Below, in pieces: positions 1-32,000 of a DNA stretch of 32,000 nucleotides (positions are counted from its first letter, which is position 1; each line of letters opens with the position of its first letter). Both the position numbers and the translations under genes were made by a program. The DNA comes from an uncultured archaeon (GTDB lineage Archaea > Asgardarchaeota > Thorarchaeia > Thorarchaeales > Thorarchaeaceae). Under the pieces are notes generated by a model. It was not told the DNA's origin, did no database searches, and saw only the letters and a program-made list of their open reading frames with translations. Location of the stretch: assembly GCA_964648855.1 (NCBI GenBank), contig CAZYLT010000004.1:17432-49431 (forward strand), given 5' to 3'.

Positions 1-355
1 GATGATTCGGGATGATCTCTACCCTCAATGTTAGGCTGTTTTCCATGGTTGAGATGATGTCATTGTTGGAGGAAATTGTTGTATTATCGGCAAGTAGATT
101 CTGTATGAGTATTGAGTAAGAACCCGAAGAGAGAGAATCGGACCATAAGAGGGAGATATTCAGTGAGAAACCAAGTGCACGAACGATAACAATCTCATCA
201 CTCTGGTCGCGAATATGTCCACCATATACATCAATAGCAGTAGGAGGAGTTGTCTGTTGTTGGGTGACCGAGTATACAATGAAAATACTCGCAGCTACGA
301 CAACTAGAAGTATCGCAGCTTTGACTTGTTGTGAGGATGTTATGTGAGATTCCAC
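1..355 (-). CDS. Membrane-anchored or secreted protein, partial (3' end runs off the window)
   Basis: Hand translation from GTG at 355 is open to the window edge: MESHITSSQQVKAAILLVVVAASIFIVYSVTQQQTTPPT... It has an N-terminal hydrophobic anchor followed by a Ser/Thr/Asn-rich domain with N-x-S/T sequons (NIS, NTT). Not in the supplied ORF track. Confidence 0.7.
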   Translation of the reverse strand, partial: MESHITSSQQVKAAILLVVVAASIFIVYSVTQQQTTPPTAIDVYGGHIRDQSDEIVIVRALGFSLNISLLWSDSLSSGSYSILIQNLLADNTTISSNNDIISTMENSLTLRVEIIPNH

Positions 356-450
356 CTTTGTTTGATTGATATGTTTGAGCGTGCATATCACTACGCAAAC
401 TGAATAAGAAGTTTCGGGAACATCAAGTTATGGTCTAGCTACCTAGTTTG

Positions 451-1233
451 CTATTGTGGGATGCCATTTGTTCTGATTTGATGCGAGAGACGTTTTAACT
501 CGTCATCATTCCTCCAGATAGCAGTCTGCTGAAGGGCTTTAGCCACTGACTGTATGAAAGCAGTTTCCTGCTTCTTTGTCCGATTGAAACCACTGAGCAA
601 GAGATACTTCTCGAAGAGTCTCCATGCTAGCTTGCGTTTTCTGATATCAAAAATTGGATTTGTATCAAGAAGACTTGCTGCTGCACCGCCAATATCAACT
701 ATCCACTCTCCGGATTGAACTTCTTCAAAGTCAACGCCATATATTGTAGAATTATCCTTGACAATGAAATTTCGTAGTCTTGAATCCCCCTTGATGAGAT
801 TGTGGATGCTATGGAACCGGTGGTACCAAGATGCTAATTTGTCGATATCTTCAGTACTGTATGTTTCGTGTATTCTTTCAATGAGAGGGGGCCCAGGAAT
901 ATATTCCATCAAAATTATCCTAGGAACTGTGGTAAGAATCCTTGGTACCGTGAGGCCATTTGCGATACTTTCTTCCAAAATCCTCTGTTCGATAGCGTAT
1001 CCATCTTGGATAAAGAGCTTTGCAACGACATGAGAGAAAGTATCTTCCCCCACATCGACAATAAGATCAAGAGTGACATTCTTCTTGCTTTGTATCCTTG
1101 TTGCAGACTTAATTTTCATCTTAGGCCCATAGTATTCCAAGAGGAGTTCTTCGAAACTGGAAACCACCGTAGGTTCTAATCTTCTTCCATCTATGCCTGC
1201 AATAACAATGTCAAACTCCTGAAGGATGTTCAT
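451..1233 (-). CDS. Atypical protein-kinase-like phosphotransferase (Bud32/RIO/Kdo/APH fold)
   Basis: VVAK (beta3 Lys), LMEYIPG hinge, catalytic loop KGDSRLRNF, metal-binding GVDFEE. Confidence 0.75.
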   Translation of the reverse strand: MNILQEFDIVIAGIDGRRLEPTVVSSFEELLLEYYGPKMKIKSATRIQSKKNVTLDLIVDVGEDTFSHVVAKLFIQDGYAIEQRILEESIANGLTVPRILTTVPRIILMEYIPGPPLIERIHETYSTEDIDKLASWYHRFHSIHNLIKGDSRLRNFIVKDNSTIYGVDFEEVQSGEWIVDIGGAAASLLDTNPIFDIRKRKLAWRLFEKYLLLSGFNRTKKQETAFIQSVAKALQQTAIWRNDDELKRLSHQIRTNGIPQ

Positions 1234-1324
1234 TTCAAGGGTACATTATACCTGACTGCTATTAGCCTGCCGACTGCACCATAGAGATTTTATTGGTTCA
1301 ATTAAGAAACAGGCTGGACTGAAG

Positions 1325-1543
1325 ATGACTGATAGAATATGCAATGTCGAAAAGAACAAGGAAAGATGCGGTTGTACTTATCCGGGATGTCCTCGAAAAG
1401 GGTATTGTTGTGATTGCCTGCAATACCACTGGAAACATCGGGAATTGCCGGGGTGTTTATTTCCGCCGGAGGCAGAAAAGACTTTCGATCGGTCTCTTGA
1501 GTACTTCTTGGAAGTCTGGAATGAAAAACTCGGTAAATCATAA
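1325..1543 (+). CDS. Small Cys-rich protein (DUF6485-like)
   Basis: 72 aa with C..N..RCxCTYxxCxRKGxCCxCLxYH...ELPGCxFPPxAEKTxDRS pattern. Confidence 0.75.
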   Translation: MTDRICNVEKNKERCGCTYPGCPRKGYCCDCLQYHWKHRELPGCLFPPEAEKTFDRSLEYFLEVWNEKLGKS

Positions 1544-1555
1544 GGGGTTATGAAG

Positions 1556-1665
1556 TGGCGGGCGCGCCAGGATTCGAACCTGGGATGCCCAGCTCCGAAG
1601 GCTGGTGCCTTATACGTACCTCCTGCAGAGTAGACTGCGAGGAGTCCATACTAGACTACGCGCCC
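1556..1665 (-). tRNA. tRNA-Arg(TCG) with 32-nt D-loop intron (1614-1645)
   Basis: Acceptor GGGCGCG/CGCGCCC-G-CCA; anticodon arm CCAGC-CTTCGGA-GCTGG; T arm CCAGG-TTCGAAT-CCTGG. BHB: helix GTAT/GTAC, bulges GG|A and GT|A. Mature D-loop AGTATGGATA. Confidence 0.93.
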
Positions 1666-1784
1666 TAGGTATGGAATCAAGGAACGGTTCTTAAGCACTT
1701 CTGTATTGACCACAGATTGCCTCTCATCGGGGTTGCCTTAAGGTTATAAAAGAAAACCAATGTGAGTAGAATCAAAAAAGAACC

Positions 1785-1903
1785 GCGGGAGTTGCCAAGA
1801 CAGGCCAAAGGCGGCGGACTTAAGATCAGATGAAAAATGGGGTCATCAATGAGAGATCCGCTCTCGTAGGAGTCCGAGGGTTCAAATCCCTCCTCCCGCA
1901 CCA
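1785..1903 (+). tRNA. tRNA-Leu(TAA) with 31-nt canonical 37/38 intron (1825-1855)
   Basis: Acceptor GCGGGAG/CTCCCGC-A-CCA; anticodon arm GCGGA-CTTAAG|A-TCCGC; long variable arm; T arm GAGGG-TTCAAAT-CCCTC. BHB helix CTTA/TGAG. Confidence 0.95.
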
Positions 1904-1965
1904 TTCTTTTTCGACCAATGCGGTAATTTTATGGGTACTTTGCTGAGCAGAAGGATTGCTTAAAA

Positions 1966-3279
1966 ATGGGATATCATAACTTAGAATTTCCGGAGAATTT
2001 TCTTTGGGGAAGTGCGGCTGCAGCTCACCAAACAGAGGGCGGAAATTTCAATAACTGGAGTGAATGGGAAAGGATTCCTGGCAAAATCATCGACGGTAGT
2101 GATTCCAGTATTGCCTGTGACCACTATAACAGATATGAAGAGGATTTCGATCTGGCCCAGGAACTGGGACACCAAGTGCACCGATTTTCAATTGCATGGA
2201 GTAGGATTGAACCAGAGCGGAGCAAGTGGGATGAAGGCGAGATTGACCATTATAGATCGGTTCTCCAGGCGCTTGTTGACAGAGAGATTCAGCCCGTGGT
2301 AACATTACACCATTTTACAGAACCGGTCTGGTTCAGAGATTTGGGTTCTTGGTTAAATCCAAATTCTCCTGAGATTTTCGCGCCATATTGTAGAAAGATA
2401 GCTGAAGCGTTCTCTGATTTTGACATCATATGGAACACTATTAACGAGCCTATGGTAGTAACGACAATGGGCTATGTGTTTGGCGAATTCCCCCCTGAAG
2501 AGAAGGACTTCGGAAAGGGACTGACTGTTGCAAAACATCTGCTAATGGCACATGGACAGGCCGCAACACAAGTCAGACAAGCCTATGATGAAGTTGGGAA
2601 AGAACAACCACAGATTGCCCCCGTTATCAGTGTTTCGCACTTCATGCCAGCCGACCCCGAAAATGAGGACGACCTGGAGTTAGTAGAGTATCTAGATGAG
2701 ATATACAATCATGTTTGGATCAGAGGGGCTATTGATGGAATCCTTCCGGAACCTGCAGGTGACGGAAGCAGATATCCACCGCTTGATGATTCAGTAGATT
2801 TCATAGGTCTGAATTACTATAGCAGAATGGTTGTATCGTCTGAGCTTGATTTCATGGCTGGTGAAATGCCACCAAAAGACCCCGAACTGGAACGATGTGA
2901 AGGCCTAGATTGGGAAGTATATCCAGAGGGATATTATCAGGTATTACGATCATTTGGGGATAAGTATGGCAGGCCTATCTTTCTAACAGAGAACGGGATA
3001 GGGACGAGTGATGATAATGTTCGCCAACGCTATATCATCAACCACCTTCAAGAGGTTCATCGTGCGATCCAGGATGGAGTCGAGATACTAGGATATCTTG
3101 TCTGGTCGCTCACGGACAATTTTGAATGGGCACAGGGGTTCAGTAGTCATTTTGGTCTCGTTGAGATTGATTATGATACTTTGGAGAGGAAACCAAAAGA
3201 GAGTGCGTATATGTTTAGAGAAATCATAGAGGAAAATGCACTAACGAAGGAAATCCAAGAGAAGTATCTGCGGGATTAA
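1966..3279 (+). CDS. Glycoside hydrolase family 1 (beta-glucosidase/beta-galactosidase)
   Basis: FPENFLWGSAAAAHQTEG N-terminal signature, acid/base TINEP, nucleophile FLTENG, WSLTDNFEW. Confidence 0.95.
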   Translation: MGYHNLEFPENFLWGSAAAAHQTEGGNFNNWSEWERIPGKIIDGSDSSIACDHYNRYEEDFDLAQELGHQVHRFSIAWSRIEPERSKWDEGEIDHYRSVLQALVDREIQPVVTLHHFTEPVWFRDLGSWLNPNSPEIFAPYCRKIAEAFSDFDIIWNTINEPMVVTTMGYVFGEFPPEEKDFGKGLTVAKHLLMAHGQAATQVRQAYDEVGKEQPQIAPVISVSHFMPADPENEDDLELVEYLDEIYNHVWIRGAIDGILPEPAGDGSRYPPLDDSVDFIGLNYYSRMVVSSELDFMAGEMPPKDPELERCEGLDWEVYPEGYYQVLRSFGDKYGRPIFLTENGIGTSDDNVRQRYIINHLQEVHRAIQDGVEILGYLVWSLTDNFEWAQGFSSHFGLVEIDYDTLERKPKESAYMFREIIEENALTKEIQEKYLRD

Positions 3280-3286
3280 GATAGAA

Positions 3287-3850
3287 ATGAGTCTTGACGT
3301 ACTATTCTCTGCAACGGGACTTATTGTTCTCATGGAAATAGGCGACAAGACCATGCTAACTACCATGTGCCTTAGTGCCCAATACAGGAAACCATGGTTT
3401 GTTCTGATGGCATCACTTTCTGCATTAGCTGCTTCTTCCATTATTGCAATATTGTTGGCCGCCCTCCTAGCAACGGCATTGCCTCTCAATATAATAATCT
3501 ACATCTCAGGCTTCTTATTTATCGGGCTTGGTGTGTATTCCTTTCTAGGTTTGGACAATGAACAAGAACAGAGCTGTGAAAATCGGGGAACAGTATTCAG
3601 TATGTTTACACTAATCCTGTTTTCGGAGCTGGGGGATAAGAGTCAGCTGGCAATTCTTGCACTAGCAGTGCAGTCAGTATTCCCAATCATGGTGCTTTTA
3701 GGAGCTATTGTAGGGTTTATCGTAGTCAATGCAATCGGGGTTGTAGTTGGTGATAAAATATCGGCAAAATTGCCAATGAGAGGAATTAGAATAAGCACAG
3801 GTATCCTTTTCATAGTATTCGGTATTTTCATTCTATTTGGAATTCTATAG
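3287..3850 (+). CDS. GDT1/TMEM165 (UPF0016) Ca2+/Mn2+ transporter
   Basis: Two repeats of E-x-G-D-K-[TS] (EIGDKT, ELGDKS) and about six transmembrane segments. Confidence 0.93.
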   Translation: MSLDVLFSATGLIVLMEIGDKTMLTTMCLSAQYRKPWFVLMASLSALAASSIIAILLAALLATALPLNIIIYISGFLFIGLGVYSFLGLDNEQEQSCENRGTVFSMFTLILFSELGDKSQLAILALAVQSVFPIMVLLGAIVGFIVVNAIGVVVGDKISAKLPMRGIRISTGILFIVFGIFILFGIL

Positions 3851-3911
3851 AAATACGAAGGTTTTATTCTGATGATTAGCACCTCGAAAATGAGTGGAAG
3901 GTGTTGATATA

Positions 3912-5267
3912 ATGAGCTTGGAAGACTCTGGCTACAAAGGCACTCTCTTGAAGAAGCTTGCATCTGCAGGCATTAAGATGGGTGATAGAGTGCGATTCAG
4001 AGATGGTGAAAAGGAAATTGAAGGGATAATAATGCCCCGTAGTCAGATAGGAGCTGATTCACATCATTTGGTTCTCAAACTAGATAGTGGATACAATTTA
4101 GGTCTAAGAGTGAATGAAAACACAACTCTACAGAGGCTCAAGCGCAATGAGATGAAATCTGTTTCACCTGATGCGGATATTCTAGAAAGTGAGGACTCCA
4201 GTCTTCCACATGTTTCAATTCTCAGTACAGGAGGAACTATAGCCAGCAAAGTCGACTATCTTACAGGAGCTGTAAATCCCGCCCTTACAGCTGAAGACCT
4301 CTACGAGTCTGTTCCCGAATTAAGGGAGTATGCGCGGATTGATGCGAGAGTACTGCTTAGCGAGTTATCAGAGAATATAGAGCCAAAACATTGGTCGAAA
4401 ATTGCCCGTGCGGTTGCAAAGGAAATTCGAAAGGGAGTGGATGGCGTCGTTGTTGCTCATGGGACAGATACATTGGGCCTAACATCGGCAGCTCTGTCCT
4501 TTGCTCTTCAGAACCTTCCTGTACCGTTGGCGTTAGTTGGCGCGCAGCGTTCCTCAGATCGACCGTCTTCAGATGCCTCGATGAATCTTATTGGTGCAGT
4601 AGAACTTGTGGGAAGGTCTGATATTGCGGAAGTTTTAGTGGTAATGCATGGCGAAACGGATGACTCCTATGTTTATGCGCACAGAGGAACCAGAGTTCGA
4701 AAACTACATACGAGTAGGCGAGATGCATTCAGGACAGTGAATGATTATCCTATTCTGAAAGGGGAGGGAAAGAATATTGTTGAGATAAGTGCCCCTCTCT
4801 TACGTCGCAATTCTAAGAGAAAACTACAAGTGAAACCGAGGTTTGAGGAGAGAGTTGGTCTGGTCAAAACATATCCGGGCATATCTGCGGATATTGTAGA
4901 CCATCTTGTCGATAGAAATTATCGGGGAATAATCATAGAAGGTTCAGGTCTGGGGCACGCACCCACTCGGATTAATGGCGCCATTGAGCGTGCAATCGAA
5001 TCTGGATTGGTAGTAGCAATGACTAGTCAGTGTATTTTCGGTCGGGTTGATATGAATGTGTACCGATCCGGGGTGGAGCTTCTGGATCTCGGTGTTATTC
5101 CGTGTGAAGATATGCTCCCTGAAACGGCTCTTGTGAAATTGATGTGGCTGCTAGCTAATCGCAAGGATTTGGATCAGGTCAAATCTGACTTGACAAAGCC
5201 GATGACAGGAGAGATAGAAATGAGGACCGAATATGCAGAATACTTTGATAGACAAGAGGTGGAATGA
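3912..5267 (+). CDS. gatD: Glu-tRNA(Gln) amidotransferase subunit D
   Basis: KLDSGYNLG N-terminal domain and asparaginase motifs STGGTIAS, HGTDT, GAQRSSDRPSSD, HTSRRDAF. ATG at 3912 is preferred over GTG at 3894. Confidence 0.97.
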   Translation: MSLEDSGYKGTLLKKLASAGIKMGDRVRFRDGEKEIEGIIMPRSQIGADSHHLVLKLDSGYNLGLRVNENTTLQRLKRNEMKSVSPDADILESEDSSLPHVSILSTGGTIASKVDYLTGAVNPALTAEDLYESVPELREYARIDARVLLSELSENIEPKHWSKIARAVAKEIRKGVDGVVVAHGTDTLGLTSAALSFALQNLPVPLALVGAQRSSDRPSSDASMNLIGAVELVGRSDIAEVLVVMHGETDDSYVYAHRGTRVRKLHTSRRDAFRTVNDYPILKGEGKNIVEISAPLLRRNSKRKLQVKPRFEERVGLVKTYPGISADIVDHLVDRNYRGIIIEGSGLGHAPTRINGAIERAIESGLVVAMTSQCIFGRVDMNVYRSGVELLDLGVIPCEDMLPETALVKLMWLLANRKDLDQVKSDLTKPMTGEIEMRTEYAEYFDRQEVE

Positions 5268-5268
5268 A

Positions 5269-7185
5269 GTGGCACCCAGCCTGGATTATGATGAATTGGG
5301 TTTGATGGTTGGTTTGGAACTTCATCAGCAGTTAGATACTGAGAGAAAGTTATACTGTCACTGCCGCACTGTGATTCGAGATGATCAACCACATGGAAGG
5401 TTCACCAGACGACTCCGTCCGACCCAAAGTGAGATGGGACAGGTAGACCCGGCTGCATTGTTTGAATTTCAGCGGAACAAGAGATTCTGTTACGAATTCT
5501 ATAATGATACAACCTGTCTAGTAGAAGCAGATGAAGAGCCCCCACACAGCATTGATGAGGAATCCATAGATATCTGTCTCACAATGGCGAGCTTTTTGGA
5601 ATCAACGCCTGTTGACGAAATTCATCCGATGAGAAAGATAGTAATTGATGGAAGTAACACGACCGGATTTCAGAGAACATGTATTATTGCAAGAGGTGGA
5701 AAGATTCGAGTTGGAAAGAAAGGAATAGGCATACAGACTATTTGTCTTGAAGAAGACGCTGCAAGGAAAATCGCTGATGATGCGAGAGAGAATGTTACGA
5801 CATATAGATTGGATAGACTGGGAATTCCATTGATAGAGGTTGCAACGGCACCCGATATCAATACGCCTAGAGAGGCAGAAGACGTTGCATTGGCCTTGGG
5901 TATTTTGCTGCGGTCCACAGGGAAAGTAAAACGAGGGCTGGGAACCATACGTCAGGATGTGAATGTATCAATTGAAGGAGGGGGTATAATTGAGATAAAG
6001 GGGTTGCAGCAGCTTGCATTGCTATCAACAGTTGTGGAGCTAGAGGCAATACGACAAAAGAATCTCCTGCAAATACAAAAGGAATTAGAGAAGCGAAATG
6101 TGACAATTGAAGCAATAGAAGACCAAATCTATGACGTGACGGACATATTTGATAAATCCGATTCGAAGGTTATCAAAAGTGCTATGGAAAAAGGCGGTCG
6201 AGTCAAAGCTGTAAAGCTTCCTGCATTTGCAGAATTGGTAGGAAAAGAGATACAGCCCAACCGAAGACTAGGAAGTGAGCTATCCGACTATGCGAACTTT
6301 TGGGGTGACGTCGGAGGAATATTCCATACAGATGAGCTTCCCAAATATGGAATCACACAACGTAATGTTGACGAAGTCAGGAAATCGGTTTCAGCAGATG
6401 GCAATGACGCAGTCATAATTGTCGCTGCCCCTGAAAAGAACTGCAATGATGCGCTTAGGGCGGTCTTGGACCGTGCACGAGAAACAATTCTCGGAGTTCC
6501 AGCTGAAACACGCACCCCTCTTTCTGATGGCACAACCAAATACGCTAGACCTCGACCGGGTGCAGAGAGAATGTATCCAGAAACTGATGTGAGAGCTGTT
6601 GTTATCGACAAAGAACGTATCAGAAAAATAGAGAAGAACCTGCCCGAAAAATTGGAGGAGAGGAGAACCCGTTTTATTCGACAGCATGGGTTAAGTGAAG
6701 AGCTGGCTGGTCAGATCACCAGATCATTGAATATTGATTTGTACGAAGAGATCGTTGATGTTGTTGATATCTCTCCCACACTTGTAGCAGTTACACTAGA
6801 GAATACTATGGTCAGTCTCAACAGGGATGATGTGCCTACGGAAAACATTCCAGAAAACCAGATTGTCGCCATTTTTGAAGAGGTCTCATCAGGTGATATA
6901 TCTCCGGAGGCAATTCCTGACATGTTGACTTTTTTTGCCAATAATCCGGAGGCAAGCTTCGAAGAGGCGCTATCGAAAACGGGATTGGAAAAAATTGAGG
7001 AAGAACAGGTTTCTGGTTATATCAGGAACTTGGTGAAGGAACGGAAGGACTTTGTCGAGAGGGAGGGAAGGCGGGCAATAGGCGGCCTCATGGGAGTTGC
7101 TATGAAAGAGCTTCATGGAAAGGCAGATGGAAAACGGGTAAGAGAATTACTCATGGAAGAAATCCGGAAGTTAACATCTGACTGA
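5269..7185 (+). CDS. gatE: Glu-tRNA(Gln) amidotransferase subunit E
   Basis: GLELHQQL, RRLRPTQSEMG, MRKIVIDGSNTTGFQRT, RPRPGAERMYPETD. Adjacent to gatD. GTG at 5269 follows a GAGGTG RBS and is preferred over ATG at 5233. Confidence 0.97.
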   Translation: MAPSLDYDELGLMVGLELHQQLDTERKLYCHCRTVIRDDQPHGRFTRRLRPTQSEMGQVDPAALFEFQRNKRFCYEFYNDTTCLVEADEEPPHSIDEESIDICLTMASFLESTPVDEIHPMRKIVIDGSNTTGFQRTCIIARGGKIRVGKKGIGIQTICLEEDAARKIADDARENVTTYRLDRLGIPLIEVATAPDINTPREAEDVALALGILLRSTGKVKRGLGTIRQDVNVSIEGGGIIEIKGLQQLALLSTVVELEAIRQKNLLQIQKELEKRNVTIEAIEDQIYDVTDIFDKSDSKVIKSAMEKGGRVKAVKLPAFAELVGKEIQPNRRLGSELSDYANFWGDVGGIFHTDELPKYGITQRNVDEVRKSVSADGNDAVIIVAAPEKNCNDALRAVLDRARETILGVPAETRTPLSDGTTKYARPRPGAERMYPETDVRAVVIDKERIRKIEKNLPEKLEERRTRFIRQHGLSEELAGQITRSLNIDLYEEIVDVVDISPTLVAVTLENTMVSLNRDDVPTENIPENQIVAIFEEVSSGDISPEAIPDMLTFFANNPEASFEEALSKTGLEKIEEEQVSGYIRNLVKERKDFVEREGRRAIGGLMGVAMKELHGKADGKRVRELLMEEIRKLTSD

Positions 7186-7271
7186 GTATTGTAGTGTGAA
7201 GCGTAACTTTAATAGAGAAATCAAGCGGTGGGCACCGATGAGAGGGCTTTGCTCCTTTCTGACTAACGCGT

Positions 7272-7405
7272 GCCGCAGTGGCCTAGCCTGGTTAGGGCGC
7301 GAGACTCATAATCTGTCCATAATGGACTAATAATGGGGTCATACGTCTCGGGCCTCGAGATGAGACATCTCGAAGTCGAGGGCTCGAATCCCTCCTGCGG
7401 CACCA
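7272..7405 (+). tRNA. tRNA-Met(CAT), elongator type, with 56-nt 37/38 intron (7311-7366)
   Basis: Acceptor GCCGCAG/CTGCGGC-A-CCA (G1-C72, C2-G71, as in elongator Met); anticodon arm CGAGA-CTCATA|A-TCTCG; BHB helix CTCA/TGAG; T-loop reads CTCGAAT. Confidence 0.9.
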
Positions 7406-7544
7406 AACTGTCGTTCGTTGCAAAGTCATTGACGCGTGTGCAGACACATTTTTGAGTGGATGTAGGTTAGAGTGATTGTGGATAGGTTATGTTGTGAACT
7501 AACCATCCTCTAGTATTGGAAATAGGACTTTGTGGTGAAAAGAG

Positions 7545-8759
7545 ATGAGTTTGCCCTTCAAGACATTGGACGACGTGGAGTATGCAGGCAAGAAAATCCT
7601 CATGCGAGCTGACATGAATTGTTCTGTCAATTCCGAAACAAAGGAGATCACTGACAGCTCTAGGATAGAGGCGATCCTTCCGACGCTTGAGGATTTGTCC
7701 AAGAGTGGTGTTGCATTGATGGCACACCAGGGGAGGCCTGGGAGTGATGATTTCATTTCATTGCAGCCACATACAGAGATTCTGCAGGATTTGGAAGTAA
7801 ACGCCAGTTTTGTTGATGATATCTTCGGTGAGAAGGCCAAGTCAGCAATAAAAAACTTGGACATAGGAGAAGTCCTTGTTCTTCAAAATGTCAGGTATTT
7901 TGATGGTGAATTAAAGAAGGCGCCAGTTGAGGAAGTAGCCAAAGAACCGTTGGTACAAGAGCTATATCCTCTGTTTGATCTATTTGTAAATGACGCATTT
8001 GGCGCGGCTCATAGATCACAGGCATCTCTGGTAGGATTCACGCCGTATCTCCCATCAGTGGCAGGGAGACTTATGGAAAAAGAAATCCGCACACTGAGCA
8101 AGGCTGTTGACACAGAGAAGCACCCTTGGACTCTTGTGTTGGGTGGCGCAAAAGTAGAAGATAAAGTAAAGACATTAGAGAAACTGCTGAAGACAGGAAG
8201 AGTCGACCATGCCTTGCTTGGTGGTCTTGTAGCCACTGCTCTATTGGTTTCAAGTGGAAAAATAGCCAAGGAATACTCCAAGCCTATTGGCAGTTTTGAT
8301 TCAATCAGTGATTCTGCTAAGACATTGTTAGAGGAGTATGCGGACATTATCGTGCTTCCAACTGATGCAGCTGTCGAGAGAGATGAGTCTCGTGTAGATT
8401 CCTCGTTTGATGAAATGAATGAAGATCCATTCTATGATATTGGCAAAGAAACAATGAAGGTGTTCGAAGATATCATAGGAAAGTCTGCCGTTGTATTTGC
8501 GAACGGACCTATGGGGCTCTTTGAAAAGGAACCGTTTGCCTTGGGAACGGAGAAGGTTCTTCGTGCGATTGCAGCCATTGATGGCGTTACGGTTGTGGGT
8601 GGTGGGCATCTTGGAGCCATGGCCAGAGAGATGGAATTAGAGAGGCAGGTGTCCCATATAAGCACCGGCGGTGGATCCACTATAAATTTCCTCACCGGAA
8701 AGAAACTTGAAGTAGTTCAAGCCTTGGAGAAGGCTGCAGAACGCATGGACACGAGATGA
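7545..8759 (+). CDS. pgk: Phosphoglycerate kinase
   Basis: AHQGRPG, NDAFGAAHR, LGGAKV, NGPMG, GGGH, HISTGGG. Confidence 0.97.
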   Translation: MSLPFKTLDDVEYAGKKILMRADMNCSVNSETKEITDSSRIEAILPTLEDLSKSGVALMAHQGRPGSDDFISLQPHTEILQDLEVNASFVDDIFGEKAKSAIKNLDIGEVLVLQNVRYFDGELKKAPVEEVAKEPLVQELYPLFDLFVNDAFGAAHRSQASLVGFTPYLPSVAGRLMEKEIRTLSKAVDTEKHPWTLVLGGAKVEDKVKTLEKLLKTGRVDHALLGGLVATALLVSSGKIAKEYSKPIGSFDSISDSAKTLLEEYADIIVLPTDAAVERDESRVDSSFDEMNEDPFYDIGKETMKVFEDIIGKSAVVFANGPMGLFEKEPFALGTEKVLRAIAAIDGVTVVGGGHLGAMAREMELERQVSHISTGGGSTINFLTGKKLEVVQALEKAAERMDTR

Positions 8760-8823
8760 CTACACATCATCAAAGTCAATCTTTATCTATGTCGCGAACA
8801 AGAAAGAGATAGAGGTAAGCCAC

Positions 8824-9408
8824 TTGCCTAGCTGTGAGCTTTGCGGCAGACAGATGAAGGGACGAGGACGAGACATCACAATAGACGGTGTCGAGATGAA
8901 TGTCTGCCCACAATGCGCATCCAAGTTTGGTGGAAATGCAAAGGAAAAGGAAACGATAAGTAGAGCCCCCTCATCGGGCCGTCGACCTGCTTGGTCAGGT
9001 CGGTCTTCATACCCGCGTTCCTCACCCCAAAAATCATCAGGTACGAGCCAACGAAGTAGTCCAACAAGGAAGTCCACTAAACGCAGGGGTGGACCACATC
9101 TAGATGAAATGGTCCTGATAAAAGACTATGCGGACACTATTCGTTCAGCCAGACAAAGGAAAGGACTAAATCAGGAGGAACTGGCACAGGCCATCGGAGA
9201 GCGGATTACTACTCTGCAGTCAATTGAAGCTGGAAAACTGAAACCAACTCAAAAGGTGATTCGAGGGCTGGAGCGAGAATTGGGAATTTCATTATTGGAG
9301 GCTATTGGAACGGTTCCTCTCAAGAAACTAAGAGGAAAGAAAGCAGGTGGCCCCACACTTGGTGATGTTGTGAAAGTAAAAAGAAAGAAGTCACAGAAGA
9401 GTGATTGA
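8824..9408 (+). CDS. mbf1: Archaeal multiprotein bridging factor aMBF1 (Zn ribbon + HTH)
   Basis: CELCG...VCPQCASKFG zinc ribbon; DYADTIRSARQRKGLNQEELA HTH; C-terminal TLGDVV. Confidence 0.92.
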   Translation: MPSCELCGRQMKGRGRDITIDGVEMNVCPQCASKFGGNAKEKETISRAPSSGRRPAWSGRSSYPRSSPQKSSGTSQRSSPTRKSTKRRGGPHLDEMVLIKDYADTIRSARQRKGLNQEELAQAIGERITTLQSIEAGKLKPTQKVIRGLERELGISLLEAIGTVPLKKLRGKKAGGPTLGDVVKVKRKKSQKSD

Positions 9409-9563
9409 ATCGCCTAGATGAGAGTTTCTAATGGGTAAAGAACAGCTCTTATATATCATGTAACCAAATAATATACTAGATGCACAGCTTTGGGCTTGAA
9501 CTTCTGAAACTGATACAGGTCCAGTCATATAGCCAAATATAGCAGCTTAGGTGAAATCAGCAA

Positions 9564-10088
9564 ATGTCAAAATCAAGCTTCAACAATGACCTATTCAGAC
9601 TCGTAGTGGAAGAGATAGCTGGGAAAGAGGGGGTAGAGGTTGCTACGGTACTAGTGAACTCGGATGAAACAACGGATGAGGAGATAGCCACCAAGACTGA
9701 TTTGAAGCTTAATGTTGTGAGAAAGATTCTGTATAATCTGCATGATAATCATCTGGCATCATATCGTAGAATTCGTGATAGCAATACAGGTTGGTTTCTT
9801 TATTACTGGCGAATTGATCCGAAGAAGGCGCAGGCACTTGTGAATAGAAAGAAACGAATGGTGCTGAATCTTCTTGAACAAAGATTAGAACACGAGAGTA
9901 ACAATGACTTGTATGCCTGTGTAAATCGTGATTCCTCACCCGTTCCTTTTGAAGAGGCAATGAGTCTATCATTTAGGTGTCCAAACTGTAATGAACCCCT
10001 TGAGTTTGTGGATAATGCCAAGGCCGTAAGTTTTCTCAAGAAGCGTGTAGAGGAACTTAAGGCAGATTTGGAAACAGCTTCTACATAG
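9564..10088 (+). CDS. tfe: Transcription factor E (TFE / TFIIE alpha)
   Basis: TDEEIA...VRKILYNL...GWFLYYW winged helix; YAC...FEEAMSLSFRCPNCNEPLEFVDN zinc ribbon; GGTGA RBS. Confidence 0.95.
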   Translation: MSKSSFNNDLFRLVVEEIAGKEGVEVATVLVNSDETTDEEIATKTDLKLNVVRKILYNLHDNHLASYRRIRDSNTGWFLYYWRIDPKKAQALVNRKKRMVLNLLEQRLEHESNNDLYACVNRDSSPVPFEEAMSLSFRCPNCNEPLEFVDNAKAVSFLKKRVEELKADLETAST

Positions 10089-10112
10089 TGCGCGTTCATT
10101 TTAGGAATACTT

Positions 10113-10895
10113 GTGGTCAGACAAATAGAAGGCGTTAGTGAAATGATAGAATTAACCTTACTAGCCCGTATATACGGAGATTATCAGAATAGGCTTCTTC
10201 GTGATTTTGAGAGAGATCTTCATGAGAGGACGTCTGAGCTGGACATTCGGATTAGAAAAGTTTCAACTGATGAGAGGGGTCATATCATTGTGGCTGTGGA
10301 TGGAGAAGATGAAGAATTTGTCAGAAATACCCTAGCATCGGAATATGGAACAACTAATTCGTTCGAGTCCATTTCAACAACAAGTGAATATTCTGGACAG
10401 CTTCGAGACGTGGGAAAGGTGGGGTATGGAATCTATGTCGATATTGGTGTTACCGATCCTTCGATGAGTGATGCATTGGTACCGTTGCATAAGCTTCGTT
10501 CTCAGTTTGAGATGAGTGCATCTGTACGGACTATTGCAGGCTCTTTTGTACTCGTAGACAATTTTCCTGTCACAGTCAAAGTTTTGCACAAAGACGAAAG
10601 AAAGCTTGAGATTGAAGCTGAATTTACACCACAATTAATCGACCAATTGGATACGTGGAGCAATGACGATCATCAGCGGCTCCTAGTATTTGGCGCCAAT
10701 TGCGATATGGTCGATAGTGCACTTGAACGGACAAATCATAGACAGGATATCTACGAGATTGAGAGATTAGGACCATTCGAGTTCTCTCTGAGATGCAAAC
10801 GTTCCACACGAGCAACAGGTATTATCGCTGCTATAGGGCCAATATTGAGAGGTGTTCCTATGCACCTCTTCATACCTCGAGAAATAGGTGACTAG
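10113..10895 (+). CDS. DUF2110 family protein
   Basis: GEDEEFVRNTLASEYG and GKVGYGIYVDIG motifs. Position downstream of tfe is typical in archaea. Confidence 0.8.
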   Translation: MVRQIEGVSEMIELTLLARIYGDYQNRLLRDFERDLHERTSELDIRIRKVSTDERGHIIVAVDGEDEEFVRNTLASEYGTTNSFESISTTSEYSGQLRDVGKVGYGIYVDIGVTDPSMSDALVPLHKLRSQFEMSASVRTIAGSFVLVDNFPVTVKVLHKDERKLEIEAEFTPQLIDQLDTWSNDDHQRLLVFGANCDMVDSALERTNHRQDIYEIERLGPFEFSLRCKRSTRATGIIAAIGPILRGVPMHLFIPREIGD

Positions 10896-11577
10896 TCGTA
10901 TGCCACGCCTTGATGTCTGGCTGGTTGAGAATGGTCACTTTTCATCAAGACAAATGGCTAAGAGAGCTATCAAACAAGGATTAGTAATAGTAAACGGAGA
11001 AGAAGCAAAACCCTCGAAACGAGTTACTGGAAAAGAAAACATTGTAATTTCCCCGAAAGCAAAGAACTATCCTGGGGGCTATTTCAAGCTCAAGAGGTTG
11101 GATGAGTTATTTCCGAAACTTCAGTTTAATCAAGATATGGACGCGATTGATATCGGGAGCTCTGCGGGAGGATTTCTACATTATTTGAAAGACAAGGGCA
11201 TGAGAGTTACTGGCATTGAGATTTCAGAGCAATTTGTAAAGATGCTAATTCCGCTTGTCCAGAACAATGAAGCTTTGTCTCTTATTGTTGCGGACGCATT
11301 TGAACTGGAGCCTGAGAAAGTCTTTGAGAAGAGGCAGTTTGATGTGTTGTTGATTGATGTGACCACAGAGATGGAGGGGACATTGGAACTCATTTTGTCA
11401 TATCGTTCCATATTGAGGTCAGGTGGAATATTGATTGCTGCATTCAAATGTAATACAACTAATAATAACCAAAAGCACTTAGTAAGAGAGGTGGGAAGCA
11501 TGGGATTTGATTCTTTGAGGACAGTGGTCTTAGATGAATCAACTCAAGAGATCCACGTAGTAGGAAATAGACAATAA
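10888..11577 (+). CDS. S4-domain + FtsJ-like RNA methyltransferase (TlyA-like)
   Basis: RLDVWLVENGHFSSRQMAKRAIKQGLVIVNG S4 domain; DIGSSAGGF SAM-binding motif. Confidence 0.85.
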   Translation: MTSRMPRLDVWLVENGHFSSRQMAKRAIKQGLVIVNGEEAKPSKRVTGKENIVISPKAKNYPGGYFKLKRLDELFPKLQFNQDMDAIDIGSSAGGFLHYLKDKGMRVTGIEISEQFVKMLIPLVQNNEALSLIVADAFELEPEKVFEKRQFDVLLIDVTTEMEGTLELILSYRSILRSGGILIAAFKCNTTNNNQKHLVREVGSMGFDSLRTVVLDESTQEIHVVGNRQ

Positions 11578-11614
11578 GTAATTCTTTTATGGTGACAAAC
11601 AGGCACTGGTTTTA

Positions 11615-11692
11615 GGGCCGCTAGTCTAGCCCGGCTATGATGTCTCGCTTACACCGAGAAGATCGGTGGTTCAAATCCGCCGCGGCCCACCA
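11615..11692 (+). tRNA. tRNA-Val(TAC), no intron
   Basis: GGGCCGC/GCGGCCC-A-CCA; TCTCG-CTTACAC-CGAGA; GGTGG-TTCAAAT-CCGCC. Confidence 0.96.
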
Positions 11693-11778
11693 TATTTCTT
11701 AATCACAGTATGAAATCAAGGTAGATGGATTGCCTACTATGGGTAAGATTGACTGTTTAGATGCAGCGATATTGTCTG

Positions 11779-12816
11779 CTAGCCTTCGTACATCTCTCTC
11801 ATCTTTGCTTTAGTAGGATTCTCGACTACTCCCTTCTCAGTGATGATTGCGGTGATGAGTTCGGGTGGCGTTATGTCGAATGCTGGGTTGTAGACCTTAG
11901 CATCGGGAGGAGTCACATACTCTCCATTAATGATGCGTATCTCGTCTGGATCCCGTTCTTCAATGTCAACACTTTCCGGTCCGTTGTCAATATCCACTGT
12001 ACTCGTAGGAGCAACAACATAGAAGGGAATATTGTGATGTTTCGCTGTGATGGCCATGGTGTAAGTTCCTATCTTATTAGTGACGTGTCCAGTTCCCAGA
12101 ATTCTGTCACTTCCAACTACACAGCAGTCAACCATTCCCTGTTTGAAGACGGTTCCAATCATGCCATCAGTGATTAATGTAGTGTCTATATTATCCTCCA
12201 TAAATTCGTAAACCGTCAATCTGGCTCCTTGTTGACGGGGACGAGTTTCTGCAGCAAATACACTGATATTTCCACCATGTTCTTCATGGGCTACTCTGAC
12301 CACTGCACCTACTGTGCCAAGATGGACTGTCGCCAGAGAACCGGCATTACAGATTGTCTGGATTGTGGCGCCGGATTCAATGAAGGGCAAAGCGTTTTCG
12401 CCAATAGCCCTGCACATTCGTACATCTTCTTCAGCAATTTCCTTTGCTTCCTCAATAAGTCGATCAATAATAGATTCAACATCACCCTCGGTTGCCTTTG
12501 CAACTTGCAGCATTCGATTAGTCGCCCATGTCAAGTTCACAGCAGTGGGACGAGTGTTTAGGGTTTCAGCAGCAGTTTCCAAGTCTGAAATTAGCTGTTT
12601 CTTGGTTTCTGCGTTACTTTGCAAAGCAGCCAGTGCCATTCCCATTGCTGCAGCCGCACCTATGGCGGGAGCACCTCGGATTTCCATGACTTTGATAGAT
12701 TCCGCTATGCGCTCATGGCTTCCAGTCACGATGAAAGCCTTGGTCAGTGGCAACTTTGTTTGGTCCACTAGTCGCACCTGGTTTTTTTCGTCTAACCATT
12801 CTATTGTCCGGTACAT
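11779..12816 (-). CDS. mtnA: S-methyl-5-thioribose-1-phosphate isomerase (eIF2B-like family)
   Basis: DQTKLP, MEIRGAPAIG, RPTAVNL, CNAGSLAT, ETRPxxQGARLT, NKIGTY, NPAFDITP. Confidence 0.9.
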   Translation of the reverse strand: MYRTIEWLDEKNQVRLVDQTKLPLTKAFIVTGSHERIAESIKVMEIRGAPAIGAAAAMGMALAALQSNAETKKQLISDLETAAETLNTRPTAVNLTWATNRMLQVAKATEGDVESIIDRLIEEAKEIAEEDVRMCRAIGENALPFIESGATIQTICNAGSLATVHLGTVGAVVRVAHEEHGGNISVFAAETRPRQQGARLTVYEFMEDNIDTTLITDGMIGTVFKQGMVDCCVVGSDRILGTGHVTNKIGTYTMAITAKHHNIPFYVVAPTSTVDIDNGPESVDIEERDPDEIRIINGEYVTPPDAKVYNPAFDITPPELITAIITEKGVVENPTKAKMREMYEG

Positions 12817-12829
12817 CTTACTTACCTCT

Positions 12830-13318
12830 CTAGTATGTTTTCAAGATAGAGTCAATCATGCTAATAAGCTTCTTACCGATGACTTCCAATTCTGGAGTCA
12901 TCCCCTCACCAAATTGGATATTTTGAGGTTGAATTCCTATCAAAATTGTGTCTGCATCGGTTTGTTGTTCAAGGTATTCCATCAACAGTGAGAGAGGCAT
13001 GCTATGCGTGCTGATAGCAATGCCTCCAATTCGATCCTTTGTGACTAGCTCGATATGTCCCACAGGTTTTTGCATATCTGCAGCGTCGATAAGAATGACG
13101 CGATCAGCCCCAAATTCGGAGATTTTTCTTGTAAATGCCTCGGGTACAGATCCAACGTCTTTAATCAATACTTTATCATTGTTGGTCTGCAGATTGTCAA
13201 CTACAAAAGGTCCAATTCCGTCGTCTGTTCTTAGGTCGTTTCCTATACCTAGGATTGCTACTCTTTTGCTATTGGACAGGAATTGCATGAGCTGTTCGGT
13301 CAATGCTGGATCAATCAC
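12830..13318 (-). CDS. hycI: Hydrogenase maturation endopeptidase (HycI type)
   Basis: LGIGNDLRTDDGIG, VPE, IDAA, STHSMPL, IGIQP. Confidence 0.9.
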   Translation of the reverse strand: MIDPALTEQLMQFLSNSKRVAILGIGNDLRTDDGIGPFVVDNLQTNNDKVLIKDVGSVPEAFTRKISEFGADRVILIDAADMQKPVGHIELVTKDRIGGIAISTHSMPLSLLMEYLEQQTDADTILIGIQPQNIQFGEGMTPELEVIGKKLISMIDSILKTY

Positions 13319-13405
13319 ATGGAGGGGGTATCTTGTTTATGCTATAGTTCTTATCATCTGTCATGTCGAAGAGTTTTTCACACTAGTTATGCCGCCCACA
13401 TATGA

Positions 13406-14041
13406 GTGTCAAAATTGTCTGAGAAGTATAACTCCGAGGAATCGGAGGAGGAGTCAAATATGGAGCTGAATCAAGAGGAATCGGAGGAGGAGGAGGAGGA
13501 ACCTTCTAAGGCAATCTTCGGCAAGACAAAAGCAATTGTTGACAAAAAAGATGCTGATAGAATTTCACAGCAAGGATTCTATGGAGAGAGGTTACCAAGT
13601 GGAGAACTAGAGCTATCTTCTATTGAAACACTTCATCTGATTGAACGAAGTCGGATTGTAGTTGAGGACCGTGCTGGGAATATCATGGACGCAGAAGACA
13701 TTGTGAGTAAAGTTTCCCAAAGGGAAAAAACTCTCTGGAGTAAGTATCTTGTATTTCGTGACCTTAGAAGTCGCGGTTATGCTGTTAGATCAGGATTCGG
13801 TTCAGGTATTGGGTTTAGAGTATATGAGAGAGGTGACAAGCCAGGAAACTCCGTTGCAAATCAGTTGGTATACGTCTTGAAGGAGGCCGACCCCATATCG
13901 CTGAACGAGCTAGATTTGGTAACGGAAACAGCTGCTACGTCAAGAAAAGAACTTGTTTTTGCGCTGGTTGATCAAAATGGGGAGGTCAACTATTACACTG
14001 TAGCAAGAACTGAATTGCAGACAATAGGAGATGGTGAATAA
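13406..14041 (+). CDS. endA: tRNA-splicing endonuclease subunit, probably the non-catalytic (structural) type
   Basis: LELSSIETLHL, YLVFRDLRSRGY, FRVYERG, RKELVFALVDQNGEVNYY. The catalytic His is absent and KYG is replaced by GSG. Alternative start ATG at 13460. Confidence 0.85.
   Translation: MSKLSEKYNSEESEEESNMELNQEESEEEEEEPSKAIFGKTKAIVDKKDADRISQQGFYGERLPSGELELSSIETLHLIERSRIVVEDRAGNIMDAEDIVSKVSQREKTLWSKYLVFRDLRSRGYAVRSGFGSGIGFRVYERGDKPGNSVANQLVYVLKEADPISLNELDLVTETAATSRKELVFALVDQNGEVNYYTVARTELQTIGDGE
13436..13492 (+). repeat. 18-bp direct repeat GAGGAATCGGAGGAGGAG (13436-13453 and 13475-13492)
   Basis: Read directly; encodes the duplicated EESEEE in the acidic N-terminus of the endonuclease subunit. 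Confidence 0.8.
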
Positions 14042-15318
14042 TGAGGAAAGATTGGATTGATGATGATAATTATGAGGAAGAGATAGTCACTCTGAACGCG
14101 TTCTTTGATGACCATACGATGAGTGTACATCTTGTAGAAAACAATCCGCCTCGTGCAAAACGGGGTTCGCCAGGAGATTGGAGTCTAGTAAAACTCTCTG
14201 ATAGACTTCTTACACATGAAGAGTTGGACACGCTTGCCAAGGCAATAATGGAAACTGCAACGTATGACAGAGAGTCATTCATCGAAATTGAAGAAGATGG
14301 TGCGGCAGTTGTGCAGCTGAGAAACTTGCGAATAGCAATTGCAATGCCACCCTTTGCTGACAAATATGAGATATCCGCTATACGACCTATTATTAAACTC
14401 TCTATGGATGACTACCATCTTAGTTCTAAACTTATGAAACGACTTGAAACACGAGCCGAAGGAATACTCGTAACAGGGTCACCCGGCTCGGGAAAGAGTA
14501 CCTTTTCTGCGGCATTAGCCGAATTCTATAGTTCCAAAGATAATATTGTAAAAACACTGGAACAACCGAGAGACTTGCAAGTGGATGATGAAATAGTACA
14601 GTATTCACCACTTGATGGAAGTATGGAGAAGGCAGCTGATATCTTGCTACTAGTTCGTCCTGATTATGTAATATATGACGAGCTGAGAAAAGATGCAGAT
14701 TTTCAAGCGTATTCTGATTTGAGATCCGCAGGCGTTGGCATGGTCGGCGTGGTTCATGCAGGCTCCCCAATAGATGCGATTCAGAGATTAATGTTGGGAG
14801 GTCGTGTTGAACTCGGTCAACTGCCCAGTACAGTAGACACTGTTATTCATATCGAAGCTGGGTTGGTTGCCAAGGTAGTTTCGCTTTCGCTTAAGGTAAA
14901 ATTGCCAACGGGTATGAGCAGTTCGAAGAGAGACCTAGCTAGACCGGTTATTGAGGTAAGAGATTTTGAGCAGGGATGGCTAGAATATGAGATCTTTACA
15001 TTTGGTGGCGAGAAGGTAGTTGTACCCGTCAAAGGCGGTAGTCCAAGAACTGATAAACAGGATAGATCGAGATACAGGGGGGTTCCTGGACAGACTGTGC
15101 CGGTTTCTGTCAGTTACTCCAAGAAGAAAGTGAAAGTGTATGCTGGCAGAAAGTACTCCAAACAACGGTTGGAGATTTATGCAGATGATATCTATCTCTT
15201 CACCACTGTAATCGGCAAAAATGGTGAGAGCTCGATTCGCATTAAGACTAGGCAGGGTAGCATGTTAGTTGATGCTATGGAAGAGGGTGCTGAAATCTCC
15301 GCAAGGGTAGCACAATAG
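14041..15318 (+). CDS. PINA-like (PilT/VirB11-class) ATPase lacking the PIN and KH domains
   Basis: FFDDHTMSVHL...RAKRGSPGDW (post-PIN segment of PINA); Walker A GSPGSGKST; KTLEQPRDLQ; LLLVRPDYVIYDE; GVGMVGVVHA; C-terminal YLFTTVIGKNGE. Confidence 0.85.
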   Translation: MRKDWIDDDNYEEEIVTLNAFFDDHTMSVHLVENNPPRAKRGSPGDWSLVKLSDRLLTHEELDTLAKAIMETATYDRESFIEIEEDGAAVVQLRNLRIAIAMPPFADKYEISAIRPIIKLSMDDYHLSSKLMKRLETRAEGILVTGSPGSGKSTFSAALAEFYSSKDNIVKTLEQPRDLQVDDEIVQYSPLDGSMEKAADILLLVRPDYVIYDELRKDADFQAYSDLRSAGVGMVGVVHAGSPIDAIQRLMLGGRVELGQLPSTVDTVIHIEAGLVAKVVSLSLKVKLPTGMSSSKRDLARPVIEVRDFEQGWLEYEIFTFGGEKVVVPVKGGSPRTDKQDRSRYRGVPGQTVPVSVSYSKKKVKVYAGRKYSKQRLEIYADDIYLFTTVIGKNGESSIRIKTRQGSMLVDAMEEGAEISARVAQ

Positions 15319-15367
15319 GCGGGAGCGCAAAACGTTTAACACCAACTTGGAATCTCGACGCATCGAA

Positions 15368-15475
15368 GGGCCCGTGGCCTAGCCGGGAATCTTAGGGTTT
15401 GTTTCCTATGTCGGTCCATAGGGCACTTGCCTCCTAAGCAAGTTTTCGCCGGTTCGAATCCGGCCGGGCCCGCCA
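15368..15475 (+). tRNA. tRNA-Arg(CCT) with 30-nt D-loop intron (15388-15417)
   Basis: GGGCCCG/CGGGCCC-G-CCA; CTTGC-CTCCTAA-GCAAG; GCCGG-TTCGAAT-CCGGC. BHB helix GCCG/CGGT, bulges GG|A and CC|A. Confidence 0.93.
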
Positions 15476-15488
15476 TCCATAGTCTGAG

Positions 15489-16169
15489 TTATTCCAAAAT
15501 GTATGAGTGTGTTTCAGTACCCACATGAACCTGGGTCGTCATTCCTACGAACAAACCAGTTTCAATTATTCCAGGAATCAGCTTTAATTGTATCGCAATT
15601 TTCCCGGGGTCCTCTATCGGTTTGGGAAACTTCAAATCGAGAATAAAGTTTCCATTATCGGTTATGACAGGCCCTATTTTTCTTTTTGCTTCTCTTATAC
15701 TAACTTCAATATCCATTGCTTCGATTTTTCGTCTGACTACTCCCAGAGAGAAGGGAAGCACTTCTATGGGAATTGGCGATTTGGTTGACAAGTTATCTAC
15801 CAGTTTTGATTCGTCCACGACAATATGGAGTTCATCCGATGCCGATGCAACAATTTTCTCTTGAAAGAGTGCTCCCCCTCCACCCTTTGTCAGATTTAGG
15901 TTCTTATCTACCTCATCAGCACCATCGATTGTAGTGGAAAGAAGGGGATTCAAATCTAGATTTGTAAGTGGAATCGAGTATTTAATCGCGAGCTGGTATG
16001 CTTGATAGGAACTAGGAACAACCTTCACATTGAGTTGCGCTTCCCGGATTTTCTTCCCGAGCTCTTTCGCGAATATTGCGACTGTAGAGCCACTACCCAA
16101 ACCAATAGCTCCACCATCTGGAACCACATTTAATGCACTCATTGCAGCTTCCTGTTTTGCGTTCGGCAT
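15489..16169 (-). CDS. rpiA: Ribose-5-phosphate isomerase A
   Basis: IGLGSGST, IDGADEVD, KGGGGALFQEKIVA, TDNGNFILD. Confidence 0.97.
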   Translation of the reverse strand: MPNAKQEAAMSALNVVPDGGAIGLGSGSTVAIFAKELGKKIREAQLNVKVVPSSYQAYQLAIKYSIPLTNLDLNPLLSTTIDGADEVDKNLNLTKGGGGALFQEKIVASASDELHIVVDESKLVDNLSTKSPIPIEVLPFSLGVVRRKIEAMDIEVSIREAKRKIGPVITDNGNFILDLKFPKPIEDPGKIAIQLKLIPGIIETGLFVGMTTQVHVGTETHSYILE

Positions 16170-16241
16170 GATTCTTTCTCCCTAAATGATTGCTCAAAGC
16201 TTGCCGTGTTCAAGAATTCAACTTAATGAGTGGAATAAAAA

Positions 16242-16448
16242 CTAATGCATGGACTCCAAGGATATTTCCTTGATTTGTAATCTAGACCTGTAATATACCG
16301 CCCAGCCCCCGTGTGAGGTTCTTGACAAAATCACATGATTCCTTTTCTTCAAGTTTCTTGCAAGTCGAACCGCTTCAGTGCCATGCTCAAATACTTTAGC
16401 GAGATGATAGACATTGTCGCCTATTGTTCGACGTTGAGTTGGCTCCAT
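16242..16448 (-). CDS. Small hypothetical protein (68 aa)
   Basis: ATG-started ORF filling an intergenic gap. Alternating beta/alpha pattern ending in GGWAVYYR. Confidence 0.6.
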   Translation of the reverse strand: MEPTQRRTIGDNVYHLAKVFEHGTEAVRLARNLKKRNHVILSRTSHGGWAVYYRSRLQIKEISLESMH

Positions 16449-16549
16449 ACAATACTCTGGTCTTGTAATCGCTAATAACTGCCACTTGAAAGATTCTGTG
16501 GATATTGTGTCCTTATATCAGGAAAAATGTCTGTCCTGTTGTTTTTTGT

Positions 16550-17557
16550 TCAATCGCCACTCATAAGGGCCTTGAGACGTTCCATTTCCGCAAGCATCTC
16601 AGATTGTAGTGAGCTCTTACTTCCACTGGTAGAAGACTTGGTAACAGTATCTGCGGCAGCAGACATTTCAGCTGGTGTAGCATCAGCACCCGGTGGGCCA
16701 GCACTTGGGGCACTACCCGGTGGGCCTCCACTAGGGGTGGTACTTCCTGGAGGGCCTGCACTAGTTGCACTGCCGCCTGGGGGGCCTGCACTTGGAGTAG
16801 CACTGCCACTTGGGGGGCCGCCACTTGGAGGTCCACCGCTTGGGGGGCCGCCGCCCGGCGGGCCACCGGTTGGGGAACCAGCACTTGCGGCACTATCGCT
16901 TGGGGGGGTGTCTAATGGAGGTCCAGCTTCCGGTGGTTCTGTTGGCGCAGTAGGTTCAACTGCTGAAGTTGGAGGCCCAACACTAGGTGGACCGGCCTCT
17001 TCCGTATCTGATTCCACAGCAGTTCCAGACATTGCTGCCAATTTCTGCAAGTAGTCAGATCGTGCTTTGTCAATAGCTGTATCGGCATCAACAATGTCCT
17101 TTAGATCCTGGTCTTTGGCAATCGCTGATTGTACAGCTGCAAGCCTATTATTGTAGACAGTGGCTATTTTCTCTGCAATCTCAGGATCAAGGTCACCTTG
17201 ATTTGAATAATAATCGGCTGCAGATAGAGCCTGCTTGATTGCGTTCTCTTCTATTTTTAGGAAAACAAGAGCGTCGGAAGGACTTGCGATAAATCCTAGT
17301 TTCTTTGTCCCGGATATGCCACTGGAAACGTCTCCAGTGGATGCAATGATTCTTTGTATGCCTTGTGCCACATCGTCTCTTGTTGCACCACGTCTCCGTA
17401 CAACCAGTACCAGTATGATGACCATGAGGGGTGCAATTGTTATGATGTAGAACCATGCAAGGGGGCCAAAAGGAATTCCAAGTGGTTGGAAAATGTCAGC
17501 TAGATTCTGAAATAATTCAAAGATGAATCTCGTAAATTGGTTGTAAGGGGTTTGCAA
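16550..17557 (-). CDS. Membrane-anchored protein with helical domain, GPP-repeat region and C-terminal amphipathic helix
   Basis: TM segment WFYIITIAPLMVIILVLVV followed by RRR; helical region; 11 GPP motifs; ends SLQSEMLAEMERLKALMSGD. GGTGA RBS upstream of the TTG start. Confidence 0.85.
   Translation of the reverse strand: MQTPYNQFTRFIFELFQNLADIFQPLGIPFGPLAWFYIITIAPLMVIILVLVVRRRGATRDDVAQGIQRIIASTGDVSSGISGTKKLGFIASPSDALVFLKIEENAIKQALSAADYYSNQGDLDPEIAEKIATVYNNRLAAVQSAIAKDQDLKDIVDADTAIDKARSDYLQKLAAMSGTAVESDTEEAGPPSVGPPTSAVEPTAPTEPPEAGPPLDTPPSDSAASAGSPTGGPPGGGPPSGGPPSGGPPSGSATPSAGPPGGSATSAGPPGSTTPSGGPPGSAPSAGPPGADATPAEMSAAADTVTKSSTSGSKSSLQSEMLAEMERLKALMSGD
16690..17000 (-). repeat. Coding GPP tandem repeats (GGPPS x3 at 5-aa period; SxxxSAGPPG at about 10-aa period)
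   Basis: GC-rich degenerate 15-nt and 30-nt repeats visible in both DNA and protein. Confidence 0.85.
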
Positions 17558-17876
17558 TTGGCATCACCTACTAGTACATATCCACAGAAGATGGAATCCT
17601 ATGTACACTATTTTAGATTTCTTATAGGCATTGAGGGTTTGTATGACCCTGATGTCACACTCATCGAACTCAATGACACTTGTTTCTGTTACTTAGTGAA
17701 GCTTAGGGCTTCATAAACATGTGCCTAATATACTACTATTATTCTCATAGAATCAGCATATTTGCCCGAAATATTCCTTTTTGTCATCAATATTTTAAAC
17801 TCGAAAGGTCAATTTGCGGTAATGGTCTTCGGCAGTACGAAAACTCTATAACAAATACCATGGGGAGAGCAATTGT

Positions 17877-17972
17877 GCCCCAGTAGCAAAGCGGCCTACT
17901 GCTTATGCAGGTCGAAACTGCGCCTGACTTGTAATCAGGAGATCGCGAGTTCAACTCTCGCCTGGGGCTCCA
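17877..17972 (+). tRNA. tRNA-Thr(TGT) with 19-nt D-loop intron (17898-17916)
   Basis: GCCCCAG/CTGGGGC-T-CCA; CCTGA-CTTGTAA-TCAGG; GCGAG-TTCAACT-CTCGC. BHB helix CGGC/GTCG, bulges CT|A and AA|A, intron hairpin CTGC-TTAT-GCAG. Confidence 0.92.
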
Positions 17973-18129
17973 TCTACTTTGTTTTGTGGATTACTCATCG
18001 GAGTGCTGTAATACTACTATTACAGAAGGAGAGTAGAAAGTGGGATATGCATATGGTTGAGGCTCTGATGCAAAAGGGGATGAACGTTAAGGATATCCTT
18101 AAATCGATACTGTAGAAAGTGAGGTCGAG

Positions 18130-19341
18130 GTGCATCGATTGCCTGGTAGTACTGACGCAAAAGAAGATGGTGGCGTCGAGGACTCTTCATATTCACAGAG
18201 CTATGCTCGACATTTGGAGAGACGTCTCAGAGCACTGGAAACGGAAAAACAAATTCTCCATGCTGAATGCAGTAGGCTTGAGAAGGAAACCCAGACTCTT
18301 AGGACGGAATTGGAGAAGTTAAGGCAATCGCCATTGATTACGGCTACAATTGTTGAAATGCTTGAAGACGGTCGAGCAATTGTGAAGAGCTCAACTGGAC
18401 CCAATTTTGTTGTCCATGTTTCATCTTCTATATCGAGTGACAAACTACAATCTGGAATGCGTGTTGCACTCAATCAAAGATCTTTTGCAGTAACACAAGA
18501 ACTCCCTCCATCTAGAGACCCACTCATTCGTGCAATGGAGATTGAGGAAAAGCCTCAGGTTTCATATGCAGACATAGGTGGATTAGAGGAACAACTTACA
18601 GAGATACAAGAAACTGTTGAGTATCCTCTACTAAAACCGGAGTTGTTTGAACAAATCGGAATTGAACCTCCTAGAGGGGTTCTACTTACAGGCCCACCCG
18701 GAACAGGTAAGACCTTGAGCGCCAGAGCGGTTGCACATCAAACAAACGCGACATTCATTCGTGTTATTGGATCAGAGCTTGTTCAGAAGTTCATTGGAGA
18801 GGGTGCTCGTTTGGTACGGGAGATATTCATGCTGGCCAAAGAGAAATCACCAGCAATAGTCTTCATTGATGAGCTTGATGCTGTAGGTTCGCAAAGGTTG
18901 GATATTGCAACATCTGGAGACCGAGAAGTTCAGAGAACCTTAATGCAGCTTTTGAGCGAGTTAGATGGTTTCGAAAGCCGAGGACAGGTAGCAATTTTGG
19001 GTGCTACAAACAGACCGGATATTTTAGATCCGGCCTTACTCCGCCCCGGACGATTTGACAGAATCATAGACTTTCCAAAGCCTGACGAAAAAGGTAGAAA
19101 AGAAATATTCAAGATTCATACGAGGCCATTATCTGTAGATTCTGATGTTGATTACAATCAGCTTGTTTCTGCAACTCGTGGAACTACCGGAGCTGACTTG
19201 AAAGCAATTGTCACTGAGGCAGGAATGTTTGCAATTCGAGCTGAACGAGGATACGTGACTCAGACTGATTTTAGGATGGCAATAGAGAAAGTTAGAAATC
19301 GAGGAAGAGCTAACGAAATTAAGTCCAACATGTACGGCTAA
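18130..19341 (+). CDS. pan: Proteasome-activating nucleotidase
   Basis: N-terminal coiled coil, OB domain ([11 protein letters not shown]), [36 protein letters not shown]-terminal HbYX motif MYG. The start may be TTG at 18139, after GAGGTG. Confidence 0.96.
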
Positions 19342-19377
19342 AATCCGTAATCATTTTACCTGCATGAAGTTGACACC

Positions 19378-20199
19378 ATGAAATATCATGATTTCTTAGT
19401 GAAGGAGATTGGGAATTCTATAGAGGACGTTTCTAAGATTCCAAAAGGGTATCAATTAATCGGCCATGTGGTGCTACTGAATATTGACTCGGACGTGATG
19501 TCTTTGGCAGAGGTTATTGGAGATTTGACATTGACATTTGAATCTAGAGCTGAATCTGTTGCAGTAAGAATGGGACCAACATATGGTCCAAAGAGGATTC
19601 CCAATTACAGGCTAGTGGCAGGTAGCAGGAACACGACAACAACTCATATTGAGAATGGGATAAGATTCAAGCTCGATCCGTTGCGAATCACATTTTCTCG
19701 GGGCAACGTGAATGAGAGGATTCTTCTCCCTGAGCAAGTGAGTTCAAAAGAATATGTTGTTGACATGTTTGCTTGCGTTGGTCAGTTTTCATTGCCGATG
19801 GCTGTTCATTCTGGAGCAGAGGTCTTAGCGATTGAGATTAATGACTTGGCATATGATTTCCTATGCCAAAACATGAGGATGAATGAGGTCCATGCGAACA
19901 TGAAGGCAGTATTGGGGGACTGCAGAGATGTACCCTTTGGCAATGCCAATAGAATTGTGATGGGATATCTACATGACACGATTGATTTTCTACCCCACGC
20001 ACTGCGTGGGTTGCAATCACAAGGAGGAATTATTCATATGCACAGCTTGGTCTATGCTAATGCTGAGGACGAAATTCGTAATACAATTATTACGACATCA
20101 TCGGAGTTTGGATTCATAGCAGAAATTTCATCTAGGTTAATTAAGAAGTATTCACCAGGGGTTTACCATAGGGTCTTTGATATCAAACTTTTTTCCTAA
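19378..20199 (+). CDS. taw2: Trm5/TYW2 (Met-10) family SAM-dependent tRNA-modifying transferase, most like Taw2
   Basis: HIENGIRFKLD, FSRGNVNER, VVDMFACVGQFSLP, ANRIVMGY, KKYSPGVYHRVFD. Confidence 0.78.
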   Translation: MKYHDFLVKEIGNSIEDVSKIPKGYQLIGHVVLLNIDSDVMSLAEVIGDLTLTFESRAESVAVRMGPTYGPKRIPNYRLVAGSRNTTTTHIENGIRFKLDPLRITFSRGNVNERILLPEQVSSKEYVVDMFACVGQFSLPMAVHSGAEVLAIEINDLAYDFLCQNMRMNEVHANMKAVLGDCRDVPFGNANRIVMGYLHDTIDFLPHALRGLQSQGGIIHMHSLVYANAEDEIRNTIITTSSEFGFIAEISSRLIKKYSPGVYHRVFDIKLFS

Positions 20200-20281
20200 C
20201 AGATAACGTAATTGTTTTATCGCTTGATAGAAATGGACATAGTGTAGTATCTGAATATGAACAGATTATGAGGAAAAAACA

Positions 20282-20659
20282 ATGGGTTTCAGAGGATTAT
20301 CACCTAAGCAACTTGCTAGAATGATGAAGAAGATGGGTATAGAGCAAAAGGACATTGATGGAGTAAACGAGGTGATTATTCGATTTTCTGACAAGGAATG
20401 GGTGATAGAGAATCCGCAAGTAGCCCTTGTAAAACAAGCTGGCAATGAATCGTATCAAGTCAGCGGCTCGAAAACTGAAAGAAGCATTACAAAGGGTGGC
20501 AAGGCAGCTCCGATTGAAGAAAAGAAAGTCGAAATACCTATGGAAGATGCTGCACTCGTTGCTGATCAAACTGGAACAGATATTCAAACCGCTAAGCAAA
20601 CTCTTGAGGAAACAAAAGGTGATTTGGCTGCGGCCATATTAAAATTGAGAAAAAGCTAA
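20282..20659 (+). CDS. nac: Nascent polypeptide-associated complex protein
   Basis: PKQLARMMKKMGI, VNEVIIR, NPQV, and C-terminal UBA-like EDAALVADQTG...GDLAAAILKL. Confidence 0.95.
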   Translation: MGFRGLSPKQLARMMKKMGIEQKDIDGVNEVIIRFSDKEWVIENPQVALVKQAGNESYQVSGSKTERSITKGGKAAPIEEKKVEIPMEDAALVADQTGTDIQTAKQTLEETKGDLAAAILKLRKS

Positions 20660-20835
20660 GCAGATTCCTCTTCTTGCATACGGTACCTCGTTCCGCAATC
20701 TCTTTTTTTGAATCGAAGATGTTCCAGGCTTGTGGCCTTTGTTCCAAGCAGGATTCGCTCATAGTTTTCAATTTGTATAAATTACAACTTGCTGAGGCAA
20801 ATGCTCGAGATGTATGAAGTCCTAAAACTATTATG

Positions 20836-21114
20836 TTAAGAAACGATGAAAACTAAGGCTGCAATGAGCACGACAAATATGCATATTGCAAGCCACTCTT
20901 GCACATATTTCTTTACTGCCTTTGGTTTGTCTTTAATCTGGCCAGTTGTGATGAGAGTCATTGCAGATATGAACAGAAACGCGAATGGAAGAGCAGCAAC
21001 AGAGTTAGTAAGAGGAGTATCTAGAAGAAATATTATCCCCACAAGCGCGCCAAAAATAAGGAAAGTCAAAATCATCATTGAATTAAGGACTCGTCGAATT
21101 CTATCTAGATTCAT
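20836..21114 (-). CDS. Small membrane protein with three TM segments
   Basis: Three hydrophobic segments in 92 aa; GAGGAGA RBS. Confidence 0.7.
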   Translation of the reverse strand: MNLDRIRRVLNSMMILTFLIFGALVGIIFLLDTPLTNSVAALPFAFLFISAMTLITTGQIKDKPKAVKKYVQEWLAICIFVVLIAALVFIVS

Positions 21115-21263
21115 TCTTTTGATCTCCTCAAGGGATGAATACAGGTTTCTGTCCCCGGTAACTCTCTCGCAGTTTGCAATTGCTCAAAAAGGTTCCGTAT
21201 CGTTAAAGCATGCACAAGAGCTGATTTCTCTCGCAATATTTATGTAGGAAGAAACATGAGATG

Positions 21264-21292
21264 TTGTAATACAAACACTACTTGTGATACAA
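21264..21292. promoter_or_regulatory. Tandem palindromic operator-like sites TTGTAATACAA (21264-21274) and TTGTGATACAA (21282-21292)
   Basis: Two 11-bp palindromes 18 bp apart, ending 13 bp upstream of the AAA+ ATPase start. Confidence 0.7.
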
Positions 21293-21305
21293 AGGAATTG
21301 AAACA

Positions 21306-22280
21306 ATGACAATTGCAGTTCACGAATCCGCTCTGATTCGTCATTTCAATACTCGAAAAGAAACGTTGCGTGCGTGGGAGGAGAAGATTGGTGCAAGATT
21401 TTCTCCATTCCGAGGATTCAAAATGCCGGACTCAAGGCTCTATGTGGAACACCCTGATTTTCTTGACAGTATTGTGGATCTAATAATAACCAATGAACGT
21501 CATATTTTCCTTAGAGGTCCTGTTGGTTCGGGAAAAAGTACTCTGATGCTGTTGGCATTGAGAGACCTTCCCACACTGGCTGATAGAAGAGGAAATAAAT
21601 TCGTCACAGGTTACGTTGGAATGACAGGTCTTTATGAGAAACAAATGGCGGCAGCCATTGCCGACTCATTGAGAATCAAATATAGACGATCGTGGGAGTC
21701 TTCTCAAATTATAGAAACTGTTGCAAAAGAGTGTGTACGGCGCTATATAGAGGAACAAAGCAGAACTGCTCTTTTCATCGAGGATGTTGCAGATAACCAA
21801 GAGGCTGCTTTTCATAAGCTAAGATACCTTGCTGATCTTCCAACAGAAGAAATGAAGGATGAATATCCTAGGGCATTAGACGAGCCAATAGTCACACTGG
21901 TAATGAGTGGAACTGCAGAGTACTGGAATGCGATGCTGAATTTTCTACCTCAAATAGCTGACAGAACTGAACCTCTGGATATTCCGAAGCTGGAAGATAG
22001 AAAGGCAAGAGAATTCATCGGAAGGAGAATAGCCTATGCTAAAGGGAAAATCGATAGCTTTGACCATACAGATTTTGAGGTGTACCCTTTCCATGAGAAA
22101 GCTATCGAAGTGATTAACGATGCAGCAGGAGGTAATCCACGAGACATTCGCATGTTGGCTAGAGGTTGTCAACAGGTTGCAGCTGAAAATCTTCGAGAAA
22201 GTGGTAGTCCTGAAATTAACGTGGAAATCGCTCGATTAGTGTCAGAAGCGTATGCAAGTATACTGAAGGAGGTAAGATAA
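21306..22280 (+). CDS. ExeA/AAA_22-like AAA+ ATPase, stand-alone
   Basis: RFSPF N-terminal motif; Walker A GPVGSGKS; Walker B-like ALFIED; TLVMSGT; PQIADR (Arg finger); GGNPRDI (sensor II). Confidence 0.85.
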   Translation: MTIAVHESALIRHFNTRKETLRAWEEKIGARFSPFRGFKMPDSRLYVEHPDFLDSIVDLIITNERHIFLRGPVGSGKSTLMLLALRDLPTLADRRGNKFVTGYVGMTGLYEKQMAAAIADSLRIKYRRSWESSQIIETVAKECVRRYIEEQSRTALFIEDVADNQEAAFHKLRYLADLPTEEMKDEYPRALDEPIVTLVMSGTAEYWNAMLNFLPQIADRTEPLDIPKLEDRKAREFIGRRIAYAKGKIDSFDHTDFEVYPFHEKAIEVINDAAGGNPRDIRMLARGCQQVAAENLRESGSPEINVEIARLVSEAYASILKEVR

Positions 22281-22574
22281 TTGAGTCTCTTAGGAAAATA
22301 TAGGAAAGAAGAGGAGAAACGGGATAAGGACACAGAAGAAGAATCTGTGGAGCCCCCTGCTGAAGAAGCTGAGGAAAAAGGAGGCGTTGCCGTTCCAAAC
22401 AAAGAAAGGAATAGTCCGATAATGTCCTTTAGCGTTAGTACAGATCTGAGGTCCTGCCTCCAAGCTGTAAGAACAGAACGGGCAATTAATCTGAGTATGT
22501 GGGTCGAACGCAAGCTAAGAGATGCAGTTCAGCAAGAGTTTCCAAATATCGCCGGAATTCATCTCGAAGGCTAA
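22281..22574 (+). CDS. Small protein with acidic disordered N-terminus and C-terminal ribbon-helix-helix-like domain
   Basis: TTG directly follows the ATPase stop, with GGAGGT RBS at 22268-22273. IMSFSVS (alternating strand), TDLRSCLQAVRTE (helix), INLSMWVERKLRDAVQQ (helix). Confidence 0.75.
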   Translation: MSLLGKYRKEEEKRDKDTEEESVEPPAEEAEEKGGVAVPNKERNSPIMSFSVSTDLRSCLQAVRTERAINLSMWVERKLRDAVQQEFPNIAGIHLEG

Positions 22575-22582
22575 AGCAATAA

Positions 22583-22593
22583 TTGTATTACAG
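22583..22593. promoter_or_regulatory. TGTAWTACA site (TTGTATTACAG)
   Basis: Lies in the 27-bp gap between two convergent genes. Confidence 0.55.
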
Positions 22594-22601
22594 GCTTTCA
22601 G

Positions 22602-23990
22602 CTACCTCGCTTTATAGAGTGAATATGAAGTGACTCGTTCCATGCATAACGCGGCAAGTGAAGGATCGTCATAACAAGGAATTCGATTCATCTCAAGCAA
22701 ATCCTTTCCAGGTTTACCTACATCTCCTGAAAGCCAAACACCAACAACAGGTTTGTTATTGTTTGCAGTCCTAATCCCCTCCAAGGTACCAGCCGCATGC
22801 TCTGTTTGAGTCATTCCTGCAAAAGTCGGGACTCCACAGATTACCAAGAGCATGTCAACATTGTTATCTTCCAGCATTAGCTTTGTTGCTACTTTGTATT
22901 CTCTCCTTCCTCCACTTGCTACGACATCAACAGGATTTTCAACGGATGCCATTGGTGACATTGCTTGTTTCATTTCTTTCGTTGTGGATTCTTCAAGTGT
23001 AGGTATCTCGAGCCCCAACGCAGAAGCGGCATCGGTTGCTAATACTGCAGCACCACCTGTATTACTAATAATACCAATATTACGACCTTGTGGCAGAGGT
23101 TGATAGTCAAATAATTTGCATATTTCCAAGAAAGAGTCAAAAGTTGGTGCTGAAACGCAACCGGCCTGCTTGATTACCCCATCAAATAATTGAGGAGATC
23201 CGGCCAGAGACCCTGTATGACTTAGGGTTGCTCTGCTTCCCGCTTCGCTTTTTCCACCCTTGAGAATGACAACTGGTTTCTTGCTCGATACAAGTTTCAG
23301 GGACTCATAAAGAGCACGGCCGTGTTCAACACCCTCTACATATACAGCGATAACAGACGATTTTGGGTCCTTGCTGAAATAGTCAAGTAGCTCAATGAAT
23401 TCAACATCGGCTGCATTTCCAATACTTGCGAATTTGCTCATCCCTATTCGTTTTGCCCGTGTTGTATATATCAGCATCCCGCCAAGGGCCCCACTCTGAG
23501 AAATTAGAGCAATATTGCCTCTCTCCGGCATCATCGTAAATGTGCCATTAAAGAGACGACTGTTGGAAACACCAACGCAATTCGGACCAATGATGCGTAC
23601 TTCATGCTTCTTGGCTTCTTCCACAAGATACTCTTCCAGATTTTTTCCTTCCACACCGGTTTCACTGAAACCTCCAGAGATAATTACGGCATTGCGAGCA
23701 CCCGCTTGTTTCACATCTTCCATTAAATTGGGGCAATATTTGGCTGCAACGGCAATGATGACGAGGTCAACTTTCTTAGGTAAATCTATGAGACTAGGAT
23801 ATGCCTTTACCCCCAGAACCTGAGTTCTACTGCGAGTTACAGGATAAACTTCTACCTCCGATGCAAGTAGGTTCATGAGAATTGAGTTTCCTAATTTTCT
23901 GTAATCAGCAGAAGCTCCGACCAAGGCAACTCTATTTGGATTGAAGAATTTGTCAATCTGTATTGCATTGGAATCTAATGTATCGCTCAT
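22602..23990 (-). CDS. acdA: Acetate/acyl-CoA ligase (ADP-forming), alpha subunit
   Basis: FFNPNRVALVGAS, IISGGFSETG, IIGPNCVG, ISQSGALG, phospho-His SHTGSLAG, SNTGGAAVLATD, NPVDV. Confidence 0.92.
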   Translation of the reverse strand: MSDTLDSNAIQIDKFFNPNRVALVGASADYRKLGNSILMNLLASEVEVYPVTRSRTQVLGVKAYPSLIDLPKKVDLVIIAVAAKYCPNLMEDVKQAGARNAVIISGGFSETGVEGKNLEEYLVEEAKKHEVRIIGPNCVGVSNSRLFNGTFTMMPERGNIALISQSGALGGMLIYTTRAKRIGMSKFASIGNAADVEFIELLDYFSKDPKSSVIAVYVEGVEHGRALYESLKLVSSKKPVVILKGGKSEAGSRATLSHTGSLAGSPQLFDGVIKQAGCVSAPTFDSFLEICKLFDYQPLPQGRNIGIISNTGGAAVLATDAASALGLEIPTLEESTTKEMKQAMSPMASVENPVDVVASGGRREYKVATKLMLEDNNVDMLLVICGVPTFAGMTQTEHAAGTLEGIRTANNNKPVVGVWLSGDVGKPGKDLLEMNRIPCYDDPSLAALCMERVTSYSLYKAR

Positions 23991-24039
23991 GGGAGTGGTT
24001 CACTGCCGCCACAGTTTTAATTCTGTTGTGGTTTTAAGA

Positions 24040-24059
24040 ATGTATTACAAATAATACAA
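24040..24059. promoter_or_regulatory. TGTAWTACA site (ATGTATTACAA) plus degenerate copy (ATAATACAA)
   Basis: Intergenic, upstream of acdA. Confidence 0.55.
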
Positions 24060-24079
24060 TATATATTCCATTAACCTGG

Positions 24080-25294
24080 TTAATAGTGTTCTAGAAAACG
24101 TCTGAGTTCCTTGCAGCCCTTATGAATACTATCTACTAGATTCTTGAGTAATGATTTGGTTTCAGGAAACTTGGTTTTTATCCGGTTTAGTGATTGTATT
24201 GCGTAGTTTCTTAGGTTGTCATTCTTTGTTGCGCAAATTGTTTCAGCCAAAAGGCTAACTGCAGATTCATGATAGTAATTGCCTAACGCAATTATTCCCA
24301 AACTCGAGATACGATAATCATCTGCTGCAACCATTTTTTCCAAAGATAAGACAGAATCGATGGATCGTATAAACAAATGATTGGATAACTGCGTGGTTAT
24401 CTTGGAATACTTCTGCGAGTTGTATTCTGAATTGAATTCATCAACGGATTCTTCAAGTAAATAGTTCATAAGTGGTATTGCATTTCGACTTCCAAGCTGT
24501 GCGAGCATCATAGTGTCCTGGTCAATCATTGCTTTTAGCAGTGATTGATAATCATCATTCAAAGGGGGAGATAGATTCTTTGTGAGTCGATTTTTCATGA
24601 TTTTATCCCGGACACGTTGTGATACTGGTAATACAGATAATACCATGTCGAGTGTCTCTTTGTCGGCTTTGCTCCCAGGTATTCCGAGGGTGCACAGAGC
24701 AATTCTTCCATATTCTGTATACCATAATGATGAGATGTCGATCGAGTGGGATGGAGAAATCAAGGAAATTGACGAGAGATTATTCTCCATCTCTTGATGG
24801 ATTTGATTTACGAGATTGTTTTCAAGGCAAGACGCCGCAGCATCGGTATCAATGAAAAGGAAATTGGATTTCTTCAAGTGATGGTGAAGTTCTTCATTGA
24901 CTATTTTCTTGAATAGTATCTCTGCATTCGCAATTGAATGTGCATCATGGAGTTTTGAGATTATGGCTGAAGTTTCCATGTCTATTGCTTCTATTCCCTG
25001 ACAACCGAATATAGAGAAAAGTACTTCACGGAACTTGAGCGGTTCTATTCTTCTTGTCTTTTTTCCTGTCAGTGGTGGAATCTCATAATCCCTATTCATA
25101 GAATTTTCCAGATAGTCCAGAGCTACGTCCCAGCTGTCCTTTAGTTCAATACCAACAAGGAAGTCAATTAGATCTCTAACGCGCCTCTCTCCTATGGAAT
25201 TCGTTATTGCCTTACTGAGTTCAACTTGTGATAGCTGCTGGATTTTCTTTCGTACCTGTTCCTGCAATCGTTCGCGTGCCTTACTGTAATCCAA
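24080..25294 (-). CDS. Hypothetical alpha-helical protein with C-terminal HEAT/PBS-lyase-like repeats
   Basis: DDYRISSLGIIALGNYYHESAVSLLAETI...NLRNYAIQSLNRI. TTG at 25294 is preferred over 25414 because the extra 40 codons run through an AT-rich palindromic region. Confidence 0.7.
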   Translation of the reverse strand: MDYSKARERLQEQVRKKIQQLSQVELSKAITNSIGERRVRDLIDFLVGIELKDSWDVALDYLENSMNRDYEIPPLTGKKTRRIEPLKFREVLFSIFGCQGIEAIDMETSAIISKLHDAHSIANAEILFKKIVNEELHHHLKKSNFLFIDTDAAASCLENNLVNQIHQEMENNLSSISLISPSHSIDISSLWYTEYGRIALCTLGIPGSKADKETLDMVLSVLPVSQRVRDKIMKNRLTKNLSPPLNDDYQSLLKAMIDQDTMMLAQLGSRNAIPLMNYLLEESVDEFNSEYNSQKYSKITTQLSNHLFIRSIDSVLSLEKMVAADDYRISSLGIIALGNYYHESAVSLLAETICATKNDNLRNYAIQSLNRIKTKFPETKSLLKNLVDSIHKGCKELRRFLEHY

Positions 25295-25368
25295 TCTCTG
25301 TTCACTGCCAATTTCTATATGCCGATTGCATATTAAAACAAGGTCAGTATTCAAGATAAGAAAGCCGT

Positions 25369-25393
25369 TTATTATTTGTATTACAAATAATAA
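25369..25393. repeat. 25-bp perfect palindrome TTATTATTTGTATTACAAATAATAA centred on TGTATTACA
   Basis: 12-bp arms around the central T at 25381, in an AT-rich gap. Confidence 0.85.
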
Positions 25394-25759
25394 TGAACTC
25401 CGTACAATTCTCAATCTATCTAATTTATTATTATTAAATTATTACATATAATAGTGGCAAAAAGGCTTGTTCTATGATTAGAACTATGTATCAATGTATT
25501 CCTATATAGAGTGAGTGTGTCGTGAAGTAATGATTGAATGCTGGTGTCGAAACTTGTTTCATAAGCCACAGATCCCGGCCTTCATTGCTATCTCTATCTC
25601 CTCATACAAATATACCTCCAAGTAGATACAATGTAGGTACGACTGTGCAGAACAGCTCGTCACTTATGAGTTCGGTCACAAAACACGACACATTCGTGCC
25701 AATTTTTTTCACGTTCACTAGAGCCTGTGTACTAATACACATAGTGTTTCCAAAACACG

Positions 25760-26308
25760 CTATTCGGATCCAGACTGTTTTGAGAGTTCAGTCTTTAGAT
25801 TAAGTGGGGATGCCAACTCATCGAGTGCGGAAATAATAGTTTCTTCTGCGGCTCTATGACTCTCAAGATCCTCTTCAGTTAGTTTTTCCCTTCCTGCCAG
25901 TACTTCCCGGATATGTCTATAGTCGGCTATCTTGGCTGCAACTTCCTCAAATGGCCGGAATATAGCAATTTCAAAGAGACCGAGGTACCCTAACAAAAGC
26001 ATGGTGTAGATACTTTTTGTGATATTTTCACGAGCTTGTTGGAGCGTCCTATTGAATGCACCTCTTGAAACACCCTTGCCCTCCCTAGTTGTGCGCAATG
26101 AAGCCTTTGCGTCATATGGGATGTGCCCACCTACATTGTCTTCGACGACCAAATCAATTAGGAGTGTTTCCAATTGTGCCTCTGTTAGAAGTGAGTTTTG
26201 TAGCAATAATTTCATTATTGGTTCCTTTAACACCCTCTTGGTTCCTTGGGATGCCTTCTTCATCTCTTCGAAATTTACGTTGCTGGTATCTGGACTCATG
26301 ACCTTCAC
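25760..26308 (-). CDS. Hypothetical protein with probable HTH
   Basis: NSLLTEAQLETLLID...YDAKASLR...GVSRGAFNRTLQQARENITKSIYTMLLLGYLG. The G-V-S-R-G-A-F-x-R-x-L-x-x-A segment resembles a sigma-region-4/Tfx-type HTH. Confidence 0.75.
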   Translation of the reverse strand: MKVMSPDTSNVNFEEMKKASQGTKRVLKEPIMKLLLQNSLLTEAQLETLLIDLVVEDNVGGHIPYDAKASLRTTREGKGVSRGAFNRTLQQARENITKSIYTMLLLGYLGLFEIAIFRPFEEVAAKIADYRHIREVLAGREKLTEEDLESHRAAEETIISALDELASPLNLKTELSKQSGSE

Positions 26309-26474
26309 CTAGTCTTAGGCGGAAAGTGAATTTTCGAAAACGTACTCATAGCCTTTTATTTTTATTTTAGAGGCTTATGAGTGATTTTTGTTAAACTGGC
26401 TCTTTGTTACTCTCGACGGATACAATTTTGTATACGCTAGATGGACAATAAAGATTTTGTTCCGATTTCACTTA

Positions 26475-26485
26475 CTGTATTACAC
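26475..26485. promoter_or_regulatory. TGTAWTACA site (CTGTATTACAC)
   Basis: Intergenic, between the two putative DNA-binding genes. Confidence 0.55.
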
Positions 26486-26488
26486 ATA

Positions 26489-26911
26489 TTACTTGTAAGG
26501 AAGAGTCCATCCCTGTTTCTCGGGAACTTGTACAAAAGCAAGGATTGTGTTTCCGCGAACCTCATCGAATTTGAAGATTCCAAACAAATACCGATTGGAG
26601 TTCATGTCGAATTCCATTCTTTTTCTGTTGAGAAGGTGATCGAATATCTTTCTACAGTGCTTGCGTATCTGTGAAAATAGATTTCCAAATTTCCTGCGTT
26701 GAGATGGTCTAATGCCCCACCGTTCCAGAATAAATCGATTGGCCAGGCTATTACTAGATATCAAAATTGATTTTTTTCTCTTCTTTGAGGTTTCAGCGGT
26801 TTCGACGAGTACTTGCCGGAGACAATCGGGAATATTCGCCAGGATTGAGGGAGTAACTTTGGGTTCTCTCCTTGGTTTTGGATGAGGGGGCCTTGAGGAT
26901 GTCAATGTCAT
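26489..26911 (-). CDS. Basic hypothetical protein, possible winged-helix DNA-binding protein
   Basis: 140 aa, rich in K/R. Three predicted helices followed by beta strands (YLFGIFKF, TILAFVQV). Confidence 0.7.
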   Translation of the reverse strand: MTLTSSRPPHPKPRREPKVTPSILANIPDCLRQVLVETAETSKKRKKSILISSNSLANRFILERWGIRPSQRRKFGNLFSQIRKHCRKIFDHLLNRKRMEFDMNSNRYLFGIFKFDEVRGNTILAFVQVPEKQGWTLPYK

Positions 26912-26978
26912 TCACAATAAGATATGTATTATGCCTTAAGAAAACCTACATGTTCGTACCAATGTGGTCTAGTAATAT

Positions 26979-26989
26979 TTGTAATACAA
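26979..26989. promoter_or_regulatory. TGTAWTACA site (TTGTAATACAA)
   Basis: Perfect 11-bp palindrome in the divergent promoter region upstream of hypF. Confidence 0.6.
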
Positions 26990-27054
26990 CGCTACTGATA
27001 CAGAAACAATTTGCCACTTCATGGTATTAATATCCACAAAGCGATGTCAAACCA

Positions 27055-29421
27055 TTGAGGTTTCCTAAACTGAGTGTCAGAGCTAAGATCCACATTAATG
27101 GAATTGTACAAGGTGTTGGATTTAGGCCATTTGTGTATAGGGTAGCAAAAGGATTATCCTTGACGGGATATGTTTTGAATCTAGGAGATGCAGGGGTCGA
27201 GATTGTTGTTGAAGGAAAGAAAACGAAAGTCGACTCATTGCTGAATGAGCTGAAAGAGAATCCTCCATCCATTTCGAGGATCGAACGCCTAGAAACCGAA
27301 TGGTTACCGGCACAGAATTCATTCGATGGCTTCTCGATAATCAAATCCTCGACAGAAAAAACTGGTAACGCGGAACCAGTGATTCCACCCGATATTGCAG
27401 TCTGTGACACTTGTGTTGAAGAGCTATTTAATCCTCAATCGCGATGGTATCTTTATCCATTCATTTCGTGTGCAGCTTGCGGGCCAAGATATTCTACTAT
27501 CACTGATCTTCCATACGATAGACCTCAGACAACCATGATTGATTTTCCGCTTTGTGATACTTGTAATACTGGTTATACAGATCCACTGGATAGAAGGTAT
27601 CATGCTCAAACAACAGCCTGTGAGAATTGCGGTCCTACATACCAGCTATTCAATGATACAGGCGACATCATTGCAAACGAAAAAGCAGTAAAAAGAGCGG
27701 CAGGGCTAATAGAGTCTGGATCAATTGTAGCGGTACAAGGTATATCCGGTACTCATCTAGCCACAGCAGTCAGAAACCCAAGGCCAATCAATAGACTTCG
27801 TTTATTGAAGATGAGAGAACAGAGACCCTTCGCAATTATGGCTAGAAACAAATCAATTGTTGAGAGTGCTTTCAACCCGTCGGAGAATGAATTAGATGAT
27901 CTTGTCTCTTGGAGACGCCCTATTGTTCTTGTTAGAAAGAGAGCATCAAAAGATGCTACGAAAATAATACCACAGGAGTCATTGGATAGCATAGCGCCGG
28001 AACTGGACACCGTAGGTGTTATGCTGCCTTACGCTCCTTCTCACCATCTGCTCTTTCACCACATGGATGAACCTGCTATTGTTTTGACTAGCGCCAATCC
28101 TACAGGTATACCCATGTACATCGATTCAAAGAAAATTCGAAAATGCCTGTCTGGAATAGCTGACTACTTTTTGGTACATGATAGAAGAATCTGGCAAAGA
28201 GCTGACGATTCTGTAATCAAGTATGTAACTGGTGATAATTCAGTCTTCATTAGACGATCAAGAGGTTATGTGCCAGAACCAATTCCAATTTCTTATCCAG
28301 GTGATAAACTTAATCTTGTTGCGGTGGGTCCAGAAGAAAAAGCTACAGCATCGATTCTAAAGTCCACCAGTATATATCCGACTCAATACATTGGTGACAC
28401 TGACCAATTGGAGAATATGGAATTTCTTACGGATGCATATCAACATCTGATGGGTCTCATTGGGGTGAAGGAACTTGATGGTATCGCTTGTGACTTACAC
28501 CCAGAGTTCCTGAGTACGGAACTTGCAAAGCGCGTTTCCAAAGAGAAGGACATTCCCTTGATTCAAGTCCAACATCATCATGCTCATCTTGCCTCCATCC
28601 TAGTTGACAACCAGCTGTCTACTGATACAAGTATTATTTGTATTACAGCCGATGGTTATGGCTATGGGCCTAATGGCGAAGCATGGGGAGGAGAGGTCCT
28701 AGTTGGGGATGCCAGGCAATTCTCTAAGTTCGGAGGTTTGACTCCCCAGTTGTATGTTGGTGGCGATTTATCAGCCAAATACGCTGCACGGCCGTTTATG
28801 GGAATCCTAAGCGTCGCATTAAGCAGAGAGAATTTGTTTGGATACGTACGTGATGCGAAGATTGCAGCTGATGTATCCCTGAATGAAGACACCTTTGATC
28901 AGATGCTCATTGCCCGTGACAAAAACATAAACACGATTAAAAGTAGCAGTACCGGTCGCGTTTTAGATGCAGCCGCATTCGCCCTTGGAGTCTGTACCGA
29001 GAATAGCTATGATGGCGAGTGTCCAATGAAGTTGGAATCAATCGCAGCACCAACAAAGCTATCGATTGAACCACAAATAGTATCCTCATATGGAAGTCCT
29101 CAACTTGACACAGAACATCTTCTTCTTCGACTCATTAAGATGCAGGAACAAGGAGAGAAAAGGTCACATCTAGCCATGGCAGTACAACAAGCAGTGGGGA
29201 CAGGTTTAGCTAGAATTGCAGTCCAAGCAGCTCATGACCATGGAATACAACAAGTTGGATTCTCGGGTGGAGTCGCCTTGAATAGAATCATTACAAGAGC
29301 AATAATTTCCGAATTGAGTCATCATGAACTTGAGCCTCTTCTTCAGGACTCAATTCCTCCTGGAGACGGCGGTATCTCAGTTGGGCAGATAGCTGTTGCA
29401 GCAAGTAGACTCAATCAATAG
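27055..29421 (+). CDS. hypF: Carbamoyltransferase HypF (hydrogenase maturation)
   Basis: GIVQGVGFRPFV acylphosphatase domain, CxxC zinc fingers, RRYHAQ, RRSRGY, CDLHP, HHHAH, DGYGYG, PPGDGGISVGQ. Confidence 0.97.
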   Translation: MRFPKLSVRAKIHINGIVQGVGFRPFVYRVAKGLSLTGYVLNLGDAGVEIVVEGKKTKVDSLLNELKENPPSISRIERLETEWLPAQNSFDGFSIIKSSTEKTGNAEPVIPPDIAVCDTCVEELFNPQSRWYLYPFISCAACGPRYSTITDLPYDRPQTTMIDFPLCDTCNTGYTDPLDRRYHAQTTACENCGPTYQLFNDTGDIIANEKAVKRAAGLIESGSIVAVQGISGTHLATAVRNPRPINRLRLLKMREQRPFAIMARNKSIVESAFNPSENELDDLVSWRRPIVLVRKRASKDATKIIPQESLDSIAPELDTVGVMLPYAPSHHLLFHHMDEPAIVLTSANPTGIPMYIDSKKIRKCLSGIADYFLVHDRRIWQRADDSVIKYVTGDNSVFIRRSRGYVPEPIPISYPGDKLNLVAVGPEEKATASILKSTSIYPTQYIGDTDQLENMEFLTDAYQHLMGLIGVKELDGIACDLHPEFLSTELAKRVSKEKDIPLIQVQHHHAHLASILVDNQLSTDTSIICITADGYGYGPNGEAWGGEVLVGDARQFSKFGGLTPQLYVGGDLSAKYAARPFMGILSVALSRENLFGYVRDAKIAADVSLNEDTFDQMLIARDKNINTIKSSSTGRVLDAAAFALGVCTENSYDGECPMKLESIAAPTKLSIEPQIVSSYGSPQLDTEHLLLRLIKMQEQGEKRSHLAMAVQQAVGTGLARIAVQAAHDHGIQQVGFSGGVALNRIITRAIISELSHHELEPLLQDSIPPGDGGISVGQIAVAASRLNQ

Positions 29422-29469
29422 TAATACACGTAATACAGCTATTATTCTGCCATTGGTAAATGGCTATAG

Positions 29470-30084
29470 CTATTGATGAATTTGTTGCATTCCTAACTCG
29501 AAAGCACGGATGTTGATGTCCTCATAACGTCCCGGGAATGTTTCTCTAATAGTCTTCTTTGCTACGTCTTTCGATATGCCTGTGAAACCCAATGCGATTA
29601 TTGCGCCGAACATAACCATGTTCATGGCTCTATCACTACCCGCCTTTTTTGCTAAATCTATTGCATCGAACTCAATGAGATTCTTGGTGAATCGTTTGAT
29701 TGATTTCACAATCTCATCATGCGTTGGATAGTCAGCTTTGCCCATCGACACTGCTATGGGGTAAACCAAATTGGAGTTAATGAGTACACTGCCCTCATTG
29801 CTAATCAATTCTATTTCGCGAAGAGTTTCAATTGGTTCGAAACCAACTAGGATGTCTGCCGTGCCGGGATCAACAATAGGTCCACTGACGTCAGGTCCGA
29901 TGCGAACAGTGCAGATTACGTGACCACCACGTTGAGCCATCCCATGTATTTCTCCAACTCGGACATTTTTGGACTCGCCGAGGGCTGCCTTTGCTAAGAT
30001 TTCTGCAAGGGTCAAAACACCCTGCCCTCCAACGCCAGAGATAACAACATTGACTGTAGCTGTATTACTAGTATTACTATTCAT
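29470..30084 (-). CDS. iorB: Indolepyruvate:ferredoxin oxidoreductase beta subunit
   Basis: SGVGGQG, GEIHGMAQRGG, FEPIETLR; adjacent to iorA. Confidence 0.93.
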   Translation of the reverse strand: MNSNTSNTATVNVVISGVGGQGVLTLAEILAKAALGESKNVRVGEIHGMAQRGGHVICTVRIGPDVSGPIVDPGTADILVGFEPIETLREIELISNEGSVLINSNLVYPIAVSMGKADYPTHDEIVKSIKRFTKNLIEFDAIDLAKKAGSDRAMNMVMFGAIIALGFTGISKDVAKKTIRETFPGRYEDINIRAFELGMQQIHQ

Positions 30085-30087
30085 CTT

Positions 30088-31983
30088 TTACTCCTCCTTC
30101 TGCATTATGGCACCCTGAGGACAAACAGATACACAACTACCACAGATATTGCAAAGTGTTTCATCAATAGCCGCCTTCTCCGTTTCCGGGTCCCAATACA
30201 TAGCTGGACAGGCAAATCGATTAAGACAGCGTTTACATCCGGTACACATCTCCGAATCTACAAAGTATGGTTTAGGCTGCTCTTCGCTTCGACGCCTCTC
30301 TGCAGCAGTTAATAGAGCACATGCTGCCTTTGATACCAGTACAGCTGGTGCTTCATTTTCTCTGACCCACTCAACCATTTTCCGTACTTCGGCCACAAGA
30401 TCTGCGAGTGGCTCGAAGGGGTCGACTGTCTTAGTATATTTGACACCTAGACCTTTACAGACCTCTTCAATGTCAAGTGGCTCAACCTGCTCTTGCATAC
30501 CTGTAACTCCTGTTCCCGGGTGTGGCTGATGACCGGTCATAGCTGTCGTTCGGTTGTCTAGGACTACTAGACTAATGGGATGTCCATTGTAAACGGCGTT
30601 CACGATACCGGGGAGACCTGAAGCAAAGAAAGTACTATCTCCAATACTTGCTACAACATCTTGTCCAGTGACTTGTGATAATCCACAAGCGGTGCTGATA
30701 GACGAGCCCATGTCAAACAATATGTCGGCTGTTTCTAATGGGGGTGCAATACTAAGTGTATAGCATCCTATGTCAGAGGGATAGATTGCTTTTCCGCGAG
30801 TGGCAGTTCTGATTGCAAAATATGAAGCTCGATGAGGACACCCTGCACACAACAAAGGCGGTCGCGGTGGCAGATCAGGCAAATCCTCGCTAAGTGTGTG
30901 CAAGCGTTCCCAATCCACTGGCAATTCTTTTTCGAGTACTTTCGCTAGTCCTTCAGTTACAATCTTAGGGGTATATTCGTATACTCTTGGGAAGTACCCC
31001 TGTTCCTTTCCTAGAATTTCAGCATTAGGTACGTCATGCAGATTGGCTAGTCGACGGGAATGAGTTTCGAGGAAGGGTTCCAATTCTTCGACTATTGCAA
31101 CACGGTCATGGCGCCTTAAAAAGTCAATAATTTTCCTTTCTGGTACTGGATGAGTTATGCCAAGCTTGAGAACCTCTGCCTTTACATTTAGACGTGTGAG
31201 TGATTCAGTGATATAGTTGTAAGATACGCCACTGGTAATGATTCCAAGATCACCCTCGCCAATCGTGAAGTTCAATTCACTTTGTTCTGATAATTCCCTT
31301 GCTGCTTCTATCTGTTTCAACAACCACGGATGACGTTGTCGTGCAACGGAAGGAACCGGAACAAATCGAGTTGGTTCTTTTTCGAACTCTATTTTTTCCG
31401 GTCTATCCTTGATAGGGCCTAGGACTACTGGGGCACGGGTGTGATTAACTCGAGTGGTGGTTCGAAAAAGCACAGGCAGCTCTATTGCCTCCGAAAACTC
31501 GTATGCCTCGAGGAGCATTGACTTCGCTTCCGCAGGATCTGAGGGCTCCATCATAGGCATGTTACCCATAAGTGCATAGTATCGACTATCATTCTCGTTT
31601 TGTGAGCTCCACATACTTGGGTCATCTGCAACAACGATGACCATTCCTCCTCGAACACCAACATACGCTAGTGAGAAGAAAGGATCTGCAGCAACGTTCA
31701 AACCGGGTCCCTTACAGACCATCATTGAGCGGACACCAGCCACTGCAGCTGATCCAGCTACTTCCATGGCTACTTTCTCGTTCGTACTGAACTCAAAGTA
31801 GAAGTTCGAGATATGGGGTGCCATGAAGGTGAGATTATTCCCAATCTCACTACTGGGCGTCCCAGGATACAATGCAACTAGTCTGACTCCCGCTTCAAGA
31901 GCTCCTCTTGCAATAGCTTCGTTTGCAAGTAATAGAATGTTCTTACCGGGGTTATCTTCCAACAAATCCTTCGGTTTTGTCAT
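30088..31983 (-). CDS. iorA: Indolepyruvate:ferredoxin oxidoreductase alpha subunit
   Basis: NEAIARGALEAG, YPGTPSSEI, STNEKVAME, LCAGCPHR, SDIGCY, TPP motif IGDSTF...LDNRTTAMTGHQP, two C-terminal [4Fe-4S] motifs. Confidence 0.96.
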   Translation of the reverse strand: MTKPKDLLEDNPGKNILLLANEAIARGALEAGVRLVALYPGTPSSEIGNNLTFMAPHISNFYFEFSTNEKVAMEVAGSAAVAGVRSMMVCKGPGLNVAADPFFSLAYVGVRGGMVIVVADDPSMWSSQNENDSRYYALMGNMPMMEPSDPAEAKSMLLEAYEFSEAIELPVLFRTTTRVNHTRAPVVLGPIKDRPEKIEFEKEPTRFVPVPSVARQRHPWLLKQIEAARELSEQSELNFTIGEGDLGIITSGVSYNYITESLTRLNVKAEVLKLGITHPVPERKIIDFLRRHDRVAIVEELEPFLETHSRRLANLHDVPNAEILGKEQGYFPRVYEYTPKIVTEGLAKVLEKELPVDWERLHTLSEDLPDLPPRPPLLCAGCPHRASYFAIRTATRGKAIYPSDIGCYTLSIAPPLETADILFDMGSSISTACGLSQVTGQDVVASIGDSTFFASGLPGIVNAVYNGHPISLVVLDNRTTAMTGHQPHPGTGVTGMQEQVEPLDIEEVCKGLGVKYTKTVDPFEPLADLVAEVRKMVEWVRENEAPAVLVSKAACALLTAAERRRSEEQPKPYFVDSEMCTGCKRCLNRFACPAMYWDPETEKAAIDETLCNICGSCVSVCPQGAIMQKEE

Positions 31984-32000
31984 AACCTAATTCACCACAG

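What the first reader, a model, noticed from the sequence alone, without database searches (positions are those of the whole stretch)
21264..22593. Candidate new ATPase + RHH + DNA-site module: ExeA-like AAA+ ATPase coupled to a ribbon-helix-helix protein and bracketed by palindromes
Seen: a tightly coupled two-gene operon (TAA at 22278-22280, TTG at 22281, GGAGGT RBS). It encodes a stand-alone AAA+ ATPase and a 97-aa protein with a short basic N-terminal peptide (MSLLGKYRK), an acidic disordered linker and a strand-helix-helix C-terminus. Two tandem palindromes sit at the promoter and one follows the last stop. Known: NTPase + RHH adaptor with a flexible N-terminal tail + repeated sites is the layout of type Ib partition systems (ParF/ParG) and of Sulfolobus SegAB. 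Those use deviant Walker-A ParA ATPases, not ExeA-type AAA+ proteins. No secretion genes or transposase, the usual ExeA/TnsC contexts, are nearby. Inference: a chromosome-segregation or cell-cycle control module built on a different motor class.
Basis: partly seen in the sequence, partly recalled or inferred. Interest (0 to 1): 0.85.

Follow-up and report, generated by a model that had tools for sequence, protein, structure and literature searches.

The report
AAA+-driven partition-like cassette beside Asgard origin
Next to the replication origin of this Asgard archaeon sit a very conserved ATPase gene, a small DNA-binding gene and the genome's only field of a short phased repeat; the same gene pair sits on small archaeal plasmids that lack the usual ParA motor, so it is probably an undescribed kind of DNA-segregation machine, though nobody has tested it.

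Summary
Observation confirmed, and the system is larger than reported. The Thorarchaeota operon encodes a 324-aa ExeA/TnsC-like AAA+ ATPase (79/87 genomes of the order, mostly 77-87% identical) and a tailed RHH protein (behind it in 61/61 intact loci). The palindromes belong to a 14-kb field of GTAWTAC heptads phased at 9 bp (17 sites vs 0.9 expected; half inside genes). The field ends at an ORB pair just right of the window and recurs in 10/10 genomes of the family. In five other Asgard families the pair lies 1-11 kb from cdc6 or ORBs. Related ATPase + small-protein + repeat cassettes occur on archaeal plasmids, often beside orc1/cdc6. None of five cassette plasmids of 30-164 kb has ParA, while 7/7 cassette-free controls do; four larger cassette plasmids do carry ParA. 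Best reading (0.62): a partition or origin-positioning system with an AAA+ motor. Main rival (0.22): replication-initiation control. It is not a member of type Ib or SegAB (no ParA). DNA binding, ATPase activity and partner binding are untested. I found no paper describing it. This scan noted the same system earlier on other Asgard genomes.

The parts
21306..22280 (+). Stand-alone AAA+ ATPase, ExeA/TnsC-like (no winged helix): Walker A GPVGSGKST, Walker B variant LFIED (E-D instead of D-E), putative sensor 1 T203, arginine finger R220, sensor 2 R279
   Evidence: Pfam AAA_22 below cut-off; motifs invariant or nearly so (role assignment from AAA+ knowledge); AF2 pLDDT 89; Foldseek ORC2/Cdc6/TnsC; Atlas ExeA-type TM 0.70-0.74
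22281..22574 (+). Tailed ribbon-helix-helix protein: conserved N-terminal peptide MS[LV]L[GK]KYR, variable charged linker, RHH at about residues 46-90
   Evidence: Follows the ATPase in 61/61 intact loci; family profile vs orthologue L095 hhalign 98.4%, which passes the RHH_1 cut-off; AF2 helices 54-67, 71-86
21239..21246 (+). TATA-like box of the operon, preceded by a BRE-like stretch
   Evidence: Sequence; an equivalent box is conserved upstream of the operator in relatives; function inferred
21264..21292 (.). Operator/centromere array: three heptads in 9-bp phase (21266 exact, 21275 degenerate, 21284 GTGATAC), overlapping the expected transcription start
   Evidence: Exact heptad upstream in 57/57 loci
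22583..22593 (.). Heptad site after the RHH stop, between convergent genes
   Evidence: Exact heptad within 150 bp downstream in 48/61 loci
18008..30077 (.). Field of phased GTAWTAC sites: exact heptads at 18008, 20078, 21266, 22585, 23059, 24042, 24628, 25378, 26477, 26981, 27563, 28640, 29421, 29430, 30062, 30071; it continues to C4:49928-49995, beyond the window
   Evidence: 15 of the 16 paired sites of the genome lie in C4:35439-49928; near-heptad at +-9 bp in 34% of neighbour positions in the field vs 0 of 360 outside
25760..26308 (-). Third conserved gene (182 aa, no Pfam or NCBIfam hit, motif GVSRGAFNRTL) that stays within about 5.5 kb of the cassette in Asgard chromosomes; possible accessory or origin factor
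   Evidence: tblastn hit in 21 of 22 Asgard regions, none on two cassette plasmids; 28% identical to the L095 neighbour
31984..32000 (.). Left edge of the 957-bp intergenic gap holding the predicted origin; the inverted ORB pair (C4:49694 minus, C4:49843 plus) lies about 260-430 bp beyond the window end, a further ORB at C4:53984
   Evidence: origin predicted from ORB motifs only

Best explanation
A three-part DNA partition (origin-positioning) system with an AAA+ motor. Shown: gene pair, site field, origin linkage, RHH homology, AAA+ fold, plasmid distribution. Inferred steps: (1) RHH dimers bind the GTAWTAC heptads cooperatively in 9-bp-phased pairs and triplets, repress their own promoter, and mark about 14 kb beside oriC as a centromere. 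(2) The ATP-bound ATPase oligomerises on non-specific DNA, as TnsC and MuB do, using the two-helix insert before Walker B. (3) The RHH tail (invariant K-Y-R) contacts the ATPase and triggers hydrolysis or release, which the altered Walker B would otherwise keep slow. (4) Local depletion of DNA-bound ATPase around each newly copied origin region moves sister origins, or sister plasmids, apart.
For: Single copy and mostly 77-87% identical in 79/87 Thorarchaeales genomes; five genomes lacking it also lack neighbouring hypF, pointing to assembly gaps. Genome-unique phased field in 10/10 family genomes, from about -3.5 to +12 kb, ending at ORBs. In-gene sites 72 observed vs 19.3 expected under synonymous recoding, which fits a structural rather than promoter role. 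Pair within 1-11 kb of cdc6/ORBs in five other Asgard families, including two single-contig chromosomes. The repeat word changes with lineage (GATATC-type in f15/f16). Related ATPase + small protein + upstream/middle/downstream repeats on plasmids: pNG100, Halomarina, pMETEV01 and two Natrinema plasmids have it next to orc1/cdc6, the position held by parA + small gene on a Methanosarcina plasmid. No ParA on 5/5 cassette plasmids of 30-164 kb or on one provirus; ParA on 7/7 cassette-free cdc6 plasmids of 49-117 kb (Fisher p 0.0013). ParA-like genes of five Asgard genomes lie away from the cassette and show no ParB neighbour in the flanks read. Known partition systems all combine NTPase, centromere and adaptor (PMC8987985).
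Against: No function has been measured. Four large cassette plasmids (230-599 kb) also carry ParA (all nine cassette plasmids vs controls p 0.034), the samples are small, hand-picked and related. The GTAWTAC field is seen only in Thorarchaeaceae and family f13; Odinarchaeia and f28 have only a few sites near the operon, and G001 (AT-rich sister family) shows no field. The tree backbone is unresolved: one clade of cassette ATPases is not rejected (p-AU 0.64) but not shown. The small proteins of pNG100-type plasmids have no RHH Pfam hit, and the haloarchaeal RHH profile does not align to the Thor one. The cassette was not found in most other Asgard families searched.
Confidence: 0.62

Rival explanations
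1. Replication-initiation or copy-number control. The ATPase is a winged-helix-less ORC/Cdc6-like cofactor that the RHH protein loads beside oriC, where it licenses, times or represses firing (comparable to datA/DARS or SeqA-type control in bacteria, from own knowledge).
For: Best solved-structure matches are ORC2, Cdc6/Orc1 and TnsC. The cassette is next to cdc6/ORBs on chromosomes and on most plasmids. The last site lies inside the origin gap. A sequence-specific non-initiator protein is required at Sulfolobus oriC1 (UBP; PMC12141716).
Against: The ATPases fall outside the Cdc6/RFC group (96/95). The field spreads 14 kb to one side instead of flanking the unwinding element. Two cassette replicons have no annotated orc1/cdc6. 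This reading does not explain why small cassette plasmids lack ParA.
Confidence: 0.22
2. A cell-cycle transcription regulator of the aCcr1/CdrS kind whose regulon happens to be clustered, with the ATPase as a modulator.
For: The operator overlaps the operon's expected start site in 57/57 loci. The aCcr1 box has a similar GTA(A/T)TAC core and aCcr1 is an RHH protein (PMC9976878).
Against: About half of the sites lie deep inside hypF, the acyl-CoA synthetase, the HEAT gene and iorA, or between convergent genes. 15 of 16 paired sites of the genome are in one 14.5-kb stretch, whereas aCcr1 binds promoters genome-wide. aCcr1 is not described with a tail-ATPase pair in the passages read.
Confidence: 0.08
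3. A domesticated transposon-targeting (TnsC/MuB) or secretion-associated (ExeA/GspA) ATPase doing its usual job.
For: Fold and family hits to ExeA/TnsC; databases name it ExeA; a PF00437 ATPase lies 6 kb upstream.
Against: Bacterial ExeA and TnsC form their own clade (99/99) and sit with GspB, PEP-CTERM or DDE-transposase genes. The Asgard gene is single-copy, syntenic and without transposase. The PF00437 gene is not linked in other genomes.
Confidence: 0.03

Closest known systems
Type Ib plasmid partition (delta-omega-parS of pSM19035, PMC9499535; ParF-ParG of TP228, own knowledge)
   Same: ATPase gene then small tailed RHH gene; heptad repeats at the promoter and downstream; likely autoregulation; found on plasmids
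   Different: Motor is an AAA+ protein with a classical Walker A, not ParA; heptads are spaced 9 bp apart in groups of 2-3 over 14 kb instead of four or more contiguous copies; here it is a core chromosomal locus
SegAB-segS of Sulfolobales (PMC8682754, PMC12139799)
   Same: Archaeal chromosomal operon, ATPase + site-specific small protein with an ATPase-interacting N-terminal region, site upstream of the operon; SegB is among weak structural neighbours (Z 3.0)
   Different: [quoted passage not shown]
TnsC / MuB AAA+ transposition ATPases
   Same: Fold (TnsC TM 0.55/0.67), stand-alone AAA+ core; DNA filaments removed by a site-bound partner's peptide (own knowledge) would be the mechanistic model
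   Different: No transposase or terminal repeats; separate clade; vertical, single-copy
ExeA/GspA and PEP-CTERM-associated ATPases (PF13401, TIGR03015)
   Same: Nearest sequence family, far below the TIGR03015 cut-off; Atlas TM 0.70-0.74
   Different: No ExeB/GspB or peptidoglycan-binding domain; partner is an RHH protein
Orc1/Cdc6 initiators
   Same: Best PDB matches; origin-proximal
   Different: No winged-helix domain; outside the Cdc6 clade; true cdc6 genes are present in the same genomes
aCcr1 / CdrS RHH cell-cycle regulators (PMC9976878)
   Same: RHH fold; similar GTA(A/T)TAC core; operator between TATA and start codon
   Different: Sites here form one local field, many in coding DNA; coupled ATPase and tail

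Membership tests
Type Ib partition / SegAB | ParA-type ATPase with deviant Walker A (KGGxGK) | tested here: not met
   Walker A is GPVGSGKST; no ParA family hit; AAA+ fold with lid
Type Ib partition / SegAB | Small RHH adaptor with flexible N-terminal tail encoded behind the ATPase | tested here: met
   the window protein itself has no Pfam hit, the assignment rests on the orthologue
Type Ib partition / SegAB | Centromere of short repeats at or near the operon | tested here: met
   (sequence pattern only)
Type Ib partition / SegAB | Adaptor binds the repeats and its tail stimulates the ATPase | not testable with these tools
   Needs EMSA and ATPase assays
Type Ib partition / SegAB | Stabilises a replicon in vivo | not testable with these tools
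   Only indirect: ParA absent from small cassette plasmids
AAA+ superfamily | P-loop core plus helical lid, arginine finger, sensor 2 | tested here: met
   AF2 model and Foldseek; conserved R220 and R279
AAA+ superfamily | Canonical Walker B hhhhDE | tested here: not met
   ED in Thorarchaeota and f13, DD in f15/f16, DE in Odinarchaeia, f28 and the prophage clade
Orc1/Cdc6 | C-terminal winged-helix domain | tested here: not met
   Protein ends after the lid; PF09079 hits lie elsewhere
Orc1/Cdc6 | Groups with Cdc6 in a tree | tested here: not met
   Separated from Cdc6/RFC at 96/95 and 98
ExeA/GspA secretion ATPases | Linked ExeB/GspB or secretion locus | tested here: not met
   Neighbours are housekeeping genes; PF00437 gene not linked
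TnsC/MuB | Adjacent DDE transposase and element ends | tested here: not met
   None among the 20 window proteins scanned or next to Asgard orthologues
TnsC/MuB | ATP-dependent filament on non-specific DNA | not testable with these tools
   Needs biochemistry or cryo-EM
aCcr1/CdrS regulators | Boxes in promoters of dispersed target genes | tested here: not met
   15/16 paired sites in one field, many in coding DNA

The most novel reading that the evidence does not exclude
A new type of active DNA segregation system, beside the ParA, ParM and TubZ types, driven by an ORC/TnsC-related AAA+ ATPase. It is shared between archaeal plasmids and the origin region of several Asgard lineages, where it serves as the chromosomal centromere machine.
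Probability: 0.55. Interest if true: 0.93.

Novelty: new variant of a known kind. Interest (0 to 1): 0.82.

Why it matters
[quoted passage not shown] Partition systems are classed by motor, and an AAA+ motor is not among the described classes that I could find. The finding names a candidate centromere, adaptor and motor. It also makes them testable without culturing Asgard cells, because related cassettes sit on plasmids of cultured haloarchaea (pNG100 of Haloarcula marismortui) and Haloferax genetics exist.

Tried and rejected
Complex prediction of ATPase with the small protein: no answer, score 0.00 in two runs; not evidence either way. The window RHH protein has no Pfam, NCBIfam or PDB sequence hit. 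The AF2 monomer is weak (pLDDT 64.5, no strand assigned); Foldseek (E above 3) and VIA (Z at most 3.3) give RHH-rich but insignificant lists; Atlas feature hits at 0.90-0.91 include CopG/Arc clusters, a lead only. hhalign of Thor vs haloarchaeal RHH families: no match. No relative of the Asgard ATPase in viral contigs or phage records; one haloarchaeal provirus with the P0149 query. GC skew on contig C4 peaks near the operon rather than showing an origin-type minimum; it follows gene direction and was not used to place the origin. The exact 9-mer TGTAWTACA is a poor marker in GC-rich genomes (G005, G013) and in AT-rich G001; the 7-mer with phasing works better. Monophyly of the Asgard ATPases is neither shown nor rejected (p-AU 0.20). 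Six literature searches aimed at the system found no description of it; the library lacks most subscription journals. No citation for the MuB/ParA analogy was retrieved, so it is own knowledge. Expression data were not examined.

Full report
1. Observation. The window is contig C4:17432-49431 of a Thorarchaeota genome. The two ORFs, the stop-start junction and the GGAGGT box are as described. The first promoter palindrome is near perfect; the other two are imperfect. Comparison with relatives shows that the promoter element is three heptads in 9-bp phase just downstream of a TATA-like box. An exact GTAWTAC lies upstream in 57/57 loci and shortly downstream of the small gene in 48/61.

2. The ATPase. 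It is found in 79 of 87 genomes of the order, nearly always once, mostly at 77-87% identity (68% in the sister family). Five genomes without it also lack the neighbouring hypF, so the region is probably unassembled there. The AF2 model is confident (pLDDT 89): an AAA+ core with two helices between strand 2 and the Walker B strand, a lid, and no winged helix. Solved-structure matches are ORC2, Cdc6/Orc1 and TnsC; predicted-structure matches are ExeA-type proteins and an archaeal cluster. Walker B reads ED in Thorarchaeota and family f13, DD in f15/f16 and DE in Odinarchaeia and f28. In trees the family lies outside Cdc6/RFC, and bacterial ExeA plus TnsC form a separate clade; the backbone is open.

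3. The small protein. It follows the ATPase in all 61 intact loci. The N-terminal peptide and the C-terminal domain are conserved, the linker is not. The window protein has no family hit of its own, but the family profile aligns over its whole length to the f13 orthologue (98.4%), which passes the RHH_1 cut-off. Structure searches were weak. A similar peptide opens the partners of distant ED-type ATPases, and three copies head a KaiC-like protein encoded behind one of them (L099, L101). That suggests a portable ATPase-docking motif (inference).

4. The site field. GTAWTAC occurs 17 times in the best 14-kb window against 0.89 expected; the next best window has 5. A near-heptad sits at plus or minus 9 bp in 34% of neighbour positions in the field and in 0 of 360 outside; 15 of the 16 paired sites of the genome are in C4:35439-49928. 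The same field, from about -3.5 to +12 kb, is present in all ten Thorarchaeaceae genomes examined. About half of the sites are inside genes: 72 observed against 19.3 expected when the proteins are recoded synonymously (the genomes are related, so this is not ten independent tests). Sites deep in hypF or between convergent genes do not fit a regulon.

5. The origin. An inverted ORB pair lies in a 957-bp gap just beyond the right end of the window, 11 kb from the ATPase start, with another ORB at +15 kb. ORBs at the same offsets recur in relatives. The nearer cdc6 is 35 kb away in four Thorarchaeaceae genomes and 10 kb away in the sister family. In five other Asgard families the ATPase is followed by a tailed small protein and lies 1-11 kb from cdc6 or ORBs, including two single-contig chromosomes. 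Family f13 uses the same heptad, f15/f16 a GATATC-type word; Odinarchaeia and f28 show only a few sites. The cassette was not found in most other families of the phylum, including the largest ones. A third gene of unknown function stays within about 5.5 kb in 21 of 22 regions. The origin is predicted from motifs only.

6. Plasmids. Searched with the Odinarchaeia ATPase, the top plasmid hits are archaeal, ahead of bacterial ExeA. On pNG100, a Halomarina plasmid, pMETEV01 and two Natrinema plasmids the order is ATPase, small protein, gap, orc1/cdc6, with short repeats before, between and after the genes. A second haloarchaeal clade lies on a 58-kb circular element with a tail-tube gene and on virus- or plasmid-like contigs, again followed by a tailed protein; two of five of these hit RHH_1. 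None of five cassette plasmids of 30-164 kb has a ParA-family gene, while 7 of 7 cassette-free cdc6 plasmids of 49-117 kb do (p 0.0013). Four cassette plasmids of 230-599 kb have ParA elsewhere, which weakens the contrast (p 0.034 overall). The controls were few and chosen by size.

7. How it most likely works. Shown are the parts, their conservation and their positions. Inferred: RHH dimers coat the phased heptads, repress the operon and mark the origin side of the chromosome; the ATP-bound ATPase coats non-specific DNA as TnsC and MuB do (own knowledge); the tail triggers hydrolysis or release; the resulting gradient separates sister origins or plasmids. I give this 0.62. The main rival, control of initiation or copy number, gets 0.22: it explains the origin linkage and the ORC-like fold but not the ParA pattern or the one-sided 14-kb field. 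A clustered aCcr1-like regulon gets 0.08, an ordinary ExeA or TnsC role 0.03.

8. Comparison and novelty. It works like type Ib partition and SegAB in layout but fails their defining motor test. It is not Orc1/Cdc6, ExeA or TnsC by domain content, context or tree. All well-characterised partition systems need an NTPase, a centromere and an adaptor (PMC8987985); SegA is ParA-type (PMC8682754). I found no paper on this cassette in the searchable library. I class it as a new variant of a known kind, with a 0.55 chance that it is a new motor type of segregation system.

Noticed in passing
L099:1576-2472: A KaiC-like ATPase encoded behind a distant family member (P0123) starts with three copies of a VLSKY[RK]K peptide resembling the RHH tail; an RHH-like 66-aa gene lies upstream. 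Suggests that the peptide is a portable docking motif.
   Followed up: partly
window 25760-26308 (-): 182-aa protein of no known family, kept next to the cassette and origin in all Asgard lineages examined but not found on two cassette plasmids.
   Followed up: partly
window 14041-15318 (+): Stand-alone PF00437 (VirB11/T2SSE-type) ATPase behind the tRNA intron endonuclease; resembles archaeal PINA-type ATPases without the PIN domain (own knowledge).
   Followed up: partly
G000 C4:49414-50371 and 53663-54175: ORB pair and a further ORB lie 20-24 kb from the nearest cdc6 gene, an origin detached from its initiator gene; C4:114106-114128 has ORB-like words upstream of the other cdc6.
   Followed up: partly
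window 1-21000 and C4:50000-80000: GC skew is positive to the left and negative to the right of the predicted origin, the reverse of the usual origin pattern; probably due to gene direction.
   Followed up: no
window 24080-25414, 26489-26911 and 20836-21114 (-): A HEAT-repeat protein, a 140-aa protein and a 92-aa membrane protein of unknown function are syntenic within the field across Thorarchaeaceae.
   Followed up: partly
L156/L157 (NZ_CP100358.1): The 58-kb Natronosalvus rutilus 'plasmid' has a tail-tube gene and no annotated integrase, cdc6 or ParA: probably a plasmid-prophage.
   Followed up: partly
window 27055-29421 (+): hypF stays next to the cassette in most Asgard lineages examined and carries heptads at conserved coding positions.
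   Followed up: partly
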